64,000 nt of DNA from Alphaproteobacteria bacterium. GTDB taxonomy: Bacteria; Pseudomonadota; Alphaproteobacteria; MPNO01. The translations under genes and the position numbers were made by a program. Position 1 is the stretch's first letter; every line of letters begins with the position of its first letter. Below the pieces are notes generated by a model. It was not told where the DNA came from. It searched no databases and worked only from the letters and a program-made list of their open reading frames with translations. Where the stretch lies: the NCBI GenBank assembly GCA_964291675.2, contig OZ219865.1:992001-1056000 (forward strand), read 5' to 3'. This document shows positions 1 through 64,000 of the stretch, in pieces.

Positions 1-378
1 GGCTACACGGTGCTGGACGCGCCCGACCTGCTGAAGCGCTGCGAGGACGAGGGTATCGTCTTCACCATCGTGCCGACCAATTCCTACTACAGCCGGACGC
101 TGAAGGGGCGGGACTTCGCGAAGGTCCATCCGATCGCCGCGATGGCGCGCACGCGGCTGAAGATCATGCCGAACAGCGACGATCCGCCGTTGCACCACAC
201 CGATCCGGCCAACGCCCATGCCCAGATGGTGACGACCTTCGACCTGCCCTTCGCGATGCTGCGCGGCTTCGTGGCGAGCGGAATCGACGGCGCCTGGGTC
301 GACGAGTCGGTCAAACGGAGCTGGCGCGCCGAATGGCTGGCGGAGTACGACCGGCTGGCCACGGCGGTCGAGGCCTGA
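1..378 (+). CDS. Adenosine/adenine deaminase family protein, C-terminal part (5' end outside window)
   Basis: Open frame from base 1; 'TIVPTNS...HPI...MPNSDDP' resembles the deaminase C-terminal xNSDDP motif. Confidence 0.75.
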   Translation, partial: GYTVLDAPDLLKRCEDEGIVFTIVPTNSYYSRTLKGRDFAKVHPIAAMARTRLKIMPNSDDPPLHHTDPANAHAQMVTTFDLPFAMLRGFVASGIDGAWVDESVKRSWRAEWLAEYDRLATAVEA

Positions 379-384
379 GCCGGT

Positions 385-1410
385 TCAACCCGTTGCGGCG
401 TCCGCCAGGAACCGGTCCAGCCGCTCTATCATCGCGGCCTTTTCGGCTTGCGGCGCGAAGGAGCCGACGAAGGCGTTGCGCATCAGCGCGGCGATCTCCG
501 CCCGGGTATAGCCGCCATGCGCCCGCACCGCGCTCAGCAGGTCGGTCAGGTAGCCGCTGGCGAACAGGGCCGGGTCGTCGGTATTGACCGTGACCCGGAC
601 GCCGGCGTCGAACAGTTGGCGCAGGCGGCGGAGCCGGCGCGGGCCGGGATCGCCGGGCCGAAAGGTCGGGCACACCGTGAGGCAGATATCGCGCTCGATC
701 AGGGTCTCGACGACGCGCGGGTCCTCGACCGCGTTGACGCCGTGGTCGATGCGGTCGAGCCGCAGCAGATCCAGGCATTGCCGGATATGCTCTATGGAGT
801 TTTCCTGGTCGACGTCGCAATGGGCGGTCAGCCGGTAGCCCTCCCCTCGCGCCCGGTCGAACAGGGCGGCGAACTTGCGCGGCGGGTTGCCCCGCTCGGC
901 GGAATCCAGCCCGAAGCCGGCGATCCGGTCGCGCCACGGCCGCAGGATGTCGAACAGCGGCCAGGCCTCGTCCAGCGGACGGTCGCGGTTGACGCACAGG
1001 ATGAGATTGCTCGAAACGCCCCAATCGCGCCGCGCCTCTTCGACCGCCGCCAGGATCCCGCCCATGAAGGCCTCGGGCGCCACGCCGCGCGCCAGATGCG
1101 GCTGCGGATCGAAGGAGAGCTCGGCATAGATCGTGTTCTCGTCCCGGCAGCGCCGCAGGTAGGTGGCCGTGAGGTCGCAAAAATCCCGCTCCGTGCGCAG
1201 CACTGCCATGCCCTCGTAGTAGATGGCGAGGAATTCCTCGAGGCTGGCATAGTCGTAGCTCCGGGTGTCGGCGCGCGGATCGACGTCCGGCACGGGAAGC
1301 CCGTTGCGCCGGGCCAGCGCGACCCGCAATGCCGGGCCGAGCGTGCCCTCGATATGGAGATGCAGCTCCGCCTTCGGGATCGCGCGGATGAAGTCCTCCG
1401 GCCCGGCCAT
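385..1410 (-). CDS. add: Adenine/adenosine deaminase
   Basis: 341 aa; PKAELHLHIEGTL, TAHCD, RIDHG and VTVNTDDP metal-binding motifs. Confidence 0.9.
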   Translation of the reverse strand: MAGPEDFIRAIPKAELHLHIEGTLGPALRVALARRNGLPVPDVDPRADTRSYDYASLEEFLAIYYEGMAVLRTERDFCDLTATYLRRCRDENTIYAELSFDPQPHLARGVAPEAFMGGILAAVEEARRDWGVSSNLILCVNRDRPLDEAWPLFDILRPWRDRIAGFGLDSAERGNPPRKFAALFDRARGEGYRLTAHCDVDQENSIEHIRQCLDLLRLDRIDHGVNAVEDPRVVETLIERDICLTVCPTFRPGDPGPRRLRRLRQLFDAGVRVTVNTDDPALFASGYLTDLLSAVRAHGGYTRAEIAALMRNAFVGSFAPQAEKAAMIERLDRFLADAATG

Positions 1411-1411
1411 G

Positions 1412-2218
1412 CTACCGGTCCGCGAACACGTCGAGCCCGACCGTGCGCTCGACCAGCAGGAAGAAGGCCAGGGTGATGACGATCATCAGCGAGGAGACCG
1501 CCGCCGGGGTCGGATCGGGCAGGTATTCGATATGCGACATCAGCTCGACCGGCAGGGTGCGCGCCTCCCGCGCCGACAGGAAGGCGGAGATCGTCACGTC
1601 GTTGAAGGAGAAGGTGAAGGCGATGATGGCGCCGGCGACGATGCCGGGCACGATCAGCGGAAAGACGATCAGCCAGAAGGCGCTCCAGCGCGTCGCGCCC
1701 AGGCTCTGCGCCGCCTCTTCGAGGGAAATGTCGCTGCCGGCCATGCTCGACCAGACCGAGCGCAGGGTGAACGGCGTCGTCACCATGGTGTGGCCGATGA
1801 TCAGGTTCAGCAATCCGGCATCCTGGGTCTCGATCAGGACCGAGACGTTGAGCAGGGCGAAGCCGACCACCACGCCGGGAATGATCAGCGGGCTGAGCAC
1901 GGCATACTCGAACAGGCCGCGACCGTGGAACCGGTGCCGCGCCAGCACCCGGGCGGCGGCGATGCCGAGCGCCACGGCGATGGCAGTCGACACGACCGCG
2001 ATGACGACGCTGTTCCAGAAGGTCGACCAGACCCATTCGGAATCGAAGGCCGAGAGGTACCAGCGCACCGAATAGCCGGGCGGCGGAAAGGTCAGGTAGG
2101 TCGAGCTGGTGAAGGACGAGGCCAGCGTGACCACGATCGGCGCGACCAGGAAGACCAGCCAGAAGATCGCCATCGCCGTGACGAGGCCGCGGCCGGAGCG
2201 GAGGAACAAGTCACCCAT
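1412..2218 (-). CDS. ABC transporter permease (PotC-like)
   Basis: Multiple TM segments, EAA motif 'SLEEAAQSLGA'. Confidence 0.9.
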   Translation of the reverse strand: MGDLFLRSGRGLVTAMAIFWLVFLVAPIVVTLASSFTSSTYLTFPPPGYSVRWYLSAFDSEWVWSTFWNSVVIAVVSTAIAVALGIAAARVLARHRFHGRGLFEYAVLSPLIIPGVVVGFALLNVSVLIETQDAGLLNLIIGHTMVTTPFTLRSVWSSMAGSDISLEEAAQSLGATRWSAFWLIVFPLIVPGIVAGAIIAFTFSFNDVTISAFLSAREARTLPVELMSHIEYLPDPTPAAVSSLMIVITLAFFLLVERTVGLDVFADR

Positions 2219-3074
2219 AGCTGCGCATCCCCCGGCTCGAGACGAAGCGATGGATCGTGACGAACAGGATGCCGAGGATCAGCAGGACGATCCCGATCGA
2301 CGCCGCCAGCCGCCAGTCGAACAGGGTGAAGGCGTAGTCGTAGAGCAGCGTCGTCAGGATCGGGGTGCGGCCGCCGCCGAGCAGGAAGGGCGTGGCGAAG
2401 GCGGTCATGGCCAGGCTGAAGACCAGCAGCGTGCCGGTCAGCAGCCCGGGCAGGGTGAGCGGTATGACGATGCGCCAGAACACGCTCGCCGGCGAGGCGC
2501 CCAGGCTTTCGGCTGCATGCCGGAGGTTCGGATCGATGCGCTGGAGCACCGCGAGCAGCGACAGGATCATGTATGGCATCAGCAGATGGGTCTCGCCGAC
2601 GACGATGCCGATCTCGTTCTGGACCAGGGCGATCGGCCGCTCGATCAGGCCGAGCGCGATCAGCCCCTTGTTGGCGAGCCCCGAATCGCCGAGCAGGACC
2701 GTCCAGCCGAAGGCGCGGACCACGGCCGAGATCAGGAAGGGAAAGATCACGACCGCCAGCAGCAGGCCGCGCCAGCGCGGCGCGCAGCGCGCGATGAACA
2801 GCGCCACCGGGTAGCCCGCGAACAGGCAGATCAGGGTGACGATCAGGCTGACGCGAAGCGTGCGGTTCAGCGCCTGCTGGCCGATCTTGCTGTCGAACAG
2901 GCCGAGCACATTGGTGAAGTCGGGCCATTCGCCGGCTGCGGCCGTCGGTTCCAGCCCCTTGACCAGCAGCAGGGCGCAGGGCACCACGATGAACACGGCG
3001 AATGCCAGAAGAACCGGCGTCGCAAGGCTGGCCGGAAATCGGCCGCCGCTGCCCCAGCCACGGCTGGCGGTCAC
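2211..3074 (-). CDS. ABC transporter permease (PotB-like)
   Basis: TM segments, 'LRHAAESLGA' EAA loop; overlaps next gene. Confidence 0.9.
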   Translation of the reverse strand: MTASRGWGSGGRFPASLATPVLLAFAVFIVVPCALLLVKGLEPTAAAGEWPDFTNVLGLFDSKIGQQALNRTLRVSLIVTLICLFAGYPVALFIARCAPRWRGLLLAVVIFPFLISAVVRAFGWTVLLGDSGLANKGLIALGLIERPIALVQNEIGIVVGETHLLMPYMILSLLAVLQRIDPNLRHAAESLGASPASVFWRIVIPLTLPGLLTGTLLVFSLAMTAFATPFLLGGGRTPILTTLLYDYAFTLFDWRLAASIGIVLLILGILFVTIHRFVSSRGMRSYG

Positions 3075-3084
3075 GGGAGCGCGG

Positions 3085-4197
3085 TCACGCCCGGGCCCCG
3101 GAACCGCCCGCCGGCGCGTCGGGCCGCAGCAGCTTGATGGCGCCAGGCGGCAGATGCAGGCGGACGCTGCCGCCGACCGGGAATTCCTGCTGTGCCGTCG
3201 CGATCAGCGGCTCGGGCAGGGCGGGGCAATCGACCTGGTAGACGATGGCCGAGCCGATATAGGTGAATTCGCGCACCGTTCCGTCCAGCGCGTTCGGACC
3301 GTCGGTCGTCTCGCCCTTGTCGCCGCCGCGCCGCAGGGCGACCTCCTCGGAACGGATTCCGAGCACGACGGCGCCGTCCGGCGGCCGGGTCGCCGCGACA
3401 TGCAGCACCGCCGCGCTATCGTCAATCGAGACGGCAACCGTGCCGTCGTTCGGGGCGGCATCGCCGACGGTGCCCGGAAACAGGTTCTCGACGCCCAGGA
3501 AGTCGGCGACATAGGCCGATGCGGGCTGTTCCCAGATCGCTTTCGGCGGTGCCGCGCCGGCGACCGTGCCGAGGTTCATCACGACGATCTGGTCCGAGAG
3601 GGTGAGCGCCTCCTCCTGATCGTGGGTCACGAAGATCGAGGTGACGCCGGTCTCGCGCTGGATGCGCTTCAGCTCGAAGCGCATCTCGGCGCGCAGCTTG
3701 GCGTCGAGGTTGGACAGCGGCTCGTCGAGCAGCAGCACGTCCGGCCGGATCACCAGCGCGCGGGCCAGCGCGACGCGCTGCTGCTGGCCGCCGGAGAGCT
3801 GGCGCGGGTAGCGCTGGGCGAGGTCCGGCAGGCCGACCAGGTCGATCGCCTCCGCGACCCGCTCGGCGGTCTCGCTGCGCGGCACCTTGCGCCGCCTGAG
3901 GCCGAAGGCGACGTTGTCGAACACCGTCATGAACGGGAACAGGGCGTAGTTCTGGAAGACGACGCCGAGATTGCGCCGCCACGGCGGCAGCGCATCGACC
4001 GACCGGCCGCCGATGCGCACCTCCCCCTCGTCGAGCGCGGCGAAGCCGGCGATCAGGCGGAGCGTCGTCGTCTTGCCGCAGCCGCTGGGGCCGAGCAGGC
4101 TGGTGAAGCTGCCGACCGGGGCGGTGAAGCTGACGCCCCTCACCGCCCAGAGATCGTCATACCGTTTCGATACGCCGGAAACCTCGACGTCGGACAT
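3085..4197 (-). CDS. ABC transporter ATP-binding protein (PotA-like, TOBE domain)
   Basis: GPSGCGKTT Walker A, LSGGQQQR, LLLDEP; start taken at ATG 4197 (MSDVEV) inside the longer ORF. Confidence 0.9.
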   Translation of the reverse strand: MSDVEVSGVSKRYDDLWAVRGVSFTAPVGSFTSLLGPSGCGKTTTLRLIAGFAALDEGEVRIGGRSVDALPPWRRNLGVVFQNYALFPFMTVFDNVAFGLRRRKVPRSETAERVAEAIDLVGLPDLAQRYPRQLSGGQQQRVALARALVIRPDVLLLDEPLSNLDAKLRAEMRFELKRIQRETGVTSIFVTHDQEEALTLSDQIVVMNLGTVAGAAPPKAIWEQPASAYVADFLGVENLFPGTVGDAAPNDGTVAVSIDDSAAVLHVAATRPPDGAVVLGIRSEEVALRRGGDKGETTDGPNALDGTVREFTYIGSAIVYQVDCPALPEPLIATAQQEFPVGGSVRLHLPPGAIKLLRPDAPAGGSGARA

Positions 4198-4250
4198 CGG
4201 CCGATCCCGGAACGGGGCCCGGCGCGGGACGTTACGGCCCTGGGCGATCC

Positions 4251-5303
4251 CTATTTGGCGACGATCTCTTCCTGGAACCGCTTGAGCCAGCCGCCGAGCT
4301 TCGCCGCAATCTTGGTCGCATCGTAGTGATGCATCCGCGAGATCTGGTCCGGCGTCACCATGTTGTAGACGGTCCCCGCCGGGATCGGCACCGTCTTGTT
4401 GACCGGCGAATCGCCGGCTTCCCTGGCGATCCGCGCCTGGTGTTCCGCCGACAGGTAGAAGTTCAGGAACTGCTCGGCCACCGCCTTGTTCTCGCTCGCC
4501 TTCAGGACGCAAGCCAGGTTGACGACGCCCACGCCGCCATCCTTCGGCCAGGCGAAGCTCAGCGGCACCTTGGGGTCCTTCCTCACGAAGATGTTGAGCA
4601 TCGGCGCGATCGAGGCATCGCCCTGGTTGATCGCCTTCAGGATCTCGAAGATGCGGAATAGCTGCACCCTGTCCTTGATCGTCGCCAGCTTCGCCATGCC
4701 CTTGCCGATATCGTCGATACCGCCGCCGTGCAGCTCGGCGATGCGGGTCATCACCAGCGGCGAATAGGACTGGCTGAGGACGGGATAGCCGGGGCGGCCC
4801 TTCAGGTCCGTGCGGAACAAATCGTTCCACGAGGCCGGCGGCGATTCGAAATGGTCCTTGTTGTAGGCGAGGCCGGCGCCGAGCACCGTGATCGCCGGGC
4901 ACATGCCGCCGCCCAGCGGATCCTTGGCAAATTCGTAAAGCTGCGAGACGTTGGGCACGTTGGCCGGGTCGATCGCCGTCAGGATGCCCTCGTCCCGCAG
5001 GATCGCCATCTGGTGCACGGTCAGGAAGACCACGTCGGTGCCCTTGCCCTTCGTGGCCTTCATCTTGGACAGGCGCACCGCCGACCGGCCGCCGTCGACC
5101 ACCACCTTGTGGCCGGTCGCCTTCTCGAACGGTTCGGCGGCGTGCTTCTTCCATTTGGCGCCGTAGCCGCCGCCCCAGACGGAGACGGTGATGGTGGCCG
5201 CTTGCGCCGCACCGGCGCCGACAAGCAGGACCGCCGCGGACAGCGCGAGGTATCGCATCCCGCTCCGGACCCGCCGGCCGCCTGTTCGGACGTTCCTGAT
5301 CAT
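4251..5303 (-). CDS. ABC transporter substrate-binding protein (PotD-like)
   Basis: Signal peptide 'LALSAAVLLVGAGAAQAA', 'VSVWGGGY'; GGAGG RBS before ATG 5303. Confidence 0.85.
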   Translation of the reverse strand: MIRNVRTGGRRVRSGMRYLALSAAVLLVGAGAAQAATITVSVWGGGYGAKWKKHAAEPFEKATGHKVVVDGGRSAVRLSKMKATKGKGTDVVFLTVHQMAILRDEGILTAIDPANVPNVSQLYEFAKDPLGGGMCPAITVLGAGLAYNKDHFESPPASWNDLFRTDLKGRPGYPVLSQSYSPLVMTRIAELHGGGIDDIGKGMAKLATIKDRVQLFRIFEILKAINQGDASIAPMLNIFVRKDPKVPLSFAWPKDGGVGVVNLACVLKASENKAVAEQFLNFYLSAEHQARIAREAGDSPVNKTVPIPAGTVYNMVTPDQISRMHHYDATKIAAKLGGWLKRFQEEIVAK

Positions 5304-5455
5304 GGCCTCCCCCTCATCTCTTGCATTGACCCGAAGCCGATGCCCCGCGGCCGTCATTTGATCGCATGCAGGCCCAAATTGCCAGCCATGTCTCACCCCG
5401 CGTGCGCAGGCCGCTGCGCAAAATCCGGTGTCGCGCAGCGTCCGGATCTCGGCTT

Positions 5456-6991
5456 TCACCGCCGCACGGACCCCGCATAGGAATCCTGGACGTCGCCGGG
5501 CTCGCGGAAATAGAGCCGCGATGCGTCGCGCACCGGCCGGTAGTCCCAGGGCGTGCGCAGGCCGGCGCCGAGCGCCCGGCCGACAAGGCGCCGCGCCGCC
5601 TGGCTGTCGCGCACCGCCCGGTCCAGGGCGTCGACATCCCAGGTCTCGGCGAGGACGGCTTCGAGCTCCGCGCGCCTGCCGGCGCTGGCGGGATCGCGCG
5701 CGAGGTCGCGGCGTTCGTCCGGGTCGGCGCCGAGGTCGAACAGCATCGGCGGGTCGCCACGGCCCGCGATCAGCTTGTACGGGCCCTTTCGCACCATGAG
5801 CTGGGGCGCACGCGCGCCCTCGGCCGTGTACTCGGCGCAGACCAGGTCCGGCCAGTCCGGCGCGCCGGAAGCGGACGCCAGCGGCGCAAGCGAGCTTCCG
5901 TCGACCGGCGCCGCCAGCTCCGGCAGGGCGCCGTCGCCGGCCGCTTCGAGCAGGGTGGGAAAGAGATCGAGCAGCGAGACATTGGCCGCCACCCGGCCGG
6001 GCGCGAAGGCGAAGGGTGCGTGGACGATCAGGGGAACCCGGACCGACCATTCGAAGAACGACATCTTGAAGAACATGCCGCGCTCGCCGAGCAGGTCGCC
6101 GTGATCGGACGTGAAGACGATCATCGTGTCCTGGGCCGCGCCGATTTCGTCGAGGGTTTCCAGCAGCTTGCCAACCTTGGCATCGACATAGCCGGTGACC
6201 GCGCAATAGGCGCGGCGCATGCGCAGCACGTCGGCTTCGCCGATCGCGTCGCGGTGCCGCCCGGTGAGGAACCAGTGCCGCCGGCTGTGCGGGTCCCGAT
6301 TCTCCAGCGGAATGTCCGCCACCGCCGGGGGCTCCATCTCGACCCCGCGGTACCGCTCCCACCACGGGGGAGGCGCGAGATAGGGGTCGTGCGGGGAGAT
6401 GAACGACACGGTAAGCGCGAACGGCCGGTCGTCCCCGTCGTCGGCCCGCTCGTGCAGCCAGCGGACGGCCTCGAACGCGACCTCGTCGTCGAAGGCGACG
6501 TTGACGCTGCGCCGGTGCGGCCCGGAATCGAGCACCGCCCGCATGCTGTGGTACCACTCGAGCCAGCTCCCGTCGTCCAGGCGCCAGTCCGGCGACCACA
6601 GGAAGGTCGACGGGTAGATGTCGGTGGTGACGCGCTCCTCGTAGCCGTGCAGCTGGTCGGGCCCGACGAAGTGCATCTTGCCGGCGAGACAGGTGCGGTA
6701 GCCCGCGACGCGCAGATAGTGGTTGAAGGTGGGCACCGAGGCGGGGAGCTCGGCCGCGTTGTCGAACGCGCCGATGCGGGACGGCAGCCGCCCGCTCAAC
6801 ATCGAGAACCGCGACGGCGCGCAGAGCGGGAAGTTGCAATAGGCGTTCTCGAACACGACGCCCTGCTCGGCGAGGCGGTCGATATGCGGCGTCAGCGTCC
6901 GCGAGCGGCCATAGGCGCGCAGCATCTGCGGGGCGAGCTGGTCGGCCATGATCAGGAGGAGGTTGGGACGCTTTGCCGCCGGTCTTGACAT
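5456..6991 (-). CDS. betC: Choline-sulfatase-like sulfatase
   Basis: PNLLLIMADQ, CAPSR formylglycine motif, GKMHFVGPDQLHG, TTDIYP, PHDPY. Confidence 0.85.
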   Translation of the reverse strand: MSRPAAKRPNLLLIMADQLAPQMLRAYGRSRTLTPHIDRLAEQGVVFENAYCNFPLCAPSRFSMLSGRLPSRIGAFDNAAELPASVPTFNHYLRVAGYRTCLAGKMHFVGPDQLHGYEERVTTDIYPSTFLWSPDWRLDDGSWLEWYHSMRAVLDSGPHRRSVNVAFDDEVAFEAVRWLHERADDGDDRPFALTVSFISPHDPYLAPPPWWERYRGVEMEPPAVADIPLENRDPHSRRHWFLTGRHRDAIGEADVLRMRRAYCAVTGYVDAKVGKLLETLDEIGAAQDTMIVFTSDHGDLLGERGMFFKMSFFEWSVRVPLIVHAPFAFAPGRVAANVSLLDLFPTLLEAAGDGALPELAAPVDGSSLAPLASASGAPDWPDLVCAEYTAEGARAPQLMVRKGPYKLIAGRGDPPMLFDLGADPDERRDLARDPASAGRRAELEAVLAETWDVDALDRAVRDSQAARRLVGRALGAGLRTPWDYRPVRDASRLYFREPGDVQDSYAGSVRR

Positions 6992-7135
6992 CGAGCCGTC
7001 CTCGATACGGGCGCATGGCCGAGTGTTTCATGCGCCATCCCGCCGCGCCAGCGCTCGTGGCAAGGACGACAGCGGGCCAACGGCAGGGTGCGTGCGTTCC
7101 GGCAGCGAGCCGAAATCCCGGCCGCGGGCCGCTCC

Positions 7136-8269
7136 TCAGCGGACGGCCACCTCGCGCCTGACATGCGGCAGCACCTCCTCGGCGATGCGGCGCATCATGC
7201 CGAGCTGGTCGGGCGAGGCGATGACGAGCTGGAACACGGTGACGCCCAGGTCGATATAGCGGTTGATTTTCTCGGCCATCTCGCGGCCCGGCCCGGCGAG
7301 CGCCCAGCGGTCCACCAGATCGGACGAGGCCTTGTCCTTGCCGGGCGGCGGGCCGTGGAAGTCGGTGAGCTGGTTCTGCACCCCCTGCCACGCCTTGCCG
7401 GGGTCGTCGTCGCAATTGGCGAACCAGTTCATGCCCTTCACCGTCGGCCCGCCATAGACCGCGCCGGCGCCGGGCGCCTTGCCGGCATCCGCCGCGATGC
7501 GCTCGATATCGGCCCAGATGTCGCGGTACTCGTCGGGCAGCGGGTGGACGGCGAGCCAGCCGTCGCCCTGCTCGGCGACCACCCGGCGGATCTTCGGGCC
7601 CATCATCAGCGTGCCCGCCACCTTCTCGTTCCAGGTGTAGTGGTGGGCGCCGACGCCGTCGATCGGGACATAGATGCCGCCGCCGACGAGGACGGGCGGC
7701 TTCTCGGCCGGCCGCGCGATGCCCAGCGTCATCTCGCCGAAGGCGAAGAACTCGCCGTCATAGGCGAACTTGTCCTCGGTCCACAGCCGGTTCATCACGT
7801 CGAGGCATTCGGCGAACAGCGCCGTGCGGCGGGCGAAGAACTGCCCGGGCCGGAGCGCCTCCTTGTTGGGCCCGCGCACCGCGACCAGGGCGTCGAACTG
7901 GCGCTTGAAGATGGTCGACTTGCCCGCCCCGGTGCCGGCGCCGAGGACGGCGCGGCCCTCCGAGACCTCCCACAGCGTCGCCCATTGCTGGGCGACATGG
8001 ACCGGGTTGCGGATCTGCGGGATCAGGATGCCGGTGCAGAGCTTTATGCGGTCGGTCCGGGCGGCGGCGGCGGTCAGCGCGCCGATCGGGCAATAGGCCG
8101 CCGTGGTGCGCCGCCCGCCGAGCGCATCGTGCACCCAGACGGCATCGAACCCCATCGCCTCGGCCTCGCTGGCGGCGTGCAGCAATTGCCCGAGGTCGTA
8201 GGACCGGCCGGTGATCCCCATGGTGTTGTTGATCGACGTGCCGACGACGATCTCGCTGCCAAGCGCCAT
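7136..8269 (-). CDS. LLM-class flavin-dependent oxidoreductase
   Basis: 'AEAMGFDAVWVHD', 'AAAARTDRIKLCTGIL', luciferase-like signature. Confidence 0.85.
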   Translation of the reverse strand: MALGSEIVVGTSINNTMGITGRSYDLGQLLHAASEAEAMGFDAVWVHDALGGRRTTAAYCPIGALTAAAARTDRIKLCTGILIPQIRNPVHVAQQWATLWEVSEGRAVLGAGTGAGKSTIFKRQFDALVAVRGPNKEALRPGQFFARRTALFAECLDVMNRLWTEDKFAYDGEFFAFGEMTLGIARPAEKPPVLVGGGIYVPIDGVGAHHYTWNEKVAGTLMMGPKIRRVVAEQGDGWLAVHPLPDEYRDIWADIERIAADAGKAPGAGAVYGGPTVKGMNWFANCDDDPGKAWQGVQNQLTDFHGPPPGKDKASSDLVDRWALAGPGREMAEKINRYIDLGVTVFQLVIASPDQLGMMRRIAEEVLPHVRREVAVR

Positions 8270-8396
8270 GCCGTGCCTCCGCTTGCTTCCGCGGATGCGA
8301 CCATAGACGCCCGCCCCGCGCGATCAAGCCGGGCGCGCTTTTCAACCCATGGCCTATTCCCGATAATCGCGCCTTCACGGCAACCGGCGAGGCAGC

Positions 8397-9041
8397 ATGT
8401 TCTACGAACCGCGCGACAACGACCACGGGCTTCCGTTCAACCCGCTGAAATCCTGCGTGGTGCCGCGGCCGATCGGCTGGATCTCGACGGTGGATTCCGC
8501 CGGCGCGGTCAATCTCGCGCCGTTCAGCTTCTTCAACATGCTGAGCTACAACCCGCCCTACGTCCTGTTCTCGTCGGGCATGCACGCCGATTCGGCGCAC
8601 AAGGACACGGTGCGGAACGTCGAGCAGACCGGCGAGTTCGTCTACAACATGGCGACCTGGGCGCAGCGCGAGCAGATGAACCAATCGGCCCTGATCGTCG
8701 AGCGCGGGGTCGACGAGCTCGCCGCCGCCGGGCTGGAGCCGCTGCCCTCGCTCCTGGTGCGCCCGCCCCGGGTGAAGGGCGCGCCGGTTCATTTCGAGTG
8801 CCGCCATTACCGCACGCTCGACCTCCCCGGACGGACTCCGCGGGCGGCGCACAAGGTGGTGCTCGGCGAGGTGGTCGGCGTCCACATCGACGATGCCGCG
8901 CTGACCGCCGACGGGCTGGTCGACGTGGCCCGCATCCGCCCCATCGCCCGCCTCGGCTACATGGACTATGTCAGCGTGGAAGAGATCTTCTCGATGGATA
9001 AGGAGATGCCCGAAGAGAGGATCGGCCAGGCCGCCGAGTAG
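8397..9041 (+). CDS. Flavin reductase family protein
   Basis: 'VVPRPIGWIST...NLAPFSFFN...KDTVRNV...RLG' motifs. Confidence 0.9.
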   Translation: MFYEPRDNDHGLPFNPLKSCVVPRPIGWISTVDSAGAVNLAPFSFFNMLSYNPPYVLFSSGMHADSAHKDTVRNVEQTGEFVYNMATWAQREQMNQSALIVERGVDELAAAGLEPLPSLLVRPPRVKGAPVHFECRHYRTLDLPGRTPRAAHKVVLGEVVGVHIDDAALTADGLVDVARIRPIARLGYMDYVSVEEIFSMDKEMPEERIGQAAE

Positions 9042-9086
9042 GGGGGCAACGCCGTATCGAGAGACGCCCCGTCCGGTCCCCCTCCC

Positions 9087-9199
9087 CGTCATGGCCGGAC
9101 TTGTTCCGGCCATCCATGCGGCCCGGCGAGCGCAGCACGACCGGCCGATGGAGACGCCCGGAACACCCCTGGGACTCGTTCCCGGGGGCCGGGCATGAG
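9087..9199. repeat. Inverted doublet of REP-like palindromic repeat
   Basis: CGTCATGGCCGGACTTGTTCCGGCCATCCA at 9087 and a reverse-oriented variant ending GCCGGGCATGA at ~9198; related copies at 47416, 54141 and 56153. Confidence 0.8.
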
Positions 9200-9440
9200 G
9201 ATAGGACGGGCGTCGGCGGGGTCCCGGCGACGGACGATCGCCGACGACGAAGGGCTTCGCGGCGATACCGGCCCATCGCTCCTTCGCTCTGGCAGTGCCC
9301 TAGTGGACGGCCGAAACGCTTTTGGCGCGAACGCGGCGAGAGGGCAACGCGACCGCGCCCGATCTTGTATTCCGACAGCGACGGAGCTTACCTTAATCGG
9401 CAACGAAGCGATTCCTGGAATTCCCCGCGAGGGCGTACGA

Positions 9441-10427
9441 GTGACACCAACGGCGCTTTGGCGAAACATCGAGTCCCGCCTTGACACATCCCTCAAGGAC
9501 TGGCGCAGCCGGGTCGACAGCTTCCACCAGGTCGCCGCGGTCGAAGCGAGAGCGGCCGGCCGGGCGTGGAGCGACGACGACACGTTCCGGGGGCTGCTGC
9601 TCGCCGTGTTGTCGAACAACGCGGACTGGTCGAAGATCGAACGCGTTCAACCGGACCTCGCGAAGCTGTTCTCCGATTTCAGCCTGAACTCCTACGCCAA
9701 ACTGCCGGCCTGCGAGATCCGAGACCGTATCTTGCCCTGGTTTCTCGAACGCAAGGCGGGTTCCGTCTCCCTTGAGAGAGATCTCGTAAATCTCATCGAC
9801 TCCGCACGCCTGCTGACCGAACACAGCCGAGTCCACGGCACGGCGGAAGGCTACTTCACGTCCCTCGTGCGAAAATTTGACGGCGATCCCAAGAAAGCGG
9901 CTCTGCTGCTCGGGTCCCGCGGCGAGTACAAGCTTCCCGCCTTCGGGGTGGCTCTGGCGGCCGAAGCGCTGAAGAACCTGGGCTTCGACGTGGCCAAGCC
10001 CGACCGTCATGTAGCGCGGGCAGTGGCTTCCTTCGGTCTGGTCCATTTCGGGAAATGGCCCGGCAGAGACGGTCGAACCGCGCCCCCACTGTCGTCCAAG
10101 AAGTCGTATCTGGCTGTAATGGGAGCAGTGCAGGACATCGCAAGCGCCGCCGGCATGCCGGTCGTCATGGTCGACAACGCCATCTGGCTGTTGTGCGCGA
10201 AGAGCGGCCTCTACCTGACCAACCCGAAACTCGCCGAGCTGGCCCGGGAGAGCGGGGCCCCGGAGGGACGGGCAGAGGCGGTCGCCGCGCTGATCGAGTC
10301 CTGGGCGGCCATTCAGGACGGCGGTGAACAGCGAGAAACAGTCGACTGTCTCATCGAAGGCCTGGACAGCGAACGGCTATCGGTGCGGAAGCTCTTTCCC
10401 GGGGAGTTGAAGGGCCGGAGTTGGTGA
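9441..10427 (+). CDS. HhH-GPD-like (DNA glycosylase superfamily) protein with C-terminal antitoxin-like segment
   Basis: 'KLPAFGVALAAEALKNLGFDVAKPDRHVAR' HhH-like motif; tail 'EQRETVDCLIEGLDSERLSVRKLFP'; start uncertain (GTG 9441; frame open from 9195). Confidence 0.6.
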   Translation: MTPTALWRNIESRLDTSLKDWRSRVDSFHQVAAVEARAAGRAWSDDDTFRGLLLAVLSNNADWSKIERVQPDLAKLFSDFSLNSYAKLPACEIRDRILPWFLERKAGSVSLERDLVNLIDSARLLTEHSRVHGTAEGYFTSLVRKFDGDPKKAALLLGSRGEYKLPAFGVALAAEALKNLGFDVAKPDRHVARAVASFGLVHFGKWPGRDGRTAPPLSSKKSYLAVMGAVQDIASAAGMPVVMVDNAIWLLCAKSGLYLTNPKLAELARESGAPEGRAEAVAALIESWAAIQDGGEQRETVDCLIEGLDSERLSVRKLFPGELKGRSW

Positions 10428-21128: not shown

Positions 21129-21791
21129 TCAGCTTCCGAGCACCCGGCGCAGCAGCGGGATGGTTACCGGACGGCGTTCGGCAAGCGCCAGCCGGTCGGC
21201 CTCCGCGACCGTGCGGCGCGCCGCCTCGAGGCTCCGCTCCATGTGGCGCAGCAGGTACTCGACGGCCTCGCCGCGCACCTCGATCTGGCGGTCGCGGAAC
21301 AGCTTTCGCAGCACCGCGTCGATCAGCGCGTCGTCCGGCCGGCCGATCTCGACCGTCGGCGCCGCGCGCAGCCGCGACACCAGATCGGGCAGCCGGCCGC
21401 GCCAGTAGCCGGGCGCGACCCTGGCGGTCGCCAGCGCATGCCCGCCCGCCTCGGCCACGCGGTTGAGCGCGTGCAGCAGGAGAGCGTCGTCGGGCGCGGC
21501 ATCGATCCCCTCGACCGCCAGCGCGGCGCCGCCCACCGAGTCGAGATCGAGCCGTTTCGCGGCGACCGCGCGGGCGCCGGCGAGACGGCACCAGATATGG
21601 GCGAGATGGGTCTTGCCGCTCCCCTCCGGGCCGGCGAGAACGGCCAGCCGCCCGGGCCAGCGCGGCCACGCCTCGATCCACGCCAGCGCGGCGCGGTTGC
21701 AATCGGCGACCAGGAAGTCGTCCCGCCCGTAGGCCGGTTCTCCGTCGAGGGGAAGGGCGAGCTGCGCGCCGCGGCGCCGGTCACTCGCCAT
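21129..21791 (-). CDS. hda: DnaA regulatory inactivator Hda/HdaA
   Basis: QLALPL clamp-binding motif, [22 protein letters not shown]. Confidence 0.85.
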
Positions 21792-22857
21792 CGGGCCCGC
21801 CGCCCGCGCCCAGATAGAGCCGGCTCGCGGTGTAGCGCGACAGCGCGAAGCGCACCAGCACGCCGATCGCCGCCGCCGCCGGCACCGCCAGCAGCACGCC
21901 GAGGAAACCGAACAGCGCGCCGCCGGCCAGGAGGGCGAAGATCATCCACACCGGGTGCAGCCCGACCCGGTCGCCGACCAGCTTGGGGGTCACGAAATTG
22001 CCTTCCACGATCTGGCCGACGACGAATATGGCGGCGACGATGGCGACCGGCTGCCAGGACTCGAACTGCGCCAGGGCGAGGCCGACCGAGGCGCAGAGCC
22101 CGACCAGCATGCCGAAATAGGGCACGAAGGAGATCAGCCCGGTGCCGAGCCCGACCACGACGCCGAACTCCAGCCCGGCGAGGGAGAGCGCCACGGCGTA
22201 GAACGTGCCGAGGCCGAGGCACACCAGCCCCTGCCCGCGCACGAACCCGGCCAGCGTGTCGTCGACCAGCCCGATCTGCTCGCGGATGGTGTCGGCATGG
22301 TCGCGCGGCAGCCAGCTATCGACCTTGGCAACGATCCGGTCCCAGTCGCGCAGCAGATAGAACGTGACGATCGGCGTGATGACGACCAGCGACAGCAGGT
22401 TCACCAAGGCGAGCCCGCCGCTCCAGATGCCGGAGACCAGGTCCCCGAGCCAGCCCACGGTCGCCTGCGCCAGGGTTCCCGCGGCCTCGCGGAGCTTGGC
22501 GATCGCGCTTTCGGGCAGGTTCGTCTGGATCATCGTCAGGGCGTCGCCCGCGACGACGCGCAGCATCTCCACATAGGCCGGGATGCGGCTTACGAAGCCG
22601 ATGAGCTGGGACTGGAGCAGCGGCACCAGGAGGATGAAGAACAGCGCCACGACGACCAGGAAGGCGACGGTGAGCGCGGTTGCCGCAAGCGTGCGGGAGA
22701 ACTTGCGCCGTTCCAGCCAGTCGGCCACCGGATCGAGGAAATAGGCCACCGCCATGCCGAGCACGAAGGGCAGCAGGATGCCGCGCAGCAGGTAGAGCGC
22801 GGCGACGAACCCCGCGAGCGCCAGCAGCCAGTACAGGGTTTGCCGCCGTGCCGTCAT
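21781..22857 (-). CDS. AI-2E family transporter
   Basis: Multi-TM; 'PKLVGDRVGLHP', 'GVLLAVP'. Confidence 0.9.
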   Translation of the reverse strand: MTARRQTLYWLLALAGFVAALYLLRGILLPFVLGMAVAYFLDPVADWLERRKFSRTLAATALTVAFLVVVALFFILLVPLLQSQLIGFVSRIPAYVEMLRVVAGDALTMIQTNLPESAIAKLREAAGTLAQATVGWLGDLVSGIWSGGLALVNLLSLVVITPIVTFYLLRDWDRIVAKVDSWLPRDHADTIREQIGLVDDTLAGFVRGQGLVCLGLGTFYAVALSLAGLEFGVVVGLGTGLISFVPYFGMLVGLCASVGLALAQFESWQPVAIVAAIFVVGQIVEGNFVTPKLVGDRVGLHPVWMIFALLAGGALFGFLGVLLAVPAAAAIGVLVRFALSRYTASRLYLGAGGGPDGE

Positions 22858-23399
22858 CACCTTGTGTCGGCGCCGGCCACCTTGCGCGCCCAGGCCACCA
22901 GATACCAGCCGCCGGAGCCGACCGTGGTCGCGGTCACCGCGTATTGCGCGAGCTCGATCGCCCCGGATAGCCGCATCGCGGACCCGGCCTGCGCCAGCAC
23001 CGCCGCCGCCAGGAAGATCTGCACCCCCGTGTTGACCTTGCTCGCCAGGACCGGGCGTGCCTCCCAATGCCGGCGCAGGACCAGCAGCAGCAGCACCCCG
23101 CCGACGATCAGCACGTCGCGGAACACCACCAGGATGACGACGAAATCGTCGATCAGCCCGCGCATGCCGAGCGTCACGTAGACGCTGACGATCAGCGCCT
23201 TGTCGGCCAGCGGGTCGAGATAGACGCCAAGCGTCGTGGTCTGGTCGAGCGCCTTGGCGAGATACCCGTCGAGGGCGTCCGACGCGCCCGCCAGCAGGAA
23301 CAGCGCGAACGCCCAGCCATAGGACTCGTTCAGGATCAGGTAGATGATCAGCGGAACCGAGAGCAGCCTGGAGAGGGTGATCAGGTTGGGGATGCTCAC
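22857..23399 (-). CDS. CDP-alcohol phosphatidyltransferase family protein
   Basis: 'IPNLITLSR', 'SDALDGYLAK...G..LDPLADK'. Confidence 0.9.
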   Translation of the reverse strand: MSIPNLITLSRLLSVPLIIYLILNESYGWAFALFLLAGASDALDGYLAKALDQTTTLGVYLDPLADKALIVSVYVTLGMRGLIDDFVVILVVFRDVLIVGGVLLLLVLRRHWEARPVLASKVNTGVQIFLAAAVLAQAGSAMRLSGAIELAQYAVTATTVGSGGWYLVAWARKVAGADTR

Positions 23400-24538
23400 C
23401 GCTCCGACCCCGCGGCTCCATTTGCCCCGGCCCCGCCGTCCCGCTGGCGCCGCAGCACCCAGCGCCCGGCGCGGCGGTCCAGAACCAGATCGTTGCGCCG
23501 CAGCGCCGCCCGGAACCCCGCGATATCGCCGAAATAGCGCAGACGCACGTCGACCGCGCCGCGCGACAGCGCAAGCACCCTTGTGCCGTCGCTGGACGGC
23601 GTGTCGGCGAGCGCCCGCGAGATCGCCACCCATTCGTCGAGCCCCGACACCGGCACCGCGGCGTCGATCTGCCCTTCGCGGTCGAACAGCAGCAGATTCT
23701 CGGACTTCCAGGCCTCCTGTATCCGCCGCGCGGTGCGCGCCGCCGCCGCGCGGTACCGCTCGCCCTCCGTCGCGGCGGGATCGACCGGGTGGGTCTCGGC
23801 GAGGGTCCGCTTCCCGCCGTCCGCGCCAAAGGTCGCGACCGAGACCCGGATCGCCTCCGGCGCGCCCCCGACGCGACGCTCCGACGCGACCGCCACGGCA
23901 ACCGACTCCGCCCCGTAGCGCCCGGCGATCGCGCGCAGCCGCGCCGGTTCGCCCGCCACGGCCTGGCGCGCGCTGATGTCCCTGAGGTCCTGCAAATCGC
24001 CCGCCGGGGAGACCAGCGGCACCAGCTCGCCCGCGCGCGGCAGGCCGGCCCATGCTTCGCGCCACGGGTTGGGCCGGTCCCACAGCAGATACGTCCCCGC
24101 GCTCCGCAGCACCGGCAGCACGAGGACCGGCCTCGATCTGGCCACCGCGAACGGCACCCCGCCGGCGCGCAGGAAGCGGCGCAGCGCCGTCCGGTCGAAG
24201 CGGAAGGTCAGCCGCGCGAGGTAGCGCACCCGGGAGGTCTTCTCGCCGCCGACCTCGAAGCTCTGGACCAGGGGCGCGATCGCGGCGGGGTCGAGCCGCG
24301 GCACCCCGGCAACCCGGCCGGCGGGCACGATCCGCGCGATCAGCCGGCGGAAGGCGACGGAGTGCCCCCTGGCGAGCGCCCGTTCGCGCGCCGCGGTGGC
24401 ATTCGCGGCGGTCGCGTCGACGGCCACGTCGCGGACCAGGAACACCTCGGCGTCGCTCGCGGCGGCGCGACCGGACGCGGCCGGGGCGGCGCAGGCCAAC
24501 AGCGCGGCCGCGGCCGCCATCGCCCACCGCCGGCGCAT
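23396..24538 (-). CDS. DUF2066-like exported protein
   Basis: Signal peptide; 'VDATAANATAARERA', 'NPWREAW'; typical position divergent from purM. Confidence 0.75.
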   Translation of the reverse strand: MRRRWAMAAAAALLACAAPAASGRAAASDAEVFLVRDVAVDATAANATAARERALARGHSVAFRRLIARIVPAGRVAGVPRLDPAAIAPLVQSFEVGGEKTSRVRYLARLTFRFDRTALRRFLRAGGVPFAVARSRPVLVLPVLRSAGTYLLWDRPNPWREAWAGLPRAGELVPLVSPAGDLQDLRDISARQAVAGEPARLRAIAGRYGAESVAVAVASERRVGGAPEAIRVSVATFGADGGKRTLAETHPVDPAATEGERYRAAAARTARRIQEAWKSENLLLFDREGQIDAAVPVSGLDEWVAISRALADTPSSDGTRVLALSRGAVDVRLRYFGDIAGFRAALRRNDLVLDRRAGRWVLRRQRDGGAGANGAAGSER

Positions 24539-24604
24539 TCCACTACCCTGTCTCGGAGGTCCCAGCATTGAAAACGGCTGCCGATCGTCTATCCTCGTGA
24601 GGCG

Positions 24605-25729
24605 GTGAGCCCGGCCCGGGACGGCCTGCCGGCCGCAGTTTACCACTCCAGCTCTCGCGGGGCAGTCATCAACCGTTCAGCATATGGTGAGGCGGGTGTC
24701 GACATCCCTGCGGCTTCCCGCCTCGTGGACGCGATCCGTCCCCTGGCGCGGTCCACCGCGCGGCCCGGCGCGATGGGCGAAATCGGCGGGTTCGGCGGGC
24801 TGTTCGACCCGCGCGCGGCAGGCTTTTCGGACCCGGTCCTGGTCGCCGCCACCGACGGCGTGGGAACCAAGCTCCGCATCGCGATCGACTGCGGGCGGCA
24901 CGAGACCGTCGGCATCGACCTGGTCGCCATGTGCGTCAACGACATCGTCGTCCAGGGCGCCGAGCCGCTGTTCTTTCTCGACTACTTCGCCACGGGATTG
25001 CTGGATCCCGGCATCGCCGCGACGGTGGTCGAGGGCATCGTGCGGGGCTGCGCGGAGGCCGGCTGCAGCCTGATCGGCGGCGAGACGGCCGAGATGCCGG
25101 GCCACTACGCCGAGGGCGAGTACGATCTCGCCGGGTTCGCGGTCGGCGCGGCGGAGCGCGGCACCCTGCTCACCGGCGAGAACATCCGCGAAGGCCACCT
25201 TGTCCTCGGCCTCGCCTCGTCCGGCGTCCATGCCAACGGCTTCTCCCTGGTCAGACGGATCGTCGGCGCGGCGGGGCTTGCCTGGACCGACGATGCCCCG
25301 TTCGCCGACGGGCCGCTCGGCGCCGCCTTGCTGACGCCGACCCGGCTCTACGTATCCGCCGCGCTCGCCGCCCACCGCGTGGGTCTGGTGGATGGATTCG
25401 CGCATATCACCGGCGGCGGGCTGACCGGCAATATCGGCCGCGTCCTGCCCGCCGGGCTCGCCGCGGAGATCGATGCCGGAAGCTGGCCGCTGCCCGGGGT
25501 GTTCGCCTGGCTGGCGGAGGCGGGCGGGCTGGCTCCGGCGGATCTGGCGGACACCTTCAACTGCGGCATCGGCCTGGTCGCCGCGGTCGCCGCCGACCGG
25601 GCGGCGGCGGCGCGGCAGGCGTTCGAGGCGCATGGACAACAGGTCCACGAGATAGGCCGCGTCGTGCAGCGCACCCCCGACCTGCCGGCGGTCCTGATGC
25701 CGGGTCGCGAGGCAGCGTGGCGCGGCTGA
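24605..25729 (+). CDS. purM: Phosphoribosylformylglycinamidine cyclo-ligase
   Basis: [29 protein letters not shown]; start uncertain. Confidence 0.95.
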
Positions 25730-26379
25730 AGCTGGCGGTGCTGGTCTCGGGGCGCGGCAGCAATCTGCAAGCCCTGATCGACGCCTGCGCCGAGGACGGC
25801 TACCCGGCCGAAATCGTGCTTGCGATCTCGAACGAGCCCGGCGCGGCGGGGCTGGAGCGGGCGCGCCGCGCCGGGATCCCGGCCGGGATCGTCGATCACC
25901 GCGACTACCCCGACCGCGAGGCCTTCGAGCGCGCGCTCGACCGGGCGCTCGCCGGGGCCGATGCCGGGCTGGTCTGCCTCGCCGGGTTCATGCGATTGCT
26001 GACGCCATGGTTCGTAGAGCGCTGGCACGACCGGCTGATCAACATTCATCCCTCGCTGCTGCCCGCCTTCCCCGGCCTCGACACCCATGAACGGGCGCTC
26101 GCGGCCGGGGTGCGGGTCGCCGGCTGCACCGTCCATTTCGTCCGCCCGGAGATGGATCGCGGCCCGATCGTCGTGCAGGCCGCGGTGGCGGTCGAGGACG
26201 GCGACGATGCGGCCGGCCTCGCCGCGCGCGTGCTCGCCGCCGAGCACCGCTGCCTGCCGCTCGCTGTCCGGCTGATCGCCGAAGGCCGGGTCAGGGTCGT
26301 GGGCGAGCGCTGCGAGATCGCCGGCGCGGCCGGGCCCTCGCCGCCGCTGATATCGCCGTCAGCGTCCGGTTGCGGCTGA
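25717..26379 (+). CDS. purN: Phosphoribosylglycinamide formyltransferase
   Basis: [31 protein letters not shown]. Confidence 0.95.
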
Positions 26380-26446
26380 CGTCTTCCGTTGGCGGGCGGA
26401 GTGGGATATAGCTTCGCCCGGCGCAGCGACCGCGGAGAGGATCGGA

Positions 26447-26575
26447 ATGGCTTTCGACATCGAACAGGAAAACGCCCGCCACACGGCGGGGTGGAAGGGC
26501 TTCGTGCTGTTCACATTCTTGTCGACGGCCGCGGTGATACTGGCGCTGGCGCTGATGGCGCTGTTCCTGCTCTGA
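26447..26575 (+). CDS. Small membrane protein resembling aa3-type cytochrome c oxidase subunit IV
   Basis: MAFDIEQENARHTAGWKGFVLFTFLSTAAVILALALMALFLL (42 aa); GGAGAGG RBS; single C-terminal TM helix. Confidence 0.7.
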   Translation: MAFDIEQENARHTAGWKGFVLFTFLSTAAVILALALMALFLL

Positions 26576-26591
26576 GCCGGCCCGTCGGGGC

Positions 26592-27014
26592 TCACCCGAC
26601 GATATCGCACTCGGAGAAGAAGAAGCCGATCTCGGTGGCGGCGGTCTCCGCCGAATCGGAGCCGTGCACCGAGTTCGCCTCGATCGACTCCCCGAACGCC
26701 TTGCGGATCGTGCCGTCGGCCGCGTTGGCCGGGTTGGTCGCCCCCATGACTTCGCGGTTGGCGGCGATCGCGTCCTCGCCTTCGAGGACCTGTACGACCA
26801 CCGGGCCCGATACCATGAATTCGCACAAATCGTCGAAGAACGCCCGGCTCCGGTGGACCGCGTAGAACTGCCTCGCCTGCTCCGGCGACAGCCTGAGCCG
26901 CCGCTGCGCCACGATCCTGAGCCCCGCCTCCTCGAGCCGGGTGTTGATCTGTCCGGTCAGGTTTCGCCGCGTCGCGTCGGGCTTGATGATCGAGAGCGTG
27001 CGTTCGACAGCCAT
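26592..27014 (-). CDS. ndk: Nucleoside diphosphate kinase
   Basis: [25 protein letters not shown]. Confidence 0.97.
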
Positions 27015-27081
27015 TTCGGAATGTCCCCTGGAGCGGTGGCGCGGCTGTATATCCGCATCCCGAGGATGCGGCAACCGGGCT

Positions 27082-27531
27082 TCAGTCTTTCTCCTCCCAG
27101 CTTCCCGACGGCGTCTGCTGCCAATAGGTCAGGCGGTGACCGTCGGCGGCGTAGGACTTCCAATGCGCCCGCGCCGCCCGCACGGCCTCGTCGTCGTTGC
27201 CGTCGAACATCTCCAGGCACCTTGCGTAGTCGCCGACCCGCCCCGAGACCGCGCCGTCGGTGAGGACCAGAATGCTGGCGCCGTTGGGATTCTCGTCCGC
27301 ATGGGTGATCCAGATCGGCTGGTCCTCGGGATTGCCGTCGCGCGCCGTGCCGTGCGGCAGGAAGCTGTCCTGGTCGTAGGTCCACAGCATCGCGTCCAGC
27401 GCCCCGGTGCGCTCCTCGGAGCCGGTGATCACGACGGCGCGCGCGCCGCTCGCATAAACCTTCTCCAGCAGCCGCGGCAGGGCCTGGGCCAGCGTGCTGC
27501 GGGTCAGGTGGTAGAAGCCGATATCGGTCAC
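27082..27531 (-). CDS. holC: DNA polymerase III chi subunit
   Basis: FYHLT...LP.LLEK, LWTY...SFLPHG, AR..WK.Y. Confidence 0.92.
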
Positions 27532-27539
27532 CCGGGCTC

Positions 27540-27807
27540 AGCCCGCATTTCTCGCCCCTGTCACGGCCTGCGTCGCGCCCGGGCGTTCGTCCCGCCAGGA
27601 GCGGGCCGAAGAGCGTATCGGGCAATACGGTCGAGGCCCGCGACGCAGCGGGCGGGCGCCCGGGCGCGACCCTTCGGGCGGCGCTGTCCGGCCGACAGGG
27701 TGCGTCGTGGCGCTTGCCCGATGTCCCGGCATCGCGCCGCGCGCCTCTGCCGCCCTGTCGGCCGGACAGCGCCGCGCAGGCCATGACAGGGGCGAGACAT
27801 GCGGGCT
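27540..27807. mobile_element. MITE-like non-coding element with ~33-bp terminal inverted repeats
   Basis: AGCCCGCATTTCTCGCCCCTGTCACGGCCTGCG (27540-27572) vs reverse complement of 27775-27807, 31/33 identical; internal perfect 20-bp IR 27681-27700 / 27753-27772. Confidence 0.7.
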
Positions 27808-29305
27808 AGCCCTCGTAATGCTCCCGCACCAGCCGGTCGAGCAGCCTGACGCCGAACCCGGTGCCGCCCTTTGGCACGGTCGGCGCGTGCTTCTTCGACC
27901 AGGTGACGCCGGCGATGTCGAGATGGGCCCAGGGCGTCCCCTCCTTGACGAAGCGCTGGAGGAACTGGGCGGCGGTGATCGACCCGCCTTCGCGCCCGCC
28001 CACGTTCTTCATGTCGGCGATGTCGGAGTCGATCTGCCGGTCATAGGCGTCGCCCAGCGGCATCCGCCATAGCGGCTCGCCGACCGCGCCGCCGGCCGAA
28101 ACCAGGCGCTCGGCCAGCGTGTCGTCATTGGCGAACAACCCGGCATTCTCGTGTCCCAGCGCCATGATTATCGACCCGGTCAGCGTGGCCAGGTCGACAA
28201 TCGCGCTCGGCCGGTGTTTCTGCTGGCAGTACCAGAACACGTCGCACAGCACGAGCCGCCCCTCGGCGTCGGTGTTGATGACCTCCACCGTCTGGCCCGA
28301 CATCGAGGTCACCACGTCGCCCGGCCGCTGGGCGGTCGCGGACGGCATGTTCTCGACCAGCCCGATCATCCCCACCGCGTTGACCCTGGCCTTGCGCCCG
28401 GCGAGCGCGCGCATCAGCCCGATCACCACGCCGGCGCCGCCCATGTCCCACTTCATGTCCTCCATGCCGCCGGACGGCTTGATCGAGATCCCGCCGGTAT
28501 CGAAGGTCACGCCCTTGCCGACGAAGGCGATGGGCTGCTTGTCCTTCGCCCCGGGCGCGCCGTTCCAGCGCATGGTCACCAGCCTGGGCGCCTGCGCGCT
28601 GCCCTGGGCGACGCCGAGCAGCGCGCCCATGCCGAGCCTGGCCATCCGCTTCTCGTCGAGGATCTCGACCTCCACCCCGTGCTCGGTCAACGCCTTGGCC
28701 CGTTCGGCGAGGCTCGCCGGAAAGATCACGTTGGCCGGTTCGGACACCAGGTCGCGGGTCAGGAACACCCCCTCCGCCACCTCGCCGAGCGGCCGGAAGG
28801 CGGCGCGCGCCCGCGCGTGCTCGGCGGCGGTCACCGTCAGCCGCTTGAGGCTGGGCTTGTCGTCCGCCTTCTCCTTGGTGCGGTACTTGTCGAAACGGTA
28901 GCCGCGCAGCAGCGCGCCGTAGCCGATATTGGCGGCCAGTTGGGCTTCGTCGAGCGGCGCGTCGGGCACCGCGTCGAGCGCGACCGTGACCGCGCTGTCC
29001 CCGCTCTTTTCCAGCGTGGCGACGATCGTCCCGCCGGCCGCCTGCGCGGCGCGGGCATCGATTCCGTCCGCCTTGCCGAGCCCGACCAGCACCACCCGGC
29101 TCGCAGCCAGGCCGGGAGGCGCGTTGACGACCAGCGTCTGGTTGGACTTGCCGGTGAAGCGGCTCGATCCGATGGCCCGCGACAGCGCCCCGCCGGCGGC
29201 CTCGTCGACGCTGCCCGCCGTCGCTCCGAGATTCCCCCCTTCGAGCACGCCCACCGCGAGGGCGCCGCTGCGCGGAAGTTTCGGGGATGCGAAGCTGATC
29301 TTCAT
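27806..29305 (-). CDS. pepA: Leucyl aminopeptidase (M17)
   Basis: GKGVTFDTGG, MKWDMGG, NTDAEGRLVL, DLATLTG. Confidence 0.96.
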   Translation of the reverse strand: MKISFASPKLPRSGALAVGVLEGGNLGATAGSVDEAAGGALSRAIGSSRFTGKSNQTLVVNAPPGLAASRVVLVGLGKADGIDARAAQAAGGTIVATLEKSGDSAVTVALDAVPDAPLDEAQLAANIGYGALLRGYRFDKYRTKEKADDKPSLKRLTVTAAEHARARAAFRPLGEVAEGVFLTRDLVSEPANVIFPASLAERAKALTEHGVEVEILDEKRMARLGMGALLGVAQGSAQAPRLVTMRWNGAPGAKDKQPIAFVGKGVTFDTGGISIKPSGGMEDMKWDMGGAGVVIGLMRALAGRKARVNAVGMIGLVENMPSATAQRPGDVVTSMSGQTVEVINTDAEGRLVLCDVFWYCQQKHRPSAIVDLATLTGSIIMALGHENAGLFANDDTLAERLVSAGGAVGEPLWRMPLGDAYDRQIDSDIADMKNVGGREGGSITAAQFLQRFVKEGTPWAHLDIAGVTWSKKHAPTVPKGGTGFGVRLLDRLVREHYEG

Positions 29306-29521
29306 GAGCGTTCTCCCTATCGCCGGGCCGGACACCGAGGGGCGTCGCCGGCAGGGCAAACTTACGAAGCCCGCCATTTCGCCACAACCGCCCCGCCGCG
29401 GGACTCCCTCGCGACCGACGCCGGTCACTGTCAAATGGACAGGGTTTCCGCCGGGAGGCTATAAACGGGTTGCTCTCGCTGGCCGGCCCGACGGCCTCAA
29501 CCTGTCATTGCGAACTGGTCG

Positions 29522-30772
29522 ATGCGTCTGATTTCCGCCCTTTTCCTGGCAGCGACGGTTGGATTGGCGCCGCACGCCGATGCCCAGTCGGTGCAGCGGA
29601 TCGCCGCGGTCGTCAATGACGAGGTCGTCTCGGTGCGCGATCTGCGGGATCGCGTGCGTCTGGTCCTGTTCCTGTCCGGGATCAGGGACACGAGCGAAGC
29701 GCGGCGGCGGATCGCCAACCAGGTGCTGCGCACCATGGTCGACGAGCGCCTTCAGCTCCAGGAGGCGAAGAAGCGCGGCGTGTCGGTCTCCGGCAACGAG
29801 GTCGCGCTGGCCTTGGCGGAAATGGAGCGGGCGAACCGCATGGCGCCCGGCGGCCTGTCGTCGGTGCTGGCGGAGAACCGGGTGAGCCTGGGGTCGCTGC
29901 GCGCTCAATTCCGCGCCCGGATCGCCTGGTCCAAGCTGGTGGGGCGTCGCCTCGCCCCGCGCATCGATATCGGCGTCGAGGAGGTGACGGCGGCTCTGGC
30001 GCGGCTGGAGGCGTCGCGAGGCGAGGAGGCCTATCGTCTCGGCGAGATCCTGCTTCCGGTCAACCGGAGCGACGACGAGGCCGCGGTGCGCAACGCCGCC
30101 GGGCGCATGGTGGCGCAGATCCGCGAGGGCGCCCGCTTCGCCGCCCTGGCGCGACAATTCTCCCGCACGGCGACGGCCGCGGTGGGCGGAGATCTGGGCT
30201 GGGCCGCGCGCTCGGAGCTCGATCCCGCCGTCGCCGCCGCGGTCGCGGGTCTGGCGCCGGGCGAGGTGCTGGATCCGGTTCGGACGGTGTCGGGCTTCCG
30301 CATTCTCACGCTGATAGAACGACGCGACGCCGCCGGTCCGGGAGAGGCCGCGCTCGATCTGCGGCAGATCTTCGTTCCGCTGGCGGACGGCGCGAAGCCG
30401 GCGCGGGTCGCGGCGCGCCTCGAACAGGCGGCGTCGGCGGCCCGCGTGATCGACGGCTGCGCGGATCTCGAGGCCGTGGCGGAGGCCCTCGGCGCGGGCG
30501 CCCCGCGGGAGCTGGGTAAGCTCAAGCCGAGCGAGCTCTCGGCCGCGATCCGCAAGAACATCGCCGGGGTCGGGGTCGGACAGGCGGGCGCGCCGATCAG
30601 GATGAAGGGCGGGATCGCCTTGATCGCGGTGTGCGGCCGAATCGAGCCCCGGTCCACATCGCCCGACCGGGAGAGCGTGCTGCGAAGGCTGCGCGACCGG
30701 CGGCTCAACCTCGCGGCGCAGCGCTATCTCAGGGATCTCCGCAGCGCCGCCATCGTCGATATCCGCATCTAG
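29522..30772 (+). CDS. surA: SurA-like peptidyl-prolyl isomerase chaperone
   Basis: Signal peptide, IAAVVNDEVVS, F..LARQFS...GGDLGW, YLRDLR..A.VD. Confidence 0.85.
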   Translation: MRLISALFLAATVGLAPHADAQSVQRIAAVVNDEVVSVRDLRDRVRLVLFLSGIRDTSEARRRIANQVLRTMVDERLQLQEAKKRGVSVSGNEVALALAEMERANRMAPGGLSSVLAENRVSLGSLRAQFRARIAWSKLVGRRLAPRIDIGVEEVTAALARLEASRGEEAYRLGEILLPVNRSDDEAAVRNAAGRMVAQIREGARFAALARQFSRTATAAVGGDLGWAARSELDPAVAAAVAGLAPGEVLDPVRTVSGFRILTLIERRDAAGPGEAALDLRQIFVPLADGAKPARVAARLEQAASAARVIDGCADLEAVAEALGAGAPRELGKLKPSELSAAIRKNIAGVGVGQAGAPIRMKGGIALIAVCGRIEPRSTSPDRESVLRRLRDRRLNLAAQRYLRDLRSAAIVDIRI

Positions 30773-30787
30773 GCCGGGAGCGGCGGA

Positions 30788-31798
30788 ATGCAGCCTCTCG
30801 CGCTGACCATGGGAGAGTGCGCGGGGGTGGGCGCCGAGATCGCGCTGCAGGCGTGGACCCGGCGCGGCGAAGCGGGTGTCCCGCCGTTCGCGTTTCTCGG
30901 CGGCGAACGCCATGCCAGGGCGCTCGCCGCCGCGCTCGGGCTCGATGTCCCGGTCGTCGCGGTGAAGCGGGCGGCCGACGCGGAAGCGGTGTTCGCGGAT
31001 GCCTTCCCCGTCCTGCCGGTCGCCGTCCCGTCCCCCCCGGTGGGCGGCAGGCCGGACCCGGCCAACGCGCCCGCCGTGGTCGCCGCGATCGACCGCGCGG
31101 TCTCGCTGGCGCTTTCGGGCGAGGTCGCCGCGGTGGTCACCAATCCGATCGACAAGGCGGTGCTCTACCGCAGCGGGTTCGACCACCCGGGCCATACCGA
31201 GTACCTCGCCGCGCGCTGCGGCATCCAGGCGGCGCCGGTGATGATGCTGGTCAGCGACAGGCTCCGCGTCGTGCCGGTGACCGTCCACCTGGCGCTGGCG
31301 GAGGCGGCGAGGGCGCTGACCGCGGATGCGGTGATCCATTGCGGGCGCGTCGCCGCCGAGCGGCTTGCCGCGGATTTCGGCATCGCCGCGCCGCGGCTGG
31401 CGGTCGCCGGGCTCAACCCGCATGCCGGCGAGGGCGGCCATATGGGGCGCGAGGAGATCGAGATCGTCGCCCCGGCGGTCGAAGCCCTGCGCCGCGACGG
31501 GATCGCCGTCAGCGGGCCGGCGCCGGCCGATACGCTGTTCCACGACCGGGCGCGCCGGAACTACGATGCGGCGCTCTGCATGTACCACGACCAGGCGCTG
31601 ATCCCGATCAAGACGCTCGATTTCGACGCCGCGGTGAACGTCACGCTCGGCCTGCCGATCGTGCGCACCTCGCCCGACCACGGCACCGCCTACGACATCG
31701 CCGGCACCGGAACCGCCCGCCCCGACAGCCTGATCGCCGCGCTCAGGCTCGCCGCGCGGATGGCCGAGACGCGGGCGCGGAAGCCGGGACGGCGTTGA
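30788..31798 (+). CDS. pdxA: 4-hydroxythreonine-4-phosphate dehydrogenase
   Basis: PGHTEYL, GLNPHAGE, MYHDQAL, RTSPDHGTA. Confidence 0.96.
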   Translation: MQPLALTMGECAGVGAEIALQAWTRRGEAGVPPFAFLGGERHARALAAALGLDVPVVAVKRAADAEAVFADAFPVLPVAVPSPPVGGRPDPANAPAVVAAIDRAVSLALSGEVAAVVTNPIDKAVLYRSGFDHPGHTEYLAARCGIQAAPVMMLVSDRLRVVPVTVHLALAEAARALTADAVIHCGRVAAERLAADFGIAAPRLAVAGLNPHAGEGGHMGREEIEIVAPAVEALRRDGIAVSGPAPADTLFHDRARRNYDAALCMYHDQALIPIKTLDFDAAVNVTLGLPIVRTSPDHGTAYDIAGTGTARPDSLIAALRLAARMAETRARKPGRR

Positions 31799-32646
31799 CC
31801 GAAACCCTGCCGCCGCTGCGCGAGGTCATCGCCCGCCACGGCATCGGCGCAAGGCGCAGCCTGGGCCAGCACTTCCTGCTCGATCCGAACCTCGCGCGGC
31901 GCATCGTGCGCGCCGCCGGCGATCTCGGCGGGCAGACCGTGGTCGAGATCGGCCCCGGGCCGGGCGGGCTGACCCGCGCCTTGCTGGAGACGGGCGCGGC
32001 GCGGGTGATCGCCATCGAGCGGGACCCGCGCTGCGTCGACGCCCTGTCGGACCTCGCCGGGCGCTACGGCGGCCGGCTCCGCATCGTCGCGGGCGACGCG
32101 CTCGAAATCGACATCGCCGGGCTCGCCGCGGGGGGCCGGGTCGCGATCGTCGCCAACCTGCCCTACAACGTCGCCACGCCGCTGCTGATCGGCTGGCTGC
32201 GCCGCATCGAATCGATCGCGGCGATGACGCTGATGTTCCAGAAGGAGGTAGCCGAGCGCATCGCCGCCGCCCCGGGCAGCGCGGCCTATGGCCGCCTCGC
32301 GGTGGTCTGCCAGTGGCTCTGCGAGGCAAGGCGGGCGTTCGACGTGGCGCCCGCCGCCTTCGTGCCGCCGCCCAGGGTCACGTCCAGCGTGGTTCGCCTG
32401 CTGCCCCGCGCTGCGCCGCTCGCCGCCGCCGGGATGGCCGATCTGGAGGCGGTCACGGCGGCCGCGTTCGGGCGCCGGCGCAAGATGCTGCGCTCGGCGC
32501 TGGGCGGGCTGGTGGACGACCCGCTGGCGCTGTTGTCGGAGGCGGGGATCGAGGCGACCGCCCGCGCCGAGACGCTGGCGCCCGAGGCGTTCTGCGCGCT
32601 CGCCCGCGCGCTCGCGCGGATCAGAGACCCTCGTTCAGCCGCTTGA
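31795..32646 (+). CDS. rsmA: 16S rRNA dimethyltransferase RsmA/KsgA
   Basis: LGQHFL, EIGPGPGGLT, ANLPYN, MFQKEVA; TTG start overlapping pdxA stop. Confidence 0.95.
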   Translation: MTETLPPLREVIARHGIGARRSLGQHFLLDPNLARRIVRAAGDLGGQTVVEIGPGPGGLTRALLETGAARVIAIERDPRCVDALSDLAGRYGGRLRIVAGDALEIDIAGLAAGGRVAIVANLPYNVATPLLIGWLRRIESIAAMTLMFQKEVAERIAAAPGSAAYGRLAVVCQWLCEARRAFDVAPAAFVPPPRVTSSVVRLLPRAAPLAAAGMADLEAVTAAAFGRRRKMLRSALGGLVDDPLALLSEAGIEATARAETLAPEAFCALARALARIRDPRSAA

Positions 32647-33259
32647 CGAGATCGGGAAGGCCGATCTGCCGCTCCCGGCGCAGCCGCTCGGTCCTGAGAA
32701 TCGCGCGGACATCGGCCACGCTCTCCTCGATGTCGCGATTGACGACCACATAGTCGAATTCTTCCCAATGGGCGATTTCGTCCGGCGCCTTCGCCATGCG
32801 CCGGGCCACCACGTCGTCCGGGTCCTGGGCGCGCCGCCTGAGCCGCGCGTGCAGCTCGTCGGCCGAGGGCGGCAGGATGAAGATCCGAACCAGGTCGCGC
32901 GGCGCCTTCTCGGAGAGCTGGCGCGCGCCCTGCCAGTCTATGTCGAACAGGACGTCCCGCCCCTCGTCGAGCGCCCTCTCGACCGGCTCGCGCGGGGTGC
33001 CGTAGTCGTGCCCGAACACCTGGGCGTGCTCGAACAGCTCGTCGGCCGCGCGCATCTTCTCGAACGCCTTGGGGCCGACGAACCAGTAATCGCGCCCGTG
33101 GATCTCGTCGGGGCGCTTGGGGCGCGTGGTCATCGAGATCGACAGCTCGAGGCCGGTATCGGCCTCCAGCAGCAGCCGCGAGATCGTGGTCTTGCCCGCC
33201 CCCGACGGCGAGGACAGGACCAGCATGAGCCCGCGGCGGCGAATCCCGTTCCCGCCCAT
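32621..33259 (-). CDS. gmk: Guanylate kinase
   Basis: SSPSGAGKTT, TTRPKR, YGTP, DIDWQG. Confidence 0.96.
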   Translation of the reverse strand: MGGNGIRRRGLMLVLSSPSGAGKTTISRLLLEADTGLELSISMTTRPKRPDEIHGRDYWFVGPKAFEKMRAADELFEHAQVFGHDYGTPREPVERALDEGRDVLFDIDWQGARQLSEKAPRDLVRIFILPPSADELHARLRRRAQDPDDVVARRMAKAPDEIAHWEEFDYVVVNRDIEESVADVRAILRTERLRRERQIGLPDLVKRLNEGL

Positions 33260-33261
33260 CT

Positions 33262-34200
33262 CTATTCGAGGTTCTGGACCTGTTCGCGGAGCCCCTCGAC
33301 CGCCGCCTTGAGATCGAGGCCGATCTGCGTCAGGGCGAGATCGGTCGATTTCGAGCACAGCGTGTTGGCTTCGCGGTTGAATTCCTGGCACAGGAAATCG
33401 AGCCGCCGGCCGACCGGCCCGCCTTCGGCCAGCAGCGCCCGCGCCGCCGCCACGTGCCCGACCAGCCGGTCGATCTCCTCGCCCATGTCGGCGCGCGCGG
33501 CGAGATAGGCGACCTCCTGCGCCAGCCGGTCCTCGGCGAGCGGCGGGTTGGAGTCGAGCAGCGCCGCGACCTGCTCGCGCACCCGGTCGCGGATCCGCCC
33601 GGGCTGCAGCGCGGCGGTGGACGCGGCCTCGGCGGCGAGCGCGCCGATCCGGTCGAGATGGCGCGCCAGCACCGCCCCGATGCGGCAACCCTCCTCGCCG
33701 CGGGCGCCGGCAAGCGCGTCGAGCGCGGTCTCCAGGGTGGCCGCCAGGGCGTCGTGGCGGGCCTGGCGCTCGGCGTCGGACTCGTCGGCCTCCACCCGTT
33801 CCAGCACCCCGGGCAAGGCCATCAGCGCCTCGATCTGCGCGGGCGGCGCGCCGAGCCGGTCCCGCCACGACCGGTGGATCGCCGCGAGCCGCTCCAGCAC
33901 CGCCTCGTTGACCCGGATGTCGGGGCTGCTCTCGACCTGCTTGATCGACAGATGGAGAGACAGCGAGCCGCGGCTGAACCGCTCGGCCGCGAGGCCGCGC
34001 GCCCTGGGCTCCAGCGCGTCATGGCCGTGCGGCAGGCGAAGGCGGATATCGAGGTTGCGGGCGTTGACGCTTCTCGCCTCCCAGGCCCAGCTCGCGCCGT
34101 CCGGGCCGCCCTCGGCCCGGGCGAAACCGGTCATGCTCTGGAGCATGGCGGCCGGTTCGGCTACTCCCTCGGCAATTCCGGTCGCTTGGGCCTCGGCCAT
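33262..34200 (-). CDS. yicC: YicC/YloC family endoribonuclease
   Basis: SMTGFAR, E.RSVN.R.LD, GRRLDFLCQEFNREANTLCSK. Confidence 0.93.
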   Translation of the reverse strand: MAEAQATGIAEGVAEPAAMLQSMTGFARAEGGPDGASWAWEARSVNARNLDIRLRLPHGHDALEPRARGLAAERFSRGSLSLHLSIKQVESSPDIRVNEAVLERLAAIHRSWRDRLGAPPAQIEALMALPGVLERVEADESDAERQARHDALAATLETALDALAGARGEEGCRIGAVLARHLDRIGALAAEAASTAALQPGRIRDRVREQVAALLDSNPPLAEDRLAQEVAYLAARADMGEEIDRLVGHVAAARALLAEGGPVGRRLDFLCQEFNREANTLCSKSTDLALTQIGLDLKAAVEGLREQVQNLE

Positions 34201-34374
34201 GTCCGCTTCGCGCTGTCCGTGGCTTGGCGCGGCGGGAAACCCCGCCCGCCTCGCGGCGAGATTTCTATAGTACAGATCGCCGATGCCGCAAACGAATCGG
34301 GCGGCCGGGAATTCGGCTCGCCTCCCCTCCCGGCGGGGCGTAGATTCCGGGACCGGCGTCGATGGGGAGCCCCG

Positions 34375-35736
34375 ATGGATCCGATGATTGCAGCGCTGAT
34401 CGGTCTCGCGGCGGGCGCGGCCATCGTCTGGCTGGCGCGGCGCGGCGAGATCGGGCGCCTCGCCGCCGCGCGCGACGCGGAACGGAAGCGGGCGGACTCG
34501 GCGTCGAGCGATCTCGCGACCGAGCGCGCGGCGCTCGCGGCCAGCCGCGCCAGGCTCGAAGAGGTCGAGCGCGCGCACAGCCAAAGGACCGCCTCCCTCG
34601 AACGGGTCCGCGGCGACATCGAGAAGGAGCTCAAGGCGCTCGCCCAGCAGGCGCTCAAGGACAACCAGACCTCCTTCCTCGGCATCGCCAACGAGGTGTT
34701 CGACAAGCACCGCGAGCGCGTCGACGGCGAGCTCAAGCCGATCCGGACCGCGCTCGCCGAGTGGCGCAAGAACCTGGAAGAGATCGAACGGACCCGCAGG
34801 GAGCATTACGGCAGCCTCACCGCCGAGCTCAAGAACGTCGTGGACGGCCAGGAGCGGGTCCGGGGCGAGGCGTCGCGGCTGGTCCACGCGCTGCGCGCGG
34901 CGCCCAAGACCCGCGGGCGCTGGGGCGAGGAGACGCTGAAGAACGTGCTCGAGCTGTCCGGCATGACCGAGCATTGCGACTTCGTCCGCGAGCAGTCGCT
35001 GAACGAGGAATCCGGCGTCCTGCGCCCGGACGTGATCATCCGCCTGCCCGGCGAGCGCTACATGGTGGTCGACGCCAAGACCTCGCTCGCCGCCTATCTG
35101 GACGCCGTGGAAGCCGACGACGAGGCCGAGCGCGAGGCGCATCTGGAACGGCACGGCCAGCAGCTCCGCACCCATATGCGCCGCCTCGGCGAGAAGGCGT
35201 ACTGGGAGGCGTGCCGGCGCGCGCACAAGGTCACCCCGGACTTCGTGGTGATGTTCGTCCCGGGCGACAACTTTTATGCCGCGGCGATCGAGCGCGATCC
35301 GGGGCTCTATGACGACGCGCTCAAGTCCAACGTGCTCATCGTCACGCCCACGGTGATGCTCGGCCTCGCCAAGGCGGTGGCGTTCGGCTGGCGCCAGGAG
35401 AAGGTCGCGGACAACGCCCGGGAGGTCGCCAGGTTGGGCCAGGTGCTGTACCAGCGGATGAGCACGATGGGCGGCCACATCGTCGAGCTGGGGCGGGACA
35501 TCGCGCGCTCGGTCGGCAGCTACAACGAGTTCGTCGGCAGCCTGGAGTCGCGGGTGATGCCGCAGGCGCGCCGCTTCTCGGAGCTGGAGGTCGAGGGGGC
35601 GTCGCACCCGCTGGCCGAGGCGCAGCCGATCGACACCGACATCCGAATGCCGCGCGCGGATCGCGACCTCGCAATCGGGGCATCGCCGGAGCCGGCGGCG
35701 GAGCCGCGCCCGCCGATCGGGCCGGCCGCGGAGTAG
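34375..35736 (+). CDS. rmuC: DNA recombination protein RmuC
   Basis: N-terminal TM plus coiled coil, RGRWGE, RPDVIIRLP...VDAK, DFVVMFVP. Confidence 0.92.
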   Translation: MDPMIAALIGLAAGAAIVWLARRGEIGRLAAARDAERKRADSASSDLATERAALAASRARLEEVERAHSQRTASLERVRGDIEKELKALAQQALKDNQTSFLGIANEVFDKHRERVDGELKPIRTALAEWRKNLEEIERTRREHYGSLTAELKNVVDGQERVRGEASRLVHALRAAPKTRGRWGEETLKNVLELSGMTEHCDFVREQSLNEESGVLRPDVIIRLPGERYMVVDAKTSLAAYLDAVEADDEAEREAHLERHGQQLRTHMRRLGEKAYWEACRRAHKVTPDFVVMFVPGDNFYAAAIERDPGLYDDALKSNVLIVTPTVMLGLAKAVAFGWRQEKVADNAREVARLGQVLYQRMSTMGGHIVELGRDIARSVGSYNEFVGSLESRVMPQARRFSELEVEGASHPLAEAQPIDTDIRMPRADRDLAIGASPEPAAEPRPPIGPAAE

Positions 35737-35808
35737 CCACGCTCGCGGTTCGGCCGGGCGGCGGCGTAGTCACGCTTGCGGTTCAGCCCGGCGGCGGCGT
35801 AGCCGCGC
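35733..35808. repeat. 33-bp tandem repeat (about 2.3 copies) at rmuC/mltG junction
   Basis: GTAGCCACGCTCGCGGTTCGGCCGGGCGGCGGC / GTAGTCACGCTTGCGGTTCAGCCCGGCGGCGGC (29/33) / GTAGCCGCGC. Confidence 0.75.
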
Positions 35809-36811
35809 CCGGAGATTTCGGCGGCTTTTCCCTGCGCTCGCGCTCGATTCGCCGCCAGCGGGCGACGTTGCGGCGGTGCTCCGAGAGCGTGCGGGCGAAG
35901 ACGTGCCCGCCGCTGCCGTCGGCGACGAAATAGAGCTCGTCCGTCTCCGCCGGGTGCAGCGCCGCCTCGATCGAGGCGCGGCCCGGGTTGGCGATCGGCC
36001 CGGGCGGCAGGCCGTTCACCCGGTAGGTGTTGTAGGGCGAGTCGACGCGGAGGTCGGCCCGGCCGAGCGGCCGGCCGAGCGGCGCCCTGCCCCGGGTCAG
36101 GGCATAGGCCACCGTGGGGTCCGATTGCAGGCGCATGCCGCGGCGCAGCCGGTTGTGGAACACCGCCGAGACGCGCGCCCGCTCGTCCGGGCGCGCGGTC
36201 TCGCGTTCGACGATCGAGGCCAGCACCAGGGCCTGTTCCGGGCTTTCGAGCGCGAGCCCGGGCGCGCGCTTCCCCCACAGCGAGCGCAGCGTCTCGCGCA
36301 TCGAATCGCGCATCCGCCGGATGAGCGCCGCGCGGCTGTCGCCGAGCGAGAAGAAATAGGTTTCCGGCAGCAGCGAGCCTTCGGGAACGTCGTCCGGGAG
36401 GTCGCCGGCGAGCCCGGCATCGGCGGCGACGAGAGCGAACGCCTGGCTCACGGTGAGCCCCTCGGCGACGGTGAGCCTGCGCTTGACCGTCTCGCCGCGC
36501 GCCAGCAGCGCGATCGCCCGGTCCATCGAGATGCCGGCCGGGAAGCGGTACTCGCCCGCGCGCATCGCCCGGCCGCGCCCGGTCAGCCGGGCGCCGGCGG
36601 CGAACAGGAACCGGTCGCCGACGACCCCGCTCGCATGCAGCATCGCCGCGATGCGCTCGACGCCCGCGCCCTTCTCGATGACCACCGTCCCGGCGGCGGC
36701 GAGCGGCCCCGGCCCGGTGAACGCGACATGCGCGCGCCAGGCGAAGACGAGCAGGAACAGGGCCGCCCCGAGCGCGCCGAACACAGCCGCGTGGAGGACA
36801 AGCCGAAACAT
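35783..36811 (-). CDS. mltG: Endolytic transglycosylase MltG
   Basis: EGSLLPETY, LASIVERET, LQSDPT, SPYNTY, GLPPGPIANPG. Confidence 0.95.
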   Translation of the reverse strand: MFRLVLHAAVFGALGAALFLLVFAWRAHVAFTGPGPLAAAGTVVIEKGAGVERIAAMLHASGVVGDRFLFAAGARLTGRGRAMRAGEYRFPAGISMDRAIALLARGETVKRRLTVAEGLTVSQAFALVAADAGLAGDLPDDVPEGSLLPETYFFSLGDSRAALIRRMRDSMRETLRSLWGKRAPGLALESPEQALVLASIVERETARPDERARVSAVFHNRLRRGMRLQSDPTVAYALTRGRAPLGRPLGRADLRVDSPYNTYRVNGLPPGPIANPGRASIEAALHPAETDELYFVADGSGGHVFARTLSEHRRNVARWRRIERERREKPPKSPGAATPPPG

Positions 36812-36827
36812 CGGCGCCGCCGCCGGA

Positions 36828-38090
36828 TCAGGGCGGCGAGGCGAAGATCAGGGAGGCGTTCGTGCCGCCGAAGCCGAAGGAGTTGGACAGCGCGTTGCGG
36901 ACCGGGCGTTCCCGGGCCTCTTTCGGCACGAGGTCGAGGTCGCAGCCCTCCGAGGGGTTGTCGAGATTCAGCGTGGGCGGGACCACGCCGTCATTGACCG
37001 CCATGATGGAAAAGATCGCCTCGACGCTGCCGGCGGCGCCGAGCAGGTGGCCGATCGCCGACTTGGTCGACGACATCGAGAGCGCATGGGCGTCCTCGCC
37101 GAACACCCGCTTCACCGCGCCGAGCTCGATCTCGTCGCCGAGCGGCGTCGAGGTGCCGTGCGCGTTGATGTAGTCGATCTCGTCGGTGTTGAGCCGCGCC
37201 CGCTTGAGAGCCGCCATCATCGAACGGTAGCCGCCGTTCCCGTCCTCCGGCGGCGAGGTGATGTGGTGCGCGTCGCCCGACATGCCGTAGCCCACGACCT
37301 CGCCGTAGATCCTGGCGCCGCGCCGCCTGGCATGCTCGATCTCTTCCAGCACGACGATGCCGGCGCCCTCGCCCATCACGAAGCCGTCGCGGTCGCGGTC
37401 CCACGGTCTGGAGGCGCGTTCGGGGGTATCGTTGAAACCGGTCGACAGCGCCCGCGCCGACGCGAAGCCGGCGATGCCGATCCGGCACACCGCCGCCTCG
37501 GCGCCGCCGGCGACCATCACGTCGGCATCGTCGAGCATGATCATCCGCGCGGCATCGCCGATCGCATGCGCCCCGGTCGCGCAGGCGGTCACCACGGAGT
37601 GGTTGGGACCCTTGAAGCCGTAGCGGATCGAGACCTGTCCGGAAGCCAGGTTGATCAGGCTGGCCGGGATGAAGAACGGCGTCACCCGGCGCGGGCCGCG
37701 CCGGTCCATCGTCAACGACCCGTCGAAGATGACCTTGAGGCCGCCGATCCCGGAGCCGATCAGCACGCCCGTCCTCTCGCGGTCCTCTTCCCGTTCCGGC
37801 GTCCAGCCCGAGTCGTCGACCGCCTCGGCCGCGGCGCCGAGCGTGTAGACGATGAAGTCGTCCATCTTGCGCCGGTCCTTGGCGGTCGAGACCGTGTCGG
37901 GGTCGAACCGCCCGTCCTCCCCGTTGCCGAGCGGAACGGTGCCGGCGATCTTGCAGGGCAGGTCGGAGACATCGAAGGCCCGCACCGCCCCGATGCCCGA
38001 TTCGCCGTTTATCAGGCGGGTCCAGACATGCCCGACCCCCGCCCCCAGCGGGGTCACCAGTCCTAGTCCGGTGATGACTACGCGTCTCAT
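36828..38090 (-). CDS. fabF: 3-oxoacyl-ACP synthase II
   Basis: VTACATG, NAHGTST, KSAIGHLLGAAG, SNSFGFGG. Confidence 0.97.
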   Translation of the reverse strand: MRRVVITGLGLVTPLGAGVGHVWTRLINGESGIGAVRAFDVSDLPCKIAGTVPLGNGEDGRFDPDTVSTAKDRRKMDDFIVYTLGAAAEAVDDSGWTPEREEDRERTGVLIGSGIGGLKVIFDGSLTMDRRGPRRVTPFFIPASLINLASGQVSIRYGFKGPNHSVVTACATGAHAIGDAARMIMLDDADVMVAGGAEAAVCRIGIAGFASARALSTGFNDTPERASRPWDRDRDGFVMGEGAGIVVLEEIEHARRRGARIYGEVVGYGMSGDAHHITSPPEDGNGGYRSMMAALKRARLNTDEIDYINAHGTSTPLGDEIELGAVKRVFGEDAHALSMSSTKSAIGHLLGAAGSVEAIFSIMAVNDGVVPPTLNLDNPSEGCDLDLVPKEARERPVRNALSNSFGFGGTNASLIFASPP

Positions 38091-38144
38091 CGCCGCATCG
38101 GCCGCTCTTGCTTCATCGCCGGCCGAGCGCTGCCGCAGGCGGGC

Positions 38145-38384
38145 TCAAGCGTTCGCGTTTTCTTCGATGAAGTTGATCGCATCCTTGACAGTCAGAATCT
38201 TCTCCGCCGCGTCGTCCGGTATCTCGCAGCCGAACTCCTCCTCGAACGCCATCACCAGTTCGACGGTGTCGAGGCTGTCGGCGCCGAGGTCGTCGATGAA
38301 GCTCGCATTGTCGGTGACCTTGGCCTCGTCGACGCCAAGGTGCTCGACCACGATCTTCTTTACACGGTTGGAGGTGTCGCTCAT
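38145..38384 (-). CDS. acpP: Acyl carrier protein
   Basis: [20 protein letters not shown]. Confidence 0.97.
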
Positions 38385-38521
38385 GTCAGGGTTCCTCGGT
38401 GTGGTAGACGCCGGACCCGACACGGGGGAGGGACCGACGCGATACTTGGCCGCACGGTGAGGGCCGATACCTATCACAGTCGCTATGCACTTGCCAGCGC
38501 GGGGCCGAACCCGGCCGCCCC

Positions 38522-39259
38522 CTACAGCATCGCCATGCCGCCATTGACGCTGATCGTCTGCCCGGTGACGTAGGCCGCCTCGTCGCTCGCCAGGAACACC
38601 ACGCAGGCGGCGACATCCTCGGGCGTGCCGAGACGCCCGGCCGGTATCCGCTCGGCCAGCCGCGCGGTCTGCTCGTCGCCCAGCGCGCGGGTCATCGCGG
38701 TGTCGATGAAGCCGGGCGCGACGCAGTTTACGGTGACGTTGCGCGCCGCGACCTCGGCGGCGAGCGCCTTGCTCATCCCGGTCATGCCGGCCTTGGCGGC
38801 GGCGTAGTTGGCCTGGCCGGGGTTGCCGGTCTGGCCGACGATCGAGGTGATGGCGACGATCCGGCCCCAGCGCGCGCGCATCATGCCGCGCAGCGCCGCG
38901 CGGGCGAGCCTGAACCCGGCGGTGAGGTTGACGTCGAGCACGCCGCGCCAGTCCTCGTCGCGCATCCTGAGCGCCAGGCTGTCGCGCGCGAGCCCCGCGT
39001 TGTTGACCAGGATGTCGATCCCGCCCATCGCGTCCGCCGCCGCCTTGACGAGGCCGTCGGTCGCGTCCGCGTCGGCGAGGTCGGCGATCAGCGCGTGGGC
39101 GCGTTCGCCGAGCGCGGCGGCGCGTTCCTCCAGCGCCGCGCGGTTGCGCCCGGCCAGCGCCACCGTCGCCCCCTGGCGGTGCAGCGCCGATGCGACCGCG
39201 CCGCCGATTCCACCCGACGCCCCGGTGATCAGCGCGCGCCTGTTTGCCAGATCGAACAT
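38522..39259 (-). CDS. fabG: 3-oxoacyl-ACP reductase
   Basis: [25 protein letters not shown]. Confidence 0.96.
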
Positions 39260-39278
39260 GGTCCTGAGCCTGCGATTG

Positions 39279-40216
39279 TCAGAGCTTCAACAGCGCCTCG
39301 AGGTCGTCGGGGCTCTGCACGGAGAGCGCGCCGAGATCCGGGTCGATGCGCCGCGCGAGCCCGGTGAGCACCTTCCGGCGCCGAGCTCGACCAGCGTCTC
39401 GACCCCGGCATCGCGCATCGCCAGCACGCATTCGCGCCAGCGCACGCGGCCGGTCACCTGGGCGACCAGCAGCTCGCGGATCTCGTCGGGGTCGGAGACC
39501 GGCTCGGCGGAGACGTTCGCCACCAGCGCGGGCTCGGGCGGGCTCACCTCGGTCGCCGCGAGCGCCTCCTCCATCGCCTCGGCCGCCGGCCGCAACAGCC
39601 GGCAGTGGAACGGCGCCGAGACCGGCAGCATGACCGCCCGCCGGATGCCGCGCTCCCTGGCGAGCGCCACCGCGCGCTCCACCGCCTCGGCATCGCCCGA
39701 CAGCACCACCTGGCCGGGCGCGTTGTCGTTGGCGATGTCGCAGACCTGGCTCTCGGCCGCATCGGCGGCGATCTCGCCCGCCTGTTCGAGCGTGGCGCCG
39801 AGCAGGGCCGCCATCGCGCCCGCGCCGACCGGCACCGCCGCCTGCATCGCCCTGCCGCGGGTCTTCAGGAGCCTGGCCGCATCCGGCAGGGAGAAGCTGC
39901 CCGCGGCGGCGAGCGCGGCGTATTCGCCGAGCGAATGGCCGGCGACGCGGATCACCCGCCCGGCCATGTCGAACTCCGTCTCCCGGGCCAGCACCCGGAG
40001 CACGGCGATGCTGACCGCCATCAGGGCGGGCTGCGCGTTCTCGGTCAGCCTGAGATCCTCTTCCGGGCCGTGGCGGACGATGCGCGACAGGTTCTGCCCG
40101 AGCGCGTCGTCGACCTCTTCCAGGGTCTCCCTGGCGACCGGAAAGGCGGCGAGGAACGCCTCTCCCATGCCCACCGCCTGGGAGCCCTGCCCGGGAAAGA
40201 CAAAGGCGATCGTCAT
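39279..40216 (-). CDS. fabD: Malonyl-CoA:ACP transacylase (apparent 1-nt frameshift near 39373)
   Basis: FPGQGSQ, GHSLGEY, VSAPFH; the conserved ELGAG-KVLTGL tail continues in another frame to TGA at 39279. Confidence 0.9.
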
Positions 40217-40479
40217 TCGCGTCCCGCTGAAGCCCGCAGGGGAGAGCCGGCGGGGGCCGGCGGCGACAACAGACATCGGCCCCTTCGTCCTGTCAAGCCG
40301 GGCGCCCGCCGGGGCGGCACTCGGTCAAGGTTGCAAATGCCCTGTCAATGTGCCACCGTTTGAATGCCGCCCGCCAAAATTATCATGGCGGGCGGGCGAA
40401 CGGGGGCTCCAGACCCCCGCGGCAATGCCACGCGGCAAGGAGGCTACAAAGACAAGATAATCGAAGAACGGAGGAAGCC

Positions 40480-41718
40480 ATGGCTAATACTGTGTTTCGG
40501 GCAGAAATGGACAAATGGCCCGAGGACCAAGCAGTAAAAACTCATAATCGCTGGCATCCCGATATCCCGATAGTGGAGAACTTCAAGCCCGGCGACGAGT
40601 TCCGGGTCGAGTGCTACGACTGGACCGGCGGGCAGATCAACAACGACGAATCTGCCAACGACATCCGCGATGTCGATCTTTCGAAAGTGCACTATTTGAG
40701 CGGACCGTTCGGCGTCGAAGGCGCCGAGCCGGGCGATCTGTTGGTGGTCGACATCAACGACATCGGCTGGCTGGAAGACTCGAAATGGGGCTTTACCGGG
40801 ATCTTCGCGCTGGAGAACGGCGGCGGGTTCCTGGACAGGCATTTCCCCGATGCGCGCAAGGCGTGCTGGGACTTCCACGGCATCTATACGACATCGCGCC
40901 ACATTCCCGGCGTGCGCTTCCCGGGGCTTATCCATCCCGGGCTGATCGGCACATTGCCCGACGCCGATCTGCTGAAGCGCTGGAACGATCGGGAATCGGC
41001 CCTGTTCAACACCGATCCGGACCGTGTGCCGCCTCTGGCCACCCTGCCGGACGGGCTGGCCGGGACGACCACGGCGCTGATGGGCCAGATGTCCGGCGAT
41101 GCCGGGCGCGCGGCAGGGCAGGAAGGCGCCCGCACGGTGCCGGGACGCGAGCATGGCGGGAACTGCGACATCAAGAACCTGTCGCGCGGTTCCACCTGCT
41201 ACTTCCCGGTCTTCATGCCGGGCGGCGGGCTGTCGATGGGCGACATCCACTGGTCGCAGGGGGATGGCGAGATCACCTTCTGCGGCGCCATCGAGATGGC
41301 CGGGTGGATCGACATCGGCGTCGACGTCATCAAGGGCGGGGTGGAGAAGTACGGGATCACCAACCCGGTCTTCAAGCCGAGCCCGATCGAGCCCCATTAC
41401 TCGGAGTATCTGATCTTCGAGGGGGTCTGCGTCGACGAGCATGACGGCTCGCAGAAATACCTGGATGCGACGGTTGCGTACCGGCGTGCCTGCCTGAACG
41501 CGGTCGAATATCTCAAGAAGTTCGGCTATTCGGGCGAGCAGGCCTACATGATCCTCGGCACCGCGCCGGTCGAAGGCCGGGTCAGCGGGATCGTGGACAT
41601 CCCCAACGCGTGCTGCACGGTTGCGGTTCCGACCGAGATCTTCGACTTCGAGATCCGGCCGAACGCTTCCGGACCGACCGTCCAGGTGAGTGGCGTAGAC
41701 GTAACGTCCTGCAGCTGA
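40480..41718 (+). CDS. fmdA: Formamidase (acetamidase/formamidase family)
   Basis: HNRWHPDIP, ECYDWTGGQI, REHGGNCDIKNL, SQGDGEI.FCGAIEM; GGAGG RBS. Confidence 0.93.
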   Translation: MANTVFRAEMDKWPEDQAVKTHNRWHPDIPIVENFKPGDEFRVECYDWTGGQINNDESANDIRDVDLSKVHYLSGPFGVEGAEPGDLLVVDINDIGWLEDSKWGFTGIFALENGGGFLDRHFPDARKACWDFHGIYTTSRHIPGVRFPGLIHPGLIGTLPDADLLKRWNDRESALFNTDPDRVPPLATLPDGLAGTTTALMGQMSGDAGRAAGQEGARTVPGREHGGNCDIKNLSRGSTCYFPVFMPGGGLSMGDIHWSQGDGEITFCGAIEMAGWIDIGVDVIKGGVEKYGITNPVFKPSPIEPHYSEYLIFEGVCVDEHDGSQKYLDATVAYRRACLNAVEYLKKFGYSGEQAYMILGTAPVEGRVSGIVDIPNACCTVAVPTEIFDFEIRPNASGPTVQVSGVDVTSCS

Positions 41719-41879
41719 TCGATGCGCGGCGGGGGCGGGGCGGCGATCGCCCCGCCGCCGCTTTGCATCCGGAGCCGCAGACGATGACCGGCAGGGGTTC
41801 GCGCGGCGCAGCCCATCGTCGCGCGCCCGCGTCGATACCGGTGTCTCTGCGGATGGACTGAAACGCGGAGATCACGAAA

Positions 41880-42392
41880 ATGCTCGGACTTGCACTGCTA
41901 TGGGTCGGAGCCGTTCTGTTCCTGAACGGGCTCTGGCTGCTGGGCCGGATCGGCGATCGCGAGATCGCCATCATCAACATCTTTTCCGGCCTTGTGACGG
42001 CGGCCGTGGCCGCATATCTGGCTTTCGGGCCCGGTGCCGACGACCAATCGATCAGGGCCGCGGCGCTGACGCTGCTCTTCAGCTTCACCTATCTGTGGGT
42101 GGCCTATAACCGGTTCCAGGACGTCGACGGGCGCGGCCTCGGCTGGTACAGCCTGTTCGTCTCCATCACCGTCGTCCCGGTGGCCGTGGTGCAGTTCATG
42201 GCCGCGACCTCGGCGCTGGGATGGTGGCTGGGCGTGTGCTGGGCCGCGTGGGCGGTACTGTGGTTCATGTTCTTCCTGTTGCTGGCGATGCAGAAACCGA
42301 TCGTCAAGGCGACGGGAGCCATGACCTCGATACAGGGCGTGCTGACCGCCTGGCTGCCCGGCTACCTGATACTGGAAGGCTGGCTCGTCTAG
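41880..42392 (+). CDS. AmiS/UreI family amide/urea channel
   Basis: MLGL.LL.VGAVL..NG, LLFSFTYLWVA, DGRGLGWYSLFV. Confidence 0.9.
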   Translation: MLGLALLWVGAVLFLNGLWLLGRIGDREIAIINIFSGLVTAAVAAYLAFGPGADDQSIRAAALTLLFSFTYLWVAYNRFQDVDGRGLGWYSLFVSITVVPVAVVQFMAATSALGWWLGVCWAAWAVLWFMFFLLLAMQKPIVKATGAMTSIQGVLTAWLPGYLILEGWLV

Positions 42393-42459
42393 CCGGACGA
42401 TGCCGTCCGGCTCCGCACGGGGCCGGGCGGTATCGGGCCGCACCAGGGAGGAGAGCGCG

Positions 42460-42795
42460 ATGCCGATCTACGGCTACGATTGCGATGCGTGCGGACCGTT
42501 CACCGATATGCAGCCGATGAGCCGCGCCTCGGAGCCGATGCCCTGCCCGGACTGCGGCGAGGCGGCGCCGCGCAGCATCAGCGCGCCGTTCATCGCCAAC
42601 ATGGACCCCAACAACCGGATCGCGCATCAGCGCAACGAGAAGAGCGCGCACGAGCCCAGGGTGTCCGGCACGCCGGGCGGCCACAGCCACTCCCACGGCC
42701 ATTCCCACAGCCACAGCCACGGCGCGCGCCGCAACACCGGGCTCGGCGAGGGCCTGCGCAACGCGCACACGCGCCCCTGGTCGATCGGCCACTGA
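42460..42795 (+). CDS. fmdB: FmdB family zinc-ribbon regulator with His-rich tail
   Basis: MPIYGYDCDACG...CPDCG, NEKSAHEP, HSHSHGHSHSHSH, RPW.IGH. Confidence 0.85.
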   Translation: MPIYGYDCDACGPFTDMQPMSRASEPMPCPDCGEAAPRSISAPFIANMDPNNRIAHQRNEKSAHEPRVSGTPGGHSHSHGHSHSHSHGARRNTGLGEGLRNAHTRPWSIGH

Positions 42796-42873
42796 GACCC
42801 GGGCGGCGGCCGGCGCCGCCCGCGGGCACGCTCGCGCCGCGGCGCTATTCACAAGCGCGGACCTGACCGGGGC

Positions 42874-43272
42874 ATGACGTATTTCTGGGTCGCGATCGGC
42901 AGCGCGCTCGGCGGGGTCGGGCGCTACTGGTGCGGCGTCGCGGTGGCAGAGCGCCTGGGCGAGAGCTTTCCCTGGGGCACGGTCTTCGTCAACGTGACCG
43001 GCTCGTTCGTCATCGGCGTGGTGGCCGCGATGGGCGCGAGCCTCGACTGGCCCTGGTTCCCCGCGAGCCACGTCCGCGCCTTCGTCGTGGTCGGTCTCTG
43101 CGGCGGCTACACCACCTTCTCGGCGTTCAGCCTGCAGACCCTGACGCTGCTGCAGGACGGCGCCTGGGTGGAGGCGCTCGGCAACGTGCTGCTGTCGGTG
43201 GCGCTCTGCCTGATCGCCGTCTGGCTCGGCTATCTCGCCGGCGCCGGGCTCGGCCAGGCCCATCCGGGCTGA
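42874..43272 (+). CDS. crcB: Fluoride efflux channel CrcB/Fluc
   Basis: GSALGG..RY, FPWGT..VN..GS, G.CGGYTTFSAFS. Confidence 0.93.
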   Translation: MTYFWVAIGSALGGVGRYWCGVAVAERLGESFPWGTVFVNVTGSFVIGVVAAMGASLDWPWFPASHVRAFVVVGLCGGYTTFSAFSLQTLTLLQDGAWVEALGNVLLSVALCLIAVWLGYLAGAGLGQAHPG

Positions 43273-43400
43273 CCGGCCGCCGCGGCGACAGAGCCCGAGC
43301 GCGAAGTCTGGCCGAAGCGAGCTGTCGCCCCCTGTCGTGGGAGATGGAGATGACAGGGTGGGATTGTTGTATCGCGCCCGGCGAGCAAATCCCCTAAAGA

Positions 43401-43676
43401 ATGAAATCCATGGTCTACATCGTCGTGTGCGCCGATTCGGGGAGCGAACTGCCCACGGAGATCGCCGAGGCCGCCGCGTCGATCTACCGCCTGGGTCCCG
43501 GACCGGTCTGGTTCATCGATATCGACTGCAGCAGCAGCGAGCTCGTCGACATGATCTGGCCCGACGAGGCGGAGGCGGAGTCTCCCGCCGGCACCGGTGT
43601 CATCGTCGGTGTCGACGAGTACACGGGATACGCTCCGGACAAGTTCTGGAAGTGGATCAAGGCCCGGGTCAAGTGA
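43401..43676 (+). CDS. Hypothetical 91-aa protein (possible ferredoxin-like fold)
   Basis: Protein-like composition; ends 'YTGYAPDKFWKWIK'; GTGA overlap with next ORF. Confidence 0.7.
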   Translation: MKSMVYIVVCADSGSELPTEIAEAAASIYRLGPGPVWFIDIDCSSSELVDMIWPDEAEAESPAGTGVIVGVDEYTGYAPDKFWKWIKARVK

Positions 43677-43942
43677 CGCTCGGGGAGAAATTCGATCCCG
43701 GCGCGGAAAACCGGAAGGATTCCGGCTCCAGCACGGACCAGTGGATCATGCGGGCCATGTCCCGGCTCGACGCGAGGATTGACGACACCAACCGGAGATT
43801 CGACCGTCTCGACGATCGAACGAGACGGATCGAGAGAACGATATGGGCCGTCGGCGGGGGCGTGGCGGCGATCGCCTTCCTGCTGTTCGAGATCGTACTC
43901 CCTGTGGTCAGAGCGGCCGTCGCCCGGATGATGGGCGGCTGA
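43673..43942 (+). CDS. Hypothetical coiled-coil protein with C-terminal TM helix
   Basis: GTG start overlapping upstream TGA; heptad region '[29 protein letters not shown]' then '[22 protein letters not shown]'. Confidence 0.7.
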
Positions 43943-44232
43943 AGCGGCGCTACTCCCCGGCTGGCTCCACGATCCACCCCGTGTCGTGCCGGGTCTTCGT
44001 CGGCCCCGATGCCGTCGCGGGGGAGCATTCGAGGCTTGAGTGGATCGGCATCCAACCGCCGTGGCGCCTTGCGCGGCAAGGCGAAACATGTATAGTCCGC
44101 GCGCCGTCGAGCGGATCGGCCTCGCTTGTCTGCGGCGGTTTGCCGAAATCGGTAGTCCGGCCGGGGCACACAGTCGCCAGACAGCGGGGCGCATGCCGCC
44201 CGTCCCGGCATGGCAGCAAGGAGCGCCGCGAA

Positions 44233-44757
44233 GTGGCATTCTACGAGAGCGTCTTTATCGCGCGCCCGGACATCTCGACCGCGCAGGTCGAGGCGCTGAC
44301 CCAGCGCCTGACCGAGATCGTGGAGTCGGGCGGCGGGCGGGTGACCAAGAACGAGTACTGGGGTCTGAAGAACCTCGCCTACCGGATCAAGAAGAACCGC
44401 AAGGGCCATTACTCGCTGCTCAATATCGACGCCCCGAGCGAGGCGGTCGGCGAGTACGAGCGCAACATGAGGCTGAGCGAGGACGTGCTGCGCTATCTCA
44501 CCGTCCGGGTCGAGGAGCTCGACGACAACCCGTCGATCATGATGACCCGCGGCTCGCGCGACGACCGCGGGCGCGGGCGGGGCCGCGGCTTCGGCGGGCG
44601 GGACGGCGGCCGGCCGCAGAGCGCGCCGCCGGCCGCAGCGGCCGCCGCGAAGGCCGACGAGGCGAAGCCCGAGGGCGCGAAGGCCGATGAGGCGAAGCCC
44701 GAGACCGCCAAGCCCGAAGCCGCCAAGCCCGATCAGCCGAAGGAGACCACGGAATGA
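44233..44757 (+). CDS. rpsF: 30S ribosomal protein S6 with long repetitive C-terminal tail
   Basis: [33 protein letters not shown]. Confidence 0.96.
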
Positions 44758-44981
44758 GCCGGCGGCCTTTCTTCCGGCGCCAGAAGAGCTGTCCATTCTC
44801 GGGGCCGAACGCGCCGAAGATCGATTACAAGGACGTGCGGCTGCTACAGCGCTTCGTCTCCGAACGCGGCAAGATCGTGCCGAGCCGCATTACCGCGGTG
44901 TCGACCAAGAAGCAGCGCGAGCTCGCCCAGGCGATCAAGCGCGCGCGCAATATCGCGCTCCTGCCCTTCATCATCCGCTGA
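44754..44981 (+). CDS. rpsR: 30S ribosomal protein S18
   Basis: IDYKDV.LL..F.SERGKI.PSRIT, QR.LA.AIKRAR. Confidence 0.97.
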
Positions 44982-45004
44982 GGGCGCTCGCCGGGCGGCG
45001 TCCG

Positions 45005-45946
45005 ATGTCCCGCCAGCTCATCCTCGCGGTCGGCGCGGGTGCGGTGGCGGCGCTGTTCTACGTCGCGGTCGGGCTGGGCTCGTTCGGCTCGCTGATCCTC
45101 GCCTATCTGGCCCAGCTTCCCCTGTTCGCCATCGCGCTCGGCGCCGGGTTCGCGCATGCCGCGCTCGCCGTCGGGGTGGGGGCGGTACTGATCGCCGCCG
45201 CCCTGCCGCTCACCGTGGCCGGGCTGTTCCTCGCCACCGTCGCCCTGCCGGTGCTGGTGCTCGGCAACCGGGCGCTGCTCAGCCGGACCGCCCCGGACGG
45301 CAGCACCGAGTGGTACCCGCCGGGCCACCTTCTCGCCGCGCTCAACGCGCTCGCGCTCGCCGCCCTGGTGGCGGCGACCTTCCTGTTCTGGGGTCGCGAG
45401 GGGGGCATGGTCGGCGCCGGCGAGGCGCTGCTGGCGGAGATGACGCGGGGGCTGGGCGCCGGCGACGCGAGCGGGCAGGCCATCGCAACCGCGCGCGAAC
45501 GGCTCGCCTGGCTGCTGCCGGCGCTGGTGCTGGTCTCCTGGCAGATCATGGTGATCGTCAACGGGCTGCTGGCCCAGGGCGTCCTGTCCCGCTTCTCGCT
45601 CAACCTCCGCCCCGGCGCGCCGTTTCACCAGCTTTGGCTGCCGCAATGGCTGTCCTTCGCGCTGGCCGCGGCGCTGGTCGGCTCGTTCCTGCCGGGACCG
45701 ATCGGCGACCTCGGCGGCAATGCCGCCATCGTGGTCGCGCTTCCCTTTGTCTTTCTCGGCCTGTCGGTTATACATGCGCTGTCGGTGCGCTGGCCCGCAC
45801 GGACGTTTATCCTGGTCTGCGTCTATTTCGGCGTGATCGTGGCAGGCTGGCCCGCGCTGATCGTCGCCGCGATCGGCGTTCTCGAGACATGGCTTTCCCT
45901 GAGACAGCGGTTTTCGGGCGGTCGCCCTCAGGACGAGGAGGAGTAG
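45005..45946 (+). CDS. DUF2232-like membrane protein
   Basis: Multi-TM with 'EWYPPG'; typical position between rpsR and rplI. Confidence 0.75.
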
Positions 45947-45948
45947 CG

Positions 45949-46548
45949 ATGCAGGTGATCCTGTTGGAGCGTATCGAAAAGCTCGGCCTGATGGGCGACG
46001 TGGTCGACGTGAAGCCGGGCTATGCGCGGAATTTCCTGCTGCCGCAGAACAAGGCCCTGCGGGCGACCGAGGCGAACATCCAGTCCTTCGAGTCGCGGCG
46101 CGTCCAGCTCGAGGCGGACAACATCGCCAGGCGCGACGAGGCGGAGGGGGTTTCGGGCCGGATCGAGGGGCTTACCGTGGTGCTCACCCGCCAGGCCTCG
46201 GACAGCGCCCAGCTCTACGGCTCGGTGACCAAGCGGGACATCGCCGAGGCGGTCAGCGCGGCCGGCTTCACGATCGCCCGCACCCAGGTCGCGCTCGACC
46301 GCCCGATCAAGACCGTCGGCCTCCACCCGATCCGCATCCAGCTTCACCCCGAGGTCTCGGTGACGATCACCGCCAATGTCGCGCGTAGCCAGGAAGAGGC
46401 CGAGGCGCAGGCGCGCGGCGAGACCATCGGGGCCGAGCTCGACGAGGACGGGGATGACGCGTTCGACGCCGAAGTCGCCCCGGACCCGGCGGAGCCAGCC
46501 GAACCGTCGGACGAGGCGGAGGTTGCCGAACCGCCGGACGAGGGCTGA
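45949..46548 (+). CDS. rplI: 50S ribosomal protein L9
   Basis: [44 protein letters not shown]. Confidence 0.97.
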
Positions 46549-46580
46549 CCCTTCGGGCGCCGCATCGCCCGCTTGACGCC

Positions 46581-47351
46581 ATGAACCGACGCGACCGAAT
46601 CGCCTTCGTCGCCGGAACCACCCGGCAGGCGCAGAGCGCGCTCAAGACGCTGAGGAAACGCTACGGCTCGGTTCCGCCCGACGAGGCGGACGTCATCGTC
46701 GCGCTCGGCGGCGACGGCCACATGCTGGAGACGCTGCACCGGTTCATGGGGCGCGAGGTGCCGATCTACGGCATGAACCGGGGCACGGTGGGCTTCCTCC
46801 TCAACGCCTACTGCGATAGCGGGCTGCGCGAGAGACTCGCCGCCGCGCAGCTGGTCGAGCTGAGGCCGCTGTCGATGAAGGCGGTTTCGCTGGACGGCTC
46901 CCGGGTCGCGGCGGTCGCGATCAACGAGGTGGCGCTGCTGCGCGAGACCCGGCAGGCGGCGCGGGTACGGATCCGCATCGACGGCACGGTGCGCATGCCG
47001 GAGCTGGTCTGCGACGGCGCGATCGTCGCCACGCCGGCCGGCAGCACCGCCTACAACCTGTCTGCGCACGGGCCGATCATCCCGCTCGGCGCGGAGCTGC
47101 TCGCGCTCACCCCGATCAACGCCTTCCGCCCGCGGCGCTGGCGCGGCGCGCTGCTGCCGTCCTCGGCGAAGCTCAGGATCGACGTGATGGAGCCGAAGAA
47201 GCGACCGGTCAGCGCGGTCGCCGACTACACCGAGGTGCGCGACGTGCGCTCCGTCGTCGTCCAGGAAGACCGCGCGTCGACGCTGAACCTGCTGTTCGAT
47301 CCGGAGCACAATCTGGAAGACCGGATACTGAACGAGCAGTTCACCCCCTGA
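46581..47351 (+). CDS. nadK: NAD kinase
   Basis: [35 protein letters not shown]. Confidence 0.93.
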
Positions 47352-47415
47352 GCCGCGCCCGGCAGCGGGCGATGGGCCCCCGCTTCGCCATGGGTGGCCG
47401 GAACTCCCCTCCCCC

Positions 47416-47467
47416 CGTCATGCCCGGCCCCCGGATCGAGTCCGGGGGTGTTCCGGCCATCCATGCG
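47416..47467. repeat. REP-like palindrome with nested hairpin
   Basis: CGTCATGCCCGG-CCCCCGGATCGAGTCCGGGGG-TGTTCCGGCCATCCATGCG. Confidence 0.8.
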
Positions 47468-47545
47468 GCGCCTCCGCGCGCATGGCCGCCGGCCTGGAGG
47501 GGCGGCGGCGCCGGCAATTGCCGGGAGGGACTTCGCGAACCTCCC

Positions 47546-48352
47546 TCAAAGATCCGAGAAATCCGGCTTTTTCTTCCTCAGAAACGCCTCGATGCCGCGC
47601 GTAAAGGCCTCGCCGAAGCGGATCTTCTCGAAGGCCTGGCCCTCGCTCCTGAGCCCGGCCGAGAGCGGCGTCTCGTAGGTCTCGTTGAGGACCTGCTTGA
47701 GGGTGGCGAGCGGGATGGAGGGGCGGGCGGCGAGGTCGGCGACCCAGCGCGCGATGGCGTCGTCGAGCCCGCCCGCCGGAACCGTCTCGGCGATGAGCCC
47801 CCAGGCCTCGGCCTCGGCGACGCCGATGCGGCGGCCGCGCATGATCATCTCCTTGGCGCGCCCCAGCCCGGCGATGCGGGCGAGGCGCTGCGTGCCGCCC
47901 GATCCCGGGATGGCGCCGAGACCGATCTCGGGGAGCGCGAACTCGGTCCCCTCGGCGGCGATGCGGAAGTCGCAGGCGAGCGCGATCTCGAAGGCGACGC
48001 CCATCGCGTAGCGCTCGATGGCGGCGATCACCGGCTTGCGGCAGCGCTCGGGCGCCGCCACCGCCCGGGCGAGGTCGGCCATGCCGTCGGCCGGCACCTG
48101 CTGGAACCCGGCGATGTCGCCGCCCGAGCTGAACACCCCGTTGGCGCCGCGGATCACGATGACCCGGACGTCGGCGTGGGCGTCGAGCTCTTCCAGGATC
48201 GCGGCGAGCTGGGCGCGCGCGGCGAAGCTGACCACGTTGAGCGGCTTCCGGTCGAAGATCAGCGTCCCCTGCCCCGCCCCGGCGTCGATCTCCCAGCGCA
48301 GCCCGTCGGGCTCGGCCAGCAGCGCCCCGCGTCGTTCCGCAAGCTCGTTCAC
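47546..48352 (-). CDS. Enoyl-CoA hydratase/isomerase family protein
   Basis: FSSGGDI, KPVIAAI...AMG..FEIALACD, PEIGLGAIPG.GGTQRL. Confidence 0.9.
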   Translation of the reverse strand: MNELAERRGALLAEPDGLRWEIDAGAGQGTLIFDRKPLNVVSFAARAQLAAILEELDAHADVRVIVIRGANGVFSSGGDIAGFQQVPADGMADLARAVAAPERCRKPVIAAIERYAMGVAFEIALACDFRIAAEGTEFALPEIGLGAIPGSGGTQRLARIAGLGRAKEMIMRGRRIGVAEAEAWGLIAETVPAGGLDDAIARWVADLAARPSIPLATLKQVLNETYETPLSAGLRSEGQAFEKIRFGEAFTRGIEAFLRKKKPDFSDL

Positions 48353-48448
48353 CCCACCCTCCGTTGCAGTCCGCGCCGCATGACGCCATATTCCGCCCGC
48401 CGCCGGCAACCGGCGGCGAGGGAGCATCGACGAGCGGGGGCAGGGGTC

Positions 48449-49225
48449 ATGGCGGCGGTATTGACCGACCGCGACGGCGGGATCGCGACGGTTACGATCA
48501 ACCGGCCGGAGAAGCGCAACGCGCTCAACGCGGCGGGCTGGGATGCGCTCTCGGACGCCTTCGAGGAATTGTCCGGCGACGACGGGCTGCGCTGCATCGT
48601 GCTTCGCGGCGCGGGGCCCGACGCCTTCGCCGCCGGGGCGGACATGTCGGGCTTCCTGGACGAGCACTCCAACGCCGAGCTCGCCCGCGGCTACATGGGC
48701 AAGACCCATCGCGCCTGCGAGGCGATCTCCCGGGGCCGCCACCCGGTGGTCGCGATGATCCACGGCTACTGCCTCGGCGGCGGGTTCGAGATCGCGACGG
48801 CCTGCGACATCCGGATCGCCGCGCGGTCGAGCCGGATGGGGGTGCCGGCGCGCCTCGTCGGGCTCTATCTCGGCTACGGGCTGCTCGACACGATGATCGC
48901 CGCGGTCGGCCGGGCGAACGCGCTGGAGATCGCGCTCGAGGGCCGCGTCTATACCGCCGAGGAAGCCTTCGCCAAGGGCATGATCAACCGGGTGGTCGAC
49001 GACGACGCCCTGGAGGAAGAGGCCTACGCCTCGGCGCGGCGCATCGCCGAGGGCGCGCCGCTCGCCGCGCGCTGGCACCGCAAGGCGGTCCACCGGCTGG
49101 CCGACCCGTCGCCGCTCAGCGAGGCGGAGATCGCCGAATCGTTCTCCTACGCCGACACCGAGGACTACCACGAGGGCTACCGGGCGTTCCTCGCCAAGGA
49201 AAAGCCCGCCTTCAAGGGGCGCTGA
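48449..49225 (+). CDS. Enoyl-CoA hydratase/isomerase family protein
   Basis: INRPEKRNA, FAAGADM, GYCLGGG.EIA.ACD, EG..AF..K.KP.F.G. Confidence 0.9.
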   Translation: MAAVLTDRDGGIATVTINRPEKRNALNAAGWDALSDAFEELSGDDGLRCIVLRGAGPDAFAAGADMSGFLDEHSNAELARGYMGKTHRACEAISRGRHPVVAMIHGYCLGGGFEIATACDIRIAARSSRMGVPARLVGLYLGYGLLDTMIAAVGRANALEIALEGRVYTAEEAFAKGMINRVVDDDALEEEAYASARRIAEGAPLAARWHRKAVHRLADPSPLSEAEIAESFSYADTEDYHEGYRAFLAKEKPAFKGR

Positions 49226-49228
49226 CGC

Positions 49229-50449
49229 ATGGCCGGGAACGAGCACAGGGCGACCGGACCGCTCGCCGGCGCCACCGTGATCGAATGCGCCCAGGTGGTG
49301 GCGGGTCCCACCTGCGGCTACATGCTGGCCGATCTCGGCGCCGACGTGATCAAGGTCGAGCGCGCGCCGATGGGCGACGACGTGCGCCGCATGACGCCGC
49401 CCTCGATCGACGGCGAATCGGCCGCCTTCATGATGCTCAACCGCAACAAGCGCGCCATCGCGCTCGACCTCAAGCAGGCAAGCGCCAAGGAAGCCTTCCT
49501 GCGCCTGGTGCGGGGGGCCGACGTGCTGGTCGAGAACTACCGCCCCGGCGCCATGGAGCGCATGGGGCTCGGCTACGACGACCTCAAGGCGGAGAACCCG
49601 GCGCTGGTCTACGCCACCATCTCGGGATTCGGGCGGACCGGCCCCTATGCCGGGCGCGGCGGCTACGACCTGGTCGCCCAGGCGATGTCGGGGCTGATGA
49701 GCATCACCGGCGAGGGGCCCGGCCGGCCGCCGGTCAAGGTGGGCTCGCCGATCGCCGATTTCGCGGCCGGGATCCTGGCCGCGCTCGGCATCGTCTCGGC
49801 CTATGCCCACCGGCTGAAGACCGGCGAGGGGCAGTATCTGGAGACCTCGCTGTTCGAGGCGGCGATCTCGGCGACCTTCCACCAGACGGCGATGTTCCTC
49901 GCCACCGGCGACCCGCCGCCGCCGCTCGGCTCGGCGCATCCGCTGGCCGCCCCCTACCAGGCCTACCAGACCGCCGACGGCTGGATCACCGTCGGCGCCG
50001 GCAACGACGCCAACTGGCCCCGCCTCGCCGCGGCGCTCGGCGCGCCCGAGCTCACCGAGGATGCGCGCTTCCTGACCAACGACGACCGGATGAACAATCT
50101 GGACGAGCTCAACGAGGCGCTGGCGCCGCTGTTCAGGGCGCAGGACACCGACGGCCTGCTCGCCGCTCTCGAAGAGCTCGGCGTGCCGGCGGGGCCGGTG
50201 CTCGACATCGGCCAGATGACCCGGGACCCGCAGACGCTGGCGCGCGACATGATCATGGAGGTCGAGCACAGCCGGCTCGGGCCGGTCCGCACGCTCGGCC
50301 CGCCGGTCAAGCTCTCGGGCACGCCCGCCAATGTCAGGCGGGGCGCGCCGGTGCTGGGCGAGCACTCGGCGGAGATTCTGGGCGAATACGGCTACGACGC
50401 GGACCGGATCGCGGCGATGGCGGCAAGCGGCGCGGCGATCCTCGCCTGA
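49229..50449 (+). CDS. CoA transferase (CaiB/BaiF, family III)
   Basis: LADLGADVIKVE, NRNKR.I.LDLK, ENYRPG, GYD..AQA.SG. Confidence 0.93.
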   Translation: MAGNEHRATGPLAGATVIECAQVVAGPTCGYMLADLGADVIKVERAPMGDDVRRMTPPSIDGESAAFMMLNRNKRAIALDLKQASAKEAFLRLVRGADVLVENYRPGAMERMGLGYDDLKAENPALVYATISGFGRTGPYAGRGGYDLVAQAMSGLMSITGEGPGRPPVKVGSPIADFAAGILAALGIVSAYAHRLKTGEGQYLETSLFEAAISATFHQTAMFLATGDPPPPLGSAHPLAAPYQAYQTADGWITVGAGNDANWPRLAAALGAPELTEDARFLTNDDRMNNLDELNEALAPLFRAQDTDGLLAALEELGVPAGPVLDIGQMTRDPQTLARDMIMEVEHSRLGPVRTLGPPVKLSGTPANVRRGAPVLGEHSAEILGEYGYDADRIAAMAASGAAILA

Positions 50450-50452
50450 AGC

Positions 50453-51556
50453 TCAGGCGGCGAAGTCGATGGAGCCGAGCCATTCCTCGCGCACCCGGGC
50501 GATGGTCGCGGCCTCGAAGAAGCCGTCGATGCGCCGGGCGATGTCGGGGACAAGCCCGGGCGCCGCGGCCGCGGCCCGCCACCAGACGCTCTCGTGCTCG
50601 CCGGCCGCGCCATTGTGGCGCGCTTCCGCCTCGACCCGCCATTTCGCGAACCAGGTCATGGAGCGCAGCCAGGTCAGGCGCCGCATCGGCATCAGCCACG
50701 GCCGCAGCGCCGCCGCGAGACCGGGCGGGACGGCGTCGAGATAGGCGGCGTAGAAACCCCGCACGTCGTCATGCGTGAGCGCCGCGGCGCAGTCGGCGTC
50801 CCACATCGTCGAGGTGTAGAGGCTGGCATGGGCGACGTCGATGGCGGGCGAGCCGAACAGCGCCTTCTCCAGGTCGACGAAGACCGCGCGCGCCCGCCCG
50901 GTCTTGCGCTCGACCAGGAAGTTGCCGGGATGCGTGTCGGTGGCGCAGAGCGCGATCGGCTGGCGCGCGCCGGCGTGGCGCGTCGCGTAGCCGCGCGCCC
51001 AGGCGAGCTCGTCGGCGATCTGCGCCCGCGCCGGCGCCGACATGGCGGCGCGGTCGAAATAGAGCGACTGGGGCTCGATGAAGCCGAGTATCCCGGCGAT
51101 CGGATCGGCGTGGACCGCGAGCGGCGGCCTCTCCCCTTCGGGCGGCAGCTTCAGGGCGTGGATGCCGGCGAGGCAGGCCGCCATGGCCGCGAGGTCGCCC
51201 GGCAGCCGGGCCGGCCCGCCGTCGATCGCCGCCACCACCAGCCCGCCCCAAAGGAGGCCGGGGCGCGGCTCGATGCGGCCCGCAAGGGCGGGCGTGCAGC
51301 CGCTCGGCGCGGCGCGGGCGAAGCACGCCGCCTGGTAGTCGAGGTTGTCGGCGGGCGAGAGCTCGAACTGGCTCGCCCGCGGCAGGCGCAGCAGCCACGG
51401 CGTGCCGGCGATGCGCACATGGTCGTGGAACAGGCCCTTGACGGACATCGGCTGGAGGTCTTCGCGCGCGGTGCCGGCGAAGCCCTCGACGAGCCGGAGC
51501 CCGGCATGGGCCGCGTCCAGATCGAGTCCCGAGACGGTCGCTCCCTTCGCTGGCAT
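50453..51556 (-). CDS. Aminoglycoside-phosphotransferase/kinase-like protein
   Basis: 'TDTHPGNFL' and 'FVDLEK' kinase-like motifs; start uncertain. Confidence 0.75.
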   Translation of the reverse strand: MPAKGATVSGLDLDAAHAGLRLVEGFAGTAREDLQPMSVKGLFHDHVRIAGTPWLLRLPRASQFELSPADNLDYQAACFARAAPSGCTPALAGRIEPRPGLLWGGLVVAAIDGGPARLPGDLAAMAACLAGIHALKLPPEGERPPLAVHADPIAGILGFIEPQSLYFDRAAMSAPARAQIADELAWARGYATRHAGARQPIALCATDTHPGNFLVERKTGRARAVFVDLEKALFGSPAIDVAHASLYTSTMWDADCAAALTHDDVRGFYAAYLDAVPPGLAAALRPWLMPMRRLTWLRSMTWFAKWRVEAEARHNGAAGEHESVWWRAAAAAPGLVPDIARRIDGFFEAATIARVREEWLGSIDFAA

Positions 51557-51699
51557 GATCCAGATCAGGTTCCGTGGGTGTGCTCTCAGCCCGGCCGCTT
51601 CGCGCCGGACACCCCAGCCGCGCCATACGGTGGACGGACGGCGGCGCCGCGTCAAGCGATCCGTTGCCGCCTCGCGGCCGAAGGTCTATCAGTCTCGCC

Positions 51700-52917
51700 A
51701 TGAGCGATTCCAACCGCGTCATCGTGGTCGGCGCCGGCCCGGTCGGCATGATCACCGGGCTCGCTTTGGCGAGCGAGGGCGTCCCGGTCACCGTGCTGGA
51801 ACGGCTGGCGGAGATTCCGGCCGACCACCGCGCCTCGACGCTGCACCCGTCCACGCTGGCCATGCTGGAGCCGCTCGGCATGACCGCGGAGGCGCTCAGG
51901 CGCGGGCTCCGCTCGCCGCATTTCCAGTTCCGCGACCGCGCCAGCGGCGAGGTCGTGGCCGAGTTCGATTACGCCCTGCTGGCCGACGAGACCCCGTTCC
52001 CCTTCGCCCTGCAGCTCGAACAGCACAAGACCATCGGGATCGCCGAGGCGCGGGCGCGCGGCTTCGACCGGTTCGAGCTCCGCCGCGAACGCGAGGTCAC
52101 CGGCATGCGCCAGACCGCGGATGGGGTCGAGGTCGAGATCGGGCTGCCCGACGGCTCGACCGAGTTGCTGGCGGGACGCTATCTGATCGGCTGCGACGGC
52201 GGGCGCAGCGCGGTGCGCAAGGCGGCCGGGATCGACTTCCCGGGCTTCACCTGGGAGGAGCGGTTCATCATCGTCTCCACGCGCTTCGATTTCGGCGCCG
52301 CCGACGGCTACCGCTACCGCAACTACATCGCCCATCCCGAGCAGTGGTGCGCGATCATCAAGGTGCCGGGGGAGCGCGACGAAGGCGTGTGGCGGGCGCT
52401 GTTCCCCGCCTTCACCGACCAGCCGGACGAGGAGGTGCTGGCCGACGAGTGGATCCAGGCGCGGTTCGCCGAATGCCTGCCCTACGACCCGCCCTATGCG
52501 ATCGAGCACCGCAACCTCTACGCGATCCACCAGCGGGTCGCGGCGTCCTTCCGGCGCGGCCGGGCGATGCTCGCCGGCGATGCCGCGCATGTGAACAACC
52601 CGGTCGGCGGCATGGGGATGAACAGCGGCATCCATGACGGGCTCAACCTTGCCGCCAAGCTCGCCGCGATCTGGCGCGGCGAGGGCGACGACGGCCTGCT
52701 CGACCTGTACGATCGCCAGCGCCGGCCGATGGCCGAGAAATACGTCCAGGCCCAGTCGATCAGGAACAAGGAGATGCTGGGCGAGCGCGACCCGGAAATC
52801 CGCAGGCGGCGCTTCGAGGAGCTGCGCCGGACCGCCGGCGACCCGGGCGCGGCGCGCGCCTATCTGCGGCAATCCTCGCTGATCGCCATGGTCGAGGAGG
52901 CCAACGCCATCACCTGA
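51700..52917 (+). CDS. FAD-dependent monooxygenase
   Basis: IVVGAGPVG, GCDGGRS.VR, LAGDAAH...P.GG.GMNSGI.D. Confidence 0.9.
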   Translation: MSDSNRVIVVGAGPVGMITGLALASEGVPVTVLERLAEIPADHRASTLHPSTLAMLEPLGMTAEALRRGLRSPHFQFRDRASGEVVAEFDYALLADETPFPFALQLEQHKTIGIAEARARGFDRFELRREREVTGMRQTADGVEVEIGLPDGSTELLAGRYLIGCDGGRSAVRKAAGIDFPGFTWEERFIIVSTRFDFGAADGYRYRNYIAHPEQWCAIIKVPGERDEGVWRALFPAFTDQPDEEVLADEWIQARFAECLPYDPPYAIEHRNLYAIHQRVAASFRRGRAMLAGDAAHVNNPVGGMGMNSGIHDGLNLAAKLAAIWRGEGDDGLLDLYDRQRRPMAEKYVQAQSIRNKEMLGERDPEIRRRRFEELRRTAGDPGAARAYLRQSSLIAMVEEANAIT

Positions 52918-52929
52918 CGGGGAGACACG

Positions 52930-54045
52930 ATGAGCGACCAGGGACCGCCCTTCCGCGCCGACCACGTCGGCAGCCTGCTGCGCCCGGCGAGCGTCGCCGA
53001 GGCGCGCCGCAAGTGCCTCGACGAGAAGACCATGCCGGAAGACGAGCTGCGCGCGATCGAGGACGCGGCCATCGCAGACGCCATCCGCATGCAGGAAGAC
53101 GTGGGCCTCAAGGCGGTGACCGACGGCGAGTACCGCCGCCTGTTCTGGCATTACGACTTCATGGGGATGCTGACCGGCTTCGAGTTCGAGCGCCGCGAAC
53201 AGGGGGTGCAGTTCGCCGGCATGCAGATCCCGCCGCTCTACCCGACGATCACCGGAAAGCTCGACTTCCCGGACGACCACCCGATGCTGGACCATTTCCG
53301 CTACGTCGCCGCCAACGCGACGGTCATGCCCAAGATCTCGATCCCGGGTCCGAGCTGCTGCCACTTCCGCACCGCGCCGGAAGACATCCACGTGCCGGAA
53401 TACGCCGACACCGAAATCCTGTTCGCCGACATCGCCGCGACCTACAACAAGGCGGTGCACGCGTTCCATGCCGCCGGCTGCCGCTACATCCAGCTCGACG
53501 ACATCTTCTTCGCCTATCTGTGCGATCCCAGGCACCGCGCGGCGAAACAGGAGGAAGGCCACGATCCGGACCGGCTGATCGACCGCTACGCCTGGATGAT
53601 GCGCGAGGCGATCGAGGACCGCCCCGACGACATGACGGTGGCGATGCATCTCTGCCGCGGCAATTTCCGGTCGACCTACGCGGCCGAGGGCGCCTACGAC
53701 CCGGCGGCGGATGCGGTGTTCAACAAGACCGGGGTCGACATCTTCTTCATGGAGTACGACACCGAGCGCGCCGGCGGGCTGGAGCCGCTGGGACTGCTCG
53801 CCAAGGGGAGCCAGCGGGTGCTGCCGGGCTTCATCACCACCAAGACGCCGGAGCTCGAAAGCATCGACGACCTCAAGCGCAAGTTCGACGAGGCGTCGCA
53901 ATACGCCGATCTCGACCAGCTCGGAATCGCGCCGCAATGCGGCTTCGCCTCGACCGAGCACGGCAACAAGATCGGCCACGACGACCAGCGCCGGAAGCTC
54001 GACCTCGTGGTGACCCTGGCCGAGGAGATCTGGGGCGGGGTGTAG
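52930..54045 (+). CDS. Cobalamin-independent methionine synthase II family protein
   Basis: FRADHVGSLLRP, TDGEYRR, HLCRGN, EYD..RAG, PQCGFAS. Confidence 0.9.
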   Translation: MSDQGPPFRADHVGSLLRPASVAEARRKCLDEKTMPEDELRAIEDAAIADAIRMQEDVGLKAVTDGEYRRLFWHYDFMGMLTGFEFERREQGVQFAGMQIPPLYPTITGKLDFPDDHPMLDHFRYVAANATVMPKISIPGPSCCHFRTAPEDIHVPEYADTEILFADIAATYNKAVHAFHAAGCRYIQLDDIFFAYLCDPRHRAAKQEEGHDPDRLIDRYAWMMREAIEDRPDDMTVAMHLCRGNFRSTYAAEGAYDPAADAVFNKTGVDIFFMEYDTERAGGLEPLGLLAKGSQRVLPGFITTKTPELESIDDLKRKFDEASQYADLDQLGIAPQCGFASTEHGNKIGHDDQRRKLDLVVTLAEEIWGGV

Positions 54046-54077
54046 GGAACGGCCGAAATCTCCGCCGCTCTCCTCTC

Positions 54078-54120
54078 GTCATTTCGGCCGGAGCGCCGAA
54101 GGCGCGAAGCGCAGAAATCT
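54078..54120. repeat. Second palindromic repeat type (GTCATTTCG...GAAATCT)
   Basis: GTCATTTCGGCCGGAGCGCCGAAGGCGCGAAGCGCAGAAATCT hairpin-like sequence; single copy in window. Confidence 0.45.
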
Positions 54121-54355
54121 CCCTGCCCACCGCCTCACCACGTCATGGCCGGCCCCCGGATCAAGTCCACTGCTGTCCGGTTTGCCGTGAAACAGTTTGC
54201 CGTGAAACAGTTTCGGTGGGGGCGCGCGAGGGCCCCATCCAACGCCGGGAGGGAGTTGGCTGAGATCGCCGGAAGGGGGCGGCGAGACGAGCGGTGGACT
54301 TCCCCGATGTGGCCCGAAGCGGTCCCGCGCGGCGGTCCGGCGTTATGCGGGCCGG

Positions 54356-55605
54356 TCAGGTGGCCTTGGGTTCGGCGCGCCGGGGTTGGATGTAGCCGTA
54401 GCGGCGGAGCATTCGGATCCAGCGCGGGGCGTTGCGCTTGACCATCAGCGCGTCGTAGTCGGCGGTGCGGTCGTAGTAGGGCCTGCCGGTCTTGAGCACG
54501 ACATAAACGATGCGCAGCATCTTGTGTGCGCCGGCCACGATGGCGCGCTTGTATCCGCGCCGGGCGGCGAGCGCGCGGTGGTGGGCCTCGAACTGGCACC
54601 CCTTGGTTCGGGCCGCGCCGTGGGCACATTCGACGAGGCTGGCGCGCAGCGTCCTGGAGCCCCTTCGGGTGCGCGCGTTGCGGCGCTTTCCGCCGCTTTC
54701 GTTGTTGCCGGGGCAGAGCCCGGCCCAGGCGGCGAAGTGCTGCTTGGAGGCGAACGCCTCGATATCCGGGCCGATCTCGATCAGGATGGTCGAGGCGGCG
54801 ATGCGGTCGATGCCGGGGATGGTGGTCAGCAGGCGGAGCTGTTCCTGCCACGGCGTCATCTGCCGGTCGATCTTCTCGCCGTAGGACGCGATGCGCGCCT
54901 CGAGCGCGTCATGCTCGTCCAGCAGATCGCCGAGCATGAAGCGGTCGTTGTCGCCCAGGCTCAGGGAGAGCGCCTCGCCGAGCCCCTCCAGCTTGTTGGC
55001 GACGTGGCCGGTGAGCGAGGCGAGGATGACCGCGCGCGGCGTGGCTTGCGCCAGCCCGTCGAGGATCTTGCGGCCGTTGACGCCGAAGACGTCGGAGAGG
55101 ATGCCGCCGATGCGCAGGCCGGCGCGGTCGACGATCTTCTGCACCCGGTTGCGCACGGTCGAGCGCTGCCTGACCAGGGTACGCCGCTGGCGGCTCAGCG
55201 AGCGCAGCTCCCGGAACGGCTCGGGGGGAACATGGGAAGGCGTGCAGAGCCCGAACTGGCACACGCAGGCCAGCCACACGCTGTCGGCGACATCGGTCTT
55301 GCGCCCCTTCAATGCTTGACCTGACGCGCGTGCACCAGGATCGCTTCGATCCCCGCCGCCTCCACCGCCGCGAAGGGCGCCTGCCAGTAGATCCCGGTCC
55401 CTTCCATGACAGCGGCCTCGACGCGGCGACCGGTCAGCCAGGCGACCATCTCCGCCAGACCGCTCGGAAGCGAGCTGAAGCAGCGCGTCTCCACCACCGG
55501 CTCGCCCTCGCCCTCGCACAGGCGAACCGTCGCGGTGATCTCCATCTTGTGCACGTCCAGACCCGCCGCGCGCGGCCGCACGACGTGCAAGCCTTCCGTC
55601 TTCAT
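54356..55605 (-). pseudogene. IS110 transposase, 1-nt frameshift near 55314 (true lesion or assembly error)
   Basis: GLDVHK and MEGTGIYW in one frame; GRKTDVAD, TIPGID and WAGLCPGNNESGGK in another frame. Confidence 0.88.
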
Positions 55606-55679
55606 CGCTGTCCTCCTCGTTGCGCTCTCGCCACGGCGGCGTAGGATCGCGCCGTGGCATCGCCACGGTGGAGGCGGGG

Positions 55680-55950
55680 ACAGCGGTCGGAAGGACACGC
55701 ACCCGTCGAGCGGGTGCGGTTCGATTTGCCGCGCGTCCACGGCCGCGGGCCGGGCACAGTACGGGGTGCGGAGCCGACCGCCGGAAGCAGTTTATATCTC
55801 GGGAACCACATCACCGATAAACGGAACGCTCACGCGTCGCCGCCTCCACCGTTCCCATCCTGCCACGGCAGACCCGCGCGACGATCGGCAAACCCTCAGC
55901 CGAACGCCCCGAGTTTCATGCCACGGGGTGGCTCAGCACCGCCGAGACCA
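55680..55950 (-). ncRNA. Candidate IS110 bridge RNA (boundaries approximate)
   Basis: Stem-loop 55786-55830 with internal-loop segments matching both flanks of the insertion site; TTTGCCG (55725-55731) matches the element end. Confidence 0.6.
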
Positions 55951-56152
55951 TGACGGTTTATATGAGCTGGACCGGGCGCAAAGCCTTGTTCCGGGCGGGA
56001 TATCGGCGCATCCGCCGGATCGGGACACGGATCGCCGCACGCCCGCACTTGCCGTCCCTGCCCCTGTGTTGTCACCCCGGCCGCGTTCCGGGCACCCACG
56101 GGCGGGGCGGGCCGCCCCCGGCTCCCGTACTCCTCCACCGCCACCCCCACCC

Positions 56153-56283
56153 CGTCATGGCCGGACTTGATCCGGCCATCCATGCGCAGACTTGATCCGC
56201 GCAACCACTGGCGCCACCGGTACAACGCCCGTCGGGAGGGGCGGCGGCGCCAGTGGATGCCCGGATCAAGTCCGGGCATGACG
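56153..56283. repeat. Inverted REP doublet inside the TIR element
   Basis: CGTCATGGCCGGACTTGATCCGGCCATCCA ... TGGATGCCCGGATCAAGTCCGGGCATGACG with internal CCACTGGCGCC/GGCGCCAGTGG stem. Confidence 0.85.
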
Positions 56284-56442
56284 ATGGGGGGGGCATGGCG
56301 CTGGGCGGGAAACGCCGGGAGCGACGCGCGTCGAAGGCTAAACCGGACAGCAGTGGATCAAGTCCGGGGGTGACGCGTGGGAGGAGGCAGGGCGACGGGG
56401 CGGGCCGGCGGAGCGTTGTGCTCGCCGGGCGCGGGCCCGCGG

Positions 56443-56997
56443 TCACGTCTCCCCGGCGCCCCGGCCGGGCCAGGGCGCGTGGTAGCTCCGCTCGTCGTGC
56501 TCGATGGTGTTGATGAAGCCGAGCGCCAGCGGAAGCGCCGCTTCCCCGGCGAGGCGGGCCGCCAGCTCGCCGCGCGGACAGAAATGGCGGTAGCCCAGGC
56601 GCTCGTAGGACGCGCGCTCGGGCAGCGAGACGCCATAGACCACGATGCCGCGCTCCGCCCGCAGCGGCGCCGGCAGGGCTTCGGCGAAGGGCAGCCCCTG
56701 CCCCGCATTGTTGCCGATCGCGACGCGGTCGACCGTCGCATCCAGCCCGGCCAGCGCCTCGCGGATCGCCGCTTCCGAGACCCGGTCCCAGTTCAGCCTC
56801 TCGTGCGCGGCCTCGGCGGCGCTGAGCGCGCCCGGATAGCCGGCGCCGACCCGGTAGCCGCCATCGCCCAGGGTCAGCCGCGCCCAGGGAAGCGGCGGCT
56901 CGGCGACGAAGGCATCGACCGTGACCTCGTTGTCGAGGATCAGCACCCGGAAATGGCCGGCGAAGCGGCGCTCGAGCTCGGCGGCGAGACCGGTCAC
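56443..56997 (-). CDS. Hypothetical protein (~184 aa)
   Basis: GTG 7 bp after the VOC gene stop; protein-like sequence 'RVAIGNNAGQG', 'GFINTIEHDERSYHAPW'. Confidence 0.7.
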   Translation of the reverse strand: MTGLAAELERRFAGHFRVLILDNEVTVDAFVAEPPLPWARLTLGDGGYRVGAGYPGALSAAEAAHERLNWDRVSEAAIREALAGLDATVDRVAIGNNAGQGLPFAEALPAPLRAERGIVVYGVSLPERASYERLGYRHFCPRGELAARLAGEAALPLALGFINTIEHDERSYHAPWPGRGAGET

Positions 56998-57004
56998 CGC
57001 GGCG

Positions 57005-57568
57005 CTATTCGGCCGCCGCCCGGCGGCGCGATGCCTTCCACGCCGTCCAGCCGCGCATCGACTCCCGCGCGGCGGCGCGGTGCTCGTCGAACACCGCCTC
57101 TTCCCGCGCCTCCTGCGAGGCGAACTCCAGGCGGTAGCCGTTCGGATCGTGGAAGTAGATCGAGCGGCACATGCCGTGGTCGACGGGCCCCTCGACCGCG
57201 ACGCCCCGGTCCACCAGCCGCGTCTTCCACGCCTCCAGCGCTTCATGGTCGGCGACCCGCATGGCGAAGTGGAGGTCCATGCCCCAGCGCCGCCTGAACA
57301 GCTCGTCCGGGTCGTCGCCCGGATTGTCGACCACCTCGAAGAAGGCGATGTAGGACGGGTTGTCGGGATCGCCGCCGCCGATGTCGAAGAAGACATGCAG
57401 GTAGTCGACCGGCTCTCCCGTGGTCGGGTGGCGGTCGATGCGCAGCGCGAGCGACAGCGGAAAGCCCACGACGTCCTCGTAGAACGCCCGCGTCTCCTCC
57501 GCGTCGCGGCAGCGATAGGCGGAGTGGTCGAGACCGAAGACGTCCGGTCGGCCGGGGATCGAGACCAT
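57005..57568 (-). CDS. VOC/glyoxalase family protein
   Basis: LDHSAYRCRDAEETRAFYED, LHFAMRV, SIYFHDPNGYRLEF; AGGAG RBS. Confidence 0.9.
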   Translation of the reverse strand: MVSIPGRPDVFGLDHSAYRCRDAEETRAFYEDVVGFPLSLALRIDRHPTTGEPVDYLHVFFDIGGGDPDNPSYIAFFEVVDNPGDDPDELFRRRWGMDLHFAMRVADHEALEAWKTRLVDRGVAVEGPVDHGMCRSIYFHDPNGYRLEFASQEAREEAVFDEHRAAARESMRGWTAWKASRRRAAAE

Positions 57569-57796
57569 GATCGGGCTCCTGCTGGGCGAAGCGGTCGGTC
57601 GGGACCGGATGTTAGCCGGTATTTCGCGCAAGCGGCAGGGGCCTTCCGGCATGCATCGCCGCGAGATCCGCGTTACCATGCGCCGAGTTGGAGAATGTTT
57701 TCCCAGACAGCCTCGCGGGCGCGGCGGCGGGAGCGACGTCCCGGCGGCGTCTTGCGGAACCGATCGACAACCCAGCGGACGGAGGAGACCGGCATC

Positions 57797-58783
57797 ATGA
57801 AGCGCATCACCCGACTGACACTGCGTTCGGCGTTGGCATCCGCGGCAGCCGCCGCCCTCTCTTTCGCGGCGCTCGCCGGCGCCCAGGCGGCGGACAAGGT
57901 CAGGGTGGGGGTGTTCCCGGTCACCTCGGGCCTGCCCTATTTCGTCGCGCTGGAGCGCGGCTACTTCAAGGACGCCGGCATCGACGCCGAGATGGTGCGC
58001 CTCATCGGCGGGCCGGCGCTGGTCTCGGCGATGATCACCAACTCGATCGACGTCGCCGCCAATTTGGTGACCATCGAGGGCATGAACGCGAATCTGAAGA
58101 AGCCGGGGCTGGTCAACTACGTCTCCATCAACAGCCAGAACAAGAAGTACAAGATGGAGACCATCGTCGTCCGCAAGGGCTTTGACGCCAGCAAGATCGG
58201 CGACCTCAAGGGAGCCAAGATCATGTCCGCGCCGGGTCCGGCGAACATGGTGATGGCGCGGGCCGTGCTCGCGGCCAACGGCCTCAAGAAGGGCGACTAC
58301 CAGCTCGACCAGCTGGCGATGCCGCAGCACGTCACGGCGATGAAGGCGGGCACCTACGACGCGGGCTACACGCTGGAGCCCGCGGTCACGATCATGGAGA
58401 ACCAGGGCTCCGCCAGGGCGATCGAGGCGGGCGTGATCGCGACCTACATCCTCGGCAGCGACGACGCGGAGGCCTGGGTGGCGGGCACCGCGCTCACCGG
58501 TGAGTTCCTCGAGAAGCGCCCCGACGTGGCGAAGCGGTTCACCGCGGCCTGGGCGCGCGCCCTGGCCGACATCGGAAAGGACCCCACGGTCCGCAAGCAT
58601 CTGGTCAAGAACACCTTTACGCCCGAGGCGATCGCGCCGACGGTGCCGCTGGTGAACTTCACCATGGTCAAGGACCTGTCGGCCCAGGACAAGGCGGAGT
58701 TCCAGCAGTTCATCGACTTCGTCGTCGACAACAAGGTGATCTCCGGCAAGATCGACGTGACCGAGTACCTGAAGACCTTCTAG
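57797..58783 (+). CDS. ABC substrate-binding protein (SsuA/NMT1-like)
   Basis: Signal peptide, 'LPYFVALERGYFKDAGID', 'DLKG.KI'; GGAGGAG RBS. Confidence 0.88.
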   Translation: MKRITRLTLRSALASAAAAALSFAALAGAQAADKVRVGVFPVTSGLPYFVALERGYFKDAGIDAEMVRLIGGPALVSAMITNSIDVAANLVTIEGMNANLKKPGLVNYVSINSQNKKYKMETIVVRKGFDASKIGDLKGAKIMSAPGPANMVMARAVLAANGLKKGDYQLDQLAMPQHVTAMKAGTYDAGYTLEPAVTIMENQGSARAIEAGVIATYILGSDDAEAWVAGTALTGEFLEKRPDVAKRFTAAWARALADIGKDPTVRKHLVKNTFTPEAIAPTVPLVNFTMVKDLSAQDKAEFQQFIDFVVDNKVISGKIDVTEYLKTF

Positions 58784-58820
58784 CCGTTCCGCGCCGGGCG
58801 GGCGCAGCCGACAGAACGTT

Positions 58821-59654
58821 GTGGCGGAACGCATGGCCGAAGACGCGCCCGCGACACCGGTGGAGGCGGGCGCGCCTTCGCCGGCGGCCGCTTCCGGCGA
58901 GGCGCATATCACCATCCGGGGCCTGTCCAAGGCGTTCGGCGAAGCGGTCATATACGACGGCTTCGACCTCGACATCCCGCGCGGCCGCTTCGTGTCCGTG
59001 TTCGGTCCGAACGGGTGCGGGAAGTCGACCCTCATCAATCTCGTCGCGGGGCTGCTGGAGGCCGATGCGGGCACCATCCGCTTCGCCGGCAAGCGCCTGC
59101 GCGACACCAATTTCGGCTACGTGTTCCAGAACTACCGGGAAGCCCTGTTTCCCTGGATGCGGTCGATCGACAACATCCGCTACCCGCTGAAATTCCGCAA
59201 CATCCCGCGCGCCGAGCGAAGCCGGCGCGTGGAACGGCTGGTCGACCGCCTCGGCGTGACCCTCGACCTCTCCAAGTACCCGTACCAGCTTTCGGGCGGC
59301 CAGCAGCAGCTCGTCTCGATCATGCGCTCGTTGGTGATCGAGCCGGAGGTGCTGTTCCTCGACGAGCCGTTCTCGGCGCTGGATTACGAGATGACGCTGT
59401 TCATGCGCGACCAGCTCCAGGCGCTGTTCATGGACACCAGGACGACGATGGTGTTCGTCTCGCACGACCTGGAGGAGGCGGTCTATCTCGCCGACGACGT
59501 GATGCTGCTGTCGCGCGGACCCGCCGAGGTCGCGGACTATGTGAGCGTCGGCATCGCGCGGCCGCGCACCGCGGCCACCATCTCGCAGGCCGATTTCGTA
59601 CGGGTGAAGGCGCACTGCCTCGACGTCTTCCAGAAGACGGTGCGCGGCTCTTGA
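58821..59654 (+). CDS. ABC ATP-binding protein (TauB/SsuB-like)
   Basis: GPNGCGKST, LSGGQQQ, LDEPFSALD, VSHDLEEA. Confidence 0.92.
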   Translation: MAERMAEDAPATPVEAGAPSPAAASGEAHITIRGLSKAFGEAVIYDGFDLDIPRGRFVSVFGPNGCGKSTLINLVAGLLEADAGTIRFAGKRLRDTNFGYVFQNYREALFPWMRSIDNIRYPLKFRNIPRAERSRRVERLVDRLGVTLDLSKYPYQLSGGQQQLVSIMRSLVIEPEVLFLDEPFSALDYEMTLFMRDQLQALFMDTRTTMVFVSHDLEEAVYLADDVMLLSRGPAEVADYVSVGIARPRTAATISQADFVRVKAHCLDVFQKTVRGS

Positions 59655-59662
59655 GATATCTG

Positions 59663-60418
59663 ATGGACAGGTTCGGGCCGCTCACCCCGCTGATCGGCGT
59701 GGTGGGGCTGCTCGTCATCTGGCAGCTCGCCTTCTGGGTCGAGGTCGTCGACCGCGTGCTCCTGCCCTCGCCGGTCTCCATGTTCGCCGCGGTCTGGCAC
59801 GGCATGACCGGCGGGCAGCTCCTGCTCGACTTCTTCCGCACCATCGAACGCACGTCTCTCTCGATCCTGTATGCCGGGATCATCGGCATCCCGCTCGGCA
59901 TCGCCCTCGGGTCGTCGGTTCCGGTCTACCGGTCGGTCGAGTTCGTGGTGGACTTCTTCCGCTCGACGCCGGCCAGCGCCGTGTTTCCGCTGTTCCTGGC
60001 GATCTCCGGCCCGGGCGACACGACCAAGATCCAGGTCGCGACCTTCGGCGCGTCGCTGGTGATCCTGTTCAACGTCGCCTACGGGGTGATGAACGCGCGC
60101 AAGACCCGCCTCCAGGCCGCCCAGGTGATGGGCGCATCGAGGCTGCGCGTTCTCACCGATGTGATGCTGTTCGAGTCCCTGCCGCAGACCTTCGTGGGCT
60201 TGCGGAACGGCGTCTCGCTGGCGCTCATTATCGTCATCGTCGCCGAGATGTTCATCGGCTCGGTCGACGGCCTCGGCCACAACGTGCTCGACAACCAGAT
60301 GCTGTTCGAGATGCCGCGGATGTATGCCGCGATCTTCGTCGCCGGCGCGCTCGGCTACGGCTTCAACCTCCTGTTCCTGCTGATCGAGCGGCGCTACGTC
60401 CACTGGGCGGGACGCTGA
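59663..60418 (+). CDS. ABC permease (TauC/SsuC-like)
   Basis: LLPSP, AAQVMGAS, IVAEMF...GLG. Confidence 0.9.
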   Translation: MDRFGPLTPLIGVVGLLVIWQLAFWVEVVDRVLLPSPVSMFAAVWHGMTGGQLLLDFFRTIERTSLSILYAGIIGIPLGIALGSSVPVYRSVEFVVDFFRSTPASAVFPLFLAISGPGDTTKIQVATFGASLVILFNVAYGVMNARKTRLQAAQVMGASRLRVLTDVMLFESLPQTFVGLRNGVSLALIIVIVAEMFIGSVDGLGHNVLDNQMLFEMPRMYAAIFVAGALGYGFNLLFLLIERRYVHWAGR

Positions 60419-60437
60419 CCCGCATTTCTCGCTGGGC

Positions 60438-61754
60438 TCAGTGGTAGAACAGCCGCGGCAGGAACAGCGAGACCGACGGGATACCGACCAGCAGGGCGAG
60501 GCGGAGGATGTCGGCGCACCAGAACGGCGTGACGCCTCTGAACACGGTGCTGGTCTTCACGTCCTTGAGCACGCCGGCGAGCACGAAGACGTTGAGCCCG
60601 ACCGGCGGGGTGATCAGGCTGATCTCGGTCACCACCACGGCGATGATGCCGAACCAGACCAGGATCGCCTCCTCGCCGAGCCCGGCATAGCCGAGCCCCT
60701 GCACCACCGGGAAGAAGATCGGGATGGTGAGCAGCAGCATCGACAGGCTCTCGAACACGCAGCCAAGCACCAGGTAGATCGCCAGGATGATGACGATCAC
60801 CATCAGCGGCGACAGCTCGTAGCCGGTGACCAGCGAGAGCAGCCCGGACGGCAGCCCGCCCCGGTTGACGAAGTTGGAGAAGATCAGCGCGCCGATCAGC
60901 ACGATGAACAGCATCGCCGTGGTGCGCGCCGAATCGGTCAGCACCTCCAGCAGCGAGCGCCAGGTGAGCGCGCCGCGGGCGAGCGCGATCAGGAACGCCC
61001 CGCCGGCGCCCACGCCGGCGGCCTCGGTCGGGGTGAACAGCCCGCCATAGATCCCGCCCATCACCAGGACGAACAAGAGCAGCGTGCCCCAGACGCCGCG
61101 GAGCGCGGCGAGGCGTCCCGGCCAGTCGGTGCGCTCCGCCCGCGGCCCGTCCGCCGGGCGCCGCCACACCACCCACTGCACGGCGGCGAGGTAGAGCGCG
61201 ATCCCGAGCAGGCCGGGCAGGAAGCCGGCGGCGAACAGCTCGCGGATGCTGGTCTCGGTCATCAGCCCGTAGATCACCAGGATCACGCTCGGCGGGATCA
61301 GGATGCCGAGCGTGCCGCCGGCGGCGATCGAGGCCGAGGCCAGGCTGTCGGAATAGCCGTAGCGGCGCATCGGCGGCATGGCGACCTTGGACATCGTCGC
61401 CGCGGTGGCGAGCGAGGAGCCGCAGATCGCCGAGAACCCGCCGCAGGCGACGATGGTCGCCATCGAGAGCCCGCCGCGGCGATGCCCGAGAAAGGCGTGG
61501 CTCGCACCGTAGAGCTCGCCCGAGAGCCCGGCGCGCGACACCAGATTGCCCATCAGGATGAACAGCGGCACCACCGAGAGCCCGTAGGAGAGCGCGGTCT
61601 CGGAGACCAGCGTGCCGACCATCGAGAGCGAGGGCTGCCAGCCCGACAGGTAGCCGAAGCCGGTGAACCCCACGATCCCCATGGCAAAGGCGATCGGAAG
61701 CCGCAGGAAGACCAGCGCGAGAAGCACCGCGAAGCCGATGAGGACGATTGCCAT
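60438..61754 (-). CDS. dctM: TRAP transporter large permease (DctM)
   Basis: GSS.ATAA, GTLGILIPPS, FTPTEAA, ITPPVG.N. Confidence 0.93.
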   Translation of the reverse strand: MAIVLIGFAVLLALVFLRLPIAFAMGIVGFTGFGYLSGWQPSLSMVGTLVSETALSYGLSVVPLFILMGNLVSRAGLSGELYGASHAFLGHRRGGLSMATIVACGGFSAICGSSLATAATMSKVAMPPMRRYGYSDSLASASIAAGGTLGILIPPSVILVIYGLMTETSIRELFAAGFLPGLLGIALYLAAVQWVVWRRPADGPRAERTDWPGRLAALRGVWGTLLLFVLVMGGIYGGLFTPTEAAGVGAGGAFLIALARGALTWRSLLEVLTDSARTTAMLFIVLIGALIFSNFVNRGGLPSGLLSLVTGYELSPLMVIVIILAIYLVLGCVFESLSMLLLTIPIFFPVVQGLGYAGLGEEAILVWFGIIAVVVTEISLITPPVGLNVFVLAGVLKDVKTSTVFRGVTPFWCADILRLALLVGIPSVSLFLPRLFYH

Positions 61755-61775
61755 CGAGCCCGGGCCGTCGCGCCG

Positions 61776-62324
61776 TCAGACGCCGCTTTGATCGTCGCCG
61801 CCGGCCGGCGCCGGACCCGACCCGCCCGCATGGCGGACGACGTTGACCGCGAAGGCCACCGCGCCGCAGGCGCTCAATACGGCGATGAAATAGGTGACCG
61901 GCGCGAGCCGGATCTCCAGGAACTCGGTCGCGTCGCCGTACTCGGCCTCCCGAACCCCGATGATCCAGACCCGCCAGGCGACGAAGCCGAGCGCCGCCGC
62001 CATGATCGCGTTGAGGATCGCCTGGCGCAGCGGCACCAGCCGGTCGGGAAACCAGATGTCGAGCAAATCGACCGAGACGTGCTCCTCGCGCAGGCACACC
62101 GAGGGCAGGATGGCGAAGACGACCACCGCCAGCATGAGCTGGGTCAGCTCGGTCGCGCCGTCGAGCGGGGCGCCCAGCAGCTCGCGCCCGATGACGTCGA
62201 CGCAGGTCATCGCCATCAGGGCGAACAGCACCGCCGAGGACGCCCCTTCCGGGACGGCGGTCAGCCAGAAGCCGAGGCGCCGCCCGGAAGGGGGTTTCCC
62301 GTCAACCGGACCCGCCTCGCTCAC
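61776..62324 (-). CDS. dctQ: TRAP transporter small permease (DctQ)
   Basis: 4 TM; 'DVIGR', 'E.HVSVDLL'. Confidence 0.88.
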   Translation of the reverse strand: MSEAGPVDGKPPSGRRLGFWLTAVPEGASSAVLFALMAMTCVDVIGRELLGAPLDGATELTQLMLAVVVFAILPSVCLREEHVSVDLLDIWFPDRLVPLRQAILNAIMAAALGFVAWRVWIIGVREAEYGDATEFLEIRLAPVTYFIAVLSACGAVAFAVNVVRHAGGSGPAPAGGDDQSGV

Positions 62325-63340
62325 TTGGCCTTGTCATAGGCGCGGGCGGTCTGGCGCAGCTCGGCGAGCGCGGCGCGGGCGTCGTAGCCGCCCTTGCTGG
62401 CGCGCTCGATCCACGCCTCCTCGACCGGCTTCATCAGGCCGAGATAGGCCTGCTTCATGGCCGGCGTGGCGGTCTGGATCGTGGTTCCCGCCTCCTTGGC
62501 CGCGGCGAGGCCGGCCTTGTCCCCGGCATCCCACACGGTGCCGGCGAACTGCGACAGCTTCCCGCCGGAGACGCTCATCACTGCCTTGCGGTCGGCGTCG
62601 GAGAGCTTCTTCAGCGTGCCCGGGTTGATCAGCAGCGCGAAGCTCCCGTAATAGAGCCCGCCCGGCATGATCATCACATGCGGGACCACCTCCTTGAGGC
62701 GGAAGGTCTTCTGCGTCTCCATCGGCATGAAGATGCCGTCGGCGACGCCGGACGACAGCGCCTCGTAGACCTTGGGCGCCGGCAGCTTGACCGCGGTCAC
62801 GCCGAGCGCCTTGCCGACCAGGCTGCCGACCCCGCCGGGCACGCGGATCTTCATGCCCTTGAGGTCGGAGAGCGCCTTGAGCGGCTTCTTGGTCTGGATC
62901 ACCGCCGGCCCGTGCGACATCAGCCCGAGCAGCACCGTGCCGCGATGCTCGTTGGCCTTGTGCAGGTATTTCTCGTGGATCTTCCAGTAGGCGACGCCGG
63001 CGGCCTCGGCGCTGGTGCCGAGATTGGGCATCTCGACCACCTGGGTCGCGACATAGCGGGTGTTGTAGCCGTGGAAGATCCAGCCGGCGTCGGCGATGCC
63101 GTCGCGCACCACGCCGAACTGCTTGAGCGGCGAGGCGAGCTTGTACTCGATCTTGGTCTTGACCCGGCCCTGGGTCGCCTCGGTCACCCACTTGCCCCAG
63201 GTCGGCCACACGGTGGCGTTGAGGAAATGGGTCGGCGGCGCCCAGCTCGAGATCCGGAGCACGGTCTCGGCGCCGGCGGGGGCGGCTGCGAGCCCGGCGG
63301 CGAGGCAGCCGAGCGGCAGAAGCGCGATACGTTTCAACAT
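62321..63340 (-). CDS. dctP: TRAP transporter substrate-binding protein (DctP)
   Basis: Signal peptide, DLKGMKIRV.G, YEALSSGVADG. Confidence 0.9.
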   Translation of the reverse strand: MLKRIALLPLGCLAAGLAAAPAGAETVLRISSWAPPTHFLNATVWPTWGKWVTEATQGRVKTKIEYKLASPLKQFGVVRDGIADAGWIFHGYNTRYVATQVVEMPNLGTSAEAAGVAYWKIHEKYLHKANEHRGTVLLGLMSHGPAVIQTKKPLKALSDLKGMKIRVPGGVGSLVGKALGVTAVKLPAPKVYEALSSGVADGIFMPMETQKTFRLKEVVPHVMIMPGGLYYGSFALLINPGTLKKLSDADRKAVMSVSGGKLSQFAGTVWDAGDKAGLAAAKEAGTTIQTATPAMKQAYLGLMKPVEEAWIERASKGGYDARAALAELRQTARAYDKAK

Positions 63341-63409
63341 GGTCGTCTCCCCTTGGATGGCGGCGAGCCTATCACGCGACGGCGGGCCTCGAAAACCGGA
63401 TCGGAGCCC

Positions 63410-64000
63410 CTACGCCGCGCTGGCGAACTCGTCCAGCACCCGCTGCTCGTAGGCGAGCAGCTTGCGCACGCTGTCGCGTCGCTGCATGCGCTCGAAATGG
63501 GCGGCGGTGTTGGGGAAGGCGGAGAGGTCGAAGTCGAACTGCGTCGCGCGCCGGCAGCACCAGAAGAAATGCGCATCGGGGGTGGTGAAGCGCTCGAAGA
63601 AGTACTCCCGCCCCTCCAGCATGCCGTCGGCGATGCCGAACGCCTCGGCGAGATACTCCCTGGCGTGGCCGACCACGTTGTCGTCCGCGCCCGGCAGGTC
63701 GCACACCCGGGGCGGGGCGTTGATGCGGCTGAGATAGGGGTGGATGCCCGACGAGCACCAGGAATGCAGCGAGACCGCCTCGAGCGCCTGCCACGGGTCG
63801 TCCGGCAACAGCCGGGCGTCGGGGAAGGCGCGCGCGATCCAGAGCTGGATCGCCGTGCTCTCGGTCATCGTCTGGCCGTCGACCGCCAAGAGCGGCACCT
63901 TGTGCTTGGGGTTGATCGCCATGTAGTCGGTCGACATGTGCTGCCGGCGGCGCAGGTCGAGCGGCCTGACCTCGAATTCCGCCCCGGCCTCGGTCAGCGT
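63410..64000 (-). CDS. Glutathione S-transferase family protein (5' end outside window)
   Basis: INPK.KVP.L, TESTAI..WIA, FT..DA motifs. Confidence 0.88.
   Translation of the reverse strand, partial: TLTEAGAEFEVRPLDLRRRQHMSTDYMAINPKHKVPLLAVDGQTMTESTAIQLWIARAFPDARLLPDDPWQALEAVSLHSWCSSGIHPYLSRINAPPRVCDLPGADDNVVGHAREYLAEAFGIADGMLEGREYFFERFTTPDAHFFWCCRRATQFDFDLSAFPNTAAHFERMQRRDSVRKLLAYEQRVLDEFASAA

Follow-up and report, generated by a model that had tools for sequence, protein, structure and literature searches.

A MITE-borne IS110-family insertion sequence with a predicted upstream bridge RNA and a reversed order of target guides

In the 64-kb stretch of alphaproteobacterial DNA analysed here (the window), we found an IS110-family insertion sequence which, as judged from comparisons of sequence, very probably uses a bridge RNA, encoded by the 354 nt of its left end, as its guide. 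The predicted RNA carries a loop segment that follows the left flank of the element across homologues, and a second one that probably reads the inverted repeat bounding the MITE in which the element lies.

Results

Eight copies define the element and its ends

The genome contains eight near-identical copies of the element, which have both junctions and the orientation in common. CGGTTT occurs at both junctions (54178-54183 and 55954-55959), as the first-pass annotation of this DNA had noted, and an empty site, of which there are many in the genome, consists of left flank, core and right flank. Such an empty-site join is also found in a contig of run X1, in which 54177 is joined to 55954 with 1776 bases skipped and six letters ambiguous. 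Insertion is site-specific and occurs without target duplication, a short core being common to donor and target. The possibility raised at first pass that the true ends map elsewhere is answered by the copies and the empty sites. Together with the X1 join they confirm the proposed span of 54184..55963 except for its last four bases (55960-55963), which belong to the flank, so that the element ends at 55959 (Table 1).

The window copy is 1776 bp long compared with about 1761 bp for the other seven, and it alone (1/8) carries a 15-bp tandem duplication at the right end (GCCGTGAAACAGTTT twice, + strand). The non-coding ends comprise 354 nt on the left and about 157 nt on the right. In homologues the element end TGTTTCACGGC is kept, and at their left ends AAAC-NN(N)-CATGG is conserved. 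The right junctions read AA in three of the eight copies and AAA in five, a difference which may be due to slippage or homopolymer error. Head-to-tail copies with the predicted junction of abutted ends are present in the genome of a relative; a circle junction, i.e. the back-joint of the abutted ends, was not seen in the sequencing runs examined.

The assignment to IS110 agrees with the profile matches of the recombinase. The protein of an intact copy matches PF01548 (DEDD_Tnp_IS110, 79.8 bits) and PF02371 (Transposase_20, 82.2 bits), and scores 264.8 bits with NCBIfam NF033542 ('IS110 family RNA-guided transposase'), for which the cut-off is 140. The frameshift of the window copy is real and goes back to the 1-base deletion near 55312, which is present in two of the eight copies; the 416-aa frame is intact in six. 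The window copy is defective because of its frameshift and duplicated end, its RNA and ends are intact, and it could be mobilised by the six intact copies. A scan of 54100-56050 found no sigma-70-like promoter.

Table 1 Features of the element, its predicted RNA and its host MITE (positions are those of the window).
Feature	Position	Strand	Remarks
IS110-family insertion sequence	54184..55959	-	length counted with a single copy of the shared CGGTTT
Right end of element = left-donor site	54184..54213	-	element orientation: ...TTTCACGGC
DEDD recombinase gene	54356..55605	-	start ATG 55605-55603; 1-base deletion near 55312; intact form 416 aa
Bridge RNA core (predicted)	55665..55850	-	14-bp long-range closing stem, 55850-55837 with 55680-55667, around two modules
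Donor-binding module (predicted)	55681..55783	-	outer stem 55783-55774 / 55690-55681; invariant small hairpin 55757-55735; variable hairpin 55720-55697
Left-donor guide region (putative) GCGCGGCAAAUCGA	55721..55734	-	CGGCAAA (55731-55725) = right end + core
Candidate right-donor guide GGCCGUGGACG	55734..55744	-	complementary to left end ...TCATGGTC, G-T wobbles included; low confidence
Target-binding module (predicted)	55785..55831	-	outer stem 55831-55827 / 55789-55785; inner hairpin 55816-55800
3' loop segment AGAUAUAAAC	55790..55799	-	guide AUAUAAAC at 55797-55790 = putative left-target guide
5' loop segment UUCCGUUUAU, candidate right-target guide	55817..55826	-	with the preceding G, complementary to top strand AAACCGGAC
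Left end / right-donor site	55948..55959	-	element orientation: AAACCGTCATGG
Left target flank (MITE interior)	55960..55967	-	element orientation: GCTCATAT
Right target flank = MITE terminal inverted repeat	54169..54183	-	+ strand ACTGCTGTCCGGTTT
MITE	54169..56354	.	length 410 bp when the IS is left out; terminal inverted repeats of 15 bp at 54169-54183 and 56340-56354
11-bp direct repeat GGATCAAGTCC of REP loop, flanking the MITE	54158-54168 and 56355-56365

The left end is predicted to encode a two-module RNA

Folding the region upstream of the gene, as suggested at first pass, gave a two-module RNA that is supported by compensatory pairs. RNAalifold was applied to 18 homologues, and the 354-nt region yielded a covariation-supported fold spanning 55850-55665. 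In its 44 pairs 94.8% of the cells are paired, compared with 86.6% in shuffles, while slid controls of the fold reached only 40-51%. Seventeen pairs changed on both sides, which none of 500 shuffles attained. Within the target-binding module two such pairs lie in the outer and two in the inner stem; for this stretch (55831 to 55785, minus strand) the first-pass annotation had quoted the letters correctly, and its reading as stem, internal loop and stem is now backed by compensatory changes. In the donor-binding module helices 4 and 5 show changes on both sides. The 3' limit of the closing stem lies about 60 nt upstream of the ribosome-binding site.

The covariance model gave eight matches in the genome, one per copy and at the left end only. 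Against 150 other genomes of the class it gave no match at E <= 1e-5 with strict filters, and none against the plasmid relatives from Alicyclobacillus, Streptomyces, Rhodococcus and M. avium. No matching Rfam family was found in 53900-56500, where two chance matches stayed below the gathering score. Contigs from RNA libraries, which are assembled and as such cannot show transcription, cover only parts of relatives. Relatives in Caballeronia, Burkholderia and Rhodococcus plasmids adjoin IS3, IS5 and IS21 transposase genes.

Loop segments of the target-binding module match the flanks

The guide AUAUAAAC on the 3' side of the loop (55797-55790) is identical to ATAT of the left flank plus AAAC of the A-rich core. 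The exact 8-mer match between loop and left flank, already recognised at first pass, is confined to these places: ATATAAAC occurs exactly twice in the window, in the loop (55790-55797) and at the junction (55956-55963), both on the minus strand, compared with 0.03 expected occurrences, and at least two were seen in none of 100 shuffles. The match also covaries. In a comparison of 17 distinct guides, taken from homologous elements, with 42 flanks, 61.0 of 68 positions are identical between left-target guide and left flank (expected 20.9 +/- 4.0; 0/5000 permutations), so that the covariation of loop and flank which the first-pass annotation had proposed to look for is indeed found. Alignment columns 91 and 92 equal the flank positions -2 and -1 in 16/16 sequences. 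In L031/L033 the recombinase is 100% identical in protein, AUCU replaces AUAU in the guide, and ATCT replaces ATAT in the flank. The comparisons support the assignment of AUAUAAAC as a left-target guide which would pair with the bottom strand. Nor do the copies sit in unrelated flanks, as had been considered: all eight share their junctions, and the flanks of homologues match their own guides.

For the other side of the loop the first-pass annotation had reported a 7/9 match of GUUCCGUUU to the opposite flank. This match is present (seven Watson-Crick pairs, one G-U pair and one C-C mismatch) and has support at the level of the family, where 19 segments and 61 sites gave 79.75 compared with 65.7 +/- 3.6 (0/2000 permutations); taken alone, however, the pairing of the window element (6.0) lies within the non-cognate background of 4.45 +/- 0.96 with a maximum of 7.0. 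In-place matches are found for GUCCGCAU with ATGCGGGC in the L098 group and for GAAGGU with ACCTTC in L117. In L031 a G-to-U change weakens the pairing and the flank is unchanged. We take the 5' side of this loop (loop 1, GUUCCGUUU) as a probable partner of the top strand AAACCGGAC.

Two further matches were set aside. In a relative from Variovorax the loop segment matches 9 nt, but as the same 18 bp stand before and after a tandem copy, we did not count it as a target match. The right end contains an 8-mer, AAGTCCAC, with complementarity to GTGGACTT in the target flank; we treated this as chance, since lineages that have other targets keep the motif as well.

A donor guide is supported for one end

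TTTGCCG is found at the element end (54181-54187) and at 55725-55731, where the minus strand reads CGGCAAA. The first-pass annotation had pointed to this match, and it covaries: in 16/16 sequences the letter of column 163, G or A, is that of end position -3. Covariation with the element ends therefore supports CGGCAAA as the putative left-donor guide.

The first-pass annotation had found no convincing partner, and the right-donor side is still without a covarying guide: column-wise covariation gave only two-state confounds of phylogenetic origin. Most of 17 lineages show a match at the position of the low-confidence candidate GGCCGUGGACG, and in L099 all 10 bases pair (two G-T wobbles). Both partners are nearly invariant. 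The variable heptamer UACUGUG before the small hairpin was rejected as right-donor guide, as only its GU-with-AC part pairs consistently.

The landing site lies in a MITE

The host of the copies is a MITE of about 410 bp, which in turn is located in REP hairpins. The copies occupy the same position in it, apart from one in a look-alike site within another IS copy, which has CCGGAC in common with the true site. The target had been described at first pass as the inner edge of the TIR of a REP-targeting element, and this description is borne out: the site is the inner edge of the 15-bp inverted repeat, and the MITE is flanked by 11-bp target duplications within REP loops. The inverted-repeat 15-mer has 89 occurrences in the genome at up to one mismatch (38 left and 51 right ends). 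A MITE size of 411-413 bp is the commonest, with 10 of 29 end pairs, and at least 10 of 11 flank letters are identical in 15 of the 29 pairs, compared with 28% for non-partner flanks. The target element is short, non-coding and multi-copy, with terminal inverted repeats and a target-site duplication, as expected of a MITE. At the one locus viewed for an autonomous partner (a 1562-bp pair of ends), the ORF list held only GC-rich noise frames.

Occupancy in this genome falls with mismatches to the guide. Five sites without mismatch are occupied and three are empty; these three carry AAGC or GAAC in place of AAAC, so that perfect target sites are occupied in 5/5 cases. With one mismatch, three sites are occupied and 24 empty, and with at least two mismatches none is occupied and 92 are empty.

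Discussion

From these results we conclude that the element is very probably a real bridge-RNA element, whose mechanism is known and whose order of guide segments is unusual, i.e. a layout variant. By analogy with IS621 and the seekRNAs, it would excise as a circle with abutted ends (...TTTCACGGC-AA(A)-CCGTCATGG...), and the complex of recombinase and RNA would pair this donor junction with the site GCTCATAT-AAA-CCGGACAGCAGT. Strand exchange would then take place within the A run, leading to insertion without duplication. As the 5' side of the loop probably pairs with the MITE inverted repeat, the element would home into a multi-copy, presumably neutral site in another mobile element.

The constant position of the copies would say nothing about targeting by the IS if the MITE's own transposase had copied an IS-bearing MITE. 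The IS does lie between both MITE inverted repeats and would in principle be mobilisable with them, but we regard this explanation as hardly credible: the IS copies are 99.6% alike, whereas the adjoining MITE interiors are 85% alike (range 64-97%), which supports independent insertions into MITEs. Moreover, the occupied MITEs show three flank variants (CATAT 5, CACAT 2, CATCT 1), the look-alike site within another IS copy is not a MITE end, and homologues with other guides occupy unrelated flanks which match those guides. It is very unlikely, too, that a protein reads the MITE inverted repeat to pick the target and that the upstream structure is a leader regulating translation of the recombinase. 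Such a reading would fit with the closing stem stopping before the ribosome-binding site, with the invariance of the right flank (the inverted repeat) within this genome, and with the separate RNA being a prediction from sequence. A leader, however, has no reason to carry four variable letters equal to the left flank in 17 different guides, nor a letter that tracks the right end of the element in 16/16 sequences, and the recombinases of L031/L033 are identical to that of this genome, yet their ATCT sites and the ATAT sites here match the respective RNAs.

A closer variant accepts the bridge RNA but lets it read only through its two bottom-strand guides, the right sides (CCGGAC and CATGG) being read by the protein or not at all and the 5' segment being structural. 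Conservation of the right flank indeed stops at +1 (A 25/33, G 8/33) in a relative that has 35 distinct sites, left ends hardly vary in CATGG, the search for a covarying right-donor guide gave none, and the 5' segment match of the window element is not significant. Against this stand the family-level excess of complementarity, the long in-place matches in the L098 group and L117, and the single off-site insertion in the genome, which has CCGGAC like the true site. We therefore consider this variant rather unlikely and favour a bridge RNA that probably reads both sides of the target.

With IS621 and ISEc21, as described in excerpts of Durrant 2024 (PMC11208160), Hiraizumi 2024 (PMC11208158) and Siddiquee 2024 (PMC11187229), the element shares a DEDD recombinase with both Pfam domains, a long non-coding end upstream of the gene, two RNA modules which each have an internal loop around a hairpin, and insertion without duplication into a repeated genomic element. 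The 416-aa recombinase is distantly related to that of IS621 (PDB 8wt6, E 1e-14). According to the same excerpts, the bottom-strand guide of IS621 and ISEc21 lies on the 5' side of the loop, whereas here it lies 3' of the hairpin in 18/18 aligned RNAs, in agreement with the reversed guide order suggested at first pass. The 14-bp long-range stem which closes the whole RNA, the donor module with two hairpins and the A run in place of the CT core set the element apart from these excerpted descriptions as well. In having the top-strand-complementary segment 5' of the bottom-strand-complementary one, it resembles the IS1111-type seekRNAs (ISEc11, ISPa11 and ISKpn4) as covered in parts of Siddiquee 2024 (PMC11187229) and a table in PMC13604230. 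In IS1111-type elements, as the excerpts of PMC11187229 describe them, the recombinase gene is followed by the RNA, and there are subterminal inverted repeats of 7-17 bp. In the present element, in contrast, the RNA is upstream and the model matches the left end only, and a search of 10 lineages for conserved subterminal inverted repeats gave none; the best end-to-end alignments lay within or near shuffled scores and in differing places.

Members of the IS110 family are already known to home into other mobile elements. IS4321/IS5075 reportedly target Tn21-family inverted repeats. ISEc21 targets IS3 transposase genes (PMC11187229, as stated in its section 12). Like these, the element described here uses a specific site in another mobile element as a landing pad; different from them, its host is a non-autonomous MITE targeting REP hairpins, and the site spans the inner edge of the inverted repeat. 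Ecologically, the nesting has three levels, from REP hairpin to MITE to IS110, and all perfect sites of the guide in this genome are taken.

Efforts are under way to turn bridge recombinases into programmable tools for genome writing, and nearly all mechanistic work has dealt with IS621 and its close relatives. The change from AUAU to AUCU in the guide and from ATAT to ATCT in the site, with the same recombinase protein, is a clean natural one-letter reprogramming. At somewhat less than an even chance, the element belongs to a sparse, widespread IS110 branch (recombinases of about 410 aa in Alpha-, Beta- and Gammaproteobacteria and Vicinamibacterales) that combines an upstream RNA of the IS110 type with the IS1111-type guide order in a closed two-module fold. 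If this holds, the end that encodes the RNA would not dictate the guide order, and the synaptic complex would have to hold the two strands with a loop polarity opposite to that of IS621; the order of strand exchange might differ as well. The branch would then provide a second natural geometry for programmable recombinases. It would also uncouple two published rules, upstream RNA with the bottom-strand guide first and downstream RNA with the top-strand guide first, and would thereby offer a compact natural system in which to test what determines loop polarity.

Identification of the IS110 element and its insertion site

The insertion sequence is a real bridge-RNA-guided IS110 element, in agreement with the family assignment of the first-pass annotation. 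The intact recombinase matches NCBIfam NF033542 'IS110 family RNA-guided transposase' with 264.8 bits (cut-off 140) as well as both Pfam PF01548 and PF02371; its similarity to the recombinases of known structure, IS621 and ISCro4, is only distant (E about 1e-14), and it is less than 45% identical to any recombinase of the plasmid collection. The genome itself (2 contigs, 4.8 Mb) carries eight full copies, six with an intact 416-aa frame and two sharing the 1-base deletion near 55312. The intact form, with an extra C at 55312, is present in contigs from other sequencing runs; most of the runs that include some of this sequence carry the label sponge metagenome.

Coordinates of the element, its landing site and the predicted RNA (window positions).
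Feature	Position	Strand	Remark
MITE	54169-56354		direct repeats 54158-54168 and 56355-56365
IS110-family insertion sequence	54184-55959	minus
Recombinase frame	ATG 55605-55603 to stop 54356-54358	minus	frame broken by the deletion near 55312
RNA closing stem, 14 bp	55850-55837 / 55680-55667
RNA module 1	outer stem 55831-55827 / 55789-55785		inner hairpin 55816-55800
RNA module 2	outer stem 55783-55774 / 55690-55681		invariant small hairpin 55757-55735; variable hairpin 55720-55697

Both junctions and a single orientation are common to all eight copies, and CGGTTT (+ strand) occurs at both junctions. In the orientation of the element, the insertion site reads GCTCATAT-AAA-CCGGACAGCAGT, the left end AAACCGTCATGG... 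and the right end ...CTGTTTCACGGC. Empty genome sites consist of flank, core and flank, and a contig of sequencing run X1 joins 54177 to 55954. The A run is AAA at left junctions and in empty sites, while at the right junction three copies (L002, L007, L008) show AA and the other five AAA; this split, also seen within the L097-L107 group, may reflect slippage at the exchange or homopolymer errors in long-read assemblies. Only the window copy (1/8) harbors a 15-bp tandem duplication at the right end (54184-54213), which is bounded by AAAC repeats and provides it with two candidate left-donor sites. One copy is inserted within the right end of another, at the look-alike site GCAT-AA-CGCCGGACC. 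At G000:C2:1937972-1939923 (L007, L009), the last ~148 bp of the element are repeated after a full copy, an arrangement that fits an insertion at this look-alike site and subsequent recombination between copies.

The MITE as a landing platform

The right flank of the IS is the 15-bp terminal inverted repeat (TIR) of a short non-autonomous element (MITE), of which we counted 38 left and 51 right ends. Among 29 end pairs, a length of 411-413 bp is the most frequent (10 pairs), and the MITE is bordered by an 11-bp direct repeat of a REP loop, GGAnnnnnTCC, which is at least 10/11 identical in 15 of the 29 pairs (28% for non-partner flanks). The earlier reading, which placed the target at the inner edge of a REP-targeting element's TIR, is correct: the MITE in the window has its TIR at the right flank and is bordered by the 11-bp REP-loop repeats. 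At G000:C1:545889-546960 and elsewhere, the MITE forms arrays in which three ends of one direction, spaced 330 bp, precede a single opposite end; a shorter form (314-332 bp) with a different inner end, GAAAATCT, also exists. At the one locus inspected for it, we identified no autonomous partner of the MITE.

A conserved RNA fold upstream of the recombinase gene

We collected relatives from 79 loci in species genomes and 15 in metagenomes (57-100% protein identity) and derived a consensus fold from an alignment of 18 left ends. Pairing over 787 cells amounts to 94.8%, compared to 86.6% in shuffles and 40-51% in slid controls, and 17 of 44 pairs show changes on both sides, which none of 500 shuffles reaches. 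The stem, internal loop and stem described in the first-pass annotation reappear in this fold with compensatory changes. A covariance model of the left end, a check suggested at that stage, gives exactly eight matches in the genome, one per copy. No similar family was found in Rfam, and a sigma-70 scan of 54100-56050 revealed no promoter at the element. One relative (L070:1326-1421) retains the donor module only (model positions 68-164), with unrelated sequence in place of the target module and left end.

Guides for the left target and the left donor

On its 3' side, the target-binding loop 1 carries NNNN-AAAC immediately before the outer stem. Among 17 distinct guides and 42 distinct flanks, the four variable letters equal those left of the element in 61.0/68 positions (20.9 +/- 4.0 expected; 0/5000 permutations), so the target guide claimed from complementarity to the flank indeed covaries with it. 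The proposed check of loop segments against flanks in homologues yielded two alignment columns identical to flank positions -1 and -2 in 16/16 sequences, with all four bases represented. L031 and L033, whose protein is 100% identical to that of our genome, have guide AUCU and sites ATCT, while our genome has guide AUAU and site ATAT; ATATAAAC is found nowhere in the window except in the loop and at the junction. The AUCU variant occupies ATCT MITE sites twice and, once, an unrelated site, CACGGCT-AA-AGGAGAAC (L032), and its 5' loop segment carries a G to U change without a matching change in the flank. In the donor-binding module 2, [G]C[G/A]GCAAA is identical to the right end together with the core; the CGGCAAA segment had been matched to the element end before, and its G/A position tracks the end in 16/16 sequences. 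Both guides carry top-strand sense and therefore would pair with the bottom strand.

Site occupancy points in the same direction. Comparing the four letters before AAAC with AUAU, 5 matching sites are occupied and 3 empty, 3 sites with one mismatch are occupied and 24 empty, and with two or more mismatches none is occupied and 92 are empty. Since the three empty matching sites carry AAGC or GAAC in place of AAAC, all five perfect sites are filled; no copy uses the opposite MITE end (GGCT before AAAC). Occupancy follows the guide. The IS copies are 99.6% alike and the adjoining MITE interiors 85% (range 64-97%); judging from these sequences, the copies homed independently and did not hitch-hike.

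Candidate guides for the right side

The 5' side of loop 1, G-UUCCGUUU, could form 7 Watson-Crick pairs and 1 G-U with top-strand AAACCGGAC, with 1 C-C mismatch. When 19 distinct 5' segments are compared with 61 sites, complementarity is higher for the cognate right flanks than after swapping (79.75 vs 65.7 +/- 3.6; 0/2000), although some of the lineages are related and independence is overstated. Clear matches are GUCCGCAU with ATGCGGGC (L098 group) and GAAGGU with ACCTTC (L117). For the window element alone, with the 7/9 right-flank match noted earlier, the score is ordinary (6.0 vs 4.45 +/- 0.96). A relative with 35 distinct sites shows no right-flank conservation beyond +1.

An alignment-column comparison across homologues revealed no covarying right-donor guide. 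In most lineages, GGCCGUGGACG, the 3' strand of the small hairpin, can pair with the ...CATGG... left end if G-T wobbles are allowed (all 10 bases in L099, two as G-T); it remains a candidate because there is hardly any variation in either partner. Close lineages share the motif ...ACATCGGGGAAGTCCACC... of the right non-coding end (54240-54300). We rejected AAGTCCAC, complementary to target flank GTGGACTT, as the same motif occurs in lineages with other targets.

Proposed mechanism

Sequence comparison shows the family, both ends, the target element, the RNA fold, two bottom-strand guides and an occupancy that depends on the guide. The first reading is supported. By analogy, the element would form a circle intermediate, the recombinase and the bridge RNA would assemble into a complex, strand exchange would take place inside the A run, and the defective window copy might be mobilised in trans. 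Head-to-tail tandem copies occur in one alphaproteobacterial MAG (L041, L045, L046, L051, L053, L056, L095), with junctions corresponding to the predicted abutted-end donor, CACGGC-AAA or AAAA-CAGTCATGG; at least 35 distinct sites of this relative share only (G)ACA-AA-[A/G].

Comparison with known systems

Homing into mobile elements is already known. IS4321/IS5075 reportedly target Tn21 repeats, and REP is the target of IS621. Passages of Siddiquee et al. (PMC11187229) describe ISEc21 as targeting IS3 transposase genes, with its RNA upstream and the guide order of IS621 (bottom-strand first), and IS1111-type seekRNAs as downstream RNAs in reverse order (top-strand match first) of elements with subterminal inverted repeats; a passage in a 2026 review (PMC13604230) gives the same split. 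The present RNA likewise lies upstream, as in ISEc21 and IS621, but has the opposite guide order, as had been suggested relative to IS621; it shares the IS1111 order, top-strand match first, with its RNA upstream rather than downstream, and no conserved subterminal repeat is detectable in the 10 lineages compared.

A similar, weakly recognisable layout is found on Caballeronia and Burkholderia plasmids upstream of recombinases 37-39% identical (18.7 and 18.6 bits with our RNA model), where the 3' loop segment is identical, over 8 and 9 letters, to the sequence immediately left of a CAT-containing end. Relatives adjoin IS3, IS21 and IS5 transposase genes. For recombinases 37% identical on Caballeronia, Rhodococcus and Burkholderia plasmids (L126-L128, L132, L134), sites lie just inside an IS3-family left inverted repeat, upstream of IS21 istA, or between IS5 transposase fragments; Caballeronia carries the same composite on three replicons.

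In the literature text searched, we found no description of an upstream RNA combined with the IS1111 order, which does not prove its absence. The novelty thus lies in the RNA layout of this branch, not in the principle of RNA guidance.
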